DNA from: Spirochaetia bacterium
GTDB lineage: Bacteria; Spirochaetota; Spirochaetia; SZUA-6; Bin103
Direction of reading: 5' to 3'
Length of the DNA: 64,000 nt
Assembly: GCA_965198005.1 (NCBI GenBank)
Contig: CBDAOI010000002.1
Location: forward strand, 160,001 to 224,000
Shown here: piece by piece, positions 1 through 64,000 of the stretch
Layout of the letters: every line of letters begins with the position of its first letter
Numbering within the stretch: position 1 is the first letter of the stretch
Notes under the pieces: generated by a model
Told to the model about the DNA's origin: nothing
What the model saw: the letters and a program-made list of their open reading frames with translations, nothing else
Databases searched by the model: none
Position numbers and translations under genes: made by a program

Positions 1-102
1 TGGACGCCCTGATCGCGATCCCGTAGGTTGAGCGCGCATTCCGCTGGCGCCGGGCCAGCGAGCCCTTTACCACTCGCAGCCCAGCCGGTAACGTCCAGAA
101 AT

Positions 103-262
103 ATGCAGATTGGCTTCAACATGTTGCTCTGGACACCTTTCGTGCCGAAGAGCACTTCCCCCTGTTCGCCCCGCTCAAGGAGACCGGCTACGACGGCGTG
201 GAGCTGGAGATCTTCGAGGGCACGCCCGACCACTACGCGCGGGTGGCGCGGGAACTGGACGC
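103..262 (+). pseudogene. N-terminal fragment of sugar phosphate isomerase/epimerase (tagatose/psicose 3-epimerase-like), frameshifted
   Basis: MQIGFNMLLWTPFV, then in a shifted frame EEHFPLFAPLKETGYDGVELEIFEG; GYDGVE is typical of this TIM-barrel family. Confidence 0.55.
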
Positions 263-351
263 CGATGCCCATAGCGAGGCCGCCGAGTACGCCGCCCAGG
301 CCGGCGTTCCGCTCGCCGTGGAAGCGCTCAAATGCGGACGCTCGACCAGGT

Positions 352-597
352 AGAGCACTCATCCCGGTGGTGACCCTGATCGGCCTGCAGTTGCCGATTC
401 TGGTCGGGGGCGCCGTGATCATGGAGAACATCTTCAACCTGCCGGGGCTCGGCCGCCTGTTGCTGACTGCCCTCAATGACCGAGACTACCCGATGGTCTC
501 CGGCATCAACCTGTTCTTCGCCACCGGCGTGGTGGTGATCAATCTGATGATCGACTTGGTCTATGGTGTCCTGGACCCCCGGGTGCGCTATGAGTGA
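352..597 (+). pseudogene. C-terminal fragment of DppB/OppB-type ABC permease
   Basis: ALIPVVTLIGLQLPILVGGAVIMENIFNLPGLG...DPRVRYE; close paralogue of the C-terminus of 8515..9471; no N-terminus. Confidence 0.8.
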
Positions 598-689
598 GCG
601 ACCGCTGTTGTTCCCGCCGCTGGCCACCTTGCTTCTGCGTGCCTGGCGCGGACTTGGTGCAGTGCCGGCGACGCGGGTAAGATGGGGCG

Positions 690-1430
690 ATGACCCGGCG
701 CCGACTGCCCATCGGCATCCAGACCTTCCGCACCCTGCGCGAGCGGGACTGCTACTACGTGGACAAGACCGCCTTCGTCCAGCGGTTGCTCGATGAAGGC
801 ACGCACTACTTTCTGTCGCGCCCGCGGCGGTTCGGCAAGAGTCTTTTTCTGGACACGCTGAAGGAGCTGTTCGAAGGGCTGCACATCCACGCGGGCCACG
901 ACTGGTCACAGCGGCATCCGGTGGTGCGGCTGAGCTTCGGCGGCGGTAACTTCCGGGAGTCGGACCTGCTGGACGCGAACGTCATGGAGCAACTCGCCGC
1001 CGCCGAACGGCGCCTGGGGGTAGTATCCGAGTTTCTGACGGCGGCAGGCCGCTTCGCGTATCTGCTGGAAGCCCTGCACCGTCAGACGGGACAACGGGTG
1101 GTGGTGCTGGTGGACGAGTACGACAAGCCGATCCTGGACGCGCTGGAGGAGCCGGAGGTGGCGCGCGCCAACCGCGACTATCTGCGCGGGCTGTACGGGG
1201 TGATCAAGGACAGCGACGCGCACGTGCGGTTCACGTTTCTGACCGGCATCACCAAGTTCTCGAAGGTGAACCTGTTCTCGCAGTTGAACAACCTCACCGA
1301 CCTCACCCTCGATCCGGTCTACTCGTCGATCTGCGGCTACACGGAGGGCGACCTGGACGCGGTGTTCGCCCCGGAGCTGGTCGGGCTTGATCGGGAGCAG
1401 GTGCGGGAGTGGTACAACGGCTGTCGATGA
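690..1430 (+). pseudogene. AAA-ATPase-like protein (family usually fused to a C-terminal PD-(D/E)XK nuclease), 3' truncated
   Basis: LPIGIQTF...YYVDKT...LSRPRRFGKS (Walker A), VVLVDEYDKP (Walker B); stops right after WYNG, just before an IS end. Confidence 0.85.
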
Positions 1431-1608
1431 ATGTATCAAAGTTGGTCGCATCAAAGATCAGTAGCCGCAGAGACCCCCCAGCAATTCTCGGTGAACAAAA
1501 ATTGAGAGGGTCGGCGTAGGGGGCAATGGCGGGCGGGACGGCACGTAAGTGGTCGTATAGGTCATGAGTATGTAATAAGTTGCCTAGCGGCTGGAGTAAA
1601 TATTCGGT

Positions 1609-2490
1609 CTACTGGTTGGGGTGAGGATCGAGCGGGGCGCAGAGGCGGCGGCGGAAATCGCGGCGGAGCGGATAGAGCCAGATGTCCTTCTTGGGCAGAG
1701 CGTGTTGGTTGTGGACATCGAGTTTGCCGCGGCCTTGGGTTTGCCCGACGTGGATCCAATTGGCGGCACGGTAGCTGGTGCCGACGAACCGATCGGATTG
1801 GACGAAGGTCTCCAGCAGCAGGGGGCGGTAGCCGTAGCGGCTGTGCCAGTCCTCCGGCAACCGGCGGCAGCTGCGCGCGAGCACCCAGGAGGCGAGGTTC
1901 TTGACCTGCACCCACGGCAGGATCAGGAAGCGGGCGTTGTTGACCACGAGGGGCAAGCGGGCCTCGCGTTGGGCCGCACTCCAGCCGATGAACCGGTCGC
2001 GCGGCGCCACCTTCCAGGCGCAGGCGGCAAACCCCAGCACGGCGAGCACCTGCGGCCCGCTGAGCACCAGATAGCGCAGTTGTGCTCCCGCCAGCGGGGT
2101 GTAGCCGAGGTAATGGTAGCGGTCCACGTACTCACGCCAGAGCGCCGCTTCGGCGCCCTTGGCGACCGGGCGCAGGTGCAGTTCGGACAGCCCCTGGAGG
2201 CTGCCGGTGATCGGTGATTGGGGCTCTGCCTGCGGCGTGCGGCGGCGCCGCAGGCGGCCGTTGTAGCAGGCCTGCTGTGGTGGGGGTAGTTGGATCAGGC
2301 CGGCACGGTGCATGCGCAGCAGGGCGACCCGGCAACTCATATCCTTCAGTCCCCCGTTGGGGCGCCGCCAGTCGAGCCGTTCGCAGACCAGCCGCGACAG
2401 GGCCAGCCGATGGTGGCCCGGATGCTCGGCCATGAGGCTGCGGATCAACTCCAGCTCCTGCACGCTGAAGGTGCGCCCGCAGTAGCGCAC
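1609..2490 (-). CDS. DUF4338 (Druantia DruA-like) domain protein
   Basis: RYHYLGY...GAQLRY...RDRFIGW...VVNNARFLILPWV.VKNLAS...YGYRPLLLETFV...GTSYRAANW..VGQTQGRGK motifs. Confidence 0.9.
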   Translation of the reverse strand: MRYCGRTFSVQELELIRSLMAEHPGHHRLALSRLVCERLDWRRPNGGLKDMSCRVALLRMHRAGLIQLPPPQQACYNGRLRRRRTPQAEPQSPITGSLQGLSELHLRPVAKGAEAALWREYVDRYHYLGYTPLAGAQLRYLVLSGPQVLAVLGFAACAWKVAPRDRFIGWSAAQREARLPLVVNNARFLILPWVQVKNLASWVLARSCRRLPEDWHSRYGYRPLLLETFVQSDRFVGTSYRAANWIHVGQTQGRGKLDVHNQHALPKKDIWLYPLRRDFRRRLCAPLDPHPNQ

Positions 2491-2495
2491 CAGCG

Positions 2496-4146
2496 TCAGG
2501 CGGCGCGCTGCGGGGCAGCCCCTGGCGGGGCTGGCGAGGCGCGCGGCGCTTGCCCGTCGCGGCGGTTCCAGGGCAGGAAGCGCTCAAAGTCCTCCGGCAC
2601 CCGACTGCCGGCGGCGGCGCATGCATTCAGGTACTCGGTCAGCCAAATGCGCGGGTTGATCTGCCACAACTCGAGCGTGTGGAACAGGCTGAACAGCGTG
2701 GCGGTCAACTCACCGCTCCAGGTCGCCCCCGAGCCGTAGTAGTTCTTGCGCCCCACCACCGGCCCACGCAACGCGCGTTCGGCCTGATTGTTGTCCATCG
2801 GGATAGCGGGCTGGTCGACGAACCGGATCAGCCCTGACCAGTGGTTGCGCAGACTGGTAAGCACTTTCTTGCGTGCCTGCGGCAGCTTCGGCTGTGCCAG
2901 TTCGCGCTCCAACCGCTGCGCCATCGCTGTTACCGCCGCGCGCAGCGCCGCGTCGGCCGCAGCCCACTGTACGGGGTCGTTGCACACCGGCAGGCGTACA
3001 GCATTCAAGTGATACAGCTCGCCGATCAGCTCCAGCCACTGCTCGCCCCATTCCCGGTGCTCGTCCCATTTCTCGGCCACGCGGATAAAATCGCGTCGAA
3101 CATGCGCCCAGCAGTACTGCAATTCCAGCGGGGTGTCCTTGGCCAACCGTTTGTAGGAGGAATACCGGTCGACACTCACGATGCCTCCCGCCACCCCCGC
3201 AAAATGCTCCTTCGGCACCCGCGCCGAGCGCGTCCGATCAAGGGTGAACACTACCGCCTCACGACACCAGAACACCCACAGACACCAGCGCTGGCCAGGC
3301 CTCCTGGTCAGTCGCTTCAAACACGTACCAGCCGGTCTCGTCGGCGTGCCAGTGGTCATCCAGGCGGTTGCGCCCGATCAGCGCCTCCCGTAGCGGCGCA
3401 AACAGCGGCGCCAAGCGCTTCAGGCCGTCGGTGATGGTGCCCTGCGCCAGCTCCAGGCCATGCGTGCTCAGGTCTTCCAGCAGCCGATAGGTCGGTCGGT
3501 GAAAGCGATACTTGTCGAGCAGCACCTGCACCCAGATCGAGACTCCCAGAATCCCCTTCGGAATCAGCCGTGACGGCGCCGGCGCGGTGAGCACGCGCGG
3601 CACGCCGGCGCAGCCGCAACTGCAGTGGTACCGCTGGCGCTTGATCACCCGCCGGTGGGCGCGCACTTCAATCTCCAGCACCTCGGAGTCCTCGCTGCCG
3701 GCCGCGCCGTACTCCCCGCCACACTTGGGACAGCAGCGCGCGTTCGGCTCCAGCTTGTGGTGTTCCTCCTGCGCCGGCAGCGCTGAGTGGTCGCGCCGGC
3801 CATGCCCACTCGACCCGGGTTGCTGGCCCCGCGGGCGCGGCGCTGCCGCCGCCTCGCTGCCGCTGCCGCTGCCGCTCTTGGCGCGCTTCTCGCTCTTGTT
3901 GTTGCGCCGCGCACGCCGTTCCCGCAGCTGCTGCCGCAACTCCCGGGCCTTCGTCCGCACCCCGCTCAACGTCTCTTTCAGCCGCCGCTCGCGCGCCACC
4001 GCTTTGCGGTGCAGCGCCCGGTAGTACCCCGCCTGCTGCTTGAGCTCCAGGTTCTCCCGCCGCAGTTTCGCTAACACGCGGGCACATCCCCCCGCGCAAC
4101 GCTCCCCGCGCCGTTCCCCATCAGTGTGCCGAGCAGTTCCCCTCAT
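2496..4146 (-). pseudogene. IS66 transposase split by a frameshift near 3305
   Basis: Coiled coil, CPKCG zinc finger and HADET in one frame; SVDRYSSY, CWAHVRRDF, DNNQAERALR in the other. Confidence 0.9.
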
Positions 4147-4310
4147 CCAGCTCTCGCCTACAAGAATTTAACACCCGAATTCGGGAGTGTCCAGTCGAAA
4201 CTTCGAAACTTGAGTGTCAGTGGTTACCGTTCAGCGCGCTCACTCACTACCCTCGGGGATACCAGTGAACCGAATGTTTACCCGGCTGGACACTCGACCC
4301 CAGGGTTGTC

Positions 4311-5670
4311 ATGCTCTCTCCTATGGCAAGAGGTCGCCGCAGAGGTCCATTATTACTTCGTTTTCGTGCGCTCCTGGTCTCCTTGAACCTGCACGCCGCC
4401 AAGGTCGTCGATACCCGCCAAGCCAGCAAGGTCCGGTACTCCCTGCAGGATTGCTACGTGTGTGGTTTCGCCTTGTTTGTCCTCCAAGACCCTTCCGTGC
4501 TGGAGTTCCAACGCCGCTTCCAGGACCAACTCCGCACCAACAACCTCAACTCTACGTTTGGCGTCGCTCAGATCCCTGCCGACTCCCAGTTCCGCGATCT
4601 GCTCGACAGCCATGACTATGAACCGCTGCTCGGCTGCTTCGGCGACTGGATAGGGCGCATGCAGTACACCAAATGGCTGCAGCACTACCAGTTCCTCGAC
4701 GGTCGCTATCTCATCACCATGGACGGCTCCCAGTACTTCAGCTCGTACCAGGTGAACTGTGAGTGCTGTCTGACCGCCACCAACAACGGCACCGTACGCT
4801 ACCACCACGACATCCTGCAGACCGCCATCGTCCACCCCGACAAGCGGCAGGTGCTGCCGTTGGCTCCCGTGTTCATTCACAACGCCGATGACTCTGGCGC
4901 CAAGAGCGCCAAACGCCGCAAGCAGGACTGTGAAATAAAAGCCGGCTACCGTGCCGTGCAGCGCATCCGTAACGACCATCCCCGGCTGGCTGCGGTGATC
5001 GTCGCCGATAGTCTGTACTCCAAGCAACCGTTCATCGAACAGGTGCGCGCCGCACGCTGCTCGTTTCTGCTGGTGGCCAAGCCGGAGGATCACACCAGCC
5101 TGTACCAGGATATCGACGGGCTGCGCCGCGGTCGGCTGCTGGACCACCGCTGCACCATCGACGCGACCGGGGACCGGCATGAATACGAGTGGGTTACCGG
5201 GGTACCGCTGAACGGCAAGCCCCGCAGTCCCCAGATCAACTTCGTGCACTACCGCATCGTACGTGCCGGCACGCCCACCTATCAAAACGCCTGGGTGACC
5301 GACTTGGTGCCGACCGCTGGCAGCGTCGCGCGGATCGTGCGTGCGGGACGGGCACGCTGGAAGATCGAGAACGAGGGGTTCAATACGCTGAAGCGCTGAA
5401 GCGCTGAAGAACCAGGGCTATCACCTGGAGCACAACTTCGGCCATGGTGACAAGTACCTGTCGGAGGCGTTCTTCGTGCTCCTGCTGGCCTATTTCATGC
5501 ACCAGATATTCGAGCTGGTGGACGGTCTGTATCAGCAGGTGCGGGCTGGGTTCGGGTCGCGCCGGGAGTTCTGGGGCGCGATCCGTGCCACGTTTCGGCT
5601 ATTCCTGTTCCCGTCGTGGGACCAGGTGCTGGTGCGGATGAACTCGCCGCCGCAGCCGCTGTCCGGGTAG
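4311..5670 (+). pseudogene. ISNCY/IS4-like DDE transposase interrupted by an 8-bp triplication
   Basis: ITMDGSQYFSS, KQDCE, VADSLYS, GRARWKIENEGFNTLK; KNQGYHLEHNFGHG resumes in another frame after (CGCTGAAG)x3. Confidence 0.85.
5386..5409 (+). repeat. (CGCTGAAG)x3 tandem repeat
   Basis: Direct reading of the sequence. Confidence 0.95.
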
Positions 5671-6163
5671 CCGCTCCCTGGAGAACTGAACCTGCTCCCT
5701 GAACGATCCCTGACGAGGGCCGCGGCGCAGGTGTGCCGGCCGCGGCTGAGCACCGCCCCCGAAGGCCGATCGCCGCACCGCGCCAGCCCGCGGCATCGGC
5801 CGACCGGCGGTGGCTGACGGTGGTCAGGTCATCGCACCGGGCTGCTTGACGGTGGCTAACTACTTCACCTGCAATCAGTTATAGAAGTTCGGCCGGGTCG
5901 GGCCGGGTCGGGCCGTCCGGTGCTTGCCTTTCACGGGAGGAATGGGTATTATTGGGTCGTGCATTCACGCGGTGGGCCAACAGGTGGGGCATGGTCGCAT
6001 TTCACATACGGAGGGCTTGAGCTTATGACACTCTGCCCCTCTACCAGCCGTTCACCGAGAATTGCTGCGCGAGTCACGTCATCGCTTGCACTAGCCCGCG
6101 ATCGGGGATACGATGGTCAGCGAATGGGAGCTGACACCGTCCAGCCCAGCCGCCGCCTAGCGC

Positions 6164-6190
6164 ACCCGACTACCCGACTACCCGACTACC
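6164..6190 (+). repeat. (ACCCGACT)x3 tandem repeat
   Basis: Direct reading of the sequence. Confidence 0.9.
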
Positions 6191-6602
6191 GCGCGCCGCT
6201 AGCCGCTCAGCCGACCACGCAACGGAGGGCCGGTCGGCGCCGGTGCTGAGCGCGGCACCATCGATCCGCGTGGCACCCAGCCGCCACGCGTCCGTGCGTC
6301 GAACGGCCGACCAGGTCGGCCGCAGATTCCACCAGTCCATCCCAACATGCGTAGCGACGCTGCCGGCGGTAAGAAACAGATGGGTTACGTGTCCGACCGC
6401 CACCCCGCGTGGTGTTCTGCGGCATGCCCATGTCAAAGGAGGCAAGGGATGAAATCTCCGTACGACTAACGCGGCTCGGGACCGAGCGGCGTCGGCCGCT
6501 AAAGGGTGTCGCCCTCGCTTTCTGATCACCTGCGGATTGCAGGCATATCGCGAGAGTAGGCGAGGGGCCGGCAGTAGATCCTACTCTCGCGCAAAGGAAT
6601 TT

Positions 6603-8423
6603 ATGGTTTATATTAAATTTCGCAAGTGCCTCGCCGTACTGATTGGCCTGGCCCTGACCGCAACCGGCCTCTGGGCCGGCGCTGCCAGCGAAGAGGAGCC
6701 GGCAGCGGCGGCCGAAAAGGAAATGGTGCGCGACCCGGCCACCGGCAAGATCGTGACCGCGCCAGAGTATGGCGGGACAATAACCTATGGCCGGAGCGGG
6801 AAGACAGGTGAGCATTCTGATGCCTGGTTCATTGGTGGCTGGGCGACCCACTACATCTCTTTGGTTAATGAGAAGCTAGGCATCGGGAACTGGGCAATAG
6901 ATAGGAATGAATTTGACTGGAGGAGCTTATTCATGCCTGAATTTGCCGTAACAGGGTTGCTGGCGGAAAGCTGGGAACAGCCCGACCCACTGACTTATAT
7001 CTTCCACATCCGCCAGGGCGTTAACTTCCACGATAAGCCACCGGTGAACGGACGGGAACTGACTGCCAAAGATATCGAGTATAACTTTCATCGTATATTG
7101 GGGCTGGGCAGCGGCTTCAGCGAAGCCAGCCCTGCGTTGGGTACGCTCGCGTGGGTGAAATTCGAGTCGGTCACGGCCACCGACACATGGACGGTGGTTA
7201 TCAAGCTGAAGGAGCTAAACCTTAATGCCCTGATAAATATGCTCCAGTGGGCCGACGGTATTGTGATATACCCTCCGGAGGTCATCGAGCAACACGGCGA
7301 CGTTAAGGATTGGCGGAACGTAGTCGGCACCGGGCCCTTTGAGCTGACGGACTTGGTCGAAGGCAGCTCTATAACGTGGACCAAGAATCCTGACTACTGG
7401 CGCTACGACGAAAAATACCCGCAGAACCGCTTGCCCTATGTTGACGAGATAATAGCCTTGTTGATGCGAGAAGAGGCAACACGTCTGGCGGCACTGCGCG
7501 CGGGTAGGATTGATATGCTGGGGTCGGTCGGTGACAGTGCATTGACGTCTATCGACCAGGTAGAGAGCCTCGAGCAGACCAACCCCGAAATCGATCTGTG
7601 GCCGTTTAAGTTTCGGGGCGGCAACAGCTTTATTTTCGTCAATGTGAACGCACCGCCCTGGAATGACATCCGGGTGCGCCAGGCCATGCAGATGGCACTG
7701 GACCTAGAGACAATTAACAATACCTTCTTTAAGGGTTATGGCGATGCGACTCCGAATGGACGTATAGCCAATAATGTAAAAGGGATGGGCACGCCATTTG
7801 AGGAGTGGCCTGAAGAGCTCAAGAAGGTCTATGACTATGACCCGGAAGGGGCAGAAGCTTTGCTCGATGCGGCTGGGTATCCTCGCGGCGCCGACGGCAT
7901 TAGAATCAAGACCTCGATTGCCCAAGGTGACTGGGAAGATCCGAGCTACGCAGAAATAGTCGCGGAATACTGGCGTGATATTGGCGTGGAGATCGCGATA
8001 GATGCAATGGATATTACGAGACTGCACGGAGCGGCCGGACCAGATCAGACTACCTACAGATTGAGAGGATACGCAATGGCCATCAGGTACTATCCTGTCC
8101 CAATGTTGGGAGAATGGACAACGGAAATAGAAAGCCCGTGGGCCCCCTCCGGCTTTAGCGTCCCCGAATTTGACGCTCTATTTCAGGCCGCCTCTGCTGC
8201 TTCCACCTTCGAGGAGCAGAATAGATCCGCCAAAGAGGCAAATATGTTGCTCCTAGAACATCAAACTGTGGTATGGGGTCCCGAAGTCCCACATTTCACC
8301 GCAACGCAGCCGTGGGTCAAAGGTTATAACGGCGAAATAAGAATAGGACACGGCCAGCAGAGCCAAAACGTCTTAACCCGCCTCTGGATTGATAGTGAGA
8401 TGAAGGAAGCAATGGGTCATTAG
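6603..8423 (+). CDS. ABC transporter substrate-binding protein, family 5 (peptide/nickel type)
   Basis: Signal peptide, PEYGGT, GLLAESWE..D..TYIFHIRQGV.FH, VGTGPF, NPDYW, DIRVRQA; ATG 6603 preceded by AAAGGA. Confidence 0.92.
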   Translation: MVYIKFRKCLAVLIGLALTATGLWAGAASEEEPAAAAEKEMVRDPATGKIVTAPEYGGTITYGRSGKTGEHSDAWFIGGWATHYISLVNEKLGIGNWAIDRNEFDWRSLFMPEFAVTGLLAESWEQPDPLTYIFHIRQGVNFHDKPPVNGRELTAKDIEYNFHRILGLGSGFSEASPALGTLAWVKFESVTATDTWTVVIKLKELNLNALINMLQWADGIVIYPPEVIEQHGDVKDWRNVVGTGPFELTDLVEGSSITWTKNPDYWRYDEKYPQNRLPYVDEIIALLMREEATRLAALRAGRIDMLGSVGDSALTSIDQVESLEQTNPEIDLWPFKFRGGNSFIFVNVNAPPWNDIRVRQAMQMALDLETINNTFFKGYGDATPNGRIANNVKGMGTPFEEWPEELKKVYDYDPEGAEALLDAAGYPRGADGIRIKTSIAQGDWEDPSYAEIVAEYWRDIGVEIAIDAMDITRLHGAAGPDQTTYRLRGYAMAIRYYPVPMLGEWTTEIESPWAPSGFSVPEFDALFQAASAASTFEEQNRSAKEANMLLLEHQTVVWGPEVPHFTATQPWVKGYNGEIRIGHGQQSQNVLTRLWIDSEMKEAMGH

Positions 8424-8449
8424 GGCTCCGCCCTTGTGGCCGACCTCAG

Positions 8450-8483
8450 GGAGAGCTGGGAAGCTGAAACATCCCAGCTCTCC
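8450..8483 (+). terminator. Intergenic 12-bp stem hairpin (mRNA stabiliser or attenuator) between SBP and permease
   Basis: GGAGAGCTGGGA / TCCCAGCTCTCC perfect inverted repeat; weak U-tract. Confidence 0.55.
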
Positions 8484-8514
8484 ATTCCTTGGATAATGAC
8501 AGGACGTCTGTGAT

Positions 8515-9471
8515 ATGAGAGCCTATATCATCAGGCGGTTATTGCTGATAATCCCCACCCTGTTTCTATTGACCATCCTGGTCTTTCTCTCGGTGCGCTT
8601 CATCCCCGGCGATATAATAGACTCGATGGTGGATGAAATGCAATGGGTGTTTGGCAATTTTGACCGTGAAGATCTTGAGCGTATGCTGGGATTAGACGTG
8701 CCTGTCCACGTGCAGTATGGCCGCTGGATGGGAGGTATCTTACTGCACGGGACCCTTGGCGACACACTGCTTGGCGGTTGGACGGTAGAGGAGAAGATAT
8801 TAGGTAGATTGCCAGTCACCCTTGAGCTTGGTGTCATGTCCATCGTCATCGGGCTGGTGATAGCGCTCCCTGTCGGGATCTACTCGGCGATTCGCCACGA
8901 TACGGCCGCCGACTACGTGGGGCGCTCCATCGCCATCATCGGCCTGGCAACGCCTAACTTCTGGCTGGGAATCATGGTCATGCTCTACCCCTCAATCTGG
9001 TGGAACTGGTCGCCACCGATGAAGCTGATTCCCTTCACCGAAGACCCGCTGGGGAATCTGGGGATGTTCCTCATTCCCAGCCTGATTCTGGGAACGGCCA
9101 TGTCTGCTGCCACCATGCGGATGACGCGCACCATGATGCTGGAGGTGCTCAGGCAGGACTATATCAGGACGGCCTGGTCCAAGGGTCTCGATGAAAGGTT
9201 CGTGGTTCTGAGACACGCCCTCAAGAATGCCTTCATCCCGGTAGTTACCCTGATAGGCCTGCAGTTTCCCATCCTGGTCGGCGGCTCCGTCATCATAGAG
9301 AACATATTCAACCTGCCGGGGTTAGGTGGCCTCTTTCTGGATGCACTCCGAACCAGAGACTACCCGGTGGTCTCCGGAGTGAACCTGTTTTTCTCCGCCG
9401 TAGTCATGCTCAACATTCTACTTATCGACCTGATCTATCCTTATTTGGACCCCAGGGTCCGGTATCGATGA
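8515..9471 (+). CDS. ABC transporter permease (DppB/OppB type)
   Basis: YIIRRLL, PGD, QYGRW, MLEVLRQDYIRTAWSKGL, HALKNAFIPVVT, DPRVRY. Confidence 0.93.
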   Translation: MRAYIIRRLLLIIPTLFLLTILVFLSVRFIPGDIIDSMVDEMQWVFGNFDREDLERMLGLDVPVHVQYGRWMGGILLHGTLGDTLLGGWTVEEKILGRLPVTLELGVMSIVIGLVIALPVGIYSAIRHDTAADYVGRSIAIIGLATPNFWLGIMVMLYPSIWWNWSPPMKLIPFTEDPLGNLGMFLIPSLILGTAMSAATMRMTRTMMLEVLRQDYIRTAWSKGLDERFVVLRHALKNAFIPVVTLIGLQFPILVGGSVIIENIFNLPGLGGLFLDALRTRDYPVVSGVNLFFSAVVMLNILLIDLIYPYLDPRVRYR

Positions 9472-10388
9472 GGCCACCCTCCCCGGTCCGTGACTCCACG
9501 CGACATACCGGGCTGGCTGATTTCTTTATCAGGCTGGTCAAGGAGAAGCCGCTGGGTACTGTCAGCGGCATTATCATTTTGATATTGATTCTCGTCGCTA
9601 TCTTTGCCGATGTTCTGGCTCCTTATCCATATTTTCAAATTCACCTGGCAGACAGGCTTCAGGGCTCATCAGCCCAGTATCTGCTCGGTACCGACCAGTT
9701 GGGGCGAGACCTCTTGAGCCGCCTTATCTACGGGGCCCGTCTTTCGTTAGGTGTCGGATTGGCCGCCACCACTCTCAACGTTGTGGTGGCTGTCATGATA
9801 GGCGGCCCTTCAGGATTCTTTGGCGGTAAACTGGACCTGAGTGTGCAGAGATTCGTCGATGCCTGGATTACTTTCCCAGGGCTGCTCCTGTTGTTAACCG
9901 TAATGTCCGTAGTGGGGCGAGGGTTGATACAGATAATACTGGTCCTGGGGATATCAGGAGGTATCGGCGCCTCGAGAGTAGTCAGAGGCGCGGTTATCGG
10001 CATAAAGGAGAGTGATTACTTTCTGGCGGCGCCGGCCATTGGCGCCTCGAGATGGAGAACATTTATCCGGCATGTCCTGCCCAATATTGCGGCTCCGGTC
10101 ATCATCATATTCAGCATCAACATCGGAGGGGTGATTATTGCTGAGGCCTCTCTGAGCTTCCTGGGATTCGGTCTGCCAGTCAACATTCCTAGCTGGGGAG
10201 GTCTGCTCAGCCGGGAAGGGCGCAGATACATGGAGCAAGCGCCACACCTCGCTCTCCTTCCCGGTCTTGTCCTGACTATTACCGTTTACAGTCTCAACAT
10301 GTTCGGCGACGCGGTGCGCGACCTGCTCGACCCGCGGCTCAGGGGTGGTGGGGGGCGTCTGGGTGCCGACGGCGCCACGTCCGTTTAA
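9468..10388 (+). CDS. ABC transporter permease (DppC/OppC type)
   Basis: LGTDQLGRDLLSRLIYGARLSL, RHVLPN, EASLSFLGFG, GDAVRDLLDPR; ATGA overlap with upstream gene. Confidence 0.93.
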   Translation: MRPPSPVRDSTRHTGLADFFIRLVKEKPLGTVSGIIILILILVAIFADVLAPYPYFQIHLADRLQGSSAQYLLGTDQLGRDLLSRLIYGARLSLGVGLAATTLNVVVAVMIGGPSGFFGGKLDLSVQRFVDAWITFPGLLLLLTVMSVVGRGLIQIILVLGISGGIGASRVVRGAVIGIKESDYFLAAPAIGASRWRTFIRHVLPNIAAPVIIIFSINIGGVIIAEASLSFLGFGLPVNIPSWGGLLSREGRRYMEQAPHLALLPGLVLTITVYSLNMFGDAVRDLLDPRLRGGGGRLGADGATSV

Positions 10389-11258
10389 GGCCGCTGGTTC
10401 GAGGTCCACCACTACGGGGTCTCCCGCGAGACTGGAATGATCGACTACGGCGAGGCGGAGGCGAGGATTTTGGAGGTGCGGCCGCGACTGCTGATCGCTG
10501 GCGGGTCCTCCTACCCGCGAACCCTGGACTTCGAGAGGCTGGCCGACGCTGCCCGGACGGTCGGTGCGTACTTCGTGGTGGATATGGCGCATATCGCCGG
10601 CCTCGTGGCTGGCGGCGCCCACCCGTCGCCGATACCGCACGCCGATATTGTCACCTGCACCACCACAAAGACCCTGCGCGGGCCGCGCGGCGGAATGATC
10701 CTCGCGCGGGATGAGAGCTGGAGAAGGAAATTGCAATCCGCCGTCTTTCCGGGCGTCCAGGGCAGCATCCACACTCAGGTCATAGCCGCGAAGGCGGTCT
10801 GCCTGGGCGAGGCGCTGCAACCGGAGTTCAGAGTCTACGCCCACCAAGTCAAGAAGAACGCCGCGCGCTTGGCCGCGGTCCTGGCCGATGGCGGACTGGC
10901 GGTCGTTACCGGCGGCACGGACACCCACATCGTCCTGCTGGACCTATCCGACATCGGAATGACCGGTCAGGCTGCCGAGCGCGTTCTCGAGCGGTACGGC
11001 ATCACGACCAACAAGAATCCGATCCCGTTCGACGTCAGCAATCCGGCCGAGTGGAGCGGGCTGCGGATAGGAGTCGCGGCCGCCACCACGCGCGGGTTCC
11101 GGGAGGCGGAAATGGAACAGCTCGGACAGGTGATTTCCTCCCTGCTGACGGCACCCGGTGCCGGCGACGAGGCGCAACGGATCGTGGCGAGGCTCTGCCG
11201 ATCGTTCCCGCTCGGCATGCGGACGCATGACGGTGTTGCTGTTGTTCGGCCTGGGTGA
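10389..11258 (+). pseudogene. glyA: Serine hydroxymethyltransferase, 5'-truncated duplicate
   Basis: Matches 20798-21667 except one residue (V/D); lacks the LIASEN, EGYPG and NVQPHSG regions. Confidence 0.92.
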
Positions 11259-12028
11259 TCCTTGGTAGTATTGGCGACAACATGAGCGGGCCGAACGAAA
11301 CTGTTTCCATGACGGTGGTGAACTGGAATGTCGAGTGGGCCACCCCCGGATCCTGGAGTCGTCGCGACGAGATCCTGAGCCGTATCGACCGGGAAGCTCT
11401 GGACATTGTGTGTCTCACGGAGTCGGACATCAGGCTGTTGGCCGGCATGCCGGGCCACACGATCCACTCTCAGCCGGACGGCGTAAAGGGGATCGACAAC
11501 CTACGGAAGGTGCTCCTTTGGTCGAGAGAGCCATGGGAGCAGGTCGATGACTTCGGAGTAGACTCGATGCCTCCAGGCAGGTTCGTATCCGGCGTCACCC
11601 GTACGCCCTTGGGCGACATGATGGTCCTGGGTGTTTGCATACCGTACCAGCATTCGCGGACGAAGTGGACGGGCGACCGTGTCACGCGCAAACCCTGGGA
11701 GGATCACCGACAGTATCTGGCAGACCTCCCGAAGGTGTTCGAACGGGCCTCATCGAAGCGCTTGATCGTCCTGGGGGACTTCAACCAGCAGGTTGGGCAG
11801 AGCGGTTATGCACCGCCGGAGATTCGGGATGCCCTGCGGGACGCCATCCCGCCAGGTATCACGATTGCCACCGCCGCGCTCGGTTTCGGCGGCCGAAGGG
11901 TGATCGACCACGTTGCGCTGAGCGAGGATCTGTCAGCGCGGTCTCTGCGGCTGATCAGCCGATTCCACCAGGAGAGGAAACTGTCAGACCACCCAGGGGT
12001 GGTTGCCGATCTGTCATCGCTGGTGTAG
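11255..12028 (+). CDS. Endonuclease/exonuclease/phosphatase (EEP) family protein
   Basis: VNWNVE, DIVCLTE, VLGDFN, IDHV, SDH catalytic motifs; true start may be 11282 or 11309. Confidence 0.88.
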   Translation: MILGSIGDNMSGPNETVSMTVVNWNVEWATPGSWSRRDEILSRIDREALDIVCLTESDIRLLAGMPGHTIHSQPDGVKGIDNLRKVLLWSREPWEQVDDFGVDSMPPGRFVSGVTRTPLGDMMVLGVCIPYQHSRTKWTGDRVTRKPWEDHRQYLADLPKVFERASSKRLIVLGDFNQQVGQSGYAPPEIRDALRDAIPPGITIATAALGFGGRRVIDHVALSEDLSARSLRLISRFHQERKLSDHPGVVADLSSLV

Positions 12029-12045
12029 CCGACCGATTCCAGTCG

Positions 12046-12936
12046 GTCTGGTCGGTCTTCTCCAAGGCGGCCGCCGCTGTGGACGAGCACCGGCTCCTGA
12101 CCGAACTGCGCCTGTTCGGTCGCGTCAAGCGCCGGCTCGCGCAGATGGAGCGCCCGCCGTTCGAGTTCTGCGTGGTGGACGAGGCGCAGGACATCGGCGT
12201 GGCCGAGTTGCGCTTTCTGGCCGCCCTCGGCGCCGGGCACCCGGACGCCCTGTTCTTCGTCGGCGACCTCGGTCAAAGGATCTTCCAGACGCCGTTCTCC
12301 TGGCGAGCCTTGGGGGTCGACATCCGCGGCCGCTCGCACACCCTGCGGGTCAACTACCGCACCTCCCATCAGATCCGGCGGCAGGCGGACCGGCTGCTGC
12401 CGCCGGAGACCTCGGACGTGGACGGCAACACCGACCGGCGAACCGGCACCGTCTCCGTATTCAATGGCGCGGAACCGGTGATTCAGGTCCGCCCCTCGCA
12501 TGACACGGAGACTGCAGCAATCGCGGAGTGGCTGAAGTCCCGCGGGCAGGAAGAGTATGCACCGCACGAGATGGGCGTGTTCGTCCGATCGAAGGCCGAA
12601 CTGGACAGAGCCATCGCGGCGGTTGAAGGGTCAGGCTATTCGGCCGTCGATCTGGCGCAGCACGCGGGCGGCGTCTCGGGCAACGTCGCCGTCGGTACGA
12701 TGCACCTCGCGAAGGGCCTCGAGTTTCGCGCCGTGGTCGTCGCCGCCTGCGATGCCGAGGCGCTGCCGTCGCAGGCAAGAATCGAGCGAGTCGGCGATCA
12801 AGCCGAACTCGACGAGGTCTACACCACCGAGCGCCACCTGCTCTACGTCGCGTGCACCCATGCCCGCGATCATCTCCTGGTGACTGGCGTCGAACCGGCC
12901 TCCGAGTTCCTCGACGACCTGTTCAGCGAGCACTGA
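12046..12936 (+). pseudogene. C-terminal portion of UvrD/REP-type SF1 helicase
   Basis: VVDEAQD, GDLGQRIF, LRVNYRT, TMHLAKGLEF, ERHLLYVACT; no Walker A and no start. Confidence 0.88.
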
Positions 12937-13444
12937 CAACTGGACTACCAGCCTGAACAACAGCGAGAATCCGGCAGCGGCATACACCGCTGCCGCGGAC
13001 GCGCTCTCCGCCAACACCGCGTAATTCAGGCCACCCGCTCCGAGGAGTGACCCGCCTACGCAGTCCTTGTCGGTGTCGACGCACCGCAATATGATAAACA
13101 CTGTGTCGGCAACAAGTGAGACCTCGCGTCCGTCGACGAGACCAAACGTATTGTGTCCATCGCACAGCCGTTTCGACACCTATTGATGGTACGACGCCGA
13201 TATCGCGCGGGCTCCCCTCAGGGGTGGTACCACGGCTCCGGCGCCTCAAATAGAAAACGACCACATGCGCGAGTGCAGCGTCAGACGCTCTTCCTTACCA
13301 TCGTGATTCCCACCGGTTCGGAACGCATTCCAAAGTGTTGCTGATGACCCGACCACGCATCCTGGCTATCTTCAGGTTGCTGTCTTCCAGGCACCCACTG
13401 ATGCAAATCAGTCCTTCGAAGATCGAAGCTATTGGTGGCCGCCC

Positions 13445-14443
13445 ATGTCTGTATCAAACCAACGCACAACAGAGGTTCCAAGATTGATATCCGTCAACAA
13501 GCAACAGTGCCAGATCTGGCCGAACAGCGACGCAATCTATTCCGATCCTGAGCAAGGAATCATACGGCTTGTGTCACCCCGAGCGGGTGGCACATATCGG
13601 CTTCGCGAACAGCCGTGGCTTGAGATGCCCAAGCTCAGCAATCCTGAACGAGCACGGTTAACAACATTGCTTGTAGACCAGAGAACCCACGGCGATGAGG
13701 AGCCGTCAGTCACGATCGCTTTGATCGATACGGCCCGCAACAGGCGTCCTCGTACCATACCGGAGAGGGCGGAACGGCTTCTCAGATACATAGCCGAGTG
13801 CTTGGTGTCAGTCGGGGACTCTGTCAATCTGAATTGGGAGCCCGCCTCGACCTCAGGAATAGACGAGGGGGCGATGGCGTGGTCGGAGTCCCTATCGTTG
13901 GAAGAGATCCAGTACTTTCTAAATTATCTCCTACAACAGAACTGGATATCTAGTGTTGGTCAGAACCGCTATAACGTCACCGTGGATGGTTATAGCTACA
14001 TTACGGAACTCAAAGCAAATTCTAGTTCGGCGCAAGCGTTTGTAGCGATGTGGTTCAATGGTGAAATGCGCGAAATCTACGACAACGGTTTCAAACCTGC
14101 AATTGAACGAGCCGGATATATTCCCATGAGAATAGACACGAAGGACGATGTCGTCAAGATTGATGACGCGATAATCGCAGAAATCAGGCGTTCGCGATTC
14201 TTGGTAGCAGATTCTACGCACGGAAAAGAAGGTGCACGCGGAGGCGTTTACTATGAGGCTGGATTCGCATTCGGCCTCGGGCTTCCCGTCATCTATACAT
14301 GCCGAGAAGACATGGTGGATAAGATTCACTTCGACACACGCCAGTATCACCATACGGTGTGGAAGACCGCTGAGAGCCTGCGAGAGAGCCTGAAGAATCG
14401 GATCGTCGCGCTCATCGGAGAGGGTCCAAACAGGACTAGCTGA
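13445..14443 (+). CDS. Winged-helix-like plus nucleoside 2-deoxyribosyltransferase/TIR-like domain protein
   Basis: C-terminal AFVAMWF...PAI...GY.PMRID...IDDAIIAEIRRSRFLVAD...GVYYEAGFAFGLG.PVIYTC...HFDTRQY; lower GC than flanks. Confidence 0.75.
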   Translation: MSVSNQRTTEVPRLISVNKQQCQIWPNSDAIYSDPEQGIIRLVSPRAGGTYRLREQPWLEMPKLSNPERARLTTLLVDQRTHGDEEPSVTIALIDTARNRRPRTIPERAERLLRYIAECLVSVGDSVNLNWEPASTSGIDEGAMAWSESLSLEEIQYFLNYLLQQNWISSVGQNRYNVTVDGYSYITELKANSSSAQAFVAMWFNGEMREIYDNGFKPAIERAGYIPMRIDTKDDVVKIDDAIIAEIRRSRFLVADSTHGKEGARGGVYYEAGFAFGLGLPVIYTCREDMVDKIHFDTRQYHHTVWKTAESLRESLKNRIVALIGEGPNRTS

Positions 14444-15018
14444 GCGTCCATTTTGGGACGACGGTCCAGTGCAATCTTGCAGGGGAGGTCACGTGGAAAC
14501 ACTCATAGAGAGGGATGCACGTCGGACATCACGAGATCCTCCTGTGTCAGCGCCGCTATCGACTGGTCGTAGTTGAAGGTGAAATCGTACAGAGACCCTG
14601 CCTGCGGGCTACCGGTTTTTTGGTAGTACAGCCAGAAACGGGGACACCAGTCCCGACGAAGACCGCCGTTCCGCCGCGAAACCTAGCGTCGATGTATGAG
14701 TGGCCGTTTCTGTCCCAACACAACATCGCGCCTAATCTTGGTCGGCGCCAGTGCTTGGGCTGATCGATGCGTTCGGGCCGGAGGGTAAGGTCGAAGCAAT
14801 TCTCGAACGGATACGTGCTGTGAGTCAACTCAATCGCGCTACCGTCAGCCATGCTCCTATCCTACTGATCAGGTTACCGATAGTGTATCTCATATGGGTC
14901 GGATCATGGAACAATTCCTTGCCACATCTTTGGCGGGTGCTGTCAGGTCCTGTGGATCGTGCGGAAGATGCCCCGACAGTGGTCCGGCGCTGCGCTATCG
15001 TCGGGCCGAGACACTGCG

Positions 15019-15801
15019 ATGAGTGCCGCGCCAAGCGCGGATGAGCGCTGCTCGTTCGAGACCGACGGGTTTGTGGTGGTCGAGTCGTTCCTTGGTTGCG
15101 ACCACGTTGCTCGGTTGCGCGCGGCGTTGCAGCGGGCGGTCGCGCGGCGCCGGGAGCTGGAGCGGAGCCGCACGCCGCACTTCGCGCGGCCGGGTGTGGA
15201 CCATGCAGGCAGTACCCGGATCTTCTACCTGCTGGCGGATGATCCGCTGTTTCTGGGGCTGGCCGACTACCCGCCGGTGATGCCCTACATTCGCGCCCTG
15301 CTCAACCAGAACCAGCCGCACTTCCATGCCTCCGACGCGTTCTGGGAGGAAGGAGCGCGCGCGGCCCGCGCAGGCTGGCACATCGACGGCCCCGACAACG
15401 GCTTCCGCAACCTGCGACCGCGGGTGCCGATGCTGGAGTTGAAGATCGGCTACTTCCTGTCCGACATGACGCAACCGGATCAGGGCAATCTCATGGTGGT
15501 GCCCGGCTCCCACAGGACCGACTTCGAACCCACGGCGGAAGCGCTCAGCGGCTTCGATACTTTCCCCGGCGCCACCCAGGTGTGCTGCCCGGCCGGCTCC
15601 TGCGTCATCTTCCACAATGCGCTGTGGCATACGCGCGGCCCCTCCACCCGCGCCGACGGGCGCCGCATCATGCTCTACTACGCCTACGAGCACCCGTGGA
15701 TGATCGCCAGCCCCGAGCACACCGCCTACCCGCGCGAGTTCTACACCGGGCTGTCCGGCGCCCGCCGCAAGCTGTTCCACGACTTCCTGTTCCGGCCCTG
15801 A
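15019..15801 (+). CDS. Phytanoyl-CoA dioxygenase (PhyH) family Fe/2-oxoglutarate oxygenase
   Basis: FETDGFVVVESFL, WHIDG, GNLMVVPGSH, AGSCVIFHNALWH. Confidence 0.88.
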   Translation: MSAAPSADERCSFETDGFVVVESFLGCDHVARLRAALQRAVARRRELERSRTPHFARPGVDHAGSTRIFYLLADDPLFLGLADYPPVMPYIRALLNQNQPHFHASDAFWEEGARAARAGWHIDGPDNGFRNLRPRVPMLELKIGYFLSDMTQPDQGNLMVVPGSHRTDFEPTAEALSGFDTFPGATQVCCPAGSCVIFHNALWHTRGPSTRADGRRIMLYYAYEHPWMIASPEHTAYPREFYTGLSGARRKLFHDFLFRP

Positions 15802-15944
15802 CGGGCTACGGGTCCATCAGCAGGGTTCGCAGGTAGTCGCGGAACAGGATGGTTTCGCTGAGGTTGTCGACCCGGTTGCAGTCTCCCCACTCGGTCCACA
15901 CGTAAGGCTTCGACAGTTTCCTGTGGCTGATCTGCCGTCAGCGT

Positions 15945-16345
15945 CACCATGGTGCGACCGGCTCCATGTCCCACGCTTCCACGACGGACGCGCGCGCCGC
16001 GCCGCCGACCGCGAACAGCCGGACTGCGGTGCTGTCCGCGCGTGTCGGGTAGACCCGCTGGGTAAGGCACTGGCGGCGGTTGGCGAACACCTCATCACTG
16101 TCCGATCGATGAACACCCGCAGCTCCAGGGCTTCCCCCTTCGCTAGGTGGAAGGGTGCCGCCCGCACCGTGCCGGCGGTAGGAAACGCCTCCGCGCGGGT
16201 CGGATCGTAGTCCCAGTACTGCATGTCATCCGCCAGGCCGGAATGCCGGAAATCGATCTGCAGCTTTCGCTCCCCGGCAGGCAGGAGATCACGGTCTGCT
16301 CGCTGCCGTCCGGCGAGCACAGCACTTTCACCCCACCGTGGACGC
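15945..16345 (-). pseudogene. Glycoside hydrolase family 32 C-terminal fragment, frameshifted
   Basis: VLCSPDGSEQTVI and [38 protein letters not shown] across frames. Confidence 0.65.
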
Positions 16346-16424
16346 GTCGCCGGGATCGATCCGCAGGAACAATTCGAGGCCGCTCCCGGAGATGCCGCAT
16401 CGAGATCCCGCGCTATGTCGCCTC

Positions 16425-17710
16425 CGGGAGCGCCGTGTTCTCCGGTGTGCCGGACAGCCAGTTGTTGAACTACGGCGTACCCGCTGAGTGGCTGAATGAC
16501 GTCAGGCAGGCGGCTGACGAGGACGCGCTCCTGGCCCTGACGGATCATCTTCCCGCCGAGGCCACCGAGGCGCTGCTGGCACTGGCTACCGGGAGCACAC
16601 CGGAGCGGCCGGTCCGCGGAGGCACGCACGGGGATCCGTTTGCCCATCCCGATGCGCAACGCCGCTTCCGCGTCATGTCCAACCAGGAGGAGCTGCGCCG
16701 GGCGTTCGAATATCCGTGGGAGAAGTGGACGGTCTTTCTGCACCCGGCTCAACGGCAGGTGGTGGAACGGAGCTACCGCGGCCCGGCGCGTGTGTCAGGA
16801 TCTGCCGGAACCGGCAAGACCATCGTGGCGCTGCATCGCGCCGTGCATCTTGCCCGCACCCACTCGGACGCACGCGTGCTGCTGACCATGTTCTCCACGG
16901 CACTTGCGGACGCGTTGCGCGCACGAGTGGTGCGACTCATCGCCAATGAACCGAAGATCGCCGAACGGCTGGAGGTGCACGCGATGGCCGACATCGGGCG
17001 GCGGCTCTACCAGGCGCACTTCGGCCGCCCCGATTTGGCGACCCCCGACCGGGGGCGCGAGCTGTTGCGCCAAGCCGCCGCCGAGGTCGAAGACCTGCGG
17101 TTCAGCTTGCGCTTCCTGTGGACCGAGTGGAGCCGCGTGGTCGACGCCTGGCAGCTTGCGAGCTGGGAACATTATCGGGACGTGCCGCGGCTCGGTCGGA
17201 GGACTCGCCTGCCCGAACGGCAGCGGGAGCTCCTCTGGTCGGTCTTCTCCAGGGTGGCCGCCGCTCTGGACGAGCACGGGCTCCTAAGAAACAACAGTTT
17301 CTTACATGACCACGCCGGGCCCCGCCCGGTGGGAAGCTCCTGAGAAACTACCACTGTTTCTGCCATGACTGCGCCGGGCCGCAGGGCCGGTGGGAAGCTC
17401 CTGACCGAACCGCGCCTGTTCGGTCGCCTGCAGCGCCAGATCGCGAAGATGGCGCGCCCGCCGTTCGAGTTCTGCGTGGTGGACGAGGCCCAGGACATCG
17501 GCGTGGCCGAGTTGCGCTTTCTGGCCGCCCTCGGCGCCGGTCGCCCGGACGCCCTGTTCTTCGCCAGCGACCTCGGTCCACGGATCTTCCAGACGCCGTT
17601 CTCCTGGCGCGCCTTGGGGGGCGGCATCCGTGGGCGCTCGCACACCTTGCGGGTCAACTACCGCACCTCCCATCAGATCCGGCGGCAGGCGGACCGGCTG
17701 CTGCCGCCCG
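16425..17710 (+). pseudogene. UvrD/REP-type helicase central portion, disrupted by a 117-bp insertion and truncated at both ends
   Basis: WTVFLHPAQR, GPARVSGSAGTGKT (Walker A), VVDEAQD; insertion at 17286-17402 carries an in-frame TGA. Confidence 0.88.
17283..17402 (-). mobile_element. Two stacked ends-only miniature IS110 derivatives (56 bp and 61 bp)
   Basis: Unit 1 equals the two ends of the IS110 at 37802-39523 joined at ACAG; unit 2 is a variant; empty alleles GCTCCTGACCGAA at about 12093 and 22334. Confidence 0.88.
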
Positions 17711-17952
17711 GCGGACGGGGCGGACCGGGGCCGACCGGCTGCCGGTTGAAAATACTCCCGCTTCGTGGTTAGATTGGCTCACCGTGCGGTCGGCGCATAT
17801 GGTGCAACCGATAGCCCCGCGATGCTTGGAACTTGGATCGCACTCCCGGCGCATAGCTTTCGCGTCGCTCTGACGCAACAGTTCAAACGCCTCGGAAGTG
17901 CGTTGGAGCGCATAATCGGTAGCCAGAAGTATCGCGGAGCGGTGTGGCACTG

Positions 17953-18663
17953 ATGAGTGATGAACGGTTATCGACGATGCAGAACGTGAAGCGTATGGTT
18001 TGTCTCGCGAACTCACGGAAACTGCACGGGCGGTGCATTGCAGGCAGAGAGTGGCACGACACTCGGGCCGGCCGTTGGATCCGGCCGGTCAGTGCGCGCG
18101 ATGCCCAGGATGTGTCGGAGTACGAACGACAGTACAAAGACGGCAGTGACCCACGGGTACTCGACATTATTGAGATCCCCGTGCTGGAGCCAAAGCCGAA
18201 GGACTATCAGACCGAGAACTGGTTGCTCGATCCCAAATACTACTGGAAGAAGGTGGGCCGGCTACCGTGGCCCGAGCTCAAGCTGCTCACGGACGCGGTC
18301 GCGCCACTCTGGATCAACGGACATAGTACGTACAACGGTCAAAATGACGAGGTCCCGATCGGGGCCGCCGGATCGGTGGCCGATTCGCTGAGACTGGTCC
18401 ACGTTGACCGAATCCAGTTGGTCGTGTGCAACCCGGGCGAAGCCTTCGGCAATAGCAAACGACGCGTGCAGGGTTGCTTCGAGCACGCCGGCCACAAGTA
18501 CGCCCTGTGGGTTACCGACCCCCAATTTGAGCGAACCTATCTTGCAAAGCAGGATGGCAGCTATGAGATCGGTGAATGCTATCTCACCATTAGCCTCGGG
18601 GAACCGTACCGAGGCGCGTGCTACAAACTGATCGCCGCGATCATCGTCGGCGACCGGCGGTAG
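17953..18663 (+). CDS. Dual OB-domain-containing protein
   Basis: VCLANSRK..GRCIAG, WIRPVS, YQTENW, VTDP, LTISLGEPY...YKLIAAII. Confidence 0.75.
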   Translation: MSDERLSTMQNVKRMVCLANSRKLHGRCIAGREWHDTRAGRWIRPVSARDAQDVSEYERQYKDGSDPRVLDIIEIPVLEPKPKDYQTENWLLDPKYYWKKVGRLPWPELKLLTDAVAPLWINGHSTYNGQNDEVPIGAAGSVADSLRLVHVDRIQLVVCNPGEAFGNSKRRVQGCFEHAGHKYALWVTDPQFERTYLAKQDGSYEIGECYLTISLGEPYRGACYKLIAAIIVGDRR

Positions 18664-18667
18664 GATC

Positions 18668-19285
18668 ATGCCGGCGCACGACGGAACCATACTGACCATC
18701 GGCCACTCCACGCACGCATTGGAGGCGTTCGTCACATTGTTGCAGCGCCACTGCGTGACCGTGGTAGCGGATGTCCGCGCGGTGCCGTACAGCCGCTTCA
18801 ATCCCCAGTTCAACCGCGAGCCGCTGGCGGACAGCCTGGCCGAGCATGGCATGAAGTACGTGTTCCTCGGACGGGAGTTGGGCGGGCGCTCGGACGACCC
18901 CTCCTGCTACGACAATGGGCGCATCTGCTACAACCGTCTTGGCGGCACCCAGTCATTCCAAGACGGACTAGACCGCGCGGTGCGCGGCGCGGCTAATCAC
19001 CGCATCGCGCTCATGTGCGCCGAGAAAGAGCCGCTGGAGTGCCACCGCGCCCTGCTGGTGGCGCCGGCGCTTGAGGCGCGTGGCCTGCCGGTCGGCCATA
19101 TCCTGGCGGACGGTGCGCTGGAAACCCACGCCGACGCCATGGACCGCCTGCTCGCCATGTACGACGAACCGAAGCAGGGGGATTTGTTCGGGCATCTTGA
19201 CACACGGGTCGAGGGAGCCATCGCTAAACAAGCGGCACGCTTCGGACACCGAAACGAGAATCTGGCCGCCGGGCAAGAGGCATGA
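18668..19285 (+). CDS. DUF488 family protein
   Basis: TIGHSTH, DVRAVPYSRFNPQFN, ELGGR, LMCAEKEPLECHR. Confidence 0.9.
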   Translation: MPAHDGTILTIGHSTHALEAFVTLLQRHCVTVVADVRAVPYSRFNPQFNREPLADSLAEHGMKYVFLGRELGGRSDDPSCYDNGRICYNRLGGTQSFQDGLDRAVRGAANHRIALMCAEKEPLECHRALLVAPALEARGLPVGHILADGALETHADAMDRLLAMYDEPKQGDLFGHLDTRVEGAIAKQAARFGHRNENLAAGQEA

Positions 19286-19719
19286 AGCTATTCACCATCG
19301 GCTTCACCAGGAAGTCAGCGCGCCGTTTCTTCGCGTTGCTGCGCGAATCAGGCGCCAAGCGGATCGTGGATGTCCGACTCAACAACGTGTCACAGCTCGC
19401 CGGTTTTGCCAAGAAAGAAGATCTCGCCTACTTTCTGCATGAGATCTGCGAGATCGGGTACGTCCACGCACCCGAATTGGCTCCCACCCAGGAGATGCTG
19501 GACGATTACAAGAAGCGCCGAGGCGACTGGAGCACCTACGAGACGCGCTTCCTGGACCTCATGCGCGAGCGCCGGATCGAGCAGACCGTGTCCCGCGAAT
19601 TCGTTGCAAGCGGCTGCCTGCTATGCAGTGAGGACAAGCCCTTTCACTGCCATCGCCGGCTGGTCGCGGAGTACCTCGACCGACAGTGGGGCGGAATCGA
19701 CATCACGCATCTCGGATAG
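19282..19719 (+). CDS. DUF488 family protein (second subtype)
   Basis: FTIGFTRKSA, DVRLNNVSQLAGFAK, LAPT, CLLCSEDKPFHCHRRLVAEYL; ATGA overlap. Confidence 0.9.
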   Translation: MKLFTIGFTRKSARRFFALLRESGAKRIVDVRLNNVSQLAGFAKKEDLAYFLHEICEIGYVHAPELAPTQEMLDDYKKRRGDWSTYETRFLDLMRERRIEQTVSREFVASGCLLCSEDKPFHCHRRLVAEYLDRQWGGIDITHLG

Positions 19720-20055
19720 ACAGGCGCCCGAATTGCGGTGGCGAATCTGCGGGCGAGCATGCGTGCGCCGGCAAGCCACACCCAGGCTGCTGACACCGAG
19801 AGCAGGCGATGATGATGCATGATCAAGCGGCGGCACCGTTCGTACCATGCGTGGCTGCGTTCCACGATCCACCGTTTCGGCAGCACGAGGAATCCCTTGC
19901 TGTCCGCCTGCACCGCAAACAGCTCCCCTTGGTCGGGACTTACCCAGCGTCCCACGTTACGATTCGCCGGATGCCGCACCACCTCCACCTCGATCCGGTG
20001 CTGCTGCTGGATACGCGCGGCGCACGCACCAGAATAGCCGGCATCGACATACCCG
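19720..20055 (-). pseudogene. IS5-family transposase C-terminal fragment
   Basis: YVDAGYSG...VEVV...GFLVLPKRWIVERSHAW...RRL. Confidence 0.8.
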
Positions 20056-20318
20056 CGCGGCGGGCCGACGCTCTCCAGTTCGGCAGGATCAAGGGTGCAA
20101 ATCGCCTGCAGCTTGTTGTGCGAGCGCGGACTCGCCGAGACTGTCGAATCTTCTTTCCAAGGAACAACGAGGGCTGATGTGGACGTCCGTATCGCCGATA
20201 CTTCACCGAGAGCCTCGCCAGCGCAGCCCACCCGGCCTCTCCCGTCATCATTCTGGAAGAGCCCGAGTTGGGCTTGCATCCATACGCCATCACGCGCGCC
20301 TGCTCTGCTCGCCTTTCC

Positions 20319-20346
20319 TTGACAACCCGCCCATTCTCATTACTCT
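20319..20346 (+). promoter_or_regulatory. Putative sigma70 promoter of glyA, probably leaderless
   Basis: TTGACA-16 nt-TACTCT, 7 nt before GTG 20354. Confidence 0.55.
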
Positions 20347-20353
20347 GCCGCCC

Positions 20354-21667
20354 GTGATAGACGAAGGCCCTCGCCGCCCGGCGACCACCTCGGAGTTCTT
20401 CACTTCCGGCGTCGCGCAACGGGACCCGATGATCGCCGAGGCGCTGGCCAGCGAAGGGCGGCGCCAGCAGCAGCAGATCGAACTCATCGCTTCCGAGAAC
20501 ATTGTCAGCCGCGCCGTCCTCGAGGCGCTCGGTCATGAAGTGGTGAACAAGACGCTCGAAGGATACCCAGGCGCCCGCTACCACGCCGGCGGGCGCTTCG
20601 TGGACGTGATCGAGCAGGCCGCCGTGGACCGCGCGTGCGAGCTGTTCGGGTGCGCCTACGCGAACGTACAGCCGCACTCCGGCAGCCAAGCCAACCTCGC
20701 CGTGTTCTTCGCGTTGGTGCGGCCCGGCGACCGCGTGCTGAGCCTGGACTTGGCCGCGGGCGGTCACTTGAGCCACGGGCTCCGCGCGAACCTGTCAGGC
20801 CGCTGGTTCGAGGTCCACCACTACGGGGTCTCCCGCGAGACTGGAATGATCGACTACGGCGAGGCGGAGGCGAGGATTTTGGAGGTGCGGCCGCGACTGC
20901 TGATCGCTGGCGGGTCCTCCTACCCGCGAACCCTGGACTTCGAGAGGCTGGCCGACGCTGCCCGGACGGTCGGTGCGTACTTCGTGGTGGATATGGCGCA
21001 TATCGCCGGCCTCGTGGCTGGCGGCGCCCACCCGTCGCCGATACCGCACGCCGATATTGTCACCTGCACCACCACAAAGACCCTGCGCGGGCCGCGCGGC
21101 GGAATGATCCTCGCGCGGGATGAGAGCTGGAGAAGGAAATTGCAATCCGCCGTCTTTCCGGGCGTCCAGGGCAGCATCCACACTCAGGTCATAGCCGCGA
21201 AGGCGGTCTGCCTGGGCGAGGCGCTGCAACCGGAGTTCAGAGACTACGCCCACCAAGTCAAGAAGAACGCCGCGCGCTTGGCCGCGGTCCTGGCCGATGG
21301 CGGACTGGCGGTCGTTACCGGCGGCACGGACACCCACATCGTCCTGCTGGACCTATCCGACATCGGAATGACCGGTCAGGCTGCCGAGCGCGTTCTCGAG
21401 CGGTACGGCATCACGACCAACAAGAATCCGATCCCGTTCGACGTCAGCAATCCGGCCGAGTGGAGCGGGCTGCGGATAGGAGTCGCGGCCGCCACCACGC
21501 GCGGGTTCCGGGAGGCGGAAATGGAACAGCTCGGACAGGTGATTTCCTCCCTGCTGACGGCACCCGGTGCCGGCGACGAGGCGCAACGGATCGTGGCGAG
21601 GCTCTGCCGATCGTTCCCGCTCGGCATGCGGACGCATGACGGTGTTGCTGTTGTTCGGCCTGGGTGA
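20354..21667 (+). CDS. glyA: Serine hydroxymethyltransferase, full length
   Basis: ELIASEN, NKTLEGYPG, NVQPHSGSQAN, GGHLSHG, DMAHIAGLVA, TTTKTLRGPRGG, GGTDTH, NKNPIPFD. Confidence 0.95.
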   Translation: MIDEGPRRPATTSEFFTSGVAQRDPMIAEALASEGRRQQQQIELIASENIVSRAVLEALGHEVVNKTLEGYPGARYHAGGRFVDVIEQAAVDRACELFGCAYANVQPHSGSQANLAVFFALVRPGDRVLSLDLAAGGHLSHGLRANLSGRWFEVHHYGVSRETGMIDYGEAEARILEVRPRLLIAGGSSYPRTLDFERLADAARTVGAYFVVDMAHIAGLVAGGAHPSPIPHADIVTCTTTKTLRGPRGGMILARDESWRRKLQSAVFPGVQGSIHTQVIAAKAVCLGEALQPEFRDYAHQVKKNAARLAAVLADGGLAVVTGGTDTHIVLLDLSDIGMTGQAAERVLERYGITTNKNPIPFDVSNPAEWSGLRIGVAAATTRGFREAEMEQLGQVISSLLTAPGAGDEAQRIVARLCRSFPLGMRTHDGVAVVRPG

Positions 21668-22269
21668 TCCTTGGTAGTATTGGCGACAACATGAGCGGGC
21701 CGAACGAAACTGTTTCCATGACGGTGGTGAACTGGAATGTCGAGTGGGCCACCCCCGGATCCTGGAGTCGTCGCGACGAGATCCTGAGCCGTATCGACCG
21801 GGAAGCTCCGGACATTGTGTGTCTCACGGAGTCGGACATCAGGCTGTTGGCCGGCATGCCGGGCCACACGATCCACTCTCAGCCGGACGGCGTAAAGGGG
21901 ATCGACAACCTACGGATGGTGATCCTTTGGTCGAGAGAGCCATGGGAGCAGGTCGATGACTTCGGATCAGACTCGATGCCTCCAGGCAGCTTCGTGTCCG
22001 GCGTCACCCGCACGCCTTTGGGCGATGTTACGATCCTTGGGGTCTGCATACCCTACCAAGAGATTCGGGATGCCCTGCGGGACGCCATCCCCCCAGACAT
22101 CACGATTGCCACCGCCGCGCTCGGTCTCGGCGGCCGAAGGGTGATCGACCACGTTGCGCTGAGCGAGGATCTGTCAGCGCGGTCTCTGCGGCTGATCAGC
22201 CGATTCCACCAGGAGAGGAAACTGTCAGACCACCCAGGGGTGGTTGCCGATCTGTCATCGCTGGTGTAG
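21664..22269 (+). pseudogene. EEP family duplicate with an in-frame 56-aa deletion removing the GDFN motif
   Basis: Alignment to 11255..12028: CIPYQ joins directly to EIRDALRD. Confidence 0.85.
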
Positions 22270-22286
22270 CCGACCGGTTCCAGTCG

Positions 22287-22540
22287 ATCTGGTCGGTCTT
22301 CTCCAAGGTGGCCGCCGCTCTGGACGAGCACCTGCTCCTGACCGAACCGCGCCTGTTCGGTCGCCTGGAGCGCCGGCTCGCGCAGATGGAGCGCCCGCCG
22401 TTCGAGTTCTGCGTGGTGGACGAGGCGCAGGACATCGGCGTGGCCGAGTTGCGCTTTCTGGCCGCCCTCGGGGCCGGCCGCCCGGACGCCCTGTTCTTCC
22501 CAGTGACATCGGTCAAAGGAACTTCCGGACGCCGTTCGAC
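22287..22540 (+). pseudogene. Short UvrD helicase fragment (third copy)
   Basis: FEFCVVDEAQDIGVAELRFLAALG then frameshift and truncation. Confidence 0.8.
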
Positions 22541-23049
22541 GCACGGAAGAAGAGGGCCCACACGGGGGATCTCGCGGGATAGTCCGGAAATCGTGTTGCG
22601 CGCGCCGGTCGGAAAGTGAGCCAAAACGCCGGTCGGTTTTTGACCCACCCAAGCAGTGCAGATGGAGTGTAACGGAGGCGGCGGTAAATGGGGAGGGGGT
22701 CCGGGGGAGGGGTGAGATTGCTTGTGGATATTGTGGAAAACTCGGCATTGAGCTGCGGGTGCTGCGGCGACGTGGACGGCCGTGATCGGCGCCGGTCTGC
22801 GCGGTTAGGCCGTCGCAGGGCCGTGGTCAGTGAAGCTGCCGGGATTCAGCGGGTGCTGCGAGTCAGAATGGAGAACCTGAGGGCCGATTCGGTGTTCAGC
22901 AGGGGGGTATCCAGAGACCACCTGTGCGCGTGGCGGGGCCTTGCAGGGTCGCTGTGAGCGCGTGTTCCGCGCCGGACAGGCAGGATGCCGGCCTGCGGTG
23001 GCGCTACCGCCGTCGGGTGGGTGCGACCGAGCCGATCCAGGAGCCCGTG

Positions 23050-24950
23050 TCTGTGCGGGACCGCCGGCAGTGCGCCGCTTGGAAATTGACCCACCCCGGC
23101 GGCGCGTGGAGCCGTCGCAGGGCCGTGGTCAGTGATGCTCGCCACTGCAGCGCATGCGGCGGTCGGGATGTGGTAAGGAGAGCCTGCGCGGAACGAGTTG
23201 GCGGTGACAGTTGGGAAGCGACCGTGAGGTGGCTGCGGCGCGCTACGGCATGCCGGCTGCCGGATCGGAGTGGAACGTCAGTAACGACCGCAGGCAGGGG
23301 CCGGCTGCGGCTTGCCTCAGTCGCGCCCGTACCCTCGCGGCGGCTCGACGCTCTCCAGTTCGGCAAGATCAAGCCCGCAGATCGGTCCCAGATAGCTGCC
23401 CAGGGACGGCAGGCGCACACTGGACTGGAAGGAGAAGTCGAACTCCCCGACGGTCTTCAGGAACGGGAAGCGAGCCGGTCTGACCGAGCGCTGGATGCGG
23501 GTCTGTTGGCGATGGGCGATGGGAGATCTCCTCGGTGATCAGCAGCCGAGGAACTCCCGGCACGACCAGCCATGCGTCTGTGCGCGCTCGAGCAACTGCC
23601 GCCAGCGGCGGCGGGTGTTGGCCAGGTTGAGCCGGCGCAGCAGCGGATCGAACTCCACGGTGGCCGGATCGTAGGGCAGCGAGTGCGAGGTGGCCGCGCT
23701 CATCGCCAGCGCTTCTGAGAGGGTGTGGATGCGTGCTCGACCGGCCCGGTGGGTGCTGGCTGCACGCGGATCAGGTCGGTGACGGAGAAAAATCGTTCAT
23801 AGCGGCCCTGTGCGGCGTTTTCTCAGAGCAGGTGGTATCCCACAACACCCCCCTGGATAGACGATTGCAGCTCGATACGGTGCCATAATCACGGTCTCTC
23901 GCTGCGGTGGGGCTGGTCGCGGGCGGTCTCCGATCCCCGTTCAGGCACCGGACGACGTACTCGGTGGTGCAGGTGTGCGCGGCCACGGCGCCTGGAACGC
24001 GCGGTCCAGCGTCTTGGGACCATGCTGCTGCAGGTGGTGCGGGACCGCCGCTTGGAAATTGACCCACCCCGGCGGCGTGTGGAGCCGTCGCAGGGCCGTG
24101 GTCAGTGATGCTCGCCGCTGCAGCGCATGCGGCGGTCGGGATGTGGTAAGGAGAGCCTGCGCGGAACGAGTTGGCGGTGACAGTTGGGAAGCGACCGTGA
24201 GGTGGCCCCGATTCGGCGCCGCTACGGCATGCCGGCTGCCGGATCGGGGTGGAACGTCAGTAACGACCGCAGGCAGGGGCCGGCTGCGGCTTGCCTCAGT
24301 CGCGCCCGTACCCTCGCGGCGGCTCGACGCTCTCCAGTTCGGCAAGATCAAGCCCGCAGATCGGTCCCAGATAGCTGCCCAGGGACGGCAGGCGCACACT
24401 GGACTGGAAGGAGAAGTCGAACTCCCCGACGGTCTTCAGGAACGGGAAGCGAGCCGGTCTGACCGAGCGCTGGATGCGGGTCTGTTGGCGATGGGCGATG
24501 GGAGATCTCCTCGGTGATCAGCACGCCGAGGAACTCCCGGCACGACCAGCCATGCGTCTGTGCGCGCTCGAGCAACTGCCGCCAGCGGCGGCGGGTGTTG
24601 GCCAGGTTGAGCCGGCGCAGCAGCGGATCGAACTCCACGGTGGCCGGATCGTAGGGCAGCGAGTGCGAGGTGGCCGCGTTCATCGCCAGCGCTTCTGAGA
24701 GGGTGCGGATGCGTGCTCGACCGGCCCGGTGGGTGCTGGCTGCACGCGGATCATGTCGGTGACGGAGAAAAATCGTTCATAGCGGCCCTGTGCGGCGTTT
24801 TCTCAGACGATTGCAGCTCGATACGGTGCCATAATCACGGTCTCCTCGCTCCGGTGGAGCTGGTCGCGGGCGGTCTCCGATCCCCGTTCAGGCACCCACC
24901 GGACGACGTATTCGGTGATGCAGGTGTGCGCGGCCACGGCGGCCTGGAAC
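23050..24950. repeat. Tandem duplication (about 0.98 kb period) of a degenerate second IS21 (istB N-terminus, istA C-terminus)
   Basis: Near-identical ORFs ending 23538 and 24517; LLRRLNLANTRRRW...GWSCREFLGVLITEEI istB-like peptide. Confidence 0.85.
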
Positions 24951-25375
24951 GTCGCGATACCAGGTGCGCGGGGCACGGTGCACCAACATCGTGAGGAACT
25001 GCAGTGCCGCCTTCCCGGTCTCCAGCAGATGCTCGCGTTGCAGATAGCGGCGACCCGTTTCCGGAGACCGCCGCCAACTGCGCGGCGCGCTGCTCGGGCT
25101 GGCGCGACACCGTCCCCTTGGCGATGTAACGCGGATGCCTGGTAGCGACCGGCGACGATGTGCACGTGGTCCCGGTACAGAAACAGAGCCCCGGCCATTC
25201 CTGCGGCCTCCGGGGGCATCGCATGCCGCGACCGTCGTAGCTCACCTCGGCGGTCACGGTTCCACTCGGTCACTTCCCCGTTCTTCGCCCACCTCAGCGC
25301 CACCGTCTTGGGACGGTCGAACACCCCGCACAGTGTCACCCCACCGAACAAAACGAAGTTAGTCAACGCTCATGG
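24690..25375 (-). pseudogene. Degenerate IstA fragments of a second IS21
   Basis: FGGV....VFDRPKTVALRW...GEVTEWN and LFLYRDHVHIVAGRY in different frames. Confidence 0.65.
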
Positions 25376-25493
25376 CCACTGCGCACCGTTACGTAACGGG
25401 TCCTGGTCCATCCGGCAGACGGTGCATCTGCGCCGCGCTCAGTGCTCACCGCGGCGCCAGTCGGGGGCGCCGGGCGTTCCTGTGAGCGGCGGG

Positions 25494-26267
25494 TCATGGC
25501 GTCGCCTGCGGGGAGCCGCCGCCGCTACGGCGGCGTGCCGCGGTGCGGTAGGAGACCCCCTTGGTGGTGATGATGTGCGCGTGGTGGCCGAGCCGGTCCA
25601 GCAGCGCCGTGGTCAGCTTCTCGTCAGCGAACACGCTGACCCATTCGCCGAACGCCAGATTGGTGGTGACAATCGTCGCGCGTCGTTCATAGCGATCAGC
25701 GATCAGGTTGAACAACAGTTCGCCACCAGCGCGGTCGAACGGGACAAAGCCCAGCTCGTCGATGATCAACAAGCTCACCCGACGCAGCCGCAGCTGCAGC
25801 CGTCCCAGTTCCCGGTCGTCCCTGGCCTCCAGCAGCTGGCGCACCAGATCGGCCGCTTTGACGAACAGCACGCGGAACCGCCGCTTGGCCGCTTCCACTC
25901 CCAAAGCGATGGCCAGATGCGATTTGCCGGTGCCGATCGGACCGGCGATCACCACGTCCTCGGGCTTCTCGACGAACCCACAGCTCGCCAGTTCGATGAT
26001 CTGCTGCTTGGAGACCCCCGCCATGGCATCCCAGTCGATCTGCCCCAGGGTCTTCAGGTCGGGAAAGCGCGCTTCGCGCAGCCGGCGCGCAGTGGTGCTG
26101 GCTTCACGGGCGCGGATCTCGCTGTCGAGCAGTTCCCGCAGGTATTCCGCGTAGGTCCAGGAGTCGGCACCGGCTTGGCGAGCGAGTTGCCCGTATTCAC
26201 GCCGCATGGTCGGCAGCTTGAGAGACTTCAGGTGCTGCTCGATCACCGCATCCGTCAGCTCGCTCAT
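25494..26267 (-). CDS. istB: IS21 helper ATPase
   Basis: [55 protein letters not shown]. Confidence 0.95.
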
Positions 26268-27730
26268 CAGTCGCTCCCCAGCAGCAGCGCGTCGTAGGCA
26301 GCGGCGGGCGTCGACTCCACTTGGTAATGCTGCAGCGCCGCCGGTACCGGCACCGTCGCCGGCGGCGTGCTCGGCTGGCGCGGCGCTGGCGGCACCGCAG
26401 CAAGCGCTTCGCTGAGCGTCTCGGCCACCAGTTGCTCGCCATGCTCGACGATGGCGCCGACCAGCTTGGCCACCACCCGTGCCGCCTCCAGCTCCCCGTA
26501 ACGGGTACTCAGCAACCGCCACAGCTGCTCGTACGGCGCGCCGAGTTCGGCCATCAGCTCGGGCGCTACCTGGCGCACCGCCTGCGGCTTCTTCGCCAGT
26601 TCGTCGAGATAGTGCTTATACTTGACCGTCCGGCTCCCCCGCGCCTGCTTGGCGACGGTGATCCGTTCCTCGCGCCACTCCAGCACGATGTCGGCCACCC
26701 CCACGTAGGCGGTCGCCTGGCTGCCTGACCAGTGACTGGGCACCGAGTACTGCGCACCGTCCACCCGCACCAGCGCTTGCCGGCTCACGCCCACCGGCAC
26801 GACTTGGCGCGCCTCGAACGGACGCTCGGGCAACGGGCGCAACAGCGCGCGCTCCTCGTTGAAGCGCTGCGCCACGGTGCGCCCCTGCTGGTCGGCGCGG
26901 GTGGCGCTCGCCGCGTCCGGATTCTTCAGCAGCAGCGCCGCGATCTCTGCCAGCGACTGGCCGCCGGGAATCGGCGTCAGGTGCTGCAGGCGTACGTTCT
27001 TGCCGCGCGCCTCCACGCCGCCCTTGTCGTGCCCCTCGCCCGGACGCGCGAAGCACGGCTCGAACAGATAATGCGAGCACAACGCCAGAAACCGCGCGCT
27101 GAGTTCTCGCTCGATCCCCAGCCTCCGTTTCACCGCCGCCTTCAGGTTGTCGTAGATGCAACGCTGCCAAACCCCGCCGAGATGCTTGAAGGCGCGCACG
27201 TGGCCGTCCAGAAAGGCAACTTGGTTGCAGCGTTCGTACAGCCACGCAAAGTCCCGCCCCGAATACATCAGGCGCAGCACGAACAGCCACGCCTTCTGCC
27301 GCTCGCCAGCGACCTCCACGGTCACCTCGAAGAAGTCCACCTGTGCGGCGTCCCCGGCGCGCCACACCAGCGGCAGGTACACCTCCTGGCGCGCGCGCCG
27401 CTTCTCGGCCAGATAGGCGCGCACCGTGGTGCTGCCTACCAGGTGGCCTTCCCCCACCAACTGCTTGTGCACCAGCGTCCCGGTGATGCGCTGCTTCGGC
27501 GTCGTCCGGCGCCCCCACTCCTGCAGTATCTCGTCGATCCGCTCGCGTACCTCGTCCAGCACCGGCTGCGTGCGCTTGCCTGCCTCCCGCCGCCGTGGCT
27601 CGCCGTCGGCGTCCACGTACTTGCGCACCGTGTTCCGGCTCACCCCCAGATCACGGGCGATCTGTCGGATCGACAGTCCCTCGTGGTGCCACTTGTGTTT
27701 GATAACGTATGCAAGATCCATCCCCAGCAT
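26267..27730 (-). CDS. istA: IS21 transposase
   Basis: [47 protein letters not shown]. Confidence 0.95.
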
Positions 27731-27994
27731 CCTTCCCTCCGGTCAGCTTGATGTTTGAGCAACACCAAACTACCAGCCGGAGGCTGACTGCCGGGGGTGG
27801 GTCAATTTCTAACCGGCAAATGGCTCACTTTCCGAGCGGCGCGTGCACGTGTCCAACGGACGAACCTCGGTGCACCGGTTTCATGGTCTTCGGCGTCACG
27901 GAGGGACCGTGCCTACTGATCCGCAGGCCGGCCAGCGCGGTTCACGGCGCCGGTTGACAGGGCGGGAGCGCTGCTCAATGAATGGCAGCCAGCT

Positions 27995-28207
27995 ATGGTT
28001 CCCAACAAGATTCTGCAGCGGATAAACCGCTACGAGAAGACGCTCGGGTTGACGCTCAGCGAACCATCCGGGCTGATGGTGGAGCTGGCCGGCCGGTGCG
28101 GGCTGGACTTCGTGAGCTTCGACGCCCAGCACACGCCGTTGACGCCGGCCGCGATCGGCGAGATGTGCCGCATCGCCGACCCCTATGGCATGACGGTCTC
28201 CATGCGT
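27995..28207 (+). pseudogene. HpcH/HpaI aldolase N-terminal fragment
   Basis: MVELAGRCGLDFVSFDAQH; breaks at TAGGCCGGTT-type repeats 28207-28245. Confidence 0.7.
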
Positions 28208-28256
28208 AGGCCTGGTCTAGGCCGGTTTAGGCCGGTTTAGGCCTGACGAGGAGGAT

Positions 28257-28972
28257 TTGGCATTGAGTACCTCTGAAAAACCAACTCTCACCGATAATCT
28301 CGACCCATTTCCGAACAAGATCCAGATCGAAGTTTCTGACCTGGGACCGATCGCCAGTGGAAGCGTGAGGATAAAGCCGCTTACGGTTTTTGTCGGACCG
28401 AGCAATACAGGGAAGACCTATCTCTCCGTCTTGATTTATGCTTTGCATCGTGTCTTGAGTGGGTTTCGACTACTTCCAGTACCGCATCGGAGCTTGCTAC
28501 ATCCGTACGATATCTTGGAAACCAATCGTCCGACGCACTCCAGTGTTCGCAAGGATCCCGGAGTATCTGCCGAGGAAATTGTCGATCTAATGGCCAAGTG
28601 CAACACCGGATATCGTCCGTTCATGTTTCGGATCTTTCGGAATCAGTGCGCGATAGTGTACAGTCAGTCCTCCGAAATACGGAGCTTCTTGGACGTGATG
28701 TCGAGATCGAAATCAGACGATGTTTTGACTCTGGTACGATCCGTGACCTCATTCGGATGTCAAGTCAGACAAGCGAGGGACGTATCGCGGTGAGCATCGG
28801 TGACGATGACCGTGACTATTGGCACTTCAGAGTCAATCTATCGGAACCGAATATCTCCGTGTCAGGAGGTATTGAGAACATGGTTCTAATCCCCAAGAAG
28901 GAGGATCGAGGATTCGATCCTGTTTCGAAGCTCAGTGATCAATCTGGCCGCACACCGACGTCCCTCGCATGA
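28257..28972 (+). pseudogene. AAA_15/AAA_21-type ATPase N-terminal fragment, frameshifted
   Basis: IEVSDLGPI...KPLTVFVGPSNTGKTYLS.LIYAL; frameshift near 28625; no Walker B. Confidence 0.75.
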
Positions 28973-29218
28973 GCGACACTCTCAGCGGAGTCTGCAAGGC
29001 CGCTCACGGGGAGACTGCCCACCGTGTGTTCCTTTTTTTGAATCACAATAGGGACTACGATCCACATATCCAACAGGGTCCCGCTATGTTTCGCCCCGGC
29101 TTCTGCAGACCAGCCGCCACAATTCGTTCTTTCTGTTCGGAGCGCGGGGCACCGTTAAAACGACCTACATCGGGGAGGCGTTCGATCCGGAGGCATCGTT
29201 GTACGTAGCACCACGTTC

Positions 29219-30115
29219 TCAATGGATGATGGCGTGTTCCTCGAAGATCGGTTGCATGGTCTGGTCGGCGAGCATGGCGGCCATGTCGGCGTCGGAGGGA
29301 CGGGGGGCCGGGGCTTCGGCGGCCTCCAGGACCAGCGGCAGGCGGTCTATGTCGGCCATGGTGTTGATGAAGGCGGGGGCGTAGCTCAGGGCGTAGGCCA
29401 CGGCGCGGGCGATGTCCTCGGGTGAGTCGAGCGGCTCGTACCAGGGGCCGCCACCGCGTGGACGGCCGCCCCAGGGACGGCGTGCCACCGACTTGATGAG
29501 CTGCACCGCCACGTTGCGCTCGACGCACAGCGCCTTGAGGCGCATGAAGTCGCCGTAGTAGCGCGGGTCCGTGGCCAGCACGTAGTTCATCGGCAGCAGT
29601 ACGGCGTCGAAGGGGAAGCGCCCCAGGCTGCGCAGGTGCATGCGCGCCACGGCCAGGCCATGACCGGTCACGCCGATGAAGCGCACGATGCCCCGCTCGC
29701 GCGCGGCGACCAGCTCCTCCAAGGCTCCGCCGGGGCCCATGGCGGCAGCCCATCCCTCTTCATCGGTGAGGTTGTGCAACTGGATCAGGTCGATGGTGTC
29801 GGCGCGCAGCCGGCGGCGCGACAGTTCCAACTGGGCGCGCGCCCCTGCCGCCGTGCGCTGGTCGGTCTTGGTGGCCAGGAAGAAGCGGTCGCGATGCTGC
29901 TCCATCCAGGCGCCGATCAGCACCTCGGAGTTGCCCGTGCCGTAGCTGTGCGCGGTGTCGACGTGGTTGACGCCGTGGTGCAGCAGGAGCTCGAGGACGC
30001 GATCGGCGTCGGACGCAGTGGACTCCGGGCTGAAGGCGGCCCCTCCGAACAGGGTCAACGTGCTGTGGTGACCGGTGACGCCGAACGGTTGGATGGGGAT
30101 CATGGTGGGAGCCAT
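29219..30115 (-). CDS. Aldo/keto reductase
   Basis: [47 protein letters not shown]. Confidence 0.92.
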   Translation of the reverse strand: MAPTMIPIQPFGVTGHHSTLTLFGGAAFSPESTASDADRVLELLLHHGVNHVDTAHSYGTGNSEVLIGAWMEQHRDRFFLATKTDQRTAAGARAQLELSRRRLRADTIDLIQLHNLTDEEGWAAAMGPGGALEELVAARERGIVRFIGVTGHGLAVARMHLRSLGRFPFDAVLLPMNYVLATDPRYYGDFMRLKALCVERNVAVQLIKSVARRPWGGRPRGGGPWYEPLDSPEDIARAVAYALSYAPAFINTMADIDRLPLVLEAAEAPAPRPSDADMAAMLADQTMQPIFEEHAIIH

Positions 30116-30211
30116 GATCGCAACAAACTCGATCCGCGTCGAGCAGACCAGCCACGACCCACGTTTCAAGATCGATCATACCGCTATGCCAGTAATCGAG
30201 GCCGGCAGGGC

Positions 30212-30487
30212 ATGAAGGTGCGCTCAGCGCAGTTGATCGGCCACGCGGTCAGGTTCCACCGGCGGAGCAGTGGGCTCAGTCAGCATGGGCTGGCCGATCT
30301 TGCCGGAATCGGCAAGACCTCGGTGTTCGACATCGAGCATGGGAAGCCCACGGTACGCCTGGCGACGCTCATGGCGGTGCTGCGCGTGCTCAACGTCGAT
30401 CTGCTGCTGGATGGGCCGCTGATGACGGAGTGCGGTGCCGCGCTGAGCGCCCGGCGCGGGGAGCCGGCCGAGGAGAACCGGCAATGA
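30212..30487 (+). CDS. XRE/HipB-like HTH regulator
   Basis: VRFHRRSSGLSQHGLADLAGIGKTSVFDIEHGKPTVRLATL. Confidence 0.88.
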   Translation: MKVRSAQLIGHAVRFHRRSSGLSQHGLADLAGIGKTSVFDIEHGKPTVRLATLMAVLRVLNVDLLLDGPLMTECGAALSARRGEPAEENRQ

Positions 30488-30795
30488 GGACGGCCACGGT
30501 CTACGTCATGGGCAAGGCGGCGGGGTTGCTCGAGGAACAGGAAGGAGGGCGCTTCCTGTTCCGCTACCGCGATACGTATGCCGGGCACCCGGTGTCGCTC
30601 TCGATGCCGGTCTCGAGGCGCGAGCACCGGTTCGATCGGTTTCCGCCCTTCTTCGAAGGACTGCTGCCGGAGGGAGAGATGCTGGAGGGGTTGCTGCGCC
30701 AGCGGAAGCTCGACCGAGACGACCTGTTTGCGCAGCTTCTGGCGGTCGGGGAGGATGTGGTCGGGGCGGTAACCATCACCGCGGGGACGGCTTGA
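30484..30795 (+). CDS. HipA N-terminal domain (HipS-like) protein
   Basis: AGLLEE...FLFRY...VSLSMP...FPPFFEGLLPEG...DVVGAVTI; ATGA overlap. Confidence 0.88.
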   Translation: MRTATVYVMGKAAGLLEEQEGGRFLFRYRDTYAGHPVSLSMPVSRREHRFDRFPPFFEGLLPEGEMLEGLLRQRKLDRDDLFAQLLAVGEDVVGAVTITAGTA

Positions 30796-30938
30796 ACCGC
30801 TGTCCCATCACGTACGCACCATGTGGCGATGAGCGGTACTCGCGTGCGGGGTTGCGCTCGCTGTCGCCCAATCTGAAGTCGCTCAACGACTTTCCGTACG
30901 ACGCGGAACGCCAGCGACGGGAGGCACTGGTTACATAG
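30792..30938 (+). pseudogene. HipA/HipT kinase, only the first 48 codons remain
   Basis: TTG-start NRCPITYAPCGDERYSRAGLRSLSPNLKSLNDFPY overlapping the upstream stop; kinase core absent. Confidence 0.7.
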
Positions 30939-31489
30939 CTTGAGACAGTCGATTTGAGCGGCAAACGAGACCTTGGCCGATCTTCCAGACTCCCTTATCG
31001 CGGAACGGGGGAAATGGTCTGTCGCTGAGCGCCGTTGGTCAGCGCGGGACGTTGCGGTAGGCTACATACATGGAACCGCTCGGCCGGTCCGTGTCGTCAA
31101 GGCGATAGATCAGGAGGAAATCACCACCGACATGGCATTCCCGGTAGCGCGCCCACGAGCCTCTGAGCGCGTGCTCCCTCCGTTCGGGAGTCAACCCGGC
31201 GCGGCAGGTTGGCCCGTTTACTGGCCGCTGGCTTCTTCAAGTTCCGCAAACATCTCGTCCGCGCTCGCGAATCGCGCCTTGCGCGTCTTCACCATCTCAG
31301 CATCGAACTCTGTGTCTTCATCCGAGCCTCCTGTATCGCATTTGCGACATAAGCTGTCATACCGGCGCGATCCAGTCAACGCGATGCGGTCAGGCAACCG
31401 TCCTGTCGCCCGCCTTCGTGCCATGTTTGGCCCTTTGACCGGGACCCGCCGGCAGGGGTAGGTTCGATGCGGCGCGAGGCGCCGGCGCC

Positions 31490-32188
31490 ATGTGCTATGC
31501 CCCTGACTCCGATCTGGTCGAGCGTGTCATCCTCCGGTGCGTGGTCGGCTCGCGCGCCTACGGACTTGAGCGGGAGGGCTCCGACACCGATCGCCGCGGC
31601 GTGTACCTGCCGCCCGCCGATCTGCACTGGTCGCTGGCGGGGGCGCCGCCGCAACTGCAGAACGACGCCACCCAGGAGGTGTATTGGGAGCTCCGGAAGT
31701 TCATTACGCTCGCCTTGAAAGCCAATCCGAACGTTCTGGAGTGTCTCTATACGCCGCTGGTGGAGACTGCCACGCCGCTGGGCGAGGAACTGCTCGCCAT
31801 GAAGGGGTGCTTTCTCTCCAAGCTGGTGCACCAGACCTACACGCACTACGTGGAGGCGCAGTTCAGGCGCATGCAGTCCGCGCTGCGCAATCGGGGTGAG
31901 GTGAAGTGGAGGCACGCGATGCACCTGCTGCGACTGCTGCTGTCCGGCATCACGGTGCTGCAGGAGGGTGTCGTCGCCGTCGACGTGAGCGAGCACCGGG
32001 AGCGGCTGCTGGCCGTCAGGTCCGGCAGGGTCAGGTGGGAGCAGGTGGACGAGTGGCGGATGGAGCTGGTCGCTGATTTCAACGCCGCGTTGGCGCGCAC
32101 CTCCCTGCCGGCGCAGCCCGACTACGAACGCGCCGACCGGTTTCTGATCCGCGCCCGCCGGCGCGCGGTTGAGGATCGACTGCCATGA
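31490..32188 (+). CDS. DNA polymerase beta-superfamily nucleotidyltransferase (YcgL/RlaP-like)
   Basis: VVGSRAYGL...SDTDRRG, WELRKF..LALKANPNVLECL, HAMHLLRLL. Confidence 0.88.
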   Translation: MCYAPDSDLVERVILRCVVGSRAYGLEREGSDTDRRGVYLPPADLHWSLAGAPPQLQNDATQEVYWELRKFITLALKANPNVLECLYTPLVETATPLGEELLAMKGCFLSKLVHQTYTHYVEAQFRRMQSALRNRGEVKWRHAMHLLRLLLSGITVLQEGVVAVDVSEHRERLLAVRSGRVRWEQVDEWRMELVADFNAALARTSLPAQPDYERADRFLIRARRRAVEDRLP

Positions 32189-33006
32189 GCCCGCTCGCCC
32201 CGGGCGCGCAGCTCACCGGCGACGCGGGCTTGCAGCGGCTGGTGGACCGGCATCCCCATCCACTGCTGTTCGTCACGATCAGCGGCGCGCATCTGTACGG
32301 GTTTCCGTCCCCCGATTCCGACTGCGATCTGCGCGGCGTCCACCTGTTGTCGCTGGAGCGGGTGATCGGCCTCGACCGCGGCGGCGACACCGTGGAGACG
32401 TCGCACCAGCTCGCCGGGATGGAGATCGACCTGGTGACGCACGACGCGCGCAAGTTCTTCGGTCTGCTGCTCAAGCCGAACGGGTACGTGCTGGAGCAGG
32501 TGCGCTCGCCGCTGATCGTGCGCACCACGCCCGCGCACGAGGAGTTGAAGGCGATCGCCGCCGAGTGCGTGACCCGCCGTCACGAGCGTCACTACCGCGG
32601 GTTCGCCGCCGGGCAATGGAAGCTGTTCGAGCGCGAGCAGCCACCCCGGATCAAGCCGTTGTTGTACGTGTATCGCGTGCTCCTGACCGGCATTCACCTG
32701 ATGCGGACGGGCGTAGTCGAGGCCAACCTGAGCACCCTCAACGACAGCGCCAAGCTGCCCTACCTCGACGAACTGATCGCGCGCAAGGTCGCCGGCCCGG
32801 AACAGGACCACCTGCCGCCGACCGATCTGCGACTCCATGCGGCGGAGTACGAGCGCTTGGTCGGCGTCCTGCGCGCGGCGGCGGATGCCTCCCACCTGCC
32901 GGAGCAGCCGCGCGCCAAGCCGGCCCTGCACGACCTGCTGCTACGGCTGCGATTGCACGGACTCGACCGCGTACGCGATCCAGCACTTGGTCACCAGCGG
33001 ATCTGA
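32185..33006 (+). CDS. Second YcgL/RlaP-like nucleotidyltransferase
   Basis: TISGAHLYGFPSPDSDCDLRG, HDARKF..LLKPNGYVLE, KPLLYVYRVLLTG; ATGA overlap. Confidence 0.88.
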   Translation: MSPLAPGAQLTGDAGLQRLVDRHPHPLLFVTISGAHLYGFPSPDSDCDLRGVHLLSLERVIGLDRGGDTVETSHQLAGMEIDLVTHDARKFFGLLLKPNGYVLEQVRSPLIVRTTPAHEELKAIAAECVTRRHERHYRGFAAGQWKLFEREQPPRIKPLLYVYRVLLTGIHLMRTGVVEANLSTLNDSAKLPYLDELIARKVAGPEQDHLPPTDLRLHAAEYERLVGVLRAAADASHLPEQPRAKPALHDLLLRLRLHGLDRVRDPALGHQRI

Positions 33007-33233
33007 GGTAGATATCTCTTGAGGCAGTCCCAGATCTGGAAGAACCTCGCTAACTTGCGGACGTGACCCGTCTGTATTTCGGGGTCCGAGGCCCCGTGCC
33101 TTCCTTTGGGGAAGAAACGATAAAGCAGGCCATTGAACTCGAACCAAATGTGGTGAGTCTTTGGATGCATCCTATACCCAGGCGCACACTCGTCCATGGC
33201 GACGGTTACAGCTGACAACCGAATCTGGGACAT
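32991..33233 (-). CDS. Small HicA-like protein (putative toxin)
   Basis: 80 aa; KTHHIWF...PKGRHG..PEIQTGHVRKLAR resembles the HicA pattern. Confidence 0.5.
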   Translation of the reverse strand: MSQIRLSAVTVAMDECAPGYRMHPKTHHIWFEFNGLLYRFFPKGRHGASDPEIQTGHVRKLARFFQIWDCLKRYLPQIRW

Positions 33234-33236
33234 TGC

Positions 33237-33824
33237 TCAGACGAAAAAAAACATTATCGTGGGGACGAAGCGAGCTTCTGACTCCCGCACCAAAACCGAC
33301 GGACCGGGCTCTCCAGGATGCTGCGCAATCCGTATAGACAGCTCGAAAATAGCCCTACGACTCGCCTCGGGTGCGATTGAGGCCCACTCACGTTCCGAAT
33401 CCGGATCCGTCGCACTCAGGAACTCGGAAGCAGCCTCCCGGTATGTCTCAATGCTGGTGTATTCACCTGCCAAATCGCGGAACATGCCGGTAAGGTTGCG
33501 GCGCAAGTCCTCTTTGGCGCTATCGAAATCGAGACCCGTAGCCGCAATTGCTCCAGGGTGAACTCCATATATCCACCATCGTTGCCGCCCGTCGCCGTCT
33601 CGATGCGATTGCAGGGTCGCCGTGCCGACTAGTTCGATGAGAGTGTTGACGCCATGAACTTCCACCGATATGCTATACTTGAAAACCAGCCGGGCATGAA
33701 CGGACCAAACTTGAGCTTGGTTCACAAGTATATAACGTTGCATGGCCTCCAATAACGTGGGGGCCTGATCTGATCGGTTGGCTGGGGCGGGAACCGTTAT
33801 CGTTAGAGACAGGGATTCGTTCAT
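33237..33824 (-). CDS. Hypothetical protein with HicB-like segment
   Basis: HPGAIAATGLDFDSAKEDLRRNL resembles HicB N-domain; coupled to neighbours. Confidence 0.45.
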   Translation of the reverse strand: MNESLSLTITVPAPANRSDQAPTLLEAMQRYILVNQAQVWSVHARLVFKYSISVEVHGVNTLIELVGTATLQSHRDGDGRQRWWIYGVHPGAIAATGLDFDSAKEDLRRNLTGMFRDLAGEYTSIETYREAASEFLSATDPDSEREWASIAPEASRRAIFELSIRIAQHPGEPGPSVLVRESEARFVPTIMFFFV

Positions 33825-34180
33825 GATGGCGACTCCGCCAATAGGCCTTCGTACGCGAACGCAAAACCCGCTGCTTCCAGAGCCTCGGCGGTTTGCTCTT
33901 TATCAGCGTCCGGCAGGAAGTATTCAGACGGACCGGGGCTGAGGATCGATACACATCCGATGTTCTCCAAACCGGCCCGTATCAGCGTCAACGGAGGGAC
34001 CTGTAGTAGGCTTACCCTCACGGAGGATAGTGGAAACCCCGTGTAGGGACGGAACCCCATGTCCTTTAACGCTTGATGTATCTGCCTCGGAGACCAATCG
34101 GGCGGAGCGTCATAAGAGCTGTGGCTGAGAGTGTCGTCCCATTCCAGGCAAGCAGTGTATCTCACTCCTTCGTGCCCCAT
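33821..34180 (-). CDS. Hypothetical protein
   Basis: GGAGGT RBS before ATG; ATGA overlap with next gene. Confidence 0.6.
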   Translation of the reverse strand: MGHEGVRYTACLEWDDTLSHSSYDAPPDWSPRQIHQALKDMGFRPYTGFPLSSVRVSLLQVPPLTLIRAGLENIGCVSILSPGPSEYFLPDADKEQTAEALEAAGFAFAYEGLLAESPS

Positions 34181-34296
34181 GATCTACCTCCGCCACCGTA
34201 ACGGCAGCCGGACAGTAAGTCAACCTTGCAGAGTTCGTTCAGAGCGCAAGTAACGTGTACCTTGACGGCTACCCGAACTCACTTCGTTGCAGGCGG

Positions 34297-35195
34297 TCAG
34301 TGGATGGAGGCGTGCTCCTCGAAGATCGGCTGCATGGACTGGTCGACGAGCATGGCGGCCATCTCGGCGTCGGAGGGGCGCGGAGCCGGGGCCTCGGCAG
34401 CGGCCAGGACCAGCGGCAGGCGGTCGAGGTCGCCCACGGTGTTGATGAAGGCGGGGGCAAAGCTCAAGGCGCAGGACACGGCGCGGGCGATGTTGTCGGG
34501 TGAATCGAGCGGCTCGTACCAGGGGCCGCGGCCGCGCGGGCGGCCGGCCCAGGGACGTCGCGCCACCGACTTGATGAGCTGCACCGCGACGTCGCGCTCG
34601 ACGCACAGCGCCTTGAGGCGCATGAAGTCGCCGTAGTAGTGCGGGTCGGTGGCCAGCACGTAGTTCATCGGCAGCAGCACGGCGTCGAACGGAAAGCGCC
34701 GCAGGCCGCGCAGGTGCATGCGCGCCGCGGCCAGGCCGTGGCCGGTCACGCCGATGAAGCGCACGCTGCCCTGCTCGCGCGCCGCGATCAACTCCTCCAG
34801 TGCGCCGGCAGGACCCAGCGCGGTTTCCCATCCCGCGTCGTCCGTGAGGTTGTGCAACTGGATCAGGTCGATGGTGTCGGGACCGCAGCCGGCGCCGCGA
34901 CATTTCCAACTGGGCGCGCGCCCCTTCCGCTCGTGCGCTGGTCGGTCTTGGTGGCCAGGAAGAAGCGGTCGCGGTGCCGTTCCATCCAAGCGCCGATCAA
35001 CACTTCGGAGTTGCCGCCCCCGTAGCTGTGCGCGGTATCAACGTGATTGACGCCGTAGTGCAGCAGCAGGTCGAGCACGCGGTCGGCCGCGGCCCTGGTC
35101 GACTCCGGACTGAAGGCGGCACCGCCGAACAGGGCCAGCGTGCTGTGGTGGCCGGTAGCGCCGAACGGTTGGGTCGGAACCATGGTCCCGCCATG
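34297..35195 (-). pseudogene. Aldo/keto reductase paralogue, frameshifted
   Basis: Colinear with 29219..30115, with indels around 34880-34935. Confidence 0.9.
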
Positions 35196-35315
35196 ATTTC
35201 AGCGAATCTGGTGCGCGTCGAGCCAGGAGCGGACGCAACGGTCGGGACGGACGGGCGTGGTCAAGGCCAACGATGCAGCACCTCGGAAACGGCGCTATCC
35301 TCGACCTGTACGCTG

Positions 35316-35702
35316 ATGAGATCGAGCGAGCTGGATTTCTCAGTCCCGGCCAACGACGACGTTGCGGCGATCAGGAATCGGTTGGCTGCACTTCGCGCTG
35401 AGCAGACGGCTCTGGAGGCGAGGCTCGCCGAGCTCGACACGGATGATCCTGGCGCTCAAACCGGCCGTTACGTCGGCGAAGGTTTCGATGACGCCAGGCT
35501 CGACACGCTGTTCCTCACGATGCCCATCGCTTGGCGGGGGACGCTCGCCCAGTATGCCGGGCGCCTGCACCGCATTCATCCCAACAAGCGCGAGGTGATC
35601 GTATATGACTATGTCGACGGCGAAGTTCCGGTGCTGGCCCGCATGAGCCTCAAGCGGATCACGGGCTTCAAGAGCCTGGGCTACTCGATCGCCGCTCCAT
35701 AG
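35316..35702 (+). pseudogene. Internally deleted SF2 helicase remnant
   Basis: Short coiled-coil N-terminus joined to GRYVGEGFDDARLDTLFLTMPIAW.GTLAQYAGRLHR...VYDYVD. Confidence 0.7.
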
Positions 35703-35729
35703 GCAGGCACGTGCGCCGCCTGCCGAACT

Positions 35730-36071
35730 CTACGCGTGATCCCGCCGGGAACTCTCGCCGATCTCTACGAGTCGGCCTCGGCTGACCTTGGAAAGTGTAT
35801 CGACAACGGCAGGCATGAGTGGTACGAGTGCTGCGATGTCCTTGCTCTTGGACCTCAACACCATGACGGCAATCTCGAACGACGGAACATCTTGTTGATA
35901 CCCGATGCTACTGTCCACCGTAAGGAATACGTCGAAATGAGCGGCAGCCAAGCTCAATAGCTCGCCATTCTGAACGCCCGCCCAGCCCATCTCCGGTACC
36001 GTCCTGACGTCATGACCCTTGAGCTCTGCTCTGAGGCGACGCAGTAGACACTCATCAAGCAGGATGCGCCT
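35730..36071 (-). pseudogene. DUF5615 PIN-like (VapC45-type) toxin lacking its ATG
   Basis: RILLDECL...HDVRTV.EMGWAG..NGELL...FDVFLTVD; the expected Met codon reads AGG (36069-36071). Confidence 0.8.
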
Positions 36072-36276
36072 CAGACGTCAGAGCTTCTTTCGCTTGTTCC
36101 AGCACTGCTATCGCCTGGTTGTGGGTGACGGTCGGGAAATCATCCAGGAATTCTGCCAGTGGGCGACCAGCCTCCAGGTAGTCGAGCAAGGCTTGGACGG
36201 GGACGCGGGTGCCGACGAAGACCGTGGTACCGCCGAGAATGCCAGGATCGCTGTGAATGACTCTCCGTTTCCGCAT
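36055..36276 (-). CDS. DUF433 antitoxin (VapB45-type)
   Basis: IHSDPGILGGTTVFVGTRVPV..LLDYLEAG....FLDDFPTV; GGAGGTG RBS. Confidence 0.92.
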   Translation of the reverse strand: MRKRRVIHSDPGILGGTTVFVGTRVPVQALLDYLEAGRPLAEFLDDFPTVTHNQAIAVLEQAKEALTSEAHPA

Positions 36277-36353
36277 AACGGAGCACCTCCAGGGCTCTTT
36301 GTCTACCATTGTCTACCATAAACCGTAACCAACAACCATAACCATAACCCTGT

Positions 36354-37292
36354 CTACGGACGTTGGGCGTCGAGGAACGCGCGCACGCGCTCGGGCACCA
36401 GCAGGTCGGGCTGGGCCAGCAAGGCCGCCAGCCGCTGCGGGTCGGCGAAGCCGTTTTGCAGCGCCGTCTGCAGCGCCTTGAGCCCCGCGTACGGGGCCTC
36501 CACCTCGGTGAGCAGAATGACCGCGCGCTCGAATTCGACCTCGGCGTAGAGGTCCCGGCGCTCGGGACTGCCGCCGCCGCCGCGCGCCCCGAGCGCTACG
36601 AGCGCAAGCTCGTAGGCGCGCAGGGCCGCCACGTAGCTCTCCCGCCGGGTCTCGACCCGGGCCAGCGCGACCAGGGCGTCCACGTCGTGGGGATGCACCT
36701 CGAGGTACCGGGACAGCACGGGGGCGGCCGCGTCCGGCAGCCCCGAGTCCGCCAGCAGCACGCCGAGCTGATAGCGCGCCTGGTGGTCGCCGGGCTCCTG
36801 ATCGAGCAGCACGCGCAACTCGTCCGCGGCGGCCGCGCGGTCGCCCTGTTCCCAGAGCAGCATCGCGGCGTTGTAGCGGGCGGTGACGTGCGCCGGCTGC
36901 AGGTGCAGCAACTTCCGGTACACCGCCAGCGCGGCCGCGAATCGGCCCTGCCCCTGCAGCGCAGCCGCCCGCAACTCCAGCACGCGCACATTGTCGGGCG
37001 TGGCCGCGGCCAGCAGGTCCAGGTGGGGCATGGCGGCGGCCGGGTGGCCGGCCCGGATCAGGGCGGTCGCCAGGTGGAACCGTGCCCCGGGAGCGTCCGG
37101 CCGCAGCTCCAGGGCGCGCTCGAGATACGCGATCGCCCGCTCCGGCTGGTCCAGCCGCAGATAGCCGCTCCCCAGGGCCACGTACTCGTCCGCCAGCTCG
37201 GCACGGCTGAGATCCGTGGCGCAGCCCGCCAGGATCACCACGGCCAGCACCACGGCCGCCGCGGCCGCGCTCCCTGTACGCCATGCGCCCAT
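36354..37292 (-). CDS. TPR-repeat lipoprotein, duplicate copy
   Basis: Lipobox LAGC, TPR motifs; nearly identical to 43543..44487. Confidence 0.88.
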   Translation of the reverse strand: MGAWRTGSAAAAAVVLAVVILAGCATDLSRAELADEYVALGSGYLRLDQPERAIAYLERALELRPDAPGARFHLATALIRAGHPAAAMPHLDLLAAATPDNVRVLELRAAALQGQGRFAAALAVYRKLLHLQPAHVTARYNAAMLLWEQGDRAAAADELRVLLDQEPGDHQARYQLGVLLADSGLPDAAAPVLSRYLEVHPHDVDALVALARVETRRESYVAALRAYELALVALGARGGGGSPERRDLYAEVEFERAVILLTEVEAPYAGLKALQTALQNGFADPQRLAALLAQPDLLVPERVRAFLDAQRP

Positions 37293-37509
37293 CCGCACGC
37301 CGCAGTGTGCGCGATTCGCCGGAGCCGGGCCAAGTGCCCCAAGTGCCCGTGCTAGCGTAAGTTGCGCACTTTCAAGGACGATGTAGCGAGATTTGCCGGT
37401 CGCACAGATGAACGGAGGCCCCTGAGGGCGAGAGATTCTACCGGGGGACGAGTTTTTCCCCATGTAGTGATAAAGAGCATGGTAAGCAGTTTCTTGGTGC
37501 AGAAATATC

Positions 37510-37538
37510 TTGACCGCTCTCGCCCCCGTTGCTATCTT
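37510..37538 (+). promoter_or_regulatory. Putative sigma70 promoter of the IS1634 transposase
   Basis: TTGACC-17 nt-TATCTT with TG extension, 8 nt before GTG 37547. Confidence 0.6.
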
Positions 37539-37829
37539 GTGCGTGCGTGTTCATCGGTCAGCTCAAAGTCTCCCGCAACGGCCGCTCCTACACCTACCAC
37601 CGCCTCCTGCAGTCGGTACGCACCGATAACGGCCCCCGGCAGCGACTCATCCTGAGCCTCGGCACCCTCACGCTCCCCAAGTCCGAGTGGCCGCGCTTGG
37701 CCGAACGCATCCACGACAATGTCAACGTCACAAGCCCCGGGACCAAGCTCCTAAATCGGGTTTCTTACATGACCACGCCGGGCCCCGCCCGGTGGGAAGC
37801 TCCTAAGAAACAACAGTCAGGCACGACAG

Positions 37830-39245
37830 TCAGGCAGCCTCCGGGACAAGCACATAACCGAGGGCCCGAGCTTGGTTGCGGACGCGGCGTTCGAGGCGTC
37901 GCAGGTCTTGGCGTTCCTGGGCGGCGAGGATGCTGTCGTCGTACGCAACGCGATGGGTAACGAGATGGTAGATGATGCGCGCCAGTTTGTGGGCAGTCGC
38001 CGTGATCGCCTCGGGAGTACCCAGGCGCGCGCGCATCCGGCGGAAGTACTGGCCGAGGGACGAGGGGCTGCGGTACAAGCACTGGGTAGCCCAGCGTAGC
38101 GCCTGAGCAGCGCGATTGGTGCCGGGTCCGGTGTGTGCGCTGATGATCCTGCCGCCGGTGATCTGGTTGTTGGGACACAGGTTCAGCCAGGATGCGAATT
38201 GCCCCGCAGTCGGGAAGCGTGACAGGTCGGGGCCAAACTCGGTGAACAGGATCAGTGCAGTGCTTTCGCCGATGCCGGGAATGAGCGTCAGGTCGGTGCC
38301 GAACAGGCGCGCAAGGTGCGCCTTCAGGTTGAACGGCTTGGGCGGTGACTCGGTTGGCGTCGGCGGCGCATCGGCGGTCTCCTCCGCAGGGTCCTCCGCA
38401 GGGTCCTCCGCAGGGTCCTCCGCAGGGTCCTCCGCCGGCGCGCTCGGCGGCTCGTTCGTGGATTCGAACGAGCGGATGCGAGCTTCGATTTCCTGATCAC
38501 ACTCCGCGATGAGCTGTTGGTAGTGGGCATAGGTGGCACGCGCGTGACGCAGTGTAAACAGATGCTCGGAGCGCCAGTCACCTTCCAGCGCTGCAATCAG
38601 GGTGGCGCGGCTGGCTTTGATCCGCCGGTCGGCCAGATCGGCCAAGCGTGCTGGATCCCGCTCTCCGTTCAGGATGGCCTCGGTGATAGCCATCCCCGTG
38701 ACCCCGGTCAGGTCAGAGATGGCGTGGTGCAGATGGACGTTCATCTGGTCGTACGCCTTCTGCATGTGCAACACGCTCCGTGAGGCGGTCTTGATCAAGT
38801 TGTCGCGATGGCGCAGCAGGGCGCGCATCGCACAGACTTCGTCAGCGGGCCGGAACGAACCGCGCAGCAGGCCCACGGAGTGCAGGTAGCGCAGCCACTC
38901 GCAGTCGGCCACGTCGGACTTGCGTCCGGGGACCGAGTGCACGTGACGCGCGTTGACCAGCACCACGTCGAAGCCATGCGCCTCCAGGATCTGGTGCACC
39001 GGGATCCAGTAGACCCCGGTCGACTCCATCGCCACAGTGGTTACCTGGCATTCCTTGAGCCAGTTGGCCAAAGCGTGCAGGTCGCCAGTAAAGGTGGGAA
39101 AGTTCCGGATCGGGTCCGGGTCGCGATCAGGGCGCACCGCCGCGTACACCGCCGTGGCGCCCACGTCCAAGCCCGCGGCGTCGGGATGGACGGTATTCGG
39201 TTGCGCTGAACGACTGCCTTTGCCTTTACGGCTGCGTCGTGCCAT
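37830..39245 (-). CDS. IS110-family DEDD recombinase/transposase
   Basis: GLDVG, AMESTGVYW, VNA, GRKSDVAD, IPGIG, FASWLNLCP, AITATAHKLARIIY; GGAGGA RBS. Confidence 0.95.
   Translation of the reverse strand: MARRSRKGKGSRSAQPNTVHPDAAGLDVGATAVYAAVRPDRDPDPIRNFPTFTGDLHALANWLKECQVTTVAMESTGVYWIPVHQILEAHGFDVVLVNARHVHSVPGRKSDVADCEWLRYLHSVGLLRGSFRPADEVCAMRALLRHRDNLIKTASRSVLHMQKAYDQMNVHLHHAISDLTGVTGMAITEAILNGERDPARLADLADRRIKASRATLIAALEGDWRSEHLFTLRHARATYAHYQQLIAECDQEIEARIRSFESTNEPPSAPAEDPAEDPAEDPAEDPAEETADAPPTPTESPPKPFNLKAHLARLFGTDLTLIPGIGESTALILFTEFGPDLSRFPTAGQFASWLNLCPNNQITGGRIISAHTGPGTNRAAQALRWATQCLYRSPSSLGQYFRRMRARLGTPEAITATAHKLARIIYHLVTHRVAYDDSILAAQERQDLRRLERRVRNQARALGYVLVPEAA
38380..38435 (+). repeat. 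12-bp in-frame tandem repeat (TCCTCCGCAGGG)x4.7 encoding PAED repeats
   Basis: Direct reading; protein reads PAEDPAEDPAEDPAEDPAEE. Confidence 0.95.
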
Positions 39246-39269
39246 GAGAATCCTCCGCTATGGACTGAG

Positions 39270-39445
39270 TGGGGCGGCCAAGGCGTGAGTAGCAGGTATT
39301 CTCCTAAACGGGATGATCGCCACCCAGCAGCGCCAAGCGAAGACCTCACCAATGACTACGCCACCCGCCCTGGGACCAAGCTCCTGAACGGGTTCGCCCC
39401 GCAGGGCGTAACACCAATGACGCGACGGCCTACTTTCGCGCCCCT
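39270..39445 (-). ncRNA. Putative IS110 bridge RNA A (two guide loops)
   Basis: Two modules on the minus strand: GTCAT-TGGTG-stem-CCCGT-TCAGGAG and GTCAT-TGGTG-stem-CCCGT-TTAGGAG, directly upstream of the recombinase; boundaries approximate. Confidence 0.8.
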
Positions 39446-39523
39446 ACCCAGAGATTTGCACCCATAATAGCGCTCGCCACAGTTTCTTACATGACCACGC
39501 CGGGCCCCGCCCGGTGGGAAGCT

Positions 39524-39761
39524 TCTGAGAAACAAACAAGTCAGGAATGAGCGTTCAAGGAACTGAATGGCTGTCTGGTGGCGCCCTGCTGTCCTCCTGC
39601 GTGATGGGTGGATGGCGCGGCGGGGCGTGAACGACAGGTATTCTTCTGAACGGGATGATCGCGACCGGACGATGCCAGTCCGCGATCTCACCAATGTCAA
39701 CGTCACAAGCCCCGGGACCAAGCTCCTAGTCGGGTTCGCGCCCAGCAGGGCGTCACACCAA
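39524..39761 (-). mobile_element. Recombinase-less IS110 sister element B with its own bridge-RNA-like region, truncated
   Basis: End TCTGAGAAACAAACAAGTCAGG parallels A end CCTAAGAAACAACAGTCAGG; 39620-39761 is homologous to 39280-39417; RBS-like AGGAGG on the minus strand but no recombinase ORF. Confidence 0.78.
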
Positions 39762-40752
39762 CGGAGTTGGCAGCGCGCGAGCGGGAGCTGTTCACGCTGC
39801 AAGAAACCATCATCCTGTACGACTTGAGTTCGACTTACTTCGAAGGCCTCGCGGCCAACAACGAGAAGGCGGCGCGGGGGTACTCGCGGGATCATCGACC
39901 GGACCGCAAGCAAGTAGTGGTCGGTCTGGTGCTGGATGGCGAGGGCTTTCCCAAGGCGCACGAGGTGTTCAAGGGCAACACCAAAGACGAGACCACCATG
40001 GCGCGGATGCTCGACAGCCTGGACCGCCGGATCAGTGTTCGGAGCGGGGCGGGGCGACGGTGGTAATGGACCGTGGCTTGGCGACGGACGAGAACCTGGC
40101 AGTGCTGCGCAAGCGCGGTCAGCACTATATCGTGACCACTGAACAGAGCCAGCGGCGTGAGCTGTTTCCCGAGATTGACAGTTCCGGATACGTGCCGGTG
40201 AAAGTGAACAGGAAGGGGAAAATCGTCGTCTCAGGCCAACTGCGGCGGCATCAGGGTGAGCTGTACGTGTTGTGTTACAGTGAGGCGCGGGCGGCCAAGG
40301 ATCGTGCGATACGGGAACGGTTCGCACACCTATTCGAACGGGAGTATTGTGGCTGGTATTGAGCGGTCCGTCAAATGTGGTAAAATGCGAACGCCCCCTG
40401 TGCGGGGGCGTCCACACTCTACCTGCCGCTGAGCAGGAGCCGGAGGCAGTGATTGTCTCCGGCTGCTTCGTCAACGGCGAAGGAGTCTTCTGTGGGGCAA
40501 CGCAAGCCTACCCTTCTCGACTATTTCCGCCCGAATCCTGCCGCGTGCATCTGTGGAGCGGAGTTTGATCGGCAATGCCCGGTCAACGTCACTCTCATGG
40601 ATCGCTACAGAGGTCCGGTGCAGGGCCTATTCTCGGTGGCTCAGAAGCATGGGATCACGACAGAGGAAGTGCGGGAGCACCTAACCCGCCTTCCACCTGC
40701 CCGCGTCAACTACGAGGCTTAACGCCTACGGGGCGCCTGCCCCTCCCAACCT

Positions 40753-41447
40753 TCAGATCCGCTTACGCTCCATCCCCTGGACCACCATCCGCATCTGGAC
40801 CTCGGTGTTGTCGTAGGGACGCTGGTTGTGGCGGCCGGCGAACTCGTTCACGTAGCGTTGCAGGTGGGCCGGGCTCATCCGGTGGTAGGTGCCATAGTAG
40901 CCCCGCTTCATCATGGTCCAGAACGATTCCAGACCGTTGGTGTGCGCCTGCCCTTCACGTACTCGCCCAGCCCGTGGTTGACCGATGTGTGGTTCGGCAG
41001 CCCCTTGTACGACGCACTCTAATCGGTGTACACGTCCGCCTCCTGGCACCACGGCTGCGCTGATCTGGCGGGAAGCGTGGTCGCGCGCGCCCGCCACGGT
41101 GGACTTGCCGGCGGTGCCGCGGCCGCGGTTCGTCCGCTTGGAGACGTGCTTGTTCTTCTCCTTGCCGCCGCAGTAGGACTCGTCCAGCTCGACCGGCCCC
41201 CTCACAGGACTGGTCGCCCGCCTGATAGTCCCAAGCCTCACGGATGCGGTGCGCGAGATGCCAAGCGGTTTTCTGGGTCACGCCGAGATCGCGATGCAGC
41301 TTCATGCTGGAGGTGCCCTTGATCCCGGTGGTCAGCAGATAGACGCCCAACGCCCAGGTCTGCATCCCAAGGTTGGGCCTCCTGCATGACGCTCCCGTTC
41401 TTGACCGAGCAGTCGTTGCGACAGGAGCGACAGACACGGCGGATCAA
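40753..41447 (-). pseudogene. IS1595 (ISXO2-like) transposase, multiply frameshifted
   Basis: KGTSSMKLHRDLGVTQKTAWHLAHRIRE, VELDESYCGGK, HTNGLESFW..MKRG..GTYH..S..HLQRYVNEF. Confidence 0.9.
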
Positions 41448-41545
41448 ATGGCCGGAGTTGCACGTAGTATGGAAGGTAGGAGACTACGATACAAGGATCT
41501 TACCGCCGGTGGCCGTCCTTATCCCAAGCGAGTGAATATCAGGGG
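41430..41545 (+). pseudogene. C-terminal tail of a second IS1595 transposase
   Basis: DTADQMAGVARSMEGRRLRYKDLT. Confidence 0.6.
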
Positions 41546-41578
41546 ATTGAAGGAGGTGAGGTAAGTGAACGACCGATG

Positions 41579-42463
41579 TTATTCGTCATCGTCAAGTTCA
41601 TCTTCGACTTCTGTCTGGTCGCCGTCAGTGGGGAATGTTCGATGAGCTAACCAAATCGGGAACGGCCCTTTGTGTTCGTCGTGAACGGCAAACTCAGGGA
41701 TCCATTCATACTTGGACAGCCCAGTTGTTGCGTCCGACGTGCGTGCGCCCAAGATTGAAAACACGTCATTCCGAAAACCGCCGCCTCTGGCGAAGTATCG
41801 GACGATATGATAGTCAGGAGTGCAACCGCTAATTCTGATTGCGGTATTATCGTCGTGTTCAGGTTGATTTACGACGCGCGCGATTTGTTCAATTGTAGAA
41901 ATTGTGTTGAAATCGAATGAAGTCGAGAAAGCCGATGGCCATATCTGATCTTCCAATTCAATCCATTTTTCTCTTAGCCTATCGACTTCGGTCGATACGA
42001 GCTTCATCAATTTGGAATAGTCTGGATAGTTGTAATCGTAGCTTTCTTCGTCTTCGTCGTCAAAATCATAGTCTACCGGGTGGTTGATAATGTCTTTGAC
42101 AACCATCGGAGTATCATCCAGAAACCACTCAACGGAGCTTGGATTTAAGATGATACGGACCGATTCTGGACCTTCTTTTTTTTGGAGATCAGATAACAGT
42201 GTTCGCGGAATTTTCAGTGCAGCATGTTCAAAAGGCATTTTCCCCGTGGTAGGCGCTGTGGGATTGCTTCCAGCATTCGTTGATGAATCAAAAGCGGCAG
42301 TCATCATATTACCTGTCGACCCAATAGCAATTCGACCGTTGATAAATATCGACTCGAATGTTGGAACTTCGATTGCTGCCATTACTAAGCCTTCTACCAT
42401 TTCCCGACGTGTTAGAGCACATGCGGCGAGTAAGCGCCGGTTGAAAGTGTATGTTGCTGTCAT
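41579..42463 (-). CDS. Hypothetical acidic protein, low GC
   Basis: 294-aa ORF in AT-rich DNA with few competing ORFs; same strand as the upstream TIR genes. Confidence 0.75.
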   Translation of the reverse strand: MTATYTFNRRLLAACALTRREMVEGLVMAAIEVPTFESIFINGRIAIGSTGNMMTAAFDSSTNAGSNPTAPTTGKMPFEHAALKIPRTLLSDLQKKEGPESVRIILNPSSVEWFLDDTPMVVKDIINHPVDYDFDDEDEESYDYNYPDYSKLMKLVSTEVDRLREKWIELEDQIWPSAFSTSFDFNTISTIEQIARVVNQPEHDDNTAIRISGCTPDYHIVRYFARGGGFRNDVFSILGARTSDATTGLSKYEWIPEFAVHDEHKGPFPIWLAHRTFPTDGDQTEVEDELDDDE

Positions 42464-42502
42464 TTTGTGGATAGTTTTTCCTTCGACGCTGGTAGAACAG
42501 CG

Positions 42503-42919
42503 TCATGTTGTACGGTAGCCCACACCCCATATGCGCAGGAAATCACGGGCTCCTTGTTCGAAAGTACCGCCAAAATCGACCATCTGAAATCCGGATAGCG
42601 TCCAGGAAAGTTTCTCCTCATACTCACACTTCTGGTACAGAATGGGGATTATTCTGTTTGCTAAGCGCTTCTGCTGGAGAGCGAACAGCAACTCTCTCTT
42701 TACCCAGATAGACTCGACAGCGCTCGGCGATAGAACGAGCACAAACCAGTCACACCGGCGAAGTGCCGATCCTATTTCGTCATGCCACTGCTGAGATCCA
42801 AGAATGTCGGTTCTGCTGTACCACACCGGAAGCCCATGACGGCGCATCATGGCCGCCAACCTCTCGGCGAAATCTCGATCACGATCTGAGTGGGAGAGGA
42901 ATACCTCTTGTGGCAACAC
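42503..42919 (-). CDS. Stand-alone TIR domain protein
   Basis: VFLSHS..D..FAERL...VW...W.DEI..AL...FVLVLSP.AVES.WVKREL. Confidence 0.92.
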   Translation of the reverse strand: MLPQEVFLSHSDRDRDFAERLAAMMRRHGLPVWYSRTDILGSQQWHDEIGSALRRCDWFVLVLSPSAVESIWVKRELLFALQQKRLANRIIPILYQKCEYEEKLSWTLSGFQMVDFGGTFEQGARDFLRIWGVGYRTT

Positions 42920-42955
42920 GATTTGTTGTGACCGGTTGATGTTAACGTACGATCG

Positions 42956-43366
42956 TCAGGCGACCTGCTGGAGGGTCCGAGCGATTTCTCTGATGCCCTC
43001 CTCCTCGTTGGCGTGTTCTGCCAGCTTTATGGTCTTCAGGTTCCAGAGGATCCATGGCACGTCTTCATTCTTCAGATCGTCCGGATTTCCCACCACGACA
43101 GGTATCAGACGTTTCCGAAAACGCACCTCGCCAAGGGCATATTCGATTTCGGAGCGTACCCAATTCGAACGCATGGCGTTCGGCGTAAGCAGAACGACCA
43201 TCGCTTGTGACTCCTGCAGTGCCTGACTCACCAGGGCGGCCCAGTTGTCTCCGGGCATAATCTCACGGGTACCATCCCAGACATCCAGACCAGCTTCCTG
43301 CAGGATGTCGGCGACCCTCCGAGCGATCGCTTCATCGGTATGTGCGTAACTCACAAAGACTTTCAT
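42956..43366 (-). CDS. Stand-alone TIR domain protein
   Basis: KVFVSYAHTD...VW...PGDNW...AL.ES..MVVLLTP...SNWVRSEIEYAL. Confidence 0.92.
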   Translation of the reverse strand: MKVFVSYAHTDEAIARRVADILQEAGLDVWDGTREIMPGDNWAALVSQALQESQAMVVLLTPNAMRSNWVRSEIEYALGEVRFRKRLIPVVVGNPDDLKNEDVPWILWNLKTIKLAEHANEEEGIREIARTLQQVA

Positions 43367-43542
43367 CGCATACGTCCTTTCGCGCTGTCATGCTGCCTGT
43401 CCGAGATGAAGCTTACAGTACCACGGTGCTTCCCGCAACATTCGGAACCCTCGGGACCCGCGGTGCGAGGCGCCCGCAGCCGCAGATGAGGGATGCACTG
43501 GCGGTATAGTACGGGCCGGCCTGCGGAACCGGTCGATTCTCA

Positions 43543-44487
43543 CTACGGACGTTGGGCGTCGAGGAACGCGCGCACGCGCTCGGGCACCAGCAGGTCGGGC
43601 TCGGCCAGCAAGGCCGCCAGCCGCTGCGGGTCGGCGAAGCCGTTTTGCAGCGCCGTCCGCAGCGCCTTGAGCCCCGCGTACGGGGCCTCCACCTCGGTGA
43701 GCAGAATGACCGCGCGCTCGAATTCGACCTCGGCGTAGAGGTCCCGGCGCTCGGGACTGCCGCTGCTGCCGCCGCCGCGCGCCCCGAGCGCTACGAGCGC
43801 AAGCTCGTAGGCGCGCAGGGCCGCCACGTAGCTCTCCCGCCGGGTCTCGACCCGGGCCAGCGCGACCAGGGCGTCCAGGTCGTCGGGATGCACCTCGAGG
43901 TACCGGGACAGCACGGGGGCGGCCGCGTCCGGCAGCCCCGAGTCCGCCAGCAGCACGCCGAGCTGATAGCGCGCCTGGTGGTCGCCGGGCTCCTGATCGA
44001 GCAGCACGCGCAACTCGTCCGCGGCGGCCGCGCGGTCGCCCTGTTCCCAGAGCAGCATCGCGGCGTTGTAGCGGGCGGTGACGTGCGCCGGCTGCAGGTG
44101 CAGCAACTTCCGGTACACCGCCAGCGCGGCCGCGAATCGGCCCTGCCCCTGCAGCGCAGCCGCCCGCAACTCCAGCACGCGCACATTGTCGGGCGTGGCC
44201 GCGGCCAGCAGGTCCAGGTGGGGCATGGCGGCGGCCGGGTGGCCGGCCCGGATCAGGGCGGTCGCCAGGTGGAACCGTGCCCCGGGAGCGTCCGGCCGCA
44301 GCTCCAGGGCGCGCTCGAGATACGCGATCGCCCGCTCCGGCTGGTCCAGCCGCAGATAGCCGCTCCCCAGGGCCACGTACTCGTCCGCCAGCTCGGCACG
44401 GCTGAGATCCGTGGCGCAGCCCGCCAGGATCACCACGGCCAGCACCACGGCCGCCGCGGCCGCGCTCCATGTACGCCATGCGCCCAT
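43543..44487 (-). CDS. TPR-repeat lipoprotein (copy adjoining core genes)
   Basis: Lipobox LAGC, TPR motifs. Confidence 0.88.
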   Translation of the reverse strand: MGAWRTWSAAAAAVVLAVVILAGCATDLSRAELADEYVALGSGYLRLDQPERAIAYLERALELRPDAPGARFHLATALIRAGHPAAAMPHLDLLAAATPDNVRVLELRAAALQGQGRFAAALAVYRKLLHLQPAHVTARYNAAMLLWEQGDRAAAADELRVLLDQEPGDHQARYQLGVLLADSGLPDAAAPVLSRYLEVHPDDLDALVALARVETRRESYVAALRAYELALVALGARGGGSSGSPERRDLYAEVEFERAVILLTEVEAPYAGLKALRTALQNGFADPQRLAALLAEPDLLVPERVRAFLDAQRP

Positions 44488-44748
44488 CCGCACGCCGCAG
44501 TGTGCGCGATTCGCCGGAGCCGGGCCAAGTGCCCGTGCTCGTGGAGGACCGGATCGACCACCTGCTGGACAACCACGACCGCCGGATCGAGACGGCGCTG
44601 GCCGAATGGGGCTATATTCAGCCGCAATGGTTGAGCGACCGGAAGCGGCTGCTGCGCGCGCGGATCGAGGTGACCGGACCGGATGGAATGGCGGCGCCGG
44701 TGCGCCGGTGCCCCGGGTCGCCGCCTGAGCACGGTTGCGCACTGACCC

Positions 44749-45516
44749 ATGGGCGCCGCCGCGGCCGTCGTCTATCTGATCATCATCTTCCTGTACAACG
44801 AGTTGCGGTTGGGACTGGTGCTCCGCTGGAGCCGGCCGCGGCGGCCGGCGGTGGAGCGGTTCATGGTGCGGCAGGCGCAGCGCCTGCTGAGCACCGTCAA
44901 CCGGCTGGCCGGACTGCGCTACTCGTTCGACACCACCGCAGCCGGGACGCTGCCGGAGCGGTTCCTGCTGCTGACCAACCACCAGAGTCTGACCGACATT
45001 CCGATGCTGTTGGCGGCCTTTCGTCACCACCCGCTGAAGTTCGTGGCCAAGGACTCGTTGCGGCGCGGCATCCCGACCGTGTCCAAGTGCCTGCGCTACA
45101 GCGAGCATGCCTTCATCGACCGCCGCGGGCCGTTTCGCCGCACCCAGCGCACGCTGCGGCGCCTGGCGCGACTGGACCGCGACCCCGCGGCCGCGACCGG
45201 GTTCCCGCCGTGCAGCTTCGCCGTGTTCCCGGAAGGGACCCGCTCGCGCGACGGCCGGGTCGGTCCGTTCCACCGCGCCGGGCTGCGCGTCCTGGCCGAC
45301 CTGACCGGACTGCCGGTGGTGAGCGCCGCGCTGGACGGCGGCACCACCATCGCGCGCCTGCGCACCCTGCGCAACCTGGCCGGAGTCCACTACCGCGTGC
45401 GCGTGCTGTCGGTCTATCCGCCGCCGGCGGACAAGCGCGCGGTGGCGGAGGTGATGGACCGGTCGCGGGCCGAGATCATCGACCAGGTGGCCGCCTGGCG
45501 CAGCGGCCGCACCTGA
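44749..45516 (+). CDS. 1-acyl-sn-glycerol-3-phosphate (lysophospholipid) acyltransferase
   Basis: NHQSLTD, FVAK, FIDR, FPEGTRS. Confidence 0.9.
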   Translation: MGAAAAVVYLIIIFLYNELRLGLVLRWSRPRRPAVERFMVRQAQRLLSTVNRLAGLRYSFDTTAAGTLPERFLLLTNHQSLTDIPMLLAAFRHHPLKFVAKDSLRRGIPTVSKCLRYSEHAFIDRRGPFRRTQRTLRRLARLDRDPAAATGFPPCSFAVFPEGTRSRDGRVGPFHRAGLRVLADLTGLPVVSAALDGGTTIARLRTLRNLAGVHYRVRVLSVYPPPADKRAVAEVMDRSRAEIIDQVAAWRSGRT

Positions 45517-45576
45517 CGCACTGGATGCACCTGACGCCCCGCCCGCGCCTCCGGCCCGCCCCGCCCGCGCCGCGGC

Positions 45577-46617
45577 TCAGCGGCCGGCGAGCGCGCCGTA
45601 ACCGCTTTTCATGATGGTCAGGAACTGACGCGGGTTGACGACCTGTTCCGCGATCCGGACCTCGTAGTGGAGGTGCGGCCCGGTGGACAGCCCGGTGCTG
45701 CCCATGTAGCCGATCACTTCGCCCCGTTCCACCTGCTGCCCGGGCTTCACTACCGGTACCCCGTTCATGTGCCCGTACCAGGTCACGAACCCGTACTTGT
45801 GCTTGATCACGGCAAAGTGGCCCAGGTTGTGCGGGTCGTAGCCCACCCGCTGCACCTTGCCATTGGCGGTGGCCACGATCTCGGTACCGCGCAGCCAGGC
45901 GATGTCGATCCCCTTGTGGATGTACCACCGGCCGTTGAACGGATGGATTGAAGGACCGAAGTCCGCCGTGATGTAGCCCTTGCCCGCGCTCACCGGCCAC
46001 AGCGTCGGGATATCCACCAGCAGCCCCTTCTGCGTCAGCAGTGCCTGCTCGATCTCGGTGAGCGGACCCACCGAGCTTTCCAGATAGGAGCGCAGGCTGC
46101 GCAGCTCGGTCAGGCTGCGCACCTCCTCGGCGATCACCAGCGACTCGCTCACGAACGAGGCCAGGTCGCCGCCTACCCCGCCGGCCAGATAGCCGCGCGC
46201 GTCGTCGGTGCCGACCACGTTCAGCACGCTCTCCAGCGACCGCCGGAACTCGGTGGCTACGCGCTGCAGCTCCTTGACCTCGTCGCTCAACTCCTCGACC
46301 GTGGTTTCGCTCGCGCTCAGCGAGCGGCTGGCGGCCATGAACTGCTCATTGCTGCGCGTAAAGCCGGTGGAGAGGGTCAGGAAGCCGAGCACGAGACCCG
46401 CCAGCATCGCCCCGAGCAGCGTGAGCATGAACAACGACACGCTGAAGTTGAACACCCGCCGCTCCGAATGGGGGATGAACATCACCGTTGCGCGCCGGTT
46501 GCCGACCCGTATCACCGTGCTCACCCAACCGGAGATCAGGTGCCCGATTGCGGCCGCGTGCTGCCGGAGCACGCCCACGGCGCGTACTTCGGCGGCCTTG
46601 TACCATTCGCTGCTTAC
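45577..46617 (-). CDS. M23 family metallopeptidase (start uncertain)
   Basis: TVMFIPHSE, TM helix, coiled coil, HKGIDIA, YGHM, GSTGLSTGPHLHYEV. Confidence 0.9.
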   Translation of the reverse strand, partial: VSSEWYKAAEVRAVGVLRQHAAAIGHLISGWVSTVIRVGNRRATVMFIPHSERRVFNFSVSLFMLTLLGAMLAGLVLGFLTLSTGFTRSNEQFMAASRSLSASETTVEELSDEVKELQRVATEFRRSLESVLNVVGTDDARGYLAGGVGGDLASFVSESLVIAEEVRSLTELRSLRSYLESSVGPLTEIEQALLTQKGLLVDIPTLWPVSAGKGYITADFGPSIHPFNGRWYIHKGIDIAWLRGTEIVATANGKVQRVGYDPHNLGHFAVIKHKYGFVTWYGHMNGVPVVKPGQQVERGEVIGYMGSTGLSTGPHLHYEVRIAEQVVNPRQFLTIMKSGYGALAGR

Positions 46618-46713
46618 CGGTTGGATACCGCGCGCGCCGCGTTGACGCCGGCGATGCCCACGCGCTACGTTTGAATACGAGTCTTCGGGGCGCGCCCGGG
46701 TCCAGTCACGACT

Positions 46714-47484
46714 ATGCGATTCTTCGACACTCACGCCCACATCGGTCTCATCGACAACGACCCGATAGAGCAACTTATCATCTGCGAGCAGGCGAAACAA
46801 GCGGGCGTGCTCGGCATTCTGAGCATCTCCAGCAACCTGCGCGACTTCACTGCGGTCCATCACAACCTGCGCGGAGCGAGCCACGTCTACTACTGCGTGG
46901 GAATTGCGCCGTCCGAGGTAGTCGCCCCGGGCGACGACTGGGAAGCCACCCTGATGGACTGCGCGGCGCTCGAGCGGGTGGTTGCGATCGGCGAGATCGG
47001 ACTGGACTACTTCCGCAAGTACGGGGATCGCGACTCTCAGGTGGAGCTGTTCGTGCGCCAGTTGGAGGTGGCGCAGCGGCTGCGGCTTCCGGTGGTCGTG
47101 CACAACCGCGACGCCGGGGGGGATACACTCAAGATCCTGCGCGACAAGCTGCCGTCGCACGGCGGCGTGCTGCACTGCTTCTCGGAGACCAGCGACTTTG
47201 CGCGCCGGGCGCTGGATCTCGACCTCTACATTTCGTTTGCCGGCAACGTGACGTACCGCAACGCCCGCAACCTGCATGACACGTCGAAGCAGATCCCGGT
47301 CGAGCGCATGCTGATCGAGACCGAGTCGCCGTTCATGGTGCCGGCCACCCATCGCGGCCAACGCAACCGGCCAGCCTACATTGCGGATACCCTGGACTTC
47401 ATCGCGGAGCAGCGGCACATGCAATCCGCCGAGCTGGCCGAAATCCTGTACCAGAACAGCCTGCGCTTTCTGGCGCTCGACTGA
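46714..47484 (+). CDS. tatD: TatD family nuclease
   Basis: FDTHAH, AIGEIGLDY, VVHNRDA, VLHCFS, IETESPF. Confidence 0.92.
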   Translation: MRFFDTHAHIGLIDNDPIEQLIICEQAKQAGVLGILSISSNLRDFTAVHHNLRGASHVYYCVGIAPSEVVAPGDDWEATLMDCAALERVVAIGEIGLDYFRKYGDRDSQVELFVRQLEVAQRLRLPVVVHNRDAGGDTLKILRDKLPSHGGVLHCFSETSDFARRALDLDLYISFAGNVTYRNARNLHDTSKQIPVERMLIETESPFMVPATHRGQRNRPAYIADTLDFIAEQRHMQSAELAEILYQNSLRFLALD

Positions 47485-47498
47485 CTGCCGGAGACCAC

Positions 47499-48764
47499 GT
47501 GCGAGTTCTGGTGGCAGGCAGCGGCGGCCGTGAGCACGCGCTCGCCTGGAAGCTCGCGGCCAGCCCCCGGGTAGCGGCGGTGTTGACCGCGCCCGGCAAC
47601 GCCGGTACCGCCGCCGTAGGCCGCAACCTGCCCGCCGTAGCCCCCACCGATCCGGCCGCCATGGTTGCCGCGGCGCGGCGCGAGCGGATCGACTTGGTGG
47701 TGATCGGCCCCGAGGACGCGCTCGCCGCCGGCGCCGCCGACCGGTTGCGTGCGGCCGGCGTTCCAACGGTAGGACCGTCCGCCGCCTGCGCCCGGCTGGA
47801 GTCCAGCAAGGCATTCTGCAAGGCGTTTCTGCAGCGGCACGCCATTCCCACCGCCGCGGCGCGCGCGTTGCGCACTGCCGCCGACCTCGACGACTACCTG
47901 CGCGCCCACCGCCACGCGGCCGCCGTGGTGCTGAAGATGGACGGTCTGGCTCAGGGCAAGGGGGTCTTGGTGGCGGCGGACCGCGCCCGGCTGGCGGGCT
48001 TCGGCCGGGCCGCCCTGGCGCGCGGCCCGGTGCTGGCGGAGGAACACCTGGAAGGCCACGAGGTCTCGCAGTTCGTGCTGCTGGACGAGAGCGGCGCGGT
48101 GCCGTTGCCGCCGTGTGCGGACTACAAGCGGGCCGGTGACGGAGACACCGGTCCCAACACCGGCGGCATGGGATCGGTGTGTCCGGCGCCGCGGGTGGAC
48201 GCGGCGCTGGCGCGGCGGATCGAAGGAGAGATCATCCGGCCGACCGTGCGCGGCCTCCGGCAGGACGGGCTGGCGTACCGGGGCGTGCTGTACATCGGCC
48301 TGATGGTGACCGCGAACGGGCCGCGGGTGCTGGAGTTCAACGTGCGCTTGGGCGATCCGGAGACGCAGGTGCTGCTGCCGTTGCTCGACTGCGATCTGGC
48401 GGAGCTGCTGGAAGCGCTGGCCGCGGGCCGCCTGCAGCGGGTGGCGCCGCCGCCGCGCCGGCCCGCCCGGTCCGGGGTGACGGTGATCGCAGCCGCGCGC
48501 GGCTATCCCGGCGCCTACGAGACCGGCCTGGCGGTGGCGTCCTTGCCCTTCCCCGGTCCCGCGGGCGCGGTGTTCCATGCCGGCACCTACCGCCGCGGCG
48601 GCGTGCTCAGGACCGGCGGCGGCCGCTGTTTCGCCGTGACCGGCCTGGGCGGCGATGCGGCGGCGGCGCGCGCCACCGCCTACCGCCTGGTGCAGCAGGT
48701 GCGCTTCCCGGGCGCCTGGTGGCGCACCGACATCGGGGCTCAGCCGACGCCGCCGGGCGGCTGA
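47499..48764 (+). CDS. purD: Phosphoribosylamine-glycine ligase
   Basis: GSGGREHALAW, APGNAG, IGPE, LESSK, DGLAQGKGV, GPNTGGMG, EFNVRLGDPE. Confidence 0.96.
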   Translation: MRVLVAGSGGREHALAWKLAASPRVAAVLTAPGNAGTAAVGRNLPAVAPTDPAAMVAAARRERIDLVVIGPEDALAAGAADRLRAAGVPTVGPSAACARLESSKAFCKAFLQRHAIPTAAARALRTAADLDDYLRAHRHAAAVVLKMDGLAQGKGVLVAADRARLAGFGRAALARGPVLAEEHLEGHEVSQFVLLDESGAVPLPPCADYKRAGDGDTGPNTGGMGSVCPAPRVDAALARRIEGEIIRPTVRGLRQDGLAYRGVLYIGLMVTANGPRVLEFNVRLGDPETQVLLPLLDCDLAELLEALAAGRLQRVAPPPRRPARSGVTVIAAARGYPGAYETGLAVASLPFPGPAGAVFHAGTYRRGGVLRTGGGRCFAVTGLGGDAAAARATAYRLVQQVRFPGAWWRTDIGAQPTPPGG

Positions 48765-49615
48765 CGCGCGTCGGCGGCGCGCTGCTGGCGCCGTACCTCG
48801 TACATCAGGATACCCCCGGCGACGCCGACGTTGAGGGAATCGACGGTGCCGGCGGTCGGGATGCGCACCCGCTGATCGCACCGCCGCACCACCAGGGGGT
48901 GCATCCCGCCGCCCTCGGATCCCACCACCAGCGCCACGCGGTCGGGAAACTGCACCCGGTCGAGCGGCTCGCCCTCCAGGTCGGCGCCGTAGATCCAGAA
49001 GCCGGCCGCCTTGAGCTGCTCCAGCGCACGCGCCAGGTTGGGCACCGCCAGCGTCGCCACGTGGGCGGCGGCGCCGGCGGACGCCTGCATCACGGCGGCG
49101 GTGACCGGCGCCGCGCGGCGGCGCGGCACGAGCAGCAGGTCGACCGCGAACTGATCCGCACAGCGGGCAATGGTACCCAGGTTCACCGGGTCGGTGACCC
49201 CGTCGGCGACCACCACCAGCCCGCCGGCCGGCCGCTCCAGCACCGCCAGATGATCGGCCAGCGTAGCCGCCGGGGCGGCGCGTGCCGAGCGGCGGTCGCG
49301 CGCGGAGCGGCCCCGGGCGGGGCGGCGCCGCGACCGCGGCCGCTCCAGCCCCACGCCGCGATGGGCGCCGGTGCCGCAGCGGGCGGTAAGCTCCGCCACG
49401 CCCACCCGCCGTACCGCGATCCCGAGCCGCCGTGCCTGTTCCTGCAGCCGCCGCACGGCGGCGTTGTCGCGCGCCACCAGCAGCGTCAGCCTGTCCGCTT
49501 CGGTGCCCGCCGCCGACCCGGCCAGGCGGCGCAGCTCCTCCGCCACCGGATGCACGCCGTACAGCGCCGTCACAAGCGGCGCCCCGGTCGGTTCGGTGGG
49601 ATGGGCACTACCCAT
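48740..49615 (-). CDS. rlmB: 23S rRNA 2'-O-methyltransferase (TrmH/SpoU family)
   Basis: YGVHPV.E, DGVTDPVNLG, ASAGA, VGSEGGG, SLNVGVA. Confidence 0.85.
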   Translation of the reverse strand: MGSAHPTEPTGAPLVTALYGVHPVAEELRRLAGSAAGTEADRLTLLVARDNAAVRRLQEQARRLGIAVRRVGVAELTARCGTGAHRGVGLERPRSRRRPARGRSARDRRSARAAPAATLADHLAVLERPAGGLVVVADGVTDPVNLGTIARCADQFAVDLLLVPRRRAAPVTAAVMQASAGAAAHVATLAVPNLARALEQLKAAGFWIYGADLEGEPLDRVQFPDRVALVVGSEGGGMHPLVVRRCDQRVRIPTAGTVDSLNVGVAGGILMYEVRRQQRAADARQPPGGVG

Positions 49616-50492
49616 TCCGGAACACCAGCAGGTTCTGATGAATCATGGACGGGATGTAGCGGTACCGGTAGCCGTAGATGTGGAGCTTGCGCGCCACGTC
49701 ATACCAGATCAGGTTCGCCTGCCACACCAGCGGTTCGATCTGCCGCAGCGCCCCCGCCAGCTCGGCCGACAGGCAGTGGTAGACGCCGCCGCTGTACATG
49801 TCGCCGATGAACGACAGCAGGTAGCCGCCCGGCTTGAGCCGCGCGACCGCCAGCCGGAACACCCGCTCCATCGCCCGCAACCAGTCGCCCTGGTCCCGGT
49901 AGCCGGACCCCGCGCCGAACTCGCGCAGCCGCGGCGGGGCCAGCGGCCGGGCCGCTTCGCCCACCCGCTTGAAGACGCCGGGCGAGCGCGGCGCCACGTC
50001 CATGTTCCAGTAGGGCACGTCCGTGAATACCAGGTCGTACGGGCCATCGTACGGGTCCCCCATCCGTTCCAGCACCTCGGCCGCGGCGCCGGCATGGGCC
50101 GGCATCGGTTCCAGCTCCTCGCGCCGGCACACCTCGCGGTAGACGTCGATCCAGCGCGGGTTGATCTCGATCCCCTCGGCACGCCGTCCCGCCAGCGCCG
50201 CGCCCAGGAGTACGCCGCCCACGCCCATGAACGGGTCCAGCACCCGCTGCCCCTGCTTGGTGAACACCCGGATCAGGTCGGCGCACAGCTCCGGGGGTTT
50301 CTGCCCACCGTGCACGCGCCGCAGGCGGTACTGGCAGTTGGGCGGGTAGGGACGGTTGATCACCGAGCGGGTCCAGTAGAGCCATTCGCGCCCGGTGAGA
50401 TCGTTCAGGCGATTGCCACTCGAGTAGAATCCGCGGCTCCGGCCCTGGTCGTCGAACAGCTCCCGTTGCACAGGCCCCTGCCGCCGGCTCAC
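49608..50492 (-). CDS. Orphan amino-methyltransferase (N4-C/N6-A DNA methylase-like)
   Basis: LNDLTGREW, HGGQKP, VLDPFMGVG (SAM motif), DLVFTDVPYW; GTG overlaps the kinase stop. Confidence 0.8.
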   Translation of the reverse strand: MSRRQGPVQRELFDDQGRSRGFYSSGNRLNDLTGREWLYWTRSVINRPYPPNCQYRLRRVHGGQKPPELCADLIRVFTKQGQRVLDPFMGVGGVLLGAALAGRRAEGIEINPRWIDVYREVCRREELEPMPAHAGAAAEVLERMGDPYDGPYDLVFTDVPYWNMDVAPRSPGVFKRVGEAARPLAPPRLREFGAGSGYRDQGDWLRAMERVFRLAVARLKPGGYLLSFIGDMYSGGVYHCLSAELAGALRQIEPLVWQANLIWYDVARKLHIYGYRYRYIPSMIHQNLLVFRNG

Positions 50493-51835
50493 GTGTCGGC
50501 GCCCGCCAGCTCGATCCGGAAGCAACTGCCCCCGGCAATGGCCCGATAGGACAGCCGGCCGCCGTTGCGCTCGATCAATCGCCGCGCCAGATGCAGCCCC
50601 AGGCCGGTGCCGGCGCCGGTCGAGTAGCCCCAGTCGAACAGGTGTGCGGCCACCTCCGGTTCCATCCCTCCCGCCAGGTCGGTGACTTCGAGCACGCACC
50701 GTCCGCCGCCGGCGCTTCCCTGCACCGTAACCACGCCTCCGTGCGGGCGGCGCTCGGCGGTGATCTGCGCGGCGTTCTGGACCAGATTGAGCAGCGCCAG
50801 CATCAGTTCCCGTTTGCGCGTCACCGCCGCGAGCTCGGCCGGAATGCGCAGTTCCACGCGCACCCCCACGGCCCGCAGCGACGGCACCAACACCGCCAGC
50901 ACCGGCTCCAACTCGGCCAGGATCCGCACCTCGCCGGGGGTCTCCGGACCGCCGCGCAGCACCGTATCCAGCATCTCGTTGACCCCGCCGACGCCGATGC
51001 CGACATGATGCAGAATGAGCTGCAACGCGCGCCGCCGCTGGTCCGGCGAGTCGGCCTGCAGGCCGTACTCGGCAGTGGTCTTGATATGGCCGAGCAGATT
51101 CTTCACTTCGTGCGCGACGCCGGCGGCCAGGTAACCGACGGTCTCCAGCCGGTTTTGCAGGAGCAGGTTCTCCTCGGCCGCGTGTACCCGGCGCCGCAGC
51201 CGCGCCAGACGCCGCGCCGGAGGGCCCGCGCCGGCCGCCCCGGCGGCGCCCTGCAGATAGCCGAGCTGGGTCAGAAAGTAGCCCGACCCCAGCGCCAGCA
51301 GGCCGACGCCGACCGCCGCCAGTGCCGGTGCCGGCCGGCCGGCCAGTGGAACCACCTGGTCGGCTACCGCCCCCGTCACCGGCAGCAACCCGGCGAAGCA
51401 CAGGTAGCGATCGGGCGTCCCCTTGCGCAGATGGCGCCTTCCGCACAGCCGGCGCCGCGGATACACCACCTGCGCCAGCACCACCGCGAGCGGTATGCAC
51501 CAGCGATAGTCCCGCCACCAGCCGAGCAGTGCGCACACCAGCACCACGAGTGCCACTCCGGCCGCAGAGACGTGCCACGCTGCCGGTGGCCGCTCGCCGT
51601 CGCGGGCGGTAAGGTAGGCGCCCGCCACCCACAGCAGCAGCGACAACGCCAGCAGGCCGCCCGGTGCCGTGCGGGTGGTCAGCGCCAGACCGAGCAAACC
51701 GCCGAGAAACGCGATGAACCAAGCACCCTCCGCGCGCCGCGGCGCGTGCGGCAGGCGCCACGCGGCGACCGCCATCTGGGCCACCAGCAGCGCCGCGACC
51801 GCGGCCTGGGTTGCCATTGCCGCGGGCGCCAACAT
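50489..51835 (-). CDS. Membrane-bound sensor histidine kinase
   Basis: Multiple TM helices, AGVAHEVKNLL, NLVQNA, DLAGG, GTGLGL. Confidence 0.9.
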   Translation of the reverse strand: MLAPAAMATQAAVAALLVAQMAVAAWRLPHAPRRAEGAWFIAFLGGLLGLALTTRTAPGGLLALSLLLWVAGAYLTARDGERPPAAWHVSAAGVALVVLVCALLGWWRDYRWCIPLAVVLAQVVYPRRRLCGRRHLRKGTPDRYLCFAGLLPVTGAVADQVVPLAGRPAPALAAVGVGLLALGSGYFLTQLGYLQGAAGAAGAGPPARRLARLRRRVHAAEENLLLQNRLETVGYLAAGVAHEVKNLLGHIKTTAEYGLQADSPDQRRRALQLILHHVGIGVGGVNEMLDTVLRGGPETPGEVRILAELEPVLAVLVPSLRAVGVRVELRIPAELAAVTRKRELMLALLNLVQNAAQITAERRPHGGVVTVQGSAGGGRCVLEVTDLAGGMEPEVAAHLFDWGYSTGAGTGLGLHLARRLIERNGGRLSYRAIAGGSCFRIELAGADT

Positions 51836-51860
51836 CCGCGTACCGAAACGTCCTGCCGGA

Positions 51861-52982
51861 CTACTCGAGCTCGGTCAGGGGAACCCGCTGGGGCGCGTTG
51901 TTGTCCCCCACGACCTGGGAATACTCCTCCAGCAGCCGGCGCGCCCGCGCCGGCACCTTGTCCGGCACGTGGACCAGCACCTTGATGTAGAGGTTGCCCC
52001 GCCGGTGGCGCTCGCCGGGGTACGGTACCCCCTCGTTGCGCAACCGCAGCATCTTCCCGTTCTGGGTTCCGGGCGGCACCCGCACCTTTACGCGGTGCTG
52101 ATCGAGGGTCGGCACCACGACCTCCGCGCCCAGCGCCGCCTGCACCATGCCCACCCGGATCACACAGTAGAGATCGGTTCCGTGCCGCTCGAAGAACTCG
52201 TGCGGGCGCACGTGAACGTAGACGTAGAGATCGCCCGGCGGCCGGCCGCCGCCGCCGCCATCTCCCTGCCCGGGAATCCGTATGCGCTTGCCCGCCTCGA
52301 TCCCGGCCGGGATGGTGATCTTCAGCCGCCGGTTGCGCCGCTGGCGGCCGCTGCCGCGGCAGGCGTTGCACGGACGATCGACGATGTCGCCCTCGCCCCG
52401 GCACTGCGGGCAGCTCGAGGCGATCGAGAAGAACCCCGAGTTGCGCCGTACCTGCCCGGTGCCACCGCAGCTCGGACAGATCTGGCGCCGCGCGCCGCCC
52501 TCCATCCCGCTGCCGTTACATGCGTCGCAGCCCTCGTGGCGGGCGAACGAGACTTCGGTCTCGGTCCCGAACACGGCGTCCTCGAACGGCACCTCGAGGT
52601 CGTAGCGCAGGTCGTCGCCGCGCGCCGCTGCCCGTCCGCCCGGAGCGCGGCGCCGGCCACCGCCGAACAGCCCTTCGAACAGGCCGCCGAAGTCGCCGAA
52701 GATATCTTCGAAGTCGCGAAAGACGTGTGAGAAGTCCTGCGTGCCGGTGCGCATGCCGTCGACGCCGGCGAACCCGAACTGATCATAGGTCTGCCGCTTG
52801 GTCGAGTCGGATAGCACGTCGTACGCTTCGGTGGCTTCCTTGAAGTATTCCTCCGCGGTCTGGTCGCCGGGATTCTTGTCGGGGTGATAGCGAATCGCGA
52901 GCTTGCGGTACGCCTTCTTGATGTCGTCCAGGCTCGCGCTCTTGTCGACCCCGAGTACGTCGTAGTAATCCCGCTTTGCCAT
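51861..52982 (-). CDS. dnaJ: Chaperone DnaJ
   Basis: J-domain HPD, G/F region, four CxxCxGxG motifs. Confidence 0.98.
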   Translation of the reverse strand: MAKRDYYDVLGVDKSASLDDIKKAYRKLAIRYHPDKNPGDQTAEEYFKEATEAYDVLSDSTKRQTYDQFGFAGVDGMRTGTQDFSHVFRDFEDIFGDFGGLFEGLFGGGRRRAPGGRAAARGDDLRYDLEVPFEDAVFGTETEVSFARHEGCDACNGSGMEGGARRQICPSCGGTGQVRRNSGFFSIASSCPQCRGEGDIVDRPCNACRGSGRQRRNRRLKITIPAGIEAGKRIRIPGQGDGGGGGRPPGDLYVYVHVRPHEFFERHGTDLYCVIRVGMVQAALGAEVVVPTLDQHRVKVRVPPGTQNGKMLRLRNEGVPYPGERHRRGNLYIKVLVHVPDKVPARARRLLEEYSQVVGDNNAPQRVPLTELE

Positions 52983-52997
52983 GCCGCGGACGGTACG

Positions 52998-54995
<1,998 letters not shown>

Positions 54996-54996
54996 G

Positions 54997-55725
54997 TTAC
55001 TCTCCTTGGTCCGAGTCTCCGGGGTCCGCGGCGCCGGCGGGATCCGCCGTGCTGCGGGCGGCCGGCGTGGCTACGCGGACGCGCGCAGCGCGTACCACGC
55101 GGCCGTGCAGGGCATACCCCTTCTGATAGTCCTCCAGTACGGTCGCCTGGGTATGCCCGGCCGACTCCTCGGTGGCGAGCGCTTCGTGACGCTCGGGATC
55201 GAACGGCGCGCCGGCCGACTCGAACCTCACCAAGCCCCACTTGCGCTCCAGGGTCTGCAGGAATTGCTTTTCGATCAACTCGATGCCGCTGTGCAGCGTC
55301 GCGAAATCCTGCGCCTGGGCACCCGCCGTGATGGCACGGTCGAAGTCGTCGATTACGGCCGTGAGGTCGAGCAGCAGACTGGTGTTCGCGAACCGGATCG
55401 CATCTTCCTTGTCGCGGTTCACGCGCTTGCGGAAGTTCTCGAAGTCCGCCTGCTTGCGCAGCAGGTCGCCCTGCAACTCGGCCACCTGCGCCTTGAGTTG
55501 CTCGGTCTCGGCTGCGAGCTGATCGGCTCGGGCGGCGGGGTCCGACTCCGCGGCCGACCCGATGCCGTCTACCTCGACCCGCTCCGCCGTGACGCCGTGG
55601 ACGGGATCATCCGGGTCCGATTCGGAGGGCCGTTCGAGAAGCTCTCCCTGATCGGTATCCGCGCCCTGTTTGACGGCTGCGCGGCGGCGTCTCTCCTCTC
55701 CGGTTGCCTGTTTCGCCATAACCAT
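54997..55725 (-). CDS. grpE: Nucleotide exchange factor GrpE
   Basis: [27 protein letters not shown]. Confidence 0.97.
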
Positions 55726-55805
55726 GGATCGCGCTGATCAAGGAAGGATCCTGACCGCCCTCACGGACCGGCAAATCCGGACGCGGGCGGGGGCTGCGCG
55801 GACGA

Positions 55806-55836
55806 AACTTAATAAGGGGGTTTTGCTGCGGTCAAG
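55806..55836 (-). promoter_or_regulatory. Putative promoter of grpE-dnaK-dnaJ
   Basis: Minus strand CTTGACCGCAGCAAAACCCCCTTATTAAGTT, an AT-rich patch in GC-rich DNA. Confidence 0.5.
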
Positions 55837-55862
55837 GCATTTCCCACGCCCTGAACGCGCCC

Positions 55863-56864
55863 TTACGCGCCCCCGCCGCGGTAGAACAGCATCACCGTCG
55901 AGGCCAGATAGACGGCGTATACGGCGATCAGGACGATCCCCTTCCACCGGGTCAGGCGGTAGCGCAGACGGCAGAGCAGCAGCATGCCGCCCACCACCAG
56001 CAGCATCCACGGGAACGAGAACAGGACGACCCGCTGCTCGACCCGGATCGGGTTGGCCAGCGCCGCCGTGCCGATGATCCAGAGGATATTGAGGATGTCG
56101 GCCCCCAGGATGTTGCCGAGCGCCAGGTCGCCGTGCCCGCGTCGGCCGGCTGTGATGTTGGTGGCGATTTCCGGCAGCGAGGTGCCGATGGCGATGATGG
56201 TCAGGCCGATGATCGCCTCCGACACCCCGCTGCGGCGCGCGATGAAGGTCGCCGACTCCACCAGCACCTCGCTGGAGATGATCACCACGGCTACGCCGCC
56301 GGCCAGACGCAGGAGCTGCGCCACCAGGCCGCCCGGCTTGACGTACTCCTCCAACTCCTTGTCCGCCAGCACCGCCCCGGAGCGGCGCCGGCGGCGCTCC
56401 GCGATCAGCACCGCGATCAGGTAGCCGACGTAGACCAGGACCAGGGCGAGTCCCTCCAGCCGGCTCACCATGCCGTTCGCGGCCAGGATGAACGAGAGGA
56501 CCGCGACCGCGAGCAGGAACAGCCCGGTCGTCCTGAGCACGCGCGAGTCGACCCGGACCGCCACCGGCGCCACGATCACTCCCAGGGCCAGCGCCACGGC
56601 GTCGTCGACGATCACCGACCCCACGGCATTGCCGAGCGCCAGCTCCGGCAGCCCGCGCAGCGCCGCCAGCAGCGAGACCGTGAGCTCGGGCGCGGTGGTG
56701 GCGAAGCCCACCAGCACGATCCCGATGAGGATCTTGGGCACGCGCAGCCGGAACGCAATGCCGACACTGCCGTCGACCAGAAACTTCGCGCCGTAGCTCA
56801 GCGCCGCGAACGCGAGCACGATGGCGATCAGGCTGGCGGGCAAGGTGTCAGGGACCAGATGCAT
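55863..56864 (-). CDS. Calcium/sodium antiporter (YrbG-like)
   Basis: ATTAPEL..S, GNAVGS, GTSLPE, GNILGA repeats. Confidence 0.92.
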   Translation of the reverse strand: MHLVPDTLPASLIAIVLAFAALSYGAKFLVDGSVGIAFRLRVPKILIGIVLVGFATTAPELTVSLLAALRGLPELALGNAVGSVIVDDAVALALGVIVAPVAVRVDSRVLRTTGLFLLAVAVLSFILAANGMVSRLEGLALVLVYVGYLIAVLIAERRRRRSGAVLADKELEEYVKPGGLVAQLLRLAGGVAVVIISSEVLVESATFIARRSGVSEAIIGLTIIAIGTSLPEIATNITAGRRGHGDLALGNILGADILNILWIIGTAALANPIRVEQRVVLFSFPWMLLVVGGMLLLCRLRYRLTRWKGIVLIAVYAVYLASTVMLFYRGGGA

Positions 56865-56904
56865 GCTGTCGACGTCGATGGCGCCGTCGGCCGCCTGCCG
56901 CGCG

Positions 56905-57996
56905 TCAGGAGGCGGTGCTGGCGCTCACCTCCAGGATCAGCTCCACTTCTCCGCGGCTGAGCCGGGTGGCGCGCGCAATCTCCGGCACCGACCACCCCTG
57001 CCGGGCCAGCTTGTCCACGCTCTCGCGCTTGCCCAGGGGCGGGCCGGCCGCCGCGGAACCGCCGTCCTCCTCGTTCCTGAGCAGCGTACCGAGCAGGCGC
57101 ACCTGCTCCTGCGCGCCGCGGTTGATCTGCTCCAGCCGCGACTCGGTGTCGGCCAGCCAGGTGCGCGCCCGTTGCAGCCGCTGCGCCCGCTGCTCCAGCT
57201 CGGTCATGGTCGTGTCCAGCCGGGCCAGGGCGGCCAGCGCCTGCTCGCTCCGGTCCGTCCCCCGAATCAAGGTCTGCACCCGCTCCTGCAACGTCGCGAC
57301 CGTGTCCTGCATCGCCTGAACCCGCGGCTGCAACCCTTCCAGGGTCTGCCCGAGACGGCGAGAATCGCCGGCAACCTGAGCAATCCGATCGCGTTCGGCG
57401 TGCAGCGTGCCGAGTTGCGCGGAAACCTGCTCCGCCACCGCGCCGACCCGCGCCAGCTCCTGGTCCAGCGCCCCGGTGGCGTGTTCCTGCGCCAGCAGGC
57501 GGCTGCCGTTCTCCTCGGCGGCCGCCACCGACCGAACCAACCCCGCGACCCGTTCATCGAGCGTGGTGGCCACGGCCTGCGCCCGGCCGTGCGCCGCCGC
57601 CAGCCGATCCGCGTCCGCGCGCAGGCGCGCCAGCTCCTGCTCGACGCCGGCGCTGGTCCGCCCGAGCTCCCCCAGCGTGGCGTCGTATTCGTGCAGGCGC
57701 TGATCCAGACGCTCCGCGCGGTCCGCGCCCCCGCTCAACTCCTGCTGGACCGCACGCACCCGCTTCAGCACCTCCTGACCGGCCTTGAGATTGACCTGCA
57801 CCTCGATGGAGAGATCCTTGACCGCCGCCATCTTCTGGTCGATCAGGCGCTCCATGCGCGCGGACACACGGTCGGCGTAACGTCTGACCTTGTCGATCGA
57901 GCGGCTGTTGAGATCGATTCGCCGGTACACGAGCAACACCGCCACCACGACCAGGAGCGTGACCAGGTGCGCGACCGGGTTGCCAATTGAGAACAT
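56905..57996 (-). CDS. SpiroCoCo-like coiled-coil protein
   Basis: N-terminal TM plus D.NSRSIDKVRRYAD; C-terminal LARQGWSV.EIARAT.LSRGEVELILE. Confidence 0.7.
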   Translation of the reverse strand: MFSIGNPVAHLVTLLVVVAVLLVYRRIDLNSRSIDKVRRYADRVSARMERLIDQKMAAVKDLSIEVQVNLKAGQEVLKRVRAVQQELSGGADRAERLDQRLHEYDATLGELGRTSAGVEQELARLRADADRLAAAHGRAQAVATTLDERVAGLVRSVAAAEENGSRLLAQEHATGALDQELARVGAVAEQVSAQLGTLHAERDRIAQVAGDSRRLGQTLEGLQPRVQAMQDTVATLQERVQTLIRGTDRSEQALAALARLDTTMTELEQRAQRLQRARTWLADTESRLEQINRGAQEQVRLLGTLLRNEEDGGSAAAGPPLGKRESVDKLARQGWSVPEIARATRLSRGEVELILEVSASTAS

Positions 57997-58084
57997 GGTC
58001 TTCCCCTCCCAGGGCGGCGCCGCCACGAGACCACCAGCGAAGCGAACTGCCGGATGCAATGGTAGCGGCCGCCGGCCGGGCTTG

Positions 58085-58798
58085 TCAAATTGGGAATACG
58101 CGGTAGTGGGCGAAACTGAAGGTGGCGACCCCCGCGGCCGCCGGCCGGCGGGTAAAGTGGGCGGTCAGCATTCCCACCCGATGGGCGCCGAGGACGTCGT
58201 AGTGGTAGCTGTTGCCCACGAACAACACCTCCGGCGGGGCGACGTTCAGCAGGCGCGCGACGCGCAGAAACGGTTCGGGGTTGGGCTTGAGCGCGCCCGC
58301 CTCGTCGGCGGTCACGATCCCGTCCCACCAGCCGGCAAGCCCGAGGCCGGCCAGCTTCTCGCGCGTAAAGGGTGAATCGGACACCGCGCCGAGCAGGAAT
58401 CCGCGCCCGCGAAGCCGGCGCAGGGTCTCGGCCACGTACGGATACGGCCGCAGCCGCCGGAACACCTGCGGCCAGCGCTGGTAGACGATACGCTCCACCA
58501 GGTCGGCCGCGCGCGCCCGGTCGGTACCGAGATAGAGTGCCACCAGCTCGGCCTGCCGCCGCCGCAACTCCGGGCCGGGGCGCTCGTTGCGCAGTGCCCG
58601 GCGCGCCAGACCGAAGGCGCGAAATACGCGTCCATTGCGGCAGATCAGCGGCAACGAACGAAGCATCGCGCGCCGAAACGGATACAGGGTGCCGTCCACG
58701 TCGAAGGCCACGGCCCGCACGGCTCGCTCGGGACCCGGCGACCGGCGCGCGGCGTGCGCCCGGACGGTTCCTGAGTCGGCACGGTCACTCCGTGACAC
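58085..58798 (-). CDS. HAD family hydrolase
   Basis: AFDVDGTLY, VSD, KPNP, FVGN...DV.GA. Confidence 0.9.
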   Translation of the reverse strand: MSRSDRADSGTVRAHAARRSPGPERAVRAVAFDVDGTLYPFRRAMLRSLPLICRNGRVFRAFGLARRALRNERPGPELRRRQAELVALYLGTDRARAADLVERIVYQRWPQVFRRLRPYPYVAETLRRLRGRGFLLGAVSDSPFTREKLAGLGLAGWWDGIVTADEAGALKPNPEPFLRVARLLNVAPPEVLFVGNSYHYDVLGAHRVGMLTAHFTRRPAAAGVATFSFAHYRVFPI

Positions 58799-58897
58799 GG
58801 AAGACCATGCAAACGGCGCACGGGGCAGTGCCCGGTGGCCGCCAAGTTGCGGACCGGTCGGCGCCCGGCCCGAGCCCGGTTCGGGTCAGGCGGCCGG

Positions 58898-59866
58898 TCA
58901 CGCGGCCGGCGGCGTCACCCGGAACGGGATCTTCCCGCGCGCCCCGCGCGTGCAGTTGGTGAAGCTGAGTTGCCGCGCCGCCTCCAGCACGGCGCCGTCC
59001 AGCGCGCTGATGCCGCTGCCCTTGATGATCTCCGACAGCATGACGCGGCCGTCCAGGTTGACGCGGAACCGGACCACGATGTGGTAGGTAGTGCCGTCAC
59101 CGGTGACGCTGTCGGGCAGCTTGGGCTCGGGCAGCGCCCGCAGGTCGCAGCCGAAGCCCTCTTCGTCCCACTGGACTCGAGACGAGCCGGTGCCGTTGCG
59201 GCCCACGGAGGCGCCGATGCCATTGCCGGAGCCGCCGCCGGGCGCGGACGAGGCCGCGGGCACGCCGTGCTCGGCCACGGTGTTGTCGAACTCGGCCAGG
59301 GCCGCCTGGGTCGAGGAGCTGTCGCGGTCGGTGGACGCCGAGCGCTGCGCCAGCGACTTGACCAGGGCCGGCGCCTCCTCCTGTGCGCGCGGGTCCACCG
59401 GCGCGGTCGGCGAGCCGACCATGGCCGGCGTTCGGCCGACGTCCGGCGTCGGCGCCAGCGGTTTGAGCGCGGCCGCGGCGGCCTTGCGCGCGGCCGCCGC
59501 CGCGTCGTTCCGCGACATCGTCTTCGGCGGCGGCGGGGTGACCACCCTCGGCGACGGCTGCGGCGTCCTGGCCGGCTTGGCGGCCGGCTGCGGCGCCGGG
59601 GCGGGCATGGGCGCCGCAGCCGGTTTGGCCGCGGGCGCGGCCGCGGGCGTCGACTTGGGCGCCTGGCGGACGGACTTCGGCGGCGCCGGCGGCTTCGGCT
59701 TGCGCTCCGGCTGCGGCGCGAGCTGCACCGTCAGCGGCTTGAACTCCCGTTCCGGCTCCTGCAGCGCGCGCCACTGCACCCAGGCCAACACCGCGGCGTG
59801 GAGGATGAGCGCCAACAACAGCGCGTACCCCAGCCGTCCCTTCAGGTGCCGCGTGAGCGCAGTCAT
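58898..59866 (-). CDS. tonB: Energy transducer TonB
   Basis: N-terminal TM with His, Pro/Ala-rich linker, V.F.V..DG.V...SG...LD..V C-domain. Confidence 0.85.
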   Translation of the reverse strand: MTALTRHLKGRLGYALLLALILHAAVLAWVQWRALQEPEREFKPLTVQLAPQPERKPKPPAPPKSVRQAPKSTPAAAPAAKPAAAPMPAPAPQPAAKPARTPQPSPRVVTPPPPKTMSRNDAAAAARKAAAAALKPLAPTPDVGRTPAMVGSPTAPVDPRAQEEAPALVKSLAQRSASTDRDSSSTQAALAEFDNTVAEHGVPAASSAPGGGSGNGIGASVGRNGTGSSRVQWDEEGFGCDLRALPEPKLPDSVTGDGTTYHIVVRFRVNLDGRVMLSEIIKGSGISALDGAVLEAARQLSFTNCTRGARGKIPFRVTPPAA

Positions 59867-59874
59867 CCTCCCCT

Positions 59875-60303
59875 CTAAGTGTCCCGCGTGCGGAGACTGG
59901 CGGCCTCTATCCCCAGGATGCGCAACACGTCGAGCACGTCGATCAGCAGGTCATACGGCACCGCCGAATCCCCCTCCACCACGATCGGGTGCGGGCCGTT
60001 GACGGGCAACCGGCCATCCGCGCTGGTCCGACTCGCGATGGTTTCGCGCAGCGCCCCCTCCAGTTCGCCCAGCCCGACCTCGCGTTCGTTCACGTAGATC
60101 TCGTCCCGGTCGCCGATCGTGAGCACCACCGGCGTCAGCATTACGGTCTCGGCCGTGGCCGAATGGGGCAGCTCCAGCTCGATGCCCGGCACCACCTTGA
60201 AGGTGGTCGAGACCATGAAGAAGATCACGAGCTGAAACACCACGTCGATCATCGGGACCAGGTTGGCACTGGTCTTGGGGGGGAGCTTGCGGCGCGCTCT
60301 CAC
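59875..60303 (-). CDS. exbD: Biopolymer transporter ExbD
   Basis: NLVPMIDVVFQLVIFFMV, GD..VPY. Confidence 0.92.
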   Translation of the reverse strand: MRARRKLPPKTSANLVPMIDVVFQLVIFFMVSTTFKVVPGIELELPHSATAETVMLTPVVLTIGDRDEIYVNEREVGLGELEGALRETIASRTSADGRLPVNGPHPIVVEGDSAVPYDLLIDVLDVLRILGIEAASLRTRDT

Positions 60304-61010
60304 GATGCCTCGGCGCGCGCCACTTCATGCGGCGACACCGCCTGCTCCGCCGCCACCAGCATGGCCACCAGCTCACTCACCCGGTGCTCGAGCCGGATCA
60401 TGCGGTGGTTCACCTTGTTGACCAGGAAGTTGTAGAAGATGATCGCCGGAATCGACACCACGATGCCGGCCGCGGTGGTGAGCAGCGCTTCCGAGATGCC
60501 GCGCGACAGCAGTGACGCGTCGGCGATCGCGAGGTCGCCCAACACGCCGAACGCCCGGATGTTGCCGGTGACGGTGCCCAGCAGACCGAGCAGCGGCGCG
60601 ATGTGCGCGATCGTGCCCAACGCCGACAGGAACCGCTCCTCCTTGGGAATCTCCATGTTGGCGGCGTCGAGGATCATCTCCCGCAGCTCGTTGGGCGAGC
60701 GGTGCCGATTGTCGATGCCCACCTGCATCAGCGTGGCCAGCGACGAGGGATGGTGCTCGCAGATCGAGAGCGCTTCCTCGTAGTGGCCCTTGCGCAGGGT
60801 GGTGGTGAGCCGCTGCAGCAGCTTCTGCTCGTCGGCGCGCCGGCTGCGAAAGTAGAGCAGCCGTTCGAACACGATCACGGCAGCGACCACCGACAGCGCG
60901 ATGATCATCATCATCACGACGCCGCCCTTCTCGATCAGGTACAACTGGACGAACTCCATCACAGCCCCCCCCATCATTCCAGTTACTTCGGTAACTTCAG
61001 CTTCTTCCAA
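60300..61010 (-). CDS. exbB: MotA/TolQ/ExbB proton channel
   Basis: LGTIAHIAPLLGLLGTVTG, GISEALLTTAAG. Confidence 0.9.
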   Translation of the reverse strand: MEEAEVTEVTGMMGGAVMEFVQLYLIEKGGVVMMMIIALSVVAAVIVFERLLYFRSRRADEQKLLQRLTTTLRKGHYEEALSICEHHPSSLATLMQVGIDNRHRSPNELREMILDAANMEIPKEERFLSALGTIAHIAPLLGLLGTVTGNIRAFGVLGDLAIADASLLSRGISEALLTTAAGIVVSIPAIIFYNFLVNKVNHRMIRLEHRVSELVAMLVAAEQAVSPHEVARAEAS

Positions 61011-61021
61011 TTTTCGGCTCC

Positions 61022-62825
61022 TTATAGCGAAACATGAACGGTAACCGCGGCCCCGAGTCCCGGCCGCAGGTACGGATGCCAGTCTCTGCGCGGCTGACTC
61101 ACGAACGGCTCCAGCACGTCGGTGAAGCTCAAGGTCACGGTGGTGGCGCCCTGCTGCCAGAACCCGGCGATGTCCACCTCGGGCCTCACCTGGATCCCGC
61201 CCGCTTCGTTCGTGATGTCCGGGATCGTCTCCAGCACGGCGTTCAGCCGCATGCCCAATACGTCATCCGGGGTGCGCGCCTCCAGGCCCAGCGCCGTCTG
61301 CCACTCCGGCGCGAAGTTGAGGCGCCGCTTTTCCGGCGCCACCTCGCGGCTGACGTCGAGCCGCACCCGCAGCGTTTCCCCCGCGCCCACTTCGACGCCC
61401 AGGCCGGGCCGGATGCTCATGCGCGGCATGGTTTCGTTGTCTTGGGTCATTGTCGGCGAGATGATAGAGCATGGTCTCGCCGTCCGGTTTCGGTTTCGGA
61501 TTGAGCGGCCGCTCGTAGGTGGCGAAGTTGGCGCTGGCCACCAGCGTCAGGTCGCCCGCGTCGAGCAGCTCGCCCAGGCCGAACTGGCCGCGCGCGCTGG
61601 CGAACCAGCCCACGTCGTCGTGCACCCGTTGCGGTGCGAGGTAGGGCGAACGCGCGGCCAGCGAGCTCAGGCCGTGCTCGCGCACCTCGCGGCCGGCGGC
61701 CAGGCGGTAGCTCAGCCAGGACACCGGGGTGCCGCTGACCACCGCCTGGAACGGCACGTCGTGGCGTACGGACTCGCCGGGAAAGCTGCCCAATGACCAC
61801 CCGAGCGCCAGCTCCAGACCGTTCAGACCGCCCAGGTCGACGTGGGCCGCGGCGCCGACGCCGAACCGGTGGCGCAACACGCTGGAACCAGCGTCGGGCG
61901 CCTGGTAGTTGCGCACCAGGTAGCGGGCGCTGAACTGCAGGTCCAGCCCGAGGTCGGGAACTACGTCCCAGTCCAGCAGCAGCCCCGGCGCGGCCCACAG
62001 CTCGGTGTGCACCTTGGCCTTCCGGTCGCTGGTGTTCTCGTTGCTGGTCAGGGTGGCGGCCTCGGCGCGCAGATCCACGCCGAGCGTGAGGCTGGCGTCG
62101 TCGGCCACCGGCGTGGTGTAGCTGATGGCGCCGGTGACCTGCTGCGACTCGATCGCGTTGAACGTGCTCTTTCCCTGCAGCCCCTGCTCGGCCGTGACCA
62201 CGCCCGCCTCGGTGTCCAGCTCGCCGCCGCCGACCGGCAGCCGCAACGATCCGGCCAGCTCGTGGCGCTGGGTCTTGGCGCCCTCGCCGGGTCCGATATG
62301 GGCCCGGACGCCGTCGCGCGAGCTATGGTCGAACACCAGCGAGAAGTCGGTGGCGGGGCCGGTGCCGAGCACCGACACCCCGCTGGCGAACAGGGCCAGC
62401 GGCAGGCCGGTGGTGGACGACGGCAACGTGCCGGCGCTCAGGTACGCCTCGGCCACCAGCGTATGGCCCGGATCGGATCCGAGCGGCGCCGGCTCGATCG
62501 CCGGTGCCGCCACCGCGGTCATCAGGTCGATGTCGTCCAGGGCGCCGGGATCGGGCAACGGCGGCCAGCGCTCCGGCTCCAGAATCCGGATGTCCAGCGA
62601 CAGACCCGCCTCGACCTCGCCGGCGGTCGGTCCCTCGAGTTCCAGCACCACGGTGTCGAGCAGGATCTCGGTCTCGGCGGGGTCGTCGTCGGGACGGCCG
62701 CCAACCCCCTGCTGCGACACCACCCAGGTGGAGGGAGCCACCACCAGCAGTATCCAGGCCAGATAGCCGGCGATGATCCGGCGCGCGCGGCGTGCCCGGT
62801 GCCCGGTCCGTCCCGTCGGCAGCAT
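61022..62825 (-). CDS. Probable outer-membrane beta-barrel protein, apparently frameshifted near 61450
   Basis: Signal-like N-terminus and alternating beta-strand pattern; coding-like sequence switches frame near 61440-61460. Confidence 0.55.
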
Positions 62826-64000
62826 CACAGTCTCCCTGCGCGCAACAGCGCGGCGCCGCGTTCCGCCCACTCGGTGCCGGGGAACGCATCCTGCAGGCGG
62901 GTGACCACCTCGGTCGCGTCGGACACGCGGCCGGCCTGAATCATCACCTCGGTCGCCCGCACCAGGGCACCGGCCATGAGGTCGCGATTGGTCCGGGCCA
63001 GAGAGGCCGCGTCCAGGTAGAGGTCGGCGGCCACGGCCAGGTCGCCGTTCCGGCGGTGGTACTCGCCGGCCAGGTACTGCGCCTCGGCCGCGGTCTCGGT
63101 GTCGCTCCGGTAGTTCGCCACCTCTTCCAGCAGCGGCAGCGCCAACGCGCGCGGCCGGTCCGCCTCGAACACGTAGATCCGTGCCAACTCCAGGCGCGCC
63201 TCCCGCCCGGTGCGGGTCTCGGCACCGCCGGCGCTGATCGCGGCCACCAGCGGCGCCTCCTGCTCATCCACGCCCAGGGCCAGCAGCCGCACCTCCTCCA
63301 GCCGCGCGGCCGCCTCCTGACCGAGCTGATCGTCGGCATAGCGGCTCGCGAGCTCGTTCAGGTAGGTCAGCGCGCGCTGATAGTCGGCCTGTTCGATGTA
63401 GCCTTCGGCCGCTTCCTTCAGGGCATTGCGGCGGAACTGGCTGTCCGGCAGCTCGTCGATCAGCAGCTCCCACAGCAGAATGGCGCGCAGCGGCTCGCCC
63501 GCCTGCCGGCTGGCGACACCGCCCCAGTACAGGGCGCCGTCCAGCGATTGGCCGTTCGGGTAGTCGCTGCGGTAGGTCGCGAACGCATCGCGCGCGGCCG
63601 CCGCCTCGCCCTCTTCGTACAGCAACTCGGCCCGGCGGTAGCTCGCGTTCTCCGCTACCTCACTGTCCGGGTAGCTGCGCACCACGTCGGCGTAGGCGCG
63701 AATCGCGTCCCGCGAGCGCCCGGCGAGCGCCATCACGCCGGCCAGCTCGTAGGTGGCGTCGCCGCCCTCCTCGGTGCCCGGATAGCGCGTGGCGACCGCC
63801 CGGAACTGGCGTTCGGCCAGCACCAGATCGCCACTGTTGGCGTAGCTTCGTCCGGCAAACAGACCGGCGCGGGGAGCGTCATCCGAATCGCTGTTGGCGA
63901 CGCGGATGAACGCCAGCGCGGCGGCCCCGTAGTCCTCGATGCTGAAGGCGGCCTGGCCGGCGAGGAAGCCGGCGCGGTGCTCCAGCTCGTGGCCCGGGAA
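62825..64000 (-). CDS. TPR-repeat protein (BamD/CpoB-like repeats), 5' end outside the window
   Basis: Open frame to the window edge; repeated YP.S...A.Y motifs. Confidence 0.85.
   Translation of the reverse strand, partial: FPGHELEHRAGFLAGQAAFSIEDYGAAALAFIRVANSDSDDAPRAGLFAGRSYANSGDLVLAERQFRAVATRYPGTEEGGDATYELAGVMALAGRSRDAIRAYADVVRSYPDSEVAENASYRRAELLYEEGEAAAARDAFATYRSDYPNGQSLDGALYWGGVASRQAGEPLRAILLWELLIDELPDSQFRRNALKEAAEGYIEQADYQRALTYLNELASRYADDQLGQEAAARLEEVRLLALGVDEQEAPLVAAISAGGAETRTGREARLELARIYVFEADRPRALALPLLEEVANYRSDTETAAEAQYLAGEYHRRNGDLAVAADLYLDAASLARTNRDLMAGALVRATEVMIQAGRVSDATEVVTRLQDAFPGTEWAERGAALLRAGRL

Follow-up and report, generated by a model that had tools for sequence, protein, structure and literature searches.

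IS621 and other bridge-RNA elements of the IS110 family were reportedly described in 2024, by Durrant and by Hiraizumi. The closest described counterpart of the DNA considered here is a module of the same family, MITEPpu9, the ssr9 module of ISPpu9 from Pseudomonas putida KT2440 (PMC12288879, 2025). According to that paper, circle formation by ISPpu9 requires an A box of 43 bp and a B box of 16 bp, which recombine at an AG.

In a window of 64,000 nt, the whole stretch of DNA that was analysed, an insert of 117 bp at 17286-17402 consists of two units, of 56 bp and 61 bp, and is absent from four paralogous copies of the surrounding sequence. We consider it probable (roughly 0.8) that both are non-autonomous derivatives of IS110-family (bridge-RNA) elements, free of cargo, stacked on each other and spread by recombinase and bridge RNA. 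The original prediction had spoken of minimal non-autonomous elements, and ten copies in the genome, a single junction and the existence of empty sites support it; movement in trans we infer.

As far as the extracts of PMC12288879 go, the units resemble MITEPpu9 in several respects. MITEPpu9 is non-autonomous, as the units probably are, and both are bounded by copies of IS ends, which in MITEPpu9 are the 43-bp A box, with a small palindrome, and the 16-bp B box; the tips retained here, of 44 and 12-13 bp, are close to these ISPpu9 boxes in size. Crossover at AG (presumed for the units), the lack of a target duplication and occurrence either alone or abutting the IS are common to the two, and the dependence of MITEPpu9 on a transposase acting in trans would apply to the units as well. 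With both IS end boxes, no transposase gene, multiple copies and positions both alone and next to an IS, the units fit the description of a MITEPpu9-type element. MITEPpu9, however, carries an sRNA gene with its own promoter, whereas the units carry just 4-7 nt between 7-bp repeats. ISPpu9 targets REP sequences, whereas the units target a short word, also in genes and in the leaders of other IS110 elements. Circles of the ISPpu9 module have been seen by PCR, alone or with the transposase gene, whilst the units are known from sequence alone.

Classical MITEs and REPINs are likewise short, multi-copy, non-coding and hairpin-forming, with the enzyme encoded elsewhere. Unlike classical MITEs, the units have neither terminal inverted repeats, the repeat arms lying side by side in the interior, nor a target-site duplication, and their insertion would be guided by an RNA word and not by a DDE transposase or a RAYT. 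A REP or REPIN is expected as an unoccupied repeat wherever the targeting IS occurs; one related genome that is rich in full-length elements, G005, has 0 units of the collapsed build. A literature search limited to main texts gave no description of cargo-free, ends-only IS110 derivatives, and the extracts of PMC11602168 list an IS110-related ISfinder entry among MITE matches. Non-autonomous modules of the IS110 family are known; what appears to be new is the cargo-free, multi-copy, self-stacking form of 56-61 bp.

The 117-bp insert and its empty counterparts

The insert lies in a UvrD-like helicase gene, and the following features describe it, its host frame and the two empty copies within the window.

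16147..17343, + strand: interrupted UvrD-like helicase frame (PF00580, E 6.4e-09; stop at codon 398)
17281..17285, - strand: CTCCT common to the flank and the unit ends (single CTCCT in the empty paralogs)
17286..17341, - strand: unit 1, probable 56-bp ends-only derivative of element A (match to A's ends; multi-copy; fold)
17342..17402, - strand: unit 2, 61 bp, of the same build and from a diverged subfamily (pattern and fold)
17403..17409, + strand: right flank GACCGAA, which with CTCCT makes up the original target (alignment to the empty paralogs)
12094..12105, + strand: empty site in a paralogous copy (alignment)
22335..22346, + strand: empty site in a paralogous copy (alignment)

The length of the insert is in frame (117 = 39 x 3), yet it brings in a TGA at the joint of units 1 and 2 that ends the UvrD-like frame at 17343. 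Two units with a common ending had been proposed at 17281-17404, and this is confirmed by the count of the 14-mer that closes a unit, which occurs four times in the window with at most one mismatch; the mean for shuffled sequence is 0.03 and none of 100 shuffles reaches four.

The alignment agrees that the uvrD copies at 12094 and 22335 lack the insert, CTCCT being joined directly to GACCGAA in both, without the 117 bp. Just outside the window there are two further empty paralogs, C2:147773 and C2:153943; the flanks of one are 97% identical. The term 'empty alleles' in the original prediction was misplaced, as the empty copies are paralogs in a segmentally duplicated region, to which the UvrD paralogs belong.

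Two further comparisons of filled and empty sites are available in the same genome. The unit at C2:364983 is missing at C2:425600, the duplicates being 98-99.5% identical. The third comparison is of eight aligned copies of another IS of the IS110 family, six of them empty and two with a unit that lies some 140 bp upstream of the recombinase gene. The two filled copies have one private base in common and are otherwise mosaic, and one of them is truncated; by the tree and the site patterns of the eight copies, they may represent two insertions, or one insertion that was later copied. In all three comparisons the filled and empty members of a pair are exact to the base, with one CTCCT in common and no target duplication beyond the shared core region.

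Contigs from public sequencing runs contain, in four of four runs, a joint at which exactly 117 bp are passed over, with 6 letters that can be assigned to either side; paralogs may account for it. The depth summed over the units is 10-40 times that of the flanks, the sum covering all organisms. Since paralogs and other organisms can account for them, we count neither the joint nor the depth as an empty allele or as movement. These contigs also contain unit copies that continue beyond the end of the unit into other letters, and one such continuation matches the flank of C2:26556, another copy in the source genome.

Element A and the build of the units

Element A is the only full-length copy of its IS110-family element that tblastn and blastn detect in the 4.9-Mb genome, and is the presumed source of recombinase and bridge RNA. 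Its parts, and the remnants that adjoin it, are as follows.

37805..39526, - strand: element A, 1722 bp, IS110 family (tblastn and blastn searches of the genome; direct repeat of 54 nt, its copies 1722 bp apart)
37830..39245, - strand: recombinase gene of A, 471 aa (PF01548 and PF02371; NF033542)
39381..39387, - strand: putative left target guide word UCAGGAG (equals left flank plus core at six of eight unit sites; covaries in relatives)
39302..39308, - strand: putative left donor guide word UUAGGAG (equals A's RE tip plus core; covaries in relatives)
39483..39526, - strand: LE tip of A, kept in unit 1 (match to unit 1; build conserved in 17 aligned tips)
37805..37817, - strand: RE tip of A, kept in unit 1 (match to unit 1)
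37761..37804, - strand: second LE tip, abutting A's RE end; after it comes a piece of leader from which an internal part is deleted (comparison to A)
39527..39761, - strand: remnant of a related element, abutting A's LE end (leader and RE tip, recombinase gene deleted)

The recombinase has DEDD and Transposase_20 domains (PF01548 at 1.2e-18, PF02371 at 2e-09) and scores 250 bits against NF033542, 'IS110 family RNA-guided transposase', where the cut-off is 140. A non-coding leader of about 280 nt precedes the gene. The 54-nt direct repeat spaced 1722 bp marks a tandem arrangement at A, and the remnant on the LE side aligns over 119 nt, at 76%, to A's leader. Other traces of A occur once each: a 275-bp right-end fragment at C2:733668, a small number of leader remnants and, at C4:1384073-1384791, a relative of 67-77% identity. 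At its LE boundary A itself has AGAAG, where units have AGGAG.

The type of recombinase and the upstream non-coding leader are features that A has in common with IS621 and other bridge-RNA IS110 elements (PMC13626964); two loops in the leader with words that match target and donor, and the 2-nt core, would be further ones. In contrast to IS621, the assignment of guides for A rests on sequence match and covariation, the left words for donor and target are one base apart, so that A's own ends are targets, and A has a 7-bp inverted repeat with one arm 38 nt inside LE. The extracts of two papers describe such inverted repeats for the IS1111 group and not for the IS110 group (PMC11187229; PMC12288879). 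An Rfam scan of 37400-39900 gave just one chance-level match, to an unrelated sRNA, and no bridge-RNA family; the single-sequence fold of the leader (z +0.58) is no better than that of shuffles, and a scan of 39200-39600 for consensus promoters and terminators found nothing. By eye, a TAnAnT word, unsupported by other means, lies about 20 nt past the LE-side repeat in several relatives.

Read on the + strand, the first 13 nt of unit 1 are A's left end; apart from one mismatch, the last 48 nt are A's right end, which in A itself terminates in CTTCT. The two A-derived stretches overlap by 5 nt, ACAGT, and unit 1 amounts to A minus 1666 inner bp, which appear to have been lost by deletion between two 5-nt direct repeats of that word. 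The proposal that unit 1 is the two ends of A fused stands, with the 13- and 48-nt matches and the one mismatch, but the overlap is the 5-nt ACAGT and not the 4-nt ACAG.

In the same direction unit 1 runs from an RE tip with its 7-bp repeat through a 4-nt loop to an LE tip, which comprises the partner repeat, CATG and a GC hairpin. The 7-bp arms, which are 4-7 nt apart in the units, fold on each other; they are internal and adjacent, and the ends of a unit are not mutual inverted repeats. Nothing past the LE-side arm is retained, so the leader RNA, the promoter and the recombinase gene are all lost. As single strands both units form two hairpins, with z -3.4 for unit 1 and z -1.4 for unit 2, the latter not significant by itself.

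Seventeen LE tips from full elements and units were aligned and have a common build, in which the core is followed by a C/T-rich word that ends in CCCACC and then by a hairpin, CATG, two variable bases and AGAAAC. The outer stem of the hairpin, CCGG...CCGG, is invariant and the inner pairs are GC/GC, CC/GG or CCC/GGG. The RE tip consists of the complementary GTTTCT, one base, AGG and the core. What is retained in a unit comes to about 44 bp of LE and 12-13 bp of RE. Unit 2 had been described as a diverged relative with a stem that still pairs, and indeed it has the same build and two hairpins; the CC/GG pairs named for it are among the LE-tip variants. No full-length parent of unit 2 was found in the source genome; its LE tip differs at 5 of 44 positions from that of a unit in a related genome, G001. 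There are at least three unit types of this one build, with loops of 4, 5 and 7 nt.

Target word, putative guide words and stacking

Eight unit sites were read on the sense strand of the element, where CTCCT becomes AGGAG, that is 3 nt common to target and donor followed by the presumed core AG. The left flank is S-T-(C in six, G in two) and then AGGAG at all eight sites. Within it the T at -2 is present in all eight and the C at -1 in six. The right flank is unconserved.

Recombinase homologs of 74-83% identity, multi-copy in five genomes, allow the leaders to be compared with the boundaries of their elements; G003 and G005 are of the same genus, G014, G020 and G022 of the same family. Together G003, G005, G014 and G020 contain some 60 full copies. 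The first leader word equals the flank left of LE in all five element types with a readable LE boundary, being UCAAGAG in G005 and GUCAAG in G003, G020 and G022. The second equals the RE tip plus core in all five types with a readable RE boundary, with U before AGGAG in A, C in that place in G005 and A there in G003, G014 and G022; word and RE tip vary together at this base. Words that covary in this way behave as the left guides for target and donor in a bridge RNA should. The original prediction that the target CTCCTGA equals a leader word is borne out, UCAGGAG being present in A's leader and covarying with the flank in related elements. In G003 the LE and RE boundaries have nothing but AG in common, and on this basis the core is probably AG on the sense strand, or CT on the + strand of the window. 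For IS621 the core is CT, or AG when the opposite strand is read. Words complementary to the LE tip, as right-hand or handshake guides, were sought by eye in the leader and none was convincing; the 7-8 nt of the left word cannot by themselves explain site choice.

The RE tip plus core of a unit is nearly the word that is targeted, so element ends are themselves targets and stacks form. In unit 2 this sequence is UCAGGAG, exactly A's target word, and the expectation that its edge recreates CTCCTGA is correct. In type A it is UUAGGAG, which differs from the target word at a position that tolerates G at two of the eight sites. Stacks in the source genome are found at these places.

17286-17402: unit 1 on unit 2
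C2:733612: unit on a truncated A
C4:1426393: unit on a degenerate unit
C2:26556: unit on a leader remnant
Window 37761-39761: A, with a related element's remnant on one side and a further LE tip on the other

Stacked units also occur in G001, G006 and G008, and full copies lie head to tail in G005. An edge word had been offered as the cause of stacking, and the recurrence of stacks in the source genome and in three related genomes favours that explanation. The further suggestion of small arrays held only in part, as stacks of two recur but none longer than two units was seen. The left target guide is encoded by DNA identical in sequence to the target, and insertion into guide-coding DNA is expected for that reason.

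Copy number, spread and rival explanations

A single occurrence of the 56-bp unit would have pointed to a deletion scar. Instead the genome-wide pattern search gives ten copies with one common junction, which supports the view of the units as repeated elements. Five copies are identical (unit 1 included), four have one A-to-G change in common and one has three changes. Besides these there are unit 2, a 57-bp type present twice in a duplicated region and, at C4:1426449, a degenerate unit. Among the derivatives of A only the one with both tips is multi-copy; other broken A-like remnants are single-copy and differ in their break points.

The pattern search for the collapsed build covered 92 genomes of the order; the reversed pattern served as a control and gave 0 matches. 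It matches 12 times in the source genome and seven times in four others (G001 2, G003 1, G006 1, G008 3). Units of this build are present in four of ten other genomes of the genus and nowhere else among the 92. Loops of the unit-2 type are alike across species and the units sit at different loci, which points to an old lineage of units and not to repeated births. In G006 and G008, fragmented assemblies of 180 and 340 contigs, no recombinase homolog is detected at E<=1e-30. In G005 there are 15 full copies, a recombinase gene lying next to each of the 15 LE tips, whilst G020 contains about 22 full copies; neither has a collapsed unit. That genomes with 15-23 full copies are without units indicates that full elements do not readily spawn them. 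The type-A unit was not found, within three mismatches, in 40 relatives, and a search by exact words of public metagenome and genome contig collections, from which the source genome may be excluded, found none. Type A is known from one genome only.

How might the units have arisen and spread? Unit 1 would have been born from an A-like element by one deletion between two ACAGT words, keeping of LE about 44 bp, with the donor right half, the GC hairpin, CATG and one 7-bp repeat, and of RE 12-13 bp, with the partner repeat and the donor left half. It would then have been copied elsewhere by A's recombinase and bridge RNA in trans, inserting at the 2-nt core AG wherever the left flank corresponds to the guide word UCAGGAG, with no target duplication. 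As its own right tip plus core is close to the target word, the unit would also target itself and so build stacks. A double-stranded circle of 56 bp can hardly be bent, owing to the stiffness of DNA. Such a circle being implausible, a single-strand copy-out of the top strand, a direct transfer or a route inside a larger composite with a neighbouring element is favoured. In the extracts of a preprint (10.1101/2025.10.25.684509) an IS110 element copies out the top strand only and can integrate a single-stranded circle, and ends also transfer directly, free of any circle. That lone units of 56-61 bp are mobilised in trans, the ten sites then being natural evidence for a single-strand or circle-free pathway and some 44 + 12 bp a minimal donor, is a possibility we hold tentatively.

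In a variant of this reading the units might never move alone, but travel as passengers in composite circles with an abutting full element and be left behind when the full copy is excised or when two 44-bp LE tips recombine. This sidesteps the problem of a 56-bp circle and draws on units stacked with a full or truncated A at C2:733612 and at 37761 in the window, on the head-to-tail full copies of G005 and, from the extracts of PMC12288879, on ISPpu9 circles that join the transposase gene and a MITE-like module. It is nonetheless rather unlikely: the four G-variant units are mutually identical and no full-length G-variant is present in the genome, which leans towards independent spread, there are units in G006 and G008 with no recombinase homolog at the threshold and in the fragmented assemblies given above, and under copy-out, as claimed in the preprint, the full copy would stay in place. 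We regard as improbable the view that each unit is a former full insertion that collapsed independently, in situ, through an identical deletion, one that the 7-bp inverted repeats might promote by drawing the ends together. The deletion does end at a 5-nt direct repeat beside those inverted repeats, and a favoured deletion path could yield three or more unit types of the same build. However, A holds 2499 pairs of 5-nt direct repeats, seven of which would leave 100 bp or less, so that nine independent identical deletions behind the ten copies are very unlikely; other remnants break at different points, each once, the many full copies of G005 and G020 have no collapsed counterparts, and the unit-2-type loops are alike across species.

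The tips of A could also be the 44-bp and 12-bp halves of a pre-existing, REP-like 56-bp host repeat into which A inserted at ACAGT, in which case the unit would not descend from the IS. Units are rich in palindromes, and ISPpu9-type IS110 elements insert into REP and are flanked by REP halves (extracts of PMC12288879). This is very improbable here, as the guide words match and covary, in five types, outside the tips and at the outer edge of RE, and not around ACAGT, the 15 LE tips of G005 all lie beside a recombinase gene with no unoccupied unit in that genome, and the units themselves insert at A's guide word. Finally, the units being repeats, the 117 bp might have been misplaced in assembly. 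There are four paralogs of the gene, the units are multi-copy and, among the listed contigs of four public runs, none spans the whole stretch. Yet the genome is in four large contigs, both units together are shorter than a read, and the insert sits exactly at the family target word with a single shared CTCCT, which a misjoin would not give; we find an artefact scarcely credible.

If the units are mobile derivatives, as we consider probable, they would mark roughly the least DNA that an RNA-guided recombinase system needs for recognition, and their tips are near the boxes mapped by mutagenesis in ISPpu9 in the extracts of PMC12288879. Bridge recombinases are under development as programmable genome editors, for which the minimal donor content and the need for a double-stranded circle are live questions, and the units would provide a natural deletion series already selected for spread. 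Their size strains the circle model physically, and size variants could discriminate between the published models of transposition. The units may also illustrate a cost of RNA-guided targeting with near-identical donor and target words, in that element ends and guide-coding DNA become targets, resulting in stacks and in mutual disruption among related elements. Should stand-alone movement prove true, they would be among the smallest mobile DNA units known, self-targeting and capable of starting arrays, both at their own ends and within DNA that encodes the guides of related elements.

As a minor observation, one of the units in G008 sits in DNA that resembles the target-guide region of a related leader.

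Units within leaders or leader-like DNA of related elements

The 56-bp unit, an ends-only derivative that joins an LE tip to an RE tip, is also found outside the window, within the leader of a different IS110-family insertion sequence at two positions of the source genome (C3:151584 and C4:2390422). At least eight copies of this host element are present in that genome. The insertion site in its leader reads ...GTG AGGAG TAG... and the presence of the unit in the leader of another insertion sequence indicates that related elements strike one another's non-coding leaders. In a second genome of the genus, at approximately 2337-2410 of locus L062 (G008:C341), a unit is inserted in DNA whose sequence resembles the part of a related bridge-RNA leader that holds the target guide. 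Since guide-encoding DNA resembles the target, it can be struck too.

Element A and its relatives

Element A carries its leader upstream of the recombinase gene, a likeness to the IS110 group. Despite this arrangement there is a 7-bp inverted repeat, a feature that the literature assigns to the IS1111 group, in element A (LE tip at window 39483-39526) and in all related LE tips. One arm is placed 38 nt inside LE; at RE, 3 nt separate the second arm from the core.

The recombinase gene has 471 codons in element A, compared with the approximately 457 codons matched by homologues in relatives. Within it (window 38371-38438) are four copies of a 12-bp tandem repeat, encoding a repeated acidic, proline-rich segment in the linker that joins the two domains of the recombinase.

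Element A, a leader remnant and an additional LE tip form a nest that interrupts an IS1634-family gene.

37540-37716 and 39762-40360: split IS1634-family transposase gene

The fragment at 39797-40063 matches NF033559 (1.5e-24), and identical copies of a 37-nt direct repeat occur on both sides of the nest (window 37717-37753 and 39692-39728).

In genome G005, two full-length copies of a related element are arranged head to tail (locus L012, C4:1265919-1268965), the RE tip of one copy adjoining the LE tip of the next. On sequence, this is the same joint that a circle would be expected to have.

UvrD-like gene copies

The UvrD-like gene is present five times, as a copy or a fragment, in approximately 35 kb, with serine hydroxymethyltransferase fragments interspersed.

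Window 11635-12936: UvrD-like copy or fragment
Window 16147-19285: UvrD-like copy or fragment
Window 21664-22700: UvrD-like copy or fragment
C2:147.7 kb: UvrD-like copy or fragment
C2:153.9 kb: UvrD-like copy or fragment

The region looks like a segmental duplication of a helicase-DuOB-DUF488 cassette. The interrupted copy is followed by two genes, one for a dual-OB protein (PF22557) and one for a DUF488 protein.

Follow-up and report, generated by a model that had tools for sequence, protein, structure and literature searches.

A bridge-RNA transposon subfamily in which both donor guides match the same strand of the element junction

Element A, found within a window of 64,000 nucleotides of Spirochaetia DNA, is an IS110-family bridge-RNA transposon with two internal loops, a CT core and a handshake dinucleotide. 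Its donor loop departs from the arrangement of two guides on a contiguous site. The 3' guide fits contiguous pairing across right end, core and left end and the 5' guide does not; the latter has the same sequence, in the same sense, as a stretch of the left end that lies 20-30 nt within the element, just before the subterminal inverted repeat. Both donor guides thus match the CT-bearing strand and would pair with one and the same strand. We propose that the donor junction is read as a fold-back of this strand and that the target is read as duplex DNA, a model to which we give about an even chance.

Element A and its bridge RNA

A sequence-only reading of this DNA had suggested an IS110 bridge-RNA system, and each motif it named lies where it was placed. 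The family assignment is borne out by the transposase, which has an N-terminal DEDD/RuvC-like domain (PF01548, E 1.2e-18, residues 24-168) and a C-terminal Tnp domain (PF02371, E 2e-9) that aligns with residues 201-321 of IS621. The IS621 enzyme is the sole solved relative of the 471-aa protein, and only a distant one (E 5.7e-7). The serine of its YESG motif aligns with a threonine in the window copy (ITGG), relatives having either serine or threonine; we take the aligned residue to be the catalytic S241 only on the assumption of a two-residue offset in chain numbering.

The boundaries of the element (Table 1) are fixed in part by copies elsewhere in the genome. A 320-bp copy of the right end, 100% identical, lies at C2:733623, and ten mini-copies of 56 nt retain precisely the stretch from repeat to repeat, the minimal unit. 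The AG complementary to the CT core is invariant in both 3' guide strands of all 13 aligned RNAs, and in multi-copy families the copies diverge immediately past the core dinucleotide.

The two-loop RNA is supported by a consensus structure built from 13 relatives, in which 9 of 23 pairs show compensatory changes; in a distant clade, 13 of 19 pairs do so. Three G-U or U-G pairs are invariant in 13/13 sequences, which identifies the RNA strand as that of the transposase. In every element found, the RNA lies upstream of the transposase gene. On the plus strand its motifs read CTCCTAA (39301), ATGACTA (39352), CTCCTGA (39381) and ATGACGCGA (39417). An Rfam search with the bridge RNA returned no family, its sole match being a chance miRNA (E 0.65). 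Folded as a single sequence, the RNA of A gives no informative structure (z 0.34) and that of element B, described below, reaches z -2.55. RNAalifold predicted, in Bacteroidota, that the donor-loop strands pair with each other; this was set aside as it is not retained in other clades when these are inspected by eye.

Element A stands in tandem with two decayed relatives, B and C, within an IS1634-like transposase gene of which about 445 bp are absent between the 5' part and position 39762. Element B is a mini-element devoid of transposase and truncated in its target-loop 5' guide; a complete 343-bp copy of it is present elsewhere (G000 C3, L082), as is a decayed copy on C2 (L081). Element C is a fragment that retains the target-loop 3' guide AUUUAGGAG, the 3' strand of P1, the linker and the donor-loop 5' guide, with a weak covariance-model match over it (37669-37820, 20.1 bits). 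The target guide of C equals the right end plus core of A. Each target loop is programmed against the right end and core of another element, which accounts for the three head-to-tail elements in the window and, more generally, for tandem arrays and for mini-elements reduced to a guide RNA.

Table 1. Window coordinates of element A, its bridge RNA and the neighbouring elements
Feature	Position	Strand	Basis or remark
IS1634-like transposase gene, 5' part, broken	37345..37716	+	95.6% identical to intact copy, G000 C2:239103-239483
Element C, third element, truncated bridge-RNA fragment	37717..37759	-	37717-37753 identical to 39692-39728
Orphan left-end copy, 40 nt	37760..37799	-	Subterminal repeat, ATGAC site, GC hairpin, GGGAAG
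Core dinucleotide CT (AG on transposase strand), right junction of A	37800..37801	.	AG invariant; copies diverge after core
Element A, full-length IS110-family, 1720 bp	37802..39521	-	Ends from 56-nt mini-copies, guide matches, right-end copy
Right-end subterminal inverted repeat (STIR-L), GTTTCTTA on minus strand	37804..37811	-	8 bp
Transposase / bridge recombinase, 471 aa	37830..39245	-	PF01548 + PF02371
Bridge RNA core, target loop then donor loop	39297..39432	-	Covariance model R1, 111.2 bits
Donor-loop 3' guide, RNA UUUAGGAG	39301..39308	-	Right end + core; 8-nt exact match to ...TTTAGGAG
Donor-loop 5' guide, RNA GGCGUAGUCAU	39352..39362	-	10/12 identical, same sense, to left-end 39491-39501
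Target-loop 3' guide, RNA UUCAGGAG, then handshake CU	39381..39388	-	Equals mini-copy flank TCAGGAG
Target-loop 5' guide, RNA UCGCGUCAU	39417..39425	-	Family-wide, -9 to -4 complementary to right flank +1 to +6
Left end of A, first 40 nt	39482..39521	-	STIR-R, guide-like site, hairpin, GAAG
STIR-R	39482-39489	-	Within left end of A
Guide-like site	39491-39501	-	Within left end of A
Left-end hairpin	39498-39516	-	Fold of identical copy, shifted by 1722 nt, and stem search
GAAG	39518-39521	-	Within left end of A
Core CT, left junction of A, within CTTCT	39522..39523	.	Motif positions
Element B, transposase-less mini-element, right end + own bridge RNA	39524..39762	-	Model match 39639-39774, 80.6 bits
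IS1634-like gene, 3' part	39762..40343	+	98.1% identical to C2:239921-240503

Target recognition across the subfamily

In the bridge-RNA systems of the IS110 group, including IS621 (PMC11208160; PMC11208158), the RNA is found upstream of the gene, its target loop precedes its donor loop, and the core is CT. The 5' strand of the IS621 target loop pairs with one DNA strand left of the core, its 3' strand pairs with the other strand over the core and to the right, and a handshake dinucleotide follows the core-pairing bases. Element A resembles IS621, so described, in its DEDD and Tnp recombinase, its upstream RNA, the order of its loops, its CT core, its handshake and a target read on two strands. 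It differs in that its RNA and gene lie opposite to the CT-bearing strand and in that the long exact guide, of 8 nt, is the 3' one. The opposite orientation of the exact guide had been noted in the sequence-only reading, and its pairing partner is indeed the antisense strand of the recombinase gene, which puts the element in an inverted frame compared with IS621.

The guides were compared with their flanks at 80 genome loci and 80 metagenome loci, 67 and 79 bridge RNAs, respectively, being examined. The subfamily is widespread, being seen in Spirochaetia and Bacteroidota records, in MAGs of Proteobacteria and Chloroflexota and in many metagenome contigs. Upstream, 39/67 genome and 40/79 metagenome RNAs have an exact match that is 7 nt or longer and ends in AG; on the right-end side the counts are 59/67 and 62/79, and many of the misses are cut contigs. 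The 3' strand of the target loop reproduces the left flank together with the core (the left flank of element A itself, TCAGAAG, is off its target guide at 1 of 7 positions), and the 5' strand is complementary to the opposite strand adjoining the core. When the reverse complement of 5'-guide positions -9 to -4 was set against right-flank positions +1 to +6, the mean agreement was 2.68 of 6, compared with 1.60 +/- 0.15 in permutations (p<5e-5), and at least four positions agreed at 14 of 50 sites; natural flanks match this guide only in part. The replication set gave a mean of 2.43 vs 1.55 (p<5e-5), with at least four of six at 16/58 sites. In 63 of 85 elements, against a permutation mean of 12, the handshake dinucleotide coincides with the two nucleotides that open the left end; in element A it is CU.

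As judged from these alignments of guide and flank, the target loop, like that of IS621, reads both strands of a contiguous duplex site. This divides the earlier suggestion that the guides do without a contiguous duplex site: the donor loop is indeed non-canonical, but the target loop is not. ATGACGCGA at 39417, taken earlier for a second reader of the hairpin, is the target guide, and the lack of an ATGAC arm at the target, which had seemed to weigh against the proposal, is explained by the contiguous reading of that site.

A proposed donor site in two parts on one strand

The stretch 37760-37811 had been described as the end junction of the element. Its right end and core are those of A, but it also includes an orphan left-end copy and is not simply the end: these 52 nt are a donor-type junction in which the CT core lies between the orphan left end, of 40 nt, and the opening 10 nt of the right end of A, an arrangement that matches a circle junction in form. 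The orphan copy shares with 39482-39521 the blocks GTTTCTTA, ATGACCACGCC, CCGGGC, GCCCGG and GGGAAG at equal spacing; besides this repetition of the 40-nt unit there are 10 more copies of at least 45 nt elsewhere in the genome. Within the junction, 36 nt separate GTTTCTTA at 37760 from TAAGAAAC at 37804-37811 and enclose the inner stem arms CCGGGC (37778) and GCCCGG (37787), and ATGAC (37769) and CTCCTAA (37800) lie on the same strand about 30 nt apart. The window holds 184 pairs of perfect 8-bp inverted repeats with spacers of 3-52 nt, so that the repeat alone is not rare; the unit as a whole, however, forms a repeat family. Folded as DNA, the plus strand of 37752-37820 yields -12.6 kcal/mol (z -2.2, with 4 of 200 shuffles as good), and the predicted fold leaves ATGAC and the CT core unpaired within one internal loop. 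Public runs, available as contigs in which a circle junction is indistinguishable from a genomic tandem junction, contain one joint, linking 37811 to 39480 through 5 additional letters (run X13), which looks like a tandem mini-copy locus.

The donor 5' guide of element A does not match the adjoining GGGAAG and is complementary to the same-strand ATGAC, as the sequence-only reading had it. The covariation that it proposed to test, of this guide with an ATGAC-type arm, holds across the subfamily. In 14 lineages, comparison of the guide with the left-end 12-mer ending 0-4 nt before the repeat gave 93 same-sense matches against an expectation of 72.7 +/- 4.9 (p 1e-4). In 39 new guide cores, agreement was 6.51 of 12 with the guide's own element vs 4.98 with other elements (z 9.0), and the longest runs averaged 4.51 vs 2.53 (z 11.8). 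Agreement of at least 4 of 6 at the canonical place next to the core occurred in 0/36 and 0/39 elements, and the reverse-complement and canonical-position controls stayed at background. The guides themselves vary widely between lineages (GTCAT, TTGGCAT, TCACACC, GCCATACA, TCACTGGC, GTTCTCG and GTTTC/GTTTT/GTTTA). The match is brief, about 5 nt at its core, and it fails in some elements (4/12 in L053, L017 and L016, 5/12 in L037); runs of at least 5 occur in only 16 of the 39 replication cores.

It could be argued that the same-sense match is non-functional and arises from shared descent or base composition. Relatives do have both segments in common, and a scan over all offsets and both senses was rejected, as one large clade dominates it and the permuted maximum equals the observed one. 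The result obtained with lineages collapsed, its recurrence in the independent cores and the background level of both controls nevertheless make this explanation very improbable.

An alternative that accepts a function is that the identity does not reflect guide-DNA pairing. The two segments might be bound by one and the same protein surface, the left-end copy might serve within a 5' leader RNA to mimic the donor loop or compete with it, or the left-end segment might be a promoter element; the donor would then be recognised through the 3' guide together with protein contacts to the repeats. Half-match recognition has been reported for IS621 (10.64898/2026.08.31.748434). In the window clade, moreover, the identity extends over 10 of 12 nt, beyond the 5-nt guide, and reaches into the RNA basal stem and an arm of the DNA hairpin, which could reflect duplication or mimicry at the RNA level. 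A contig from an RNA library spans 39127-39523, up to the left-end boundary, so the left-end segment may be transcribed, though RNA ends, strand and level are not readable from contigs. A promoter box or protein site, however, would be expected to be conserved, whereas this segment changes together with the guide across unrelated sequences; beyond one clade the shared stretch shrinks to about 5 nt, at loop positions -9 to -5, which are those of the target-loop guide; and an RNA copy of the same sense is unable to pair with the guide. On balance we consider recognition other than by pairing rather unlikely, and infer that the 5' guide pairs with DNA at the distal site. By eye, that site sits where the -35 box of a conserved TATTAT/TATAGT/TATACT-like motif would fall.

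Proposed fold-back of the junction and its implications

The CT-bearing strand, which pairs with the 3' strands of both loops, is antisense to the RNA and the transposase gene. In the fold-back model the donor site would be split, the 3' guide pairing with CT and right end and the 5' guide with the same strand 20-30 nt off, just inside the left-end subterminal repeat, usually with a short hairpin between the two sites. One strand of the junction of right and left ends would fold back on the repeats of 5-11 bp; an excised single-strand circle might supply it, a cruciform being a less likely source. In the internal loop so formed, each side would be complementary to its own guide, and together they would take the place of the two strands of the melted duplex read by IS621, the target being read as ordinary duplex DNA. 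We infer this folding from the geometry of the junction. Subterminal repeats of 5-10 bp accompany 50/67 genome bridge RNAs and repeats of 5-11 bp accompany 44/79 metagenome ones, the left-end repeat lying 29-46 nt in (median 33-34). Hairpins of unrelated sequence occupy a common place in 22/30 and 28/44 elements and lie away from it in 8/30 and 16/44. RNAalifold gave no consensus on the left ends, as MAFFT failed to align the variable hairpins, and a per-sequence stem search was used instead. A coupling in length between the sides of the internal loop was not retained as evidence, since a longer repeat shortens both sides and the two are not independent. The earlier idea that the internal segment inverts found no counterpart, as no locus contains an inverted form and inversion would not bring CT beside the guide-matched bases.

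The same covariation would be expected if the 5' guide paired with its distal antisense site in duplex DNA and the recombinase dimer looped or bent the 20-25 bp between, with neither fold-back nor a single-strand intermediate. IS621 insertion complexes are reported to bend DNA to a U shape (PMC13626964). Fold energies agree with such looping in being weak in AT-rich lineages (-0.3 to -6 kcal/mol) and free of strand bias: the strand expected to fold is stabler than its complement in 15 of 30 cases (Wilcoxon p 0.90). A loop, however, has no need of a hairpin that is conserved in position through unrelated sequences; the subterminal repeats bracket the whole region; and if both guides bound one strand of an intact duplex, the other strand would be displaced over a long stretch. 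We regard duplex looping as unlikely.

Other IS110-type elements offer partial parallels to the fold-back model. The IS1111 group and seekRNA elements such as ISEc11 also have clear subterminal inverted repeats near both ends and RNA-guided target choice (PMC11187229). Their repeats, however, are of 11-13 bp (the criterion of 7-17 bp overlaps only partly with the 5-11 bp seen here, 8 bp in element A), their terminal extensions are of only 7 and 3 bp compared with 29-46 nt on the left here, and their RNA region is downstream of the gene, unlike that of the present elements. In IS621, as described, the repeats are of 2-3 bp and enclose about 14 nt, whereas here they enclose about 45, and in the present subfamily, unlike in IS621, the donor 5' guide matches the strand of the 3' guide 20-30 nt off. 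For ISPpu10, a DNA stem-loop beside the guide-paired bases, conserved more in structure than in sequence, has been proposed as a recognition layer (10.64898/2026.03.19.712850); in that account it belongs to the target, a REP sequence, and both guides read adjacent bases, whereas here it is in the donor and parts the guide sites. A literature search for IS110 elements with a hairpin, single-stranded or cruciform donor found no such donor described, the supplementary tables of the covariation papers, which possibly hold related cases, lying outside its scope.

Integron attC sites and the ends of IS200/IS605 elements are used as one folded strand with imperfect inverted repeats and unpaired bases that confer specificity. 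The former are read by the protein IntI, the latter through DNA-DNA pairing within the end (TnpA), and neither involves a two-loop guide RNA. The proposed donor would resemble them in being a recombination substrate made of one folded strand, the enzymes being unrelated. Whether the natural donor of bridge recombinases is a double- or a single-stranded circle is disputed in the field. Two preprints report that excision or insertion by IS621 and CazIS110 involves mainly the top strand, in single-stranded form (10.64898/2026.08.31.748434; 10.1101/2025.10.25.684509), and in this subfamily the top-equivalent strand carries both donor guide sites. One could envision, as a possible though doubtful extension, that the mobile form of the subfamily is a single-stranded circle made of the antisense strand of its genes, whose junction adopts an attC-like stem, both donor guides pairing within its symmetric internal loop. 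Insertion would in that case transfer one strand, with replication completing the process, and the donor loop may have evolved to solve the problem that a single-strand circle poses for two-strand guides of the IS621 type.

Bridge recombinases are under development as programmable genome editors, and the split donor site suggests a design rule for them, namely single-stranded or hairpin donors with a split, pre-melted site. A natural subfamily with both donor guides complementary to one strand would permit a direct and cheap test of the dispute over the donor. The correspondences between guides and flanking DNA also show that the handshake guide and the two-strand reading of the target are conserved far from IS621.

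Element boundaries and the B-A-C array

The sequence-only reading described 37760-37811 as the end junction, which could fold into a hairpin. This stretch is a junction rather than a unit, where an orphan left end abuts the right end of A, the full-length IS110-family element. The 40-nt stretch 37760-37799 has a second copy at 39482-39521 and ten more elsewhere in the host genome (G000; the window is contig C2:160001-224000). All ten genome copies have the form flank-CTCCT, AAGAAACAACAG + TTTCTTACATGACC...GGTGGGAAG, CTCCT-flank, with 12 nt of a right end fused to about the first 40 nt of a left end. Because the mini-copies join right end to left end, they fix the bounds of A, identify the 40-nt stretch as an orphan left end and mark B, a decayed relative, as a separate element. 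They retain precisely the repeat-to-repeat region, and a second left-end copy, in decayed form, follows two of the ten.

Features of the array and genomic mini-copies
Feature	Position	Strand	Remarks
Transposase	37830-39245	minus	471 aa; IS110 domains PF01548 (E 1.2e-18) and PF02371 (E 2e-9)
Element A, full	37802-39521	minus	bounded by CT at 37800-37801 and 39522-39523
Orphan left end of mostly deleted third element (C)	37760-37799		40 nt, second copy at 39482-39521
RNA fragment of third element (C)	37717-37759		
Element B, without transposase	39524-39762		right end and own bridge RNA; right of A
56-nt mini-copies	G000 C1:33691, C2:26549, C2:177297, C2:364976, C2:733623, C3:151577, C4:852081, C4:1123760, C4:1426404, C4:2390415		CTCCT on both sides of each

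Read in transposase orientation, the elements B - A - C follow one another head to tail and share their cores; all of them lie within an IS1634-like gene from which about 445 bp are missing. The gene halves lie at 37345-37716 and 39762-40343; an intact copy (G000 C2:239103-240503) carries CTTCT immediately after the position of the left break. A complete 343-bp copy of B is present on contig C3 (L082:861-1203) and a decayed one on C2 (L081:818-1110), which makes three copies in the genome; such mini-elements (~343 bp) lack a transposase but retain the two ends together with an entire bridge RNA. On the minus strand at 40753-41437, overlapping open frames appear to resemble another frameshifted transposase gene, of a different family.

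The only solved relative of the A transposase is that of IS621, a distant one (E 5.7e-7). Around residues 355-365 (NNQITGGR) a Thr aligns with the serine of the IS621 YESG motif; in relatives (loci L006-L080) this residue is Ser or Thr (I[ST]GGK). Thr would be an unusual residue for what is presumably the nucleophile position. Four tandem 12-nt repeats (38379-38430) encode PAED x4 in the linker between the two domains.

The bridge RNA and its guides at the core

We used 80 genome loci (set 1) and, as independent replication, 80 metagenome loci (set 2), where a covariance model of the RNA matched 57 and 80 places, respectively; Rfam holds no corresponding family. The consensus of thirteen relatives shows two internal loops, UGG(U)G/CCCG closing each of them, and compensatory changes in 9 of 23 pairs. 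Three G-U or U-G pairs occur unchanged in 13/13 sequences, and the RNA is therefore transcribed in the transposase sense. RNA-library contigs span A at 39127-39523, and in two RNA libraries B-type contigs reach about 10x the depth of the A RNA region; contig data of this sort do not prove transcription, nor do they give ends or strand. Downstream of the left-end repeat, at a distance of ~25 nt, a -10-like hexamer (TATTAT, TATAGT, TATACT, TATAAT) recurs (39440-39470; upstream regions of L001, L007 and L027); the corresponding -35 would share positions with the distal guide-like site.

The 3' strands of both loops have the form N6-AG-N2. That of the target loop equals the left flank plus AG in the same sense (exact over at least 7 nt in 39/67 and 40/79 RNAs), and that of the donor loop equals the right end plus AG (59/67 and 62/79); many RNAs lacking a 3'-guide match sit on cut contigs. 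As these matches are same-sense, both 3' strands pair with the gene's antisense strand, where the core is CT. By RNA geometry this is the top strand in the IS621 frame and the element is inverted in that frame, just as the sequence-only reading had it; the motifs on which it relied are likewise all in place.

Right next to the core, the opposite strand is complementary to target-loop 5' positions -9 to -4, with a mean match of 2.68/6 in set 1 (permutations 1.60, p<5e-5; at least 4/6 at 14/50 sites) and 2.43 in set 2 (1.55; 16/58 sites). This partial match is in line with the half-match insertions reported for IS621 (preprint 10.64898/2026.08.31.748434). In 63/85 elements (permutation mean 12) the left end begins with the same two bases that follow AG in the target loop, which is the feature described as the handshake guide of IS621 (PMC11208158).

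Target loops are often directed at the right end and core of another IS110 element. The C target guide AUUUAGGAG is identical to the right end of A with its core, and the A target guide UUCAGGAG is one base off the corresponding stretch of B. L019 (RNAs at 63-172 and 1892-2001) and L082 are likewise directed, and the pattern recurs in L018, L024, L118, L132, L144, L163 and L165, which, like L019, carry two RNAs on one strand. Such programming accounts for the head-to-tail arrays.

A probable split donor site

The target-loop rule would place the donor 5' guide at left end +1 to +6, where a match of at least 4/6 occurs in 0/36 and 0/39 elements. The guide corresponds to a same-sense left-end 12-mer that stops 0-4 nt short of the subterminal repeat of that end (10/12 identical in the window clade); the RNA is therefore complementary to the antisense strand, the one read by the 3' guide. 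Chance is a very improbable source of this identity: 14 collapsed lineages give 93 matches against 72.7 +/- 4.9 (p 1e-4), and 39 new guide cores score 6.51 on their own element versus 4.98 on others (z 9.0), with longest runs at z 11.8 and runs of at least 5 in 16/39 own elements versus 4.7% of foreign pairs. Loop positions -9 to -5, which also serve as the guide in the target loop, show the highest identity. Some elements lack the distal match or the hairpin, and in one clade the distal identity exceeds the length a guide requires; that the identity serves another role is rather unlikely.

At the right end the subterminal repeat (5-11 bp) is 2-5 nt away from the core, and that of the left end sits 29-46 nt inside (median 33-34). 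A hairpin of 4-6 bp, fixed in place and unrelated in sequence, separates the core from the distal site in 22/30 and 28/44 elements; in the second set, stems of at least 5 bp occur in 27/44 elements versus 17% of shuffles. Folded on the repeats, the antisense strand is predicted to set a core side (mean 13.8 nt) against a distal-site side (mean 11.7 nt) in one internal loop; ViennaRNA with DNA parameters predicts such a fold for the window junction (-12.6 kcal/mol, z -2.2). Fold predictions are weak for AT-rich lineages, and stability shows no strand bias (15/30). In this fold the 5' guide would pair with the arm replacing the bottom strand, left of the core, and the 3' guide with the core and right side, reproducing the IS621 arrangement (5' guide on left/bottom strand, 3' guide on core and right). 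A dyad-symmetric reading of duplex DNA does not fit, since at the distal site it would need the opposite strand.

Recognition of the donor in the form of a folded single strand is about evenly probable; the same pairing on looped duplex DNA seems unlikely. The bridge-RNA identity and the observation behind the sequence-only reading stand, and its interpretation is supported only in part. For IS621 and a Caloranaerobacter IS110, two preprints describe one strand, the top, as mainly excised or transferred (10.64898/2026.08.31.748434; 10.1101/2025.10.25.684509). A single-strand circle would lack the partner of an IS621-type left donor guide; unlike in IS621, both donor guides here have partners on the top-equivalent strand. 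Another preprint describes a stem-loop of conserved structure in the target of ISPpu10 (10.64898/2026.03.19.712850). Our literature searches, supplementary data apart, turned up no split, same-strand donor site. The element is an IS110 bridge-RNA member with a new donor-site architecture.

Follow-up and report, generated by a model that had tools for sequence, protein, structure and literature searches.

Element B, at 39524-39762 on the minus strand of the window (the whole 64-kb stretch of Spirochaetia bacterium DNA that was analysed), is very probably a truncated, non-autonomous remnant of an IS110-family element that is inert, stands in a head-to-tail array, and still carries a bridge-RNA guide matching its own end. 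The evidence for this reading comprises exact sequence matches between guides and ends, a guide rule kept by related elements, element boundaries and a crossover core fixed at an insertion site, a two-domain fold of the aligned RNAs, the absence of a recombinase ORF from B, and the truncation of B itself.

Structure of the locus

Three IS110-family units, C, A and B, form a head-to-tail array in one orientation within a broken IS1634-family transposase gene. Their order on the plus strand is fragment C (37717-37799), element A (37802-39521), and element B (39524-39762), and each junction between units consists of CT plus the first 5 nt of the right-hand unit. The features of the locus are the following:

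37529..37716, plus strand: 5' part of the IS1634-family transposase gene that hosts the array, 95-98% identical to an intact paralogue
37717..37799, minus strand: fragment C, remnant of a B-type element (repeat families D3 and D4)
37800..37806, plus strand: junction 7-mer CTCCTAA, made of the core CT (37800-37801) and A's terminal CCTAA
37802..39521, minus strand: element A, a full element of the IS110 family, 1720 bp long, with ends defined from about ten mini elements and a filled/empty site
37830..39245, minus strand: A's recombinase gene, 471 aa, apparently intact (Pfam, NF033542)
39255..39457, minus strand: A's bridge RNA as modelled, with closing helix, target-loop domain and donor-loop domain (alignment A1, pair counts)
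39482..39521, minus strand: A's bridge-RNA-side terminal 40 nt, with the imperfect palindrome GCCGGGC CCC GCCCGG, 7 nt from the core
39522..39528, plus strand: junction 7-mer CTTCTGA, made of the core CT and B's terminal TCTGA
39524..39762, minus strand: element B, a truncated B-type element running from its stop-side end to a partial target-loop domain
39763..40343, plus strand: IS1634-family host gene, resumed, 98% identical to the intact copy over 583 nt

The intact paralogue of the host gene lies elsewhere in the same genome (G000:C2:239103-240503), and its 611-aa ORF matched NF033559 with 327 bits (cut-off 100). The array stands in place of about 443 nt of this paralogue (C2:239477-239919). 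The left breakpoint (37716/37717) falls exactly at the paralogue's CTTCTCA, which reads CTCCTCA in a public-run contig, and the right breakpoint is at 39762/39763. A single short motif, which recurs on the 5' side of both RNA loops, contains the break at either outer end of the array.

Fragment C opens with 37 nt of target-loop region (from 37717) that are identical to 39692-39728 in B, and an internal deletion fuses this target-loop part to the bridge-RNA-side terminal 40 nt (37760-37799, ...CCGGTGGGAAG). Its target guide, CTCCTAA (37748-37754), matches the 7-mer of the next junction at 7 of 7 positions. Both ends of A carry a 54-nt repeat, at 37760 and 39482 (repeat family D4).

Element B and its guides

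The guide DNA of element A reads CTCCTAA for the donor loop (39301-39307) and CTCCTGA for the target loop (39381-39387), and the donor 7-mer is identical to the 7-mer at A's end (CTCCTAA, 37800-37806, adjoining GAAACAACAG). Element B shows the same relation in other letters: its end 7-mer is CTTCTGA (39522-39528, adjoining GAAACAAACAAG), its donor guide is the same CTTCTGA (39643-39649), and its target guide is CTCCTAG (39723-39729). The donor 7-mers of A and B differ at positions 3 and 6, and both changes are matched at end and guide. Because CTTCTGA occurs only seven times in the 64-kb window, counting both strands, and because the same rule held in 49 of 49 related copies (see below), the identity of guide and end in B is beyond chance. 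The original prediction had named these strings, and all of them are present: CTCCTAA at 37800 and 39301, CTTCTGA at 39522 and 39643, and CTCCTAG at 39723. The left-guide string that it proposed, ATGTCAA, is also there, but starts at 39693 and not at 39694.

Positions 39624-39742 of B are a 76% copy of A's 39282-39400 (119 nt; repeat family D1). The parts that B retains are the stop-side end, an ORF-less remnant of about 95 nt, a complete donor-loop domain, and the 3' two-thirds of the target-loop domain. Out of 82 columns that are invariant among 13 family RNAs, B covers 68, starting at column 46, and is identical at 67 of these. It lacks the promoter region, the bridge-RNA-side end, the target loop's 5' side, and the 5' strand of each of two helices, the closing one and the outer one of the target domain; homology to other B-type copies ends at 39762, where the host gene resumes. 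No recombinase-domain ORF lies within 39522-39762, and B encodes no recombinase of its own, which agrees with its earlier description as a recombinase-less sister element, as does a complete 339-nt copy found elsewhere in the genome. A promoter scan of 39200-39900, covering the bridge-RNA regions of both A and B, passed no site. With its promoter, one end, and a strand from each of two helices gone, this copy is probably inert, a dead remnant. Judged from its sequence, it is unlikely to supply guides in trans, because the promoter and the 5' part of the RNA are missing; such a supply is conceivable for a complete B-type copy only.

Element A, mini elements, and the crossover point

The ORF of element A matched PF01548 with 67.8 bits and PF02371 with 38.1 bits (DEDD/RuvC-like and Transposase_20 domains), as well as NF033542, "IS110 family RNA-guided transposase", with 250 bits (cut-off 140), and its entire length can be aligned with relatives of 461-488 aa. 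The assembly holds one intact recombinase gene, that of A, which is the sole full copy, and two truncated ones. Upstream of A's RNA a conserved -10-like hexamer lies at 39464-39469 (reverse complement TATTAT). The recombinase gene also contains, at 38371-38438, a 12-nt tandem repeat of about 4-5 units that encodes (PAED)n; the repeat lies in the linker between the two recombinase domains, and this linker is variable in all aligned relatives.

About ten "mini" derivatives of A occur in the genome, each consisting of GAAACAACA joined to the terminal 40 nt. Their left 7-mer is CTCCTAA, and the right one is CTCCTGA (5 copies), CTCCTCA (3) or CTCCTAA (2). For one mini there is an empty paralogous site, which reads ...ggtaactac TCAGGAG gacctgtgacagg..., and in the filled site 63 nt ending in TTAGGAG are inserted directly after the same TCAGGAG. 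Written in the plus-strand sense of the window, the filled site is flank-CT-CCTAA-GAAACA...GGGAAG-CT-CCTGA-flank. This pair shows that the minis are insertions, fixes their boundaries, and places the crossover within the first CT of the 7-mer. A crossover at the CT core had been predicted and is borne out, but the CT in question is the first one (positions 1-2) and not the second CT of CTCCTAA. The target of this mini, CT-CCTGA, is identical to A's internal 7-mer at 39381. No empty site was found for the mini at C4:1123760, the flanks of which are repeats.

Two minis stand in tandem in the window at 17281-17404. The first is A-type (17281-17343) and reads CTCCTAA, GAAACAACA and the terminal 40 nt; after it come CTCCTGA, the second mini, which has diverged (GAAACTACCACT...GGGAAG), and once more CTCCTGA. 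The 7-mer between the two, which is given by the end of the second mini, is the same as A's target guide. At G000:C2:733600-733942 a mini is followed by the first 320 nt of an A copy (100% identical to that of the window) and then by unrelated sequence.

The guide rule across relatives

The rule was examined in a census of 55 unique copies with nine guide combinations (from G000, G003, G007, G008, G018, G019 and G020), drawn from a search of 24 genomes of the family and from extra retrieved sequences. The donor-loop 7-mer was identical to the 7-mer of the stop-side (GAAACA) end in all 49 copies in which that end was captured, a count that rests on four distinct donor 7-mers from four lineages because copies within a genome are kin. 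The target-loop 7-mer was identical to the 7-mer after the bridge-RNA-side (GGGAAG-like) end in 45 of 53 copies, compared with 18.5 exact matches on average and 27 at most after label shuffling; this target rule rests on many independent insertions. Three of the eight non-exact target sites keep G.T or U.G pairing with a minus-strand RNA, and five are true mismatches. Together with the independent complete B-type copy described below, the census upholds the earlier claim that B's donor guide co-varies with its own end.

Every 7-mer in the census starts with CT. On the other flank of the insertions no conserved sequence was found (n=22 and n=15), no position within 60 nt exceeding 0.9 bit, and the specified recognition is the CT+5 half-site only. 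At two loci, L087 in G018 and L108 in G019, full elements are inserted in the target-guide DNA of another copy (...ctcgggaccaag CT CCTTA GAAACA...), so DNA that codes for a target guide is itself a target. Co-variation of guide and end is, as a principle, already established; bridge-RNA co-variation and programmability are described in Durrant et al. 2024 (PMC11208160).

Three of the copies from G018 (loci L031, L039 and L096) share an in-frame 159-nt deletion in the recombinase (408 vs 461 aa) and have proper junctions. These are possibly defective elements that keep their bridge RNA and are mobilised in trans, a reading that concerns the family and not B.

RNA model and the search for a left guide

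For the RNA model, 13 distinct sequences were aligned in the minus-strand sense (alignment A1) and folded domain by domain with RNAalifold; folding of the whole non-coding end by the same program gave a poor fold, and the domain-wise procedure was adopted. The predicted fold consists of a closing helix, a target-loop domain, and a donor-loop domain, with each domain built from an outer helix, an internal loop, an inner helix (UGGUG with A/UCCCG), and a hairpin. Among the 44 modelled pairs, 93.3% of the cells were paired, compared to 33-52% when the partners were slid, and eight pairs change on both sides, compared to 3.1 in shuffles; many pairs are invariant and uninformative. Several invariant G.U pairs are compatible only with an RNA from the minus strand. 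The model places each 7-nt guide on its own loop's 3' side. No Rfam family matched within 36500-41000 at an E-value threshold of 1.

According to PMC11208160, top-strand pairing in the IS621 loops falls to the 3' side, over 4-7 nt that take in the CT core, and bottom-strand pairing to the 5' side, over 8-9 nt. If the loops here work alike, these guides would be right-hand guides and the plus strand of the window the top strand, with the genes for recombinase and RNA on the opposite one. IS621-like pairing of both strands at each loop, with a left and a right guide, was not found, and no left guide was detected. Alignment by eye of the 5' side of the donor loop with the end next to the core gave no match, and the best complement to the 5' side in the 60-nt flanks scored 6.3 of 10, the same as in shuffles. 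The 5' segment of the donor loop agreed with the subterminal DNA of its own element at 6.56 of 8 positions and with that of other lineages at 5.92 of 8 (permutation p ~0.015, among kin that are not independent). The left guide assigned to B by the original prediction did not hold up, given this weak co-variation and the lack of a conserved other flank, and the hairpin model that went with it failed in its literal prediction: it called for CATGTC at the left end of B-type elements, and the complete B-type end reads CATGGC.

B-type elements elsewhere in the genome

B-type sequence is present in G000 as five pieces at four loci (one complete copy, three partial copies, and one end fragment). The three pieces outside the window are:

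C3:754598-754260: complete B-type copy, 339 nt, with both ends and both junctions
C2:26556-26894 (locus L068): partial B-type copy, about 100% identical to B over about 190 nt
C3:423858-423922: B-type end fragment, 67 nt, with CTTTTAA

The complete copy has the 7-mer CTTCTGA on its left, which is its own donor guide, and CTTCTTA on its right, which is its own target guide; as had been expected of a full B-type element, its ends follow its guides, at both junctions. A promoter-like TTGCCA-18-TATACT (10/12) lies directly upstream of its RNA. No B-type copy contains an ORF, all copies being about 340 nt or shorter, and the remnant of the ORF in these units amounts to a few codons' worth at the start plus the stop region. 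The ends of B-type elements are homologous to those of A. The donor guide is CTTCTGA in all three B-type copies that keep the donor loop, and the same 7-mer stands at both stop-side junctions that are intact in the assembly (the window and C3 copies) and, in public-run contigs, at a third flank. B and the complete copy differ at 3 of 7 target-guide positions, compared to 22 of 244 columns (9%) overall, a post hoc observation.

In the C2:26 copy, eight bases at the end 7-mer are absent relative to the public-run contigs. A 24-nt patch replaces its target guide (C2:26700-26725) and is identical, in the same orientation, to window 38979-39002 within A's recombinase gene. Locus L068 also holds a long ORF on the bridge-RNA strand (1514-3100, at least 529 aa, running off the locus), which starts 10 nt beyond the stop-side end of the B-type copy.

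B-type sequence was absent from the 23 other genomes of the family, and an exact 25-mer and a degenerate gapped B-type pattern each gave 0 hits both in genome contigs and in metagenome contigs. The mobility of B-type elements is something that we infer only, since a single one of the five pieces is complete and no empty site was found for any copy. Another truncated element, E (G000:C4:1384075-1384870), contains a recombinase gene reduced to aa 227-471 and 67% identical to A's. Before its stop-side end, which carries CTTCTGA as in B-type elements, stands a fragment of the bridge-RNA-side end from another element. It is possible that E is a relative of the helper that B has lost.

Of the words sampled from 39246-39800, 80-88% were present in two RNA libraries labelled sponge metagenome and 48% in a third. 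Library contigs cover 39522-39761, with the fragment-C form of the target guide, and one of them enters a different left flank. Word depth in three RNA libraries of one study was 33-37 over 39522-39761 vs 2.3-5.4 on A, and in a run of unrecorded kind 98.6 vs 56-72, figures that are hints only, because genes cannot be ranked by contig depth and DNA may be present in RNA libraries.

Discussion

A model of B-type elements that accommodates these observations starts from an autonomous element that would have lost nearly its whole recombinase ORF and kept both ends and its own bridge-RNA gene, leaving about 340 bp in the complete form. Bridge RNA would be transcribed from the recombinase strand (window minus), and the 7-nt guide at each loop's 3' side would pair with 5'-CT+NNNNN-3' on the plus strand of the window. 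The donor-loop guide would read the stop-side end, the target-loop guide would read the insertion site, and exchange would take place inside the CT common to donor and target. With CT+5 pairing of this kind, B's guide (RNA UCAGAAG) fits CT-TCTGA and A's guide (UUAGGAG) fits CT-CCTAA. A's donor guide can pair with B's end CTTCTGA via two wobbles, and B's guide meets two mismatches at A's end. We infer that such RNA would be made and would be loaded by A's recombinase.

The model may also account for the arrays. They would build up in G000 because its target guides resemble its donor guides, so that resident stop-side junctions would become targets. Each of the three visible bridge-RNA-side ends of B-type units abuts the stop-side end of another family member (fragment C next to A, the C2:26 copy next to a mini, and the C3 copy next to a truncated element, D), and in the two B-type copies with an intact target guide at such a junction, the guide equals the junction 7-mer at all 7 positions, so both sit at 7-mers matching their own target guide. 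A's right junction, CTTCTGA, pairs with A's target guide via one G.T wobble. In G008, where the target and donor guides are CTCTTGA and CTCCTGA, one of 15 copies is in direct tandem, and a 30-copy group with CTCCTTA and CTTGACA (mostly G018) has no direct tandems. Array growth may owe something, too, to the survival of the recognised CT+5 half-site after an insertion.

Other readings of the same DNA were weighed. Because B adjoins A in the same orientation and a 54-nt repeat occupies both ends of A, B could be thought a local tandem duplicate of A's non-coding end that diverged in place, with the 7-mer match as a leftover; tandem duplication of IS110 modules is known, as outlined in 10.64898/2026.08.14.744561. 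This is scarcely credible for B, whose identity is only 76% to A but 91-100% to the copies found at two loci with unrelated flanks; one of the dispersed copies is complete with two junctions of its own, and public-run contigs join B's end to yet another flank. It is also highly improbable that the 7-mers are subterminal DNA repeats read by a protein, with the copies in the bridge-RNA region as internal binding sites in place of RNA guides. Several points speak against protein-read repeats: the recombinase matches the model for IS110 family RNA-guided transposases; two internal loops, supported by covariation, carry the 7-mers at their 3' side; the target 7-mers vary freely between lineages, always along with the internal copy; and three of the eight non-exact sites keep G.T/U.G pairing with a minus-strand RNA. 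The absence of an Rfam match and the specification of one half-site, unlike IS621, would suit such repeats.

The copy in the window might be active, with its donor-loop or truncated bridge RNA acting in trans with A's recombinase, as its complete donor-loop domain and identity at 67 of 68 invariant columns would allow; cooperation between a truncated loop RNA and a full bridge RNA is reported for another IS110 element (10.1101/2025.10.25.684509). We consider this very unlikely, given that the window copy has no promoter-like site and no conserved -10 region, has lost the 5' strand of both the closing helix and the outer target-domain helix, and, its far end being gone, cannot be a donor. A regulatory or promoter role like that of MITEPpu9 of ISPpu9 (PMC12288879), for which B-type elements would be kept in place of carrying guides, is unlikely as well: the donor guide is identical in three of three B-type copies, the loop architecture is intact in the complete copy, and the target guide is the most divergent spot (3/7 vs 9%), which guide use fits better. 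What argues for such a role is the good promoter-like site in the complete copy, the position of the C2:26 copy, whose end is followed 10 nt downstream by the start codon of a long same-strand ORF, and RNA-library contigs that join B-type sequence to that flank.

If B is read, as we prefer, as an inert remnant of a guide-carrying element, its family can be compared with known IS110 systems. Element A resembles IS621, as that system is summarised in PMC11208160, in its DEDD + Tnp_20 recombinase, in a non-coding RNA in the upstream non-coding end on the same strand, in two internal loops (target and donor) whose guides covary with both, in the common CT core, and in a 3'-side guide that pairs with CT+N over up to 7 nt. 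Unlike the IS621 of that account, a DNA partner is detectable here only for the 3'-side 7-nt guides, no guide of 8-9 nt having been found on the 5' side; conservation is absent from the other flank; B has no recombinase; the CT strand is opposite to the recombinase gene; and the 3'-side donor guide reads the stop-side end and not the bridge-RNA-side end. In ISPpu9 (PMC12288879), AG stands at both ends in gene orientation, equivalent to CT on the other strand, as here. The same source describes MITEPpu9 as a small recombinase-less module with IS-like ends and an RNA gene, found beside the IS or alone, and proposes that it is mobilised in trans. Its RNA, Ssr9, is not a bridge RNA, whereas B-type elements carry a bridge-RNA gene with a donor guide of their own and variable target guides.

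The "dual-match" system of ISPpu10, as outlined in 10.64898/2026.03.19.712850, shares the CT core, a strict right guide with a permissive left one, and a GC-rich stem-loop beside the half-site, but its stem-loop is in the target, and here the palindrome is in the bridge-RNA-side end of the element. Expanded IS110 loci (10.64898/2026.08.14.744561) likewise show head-to-tail whole or partial modules, non-coding repeat units, and one-armed half-site matches at boundaries, and the idea of bridge RNA acting in trans is raised for them. The compact IS110s of that report keep a recombinase without the 5' UTR, and B-type elements are the converse, with the bridge RNA kept and the recombinase lost. Half-match recombination (10.64898/2026.08.31.748434), a truncated target-loop RNA pathway (10.1101/2025.10.25.684509), and bridge-RNA mining (10.64898/2026.10.21.760802) are also reported in the sources cited. 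A recombinase-less element with its own bridge-RNA gene was not found in a partial search of the literature, the supplements of which may list such units.

Classical miniature elements must keep ends that are recognised by the helper transposase. An element with its own bridge RNA needs only the protein, so its ends and targets are free to change. We tentatively suggest that B-type elements might be guide-carrying parasites that borrow only an IS110 recombinase, with ends that drift from those of the helper and target guides tuned to the end 7-mers of resident relatives, and that they home to the stop-side junctions of autonomous copies, build arrays, and offer the resident recombinase alternative donor/target pairs. 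If true, orthogonal donor/guide sets for a single recombinase could arise naturally in this simple way, and trans-acting guides would have a source. Together with its relatives, the locus forms a compact natural data set for the engineering of bridge recombinases, offering a one-sided 7-bp (CT+5) rule, wobble tolerance, and a filled/empty site that fixes the crossover.
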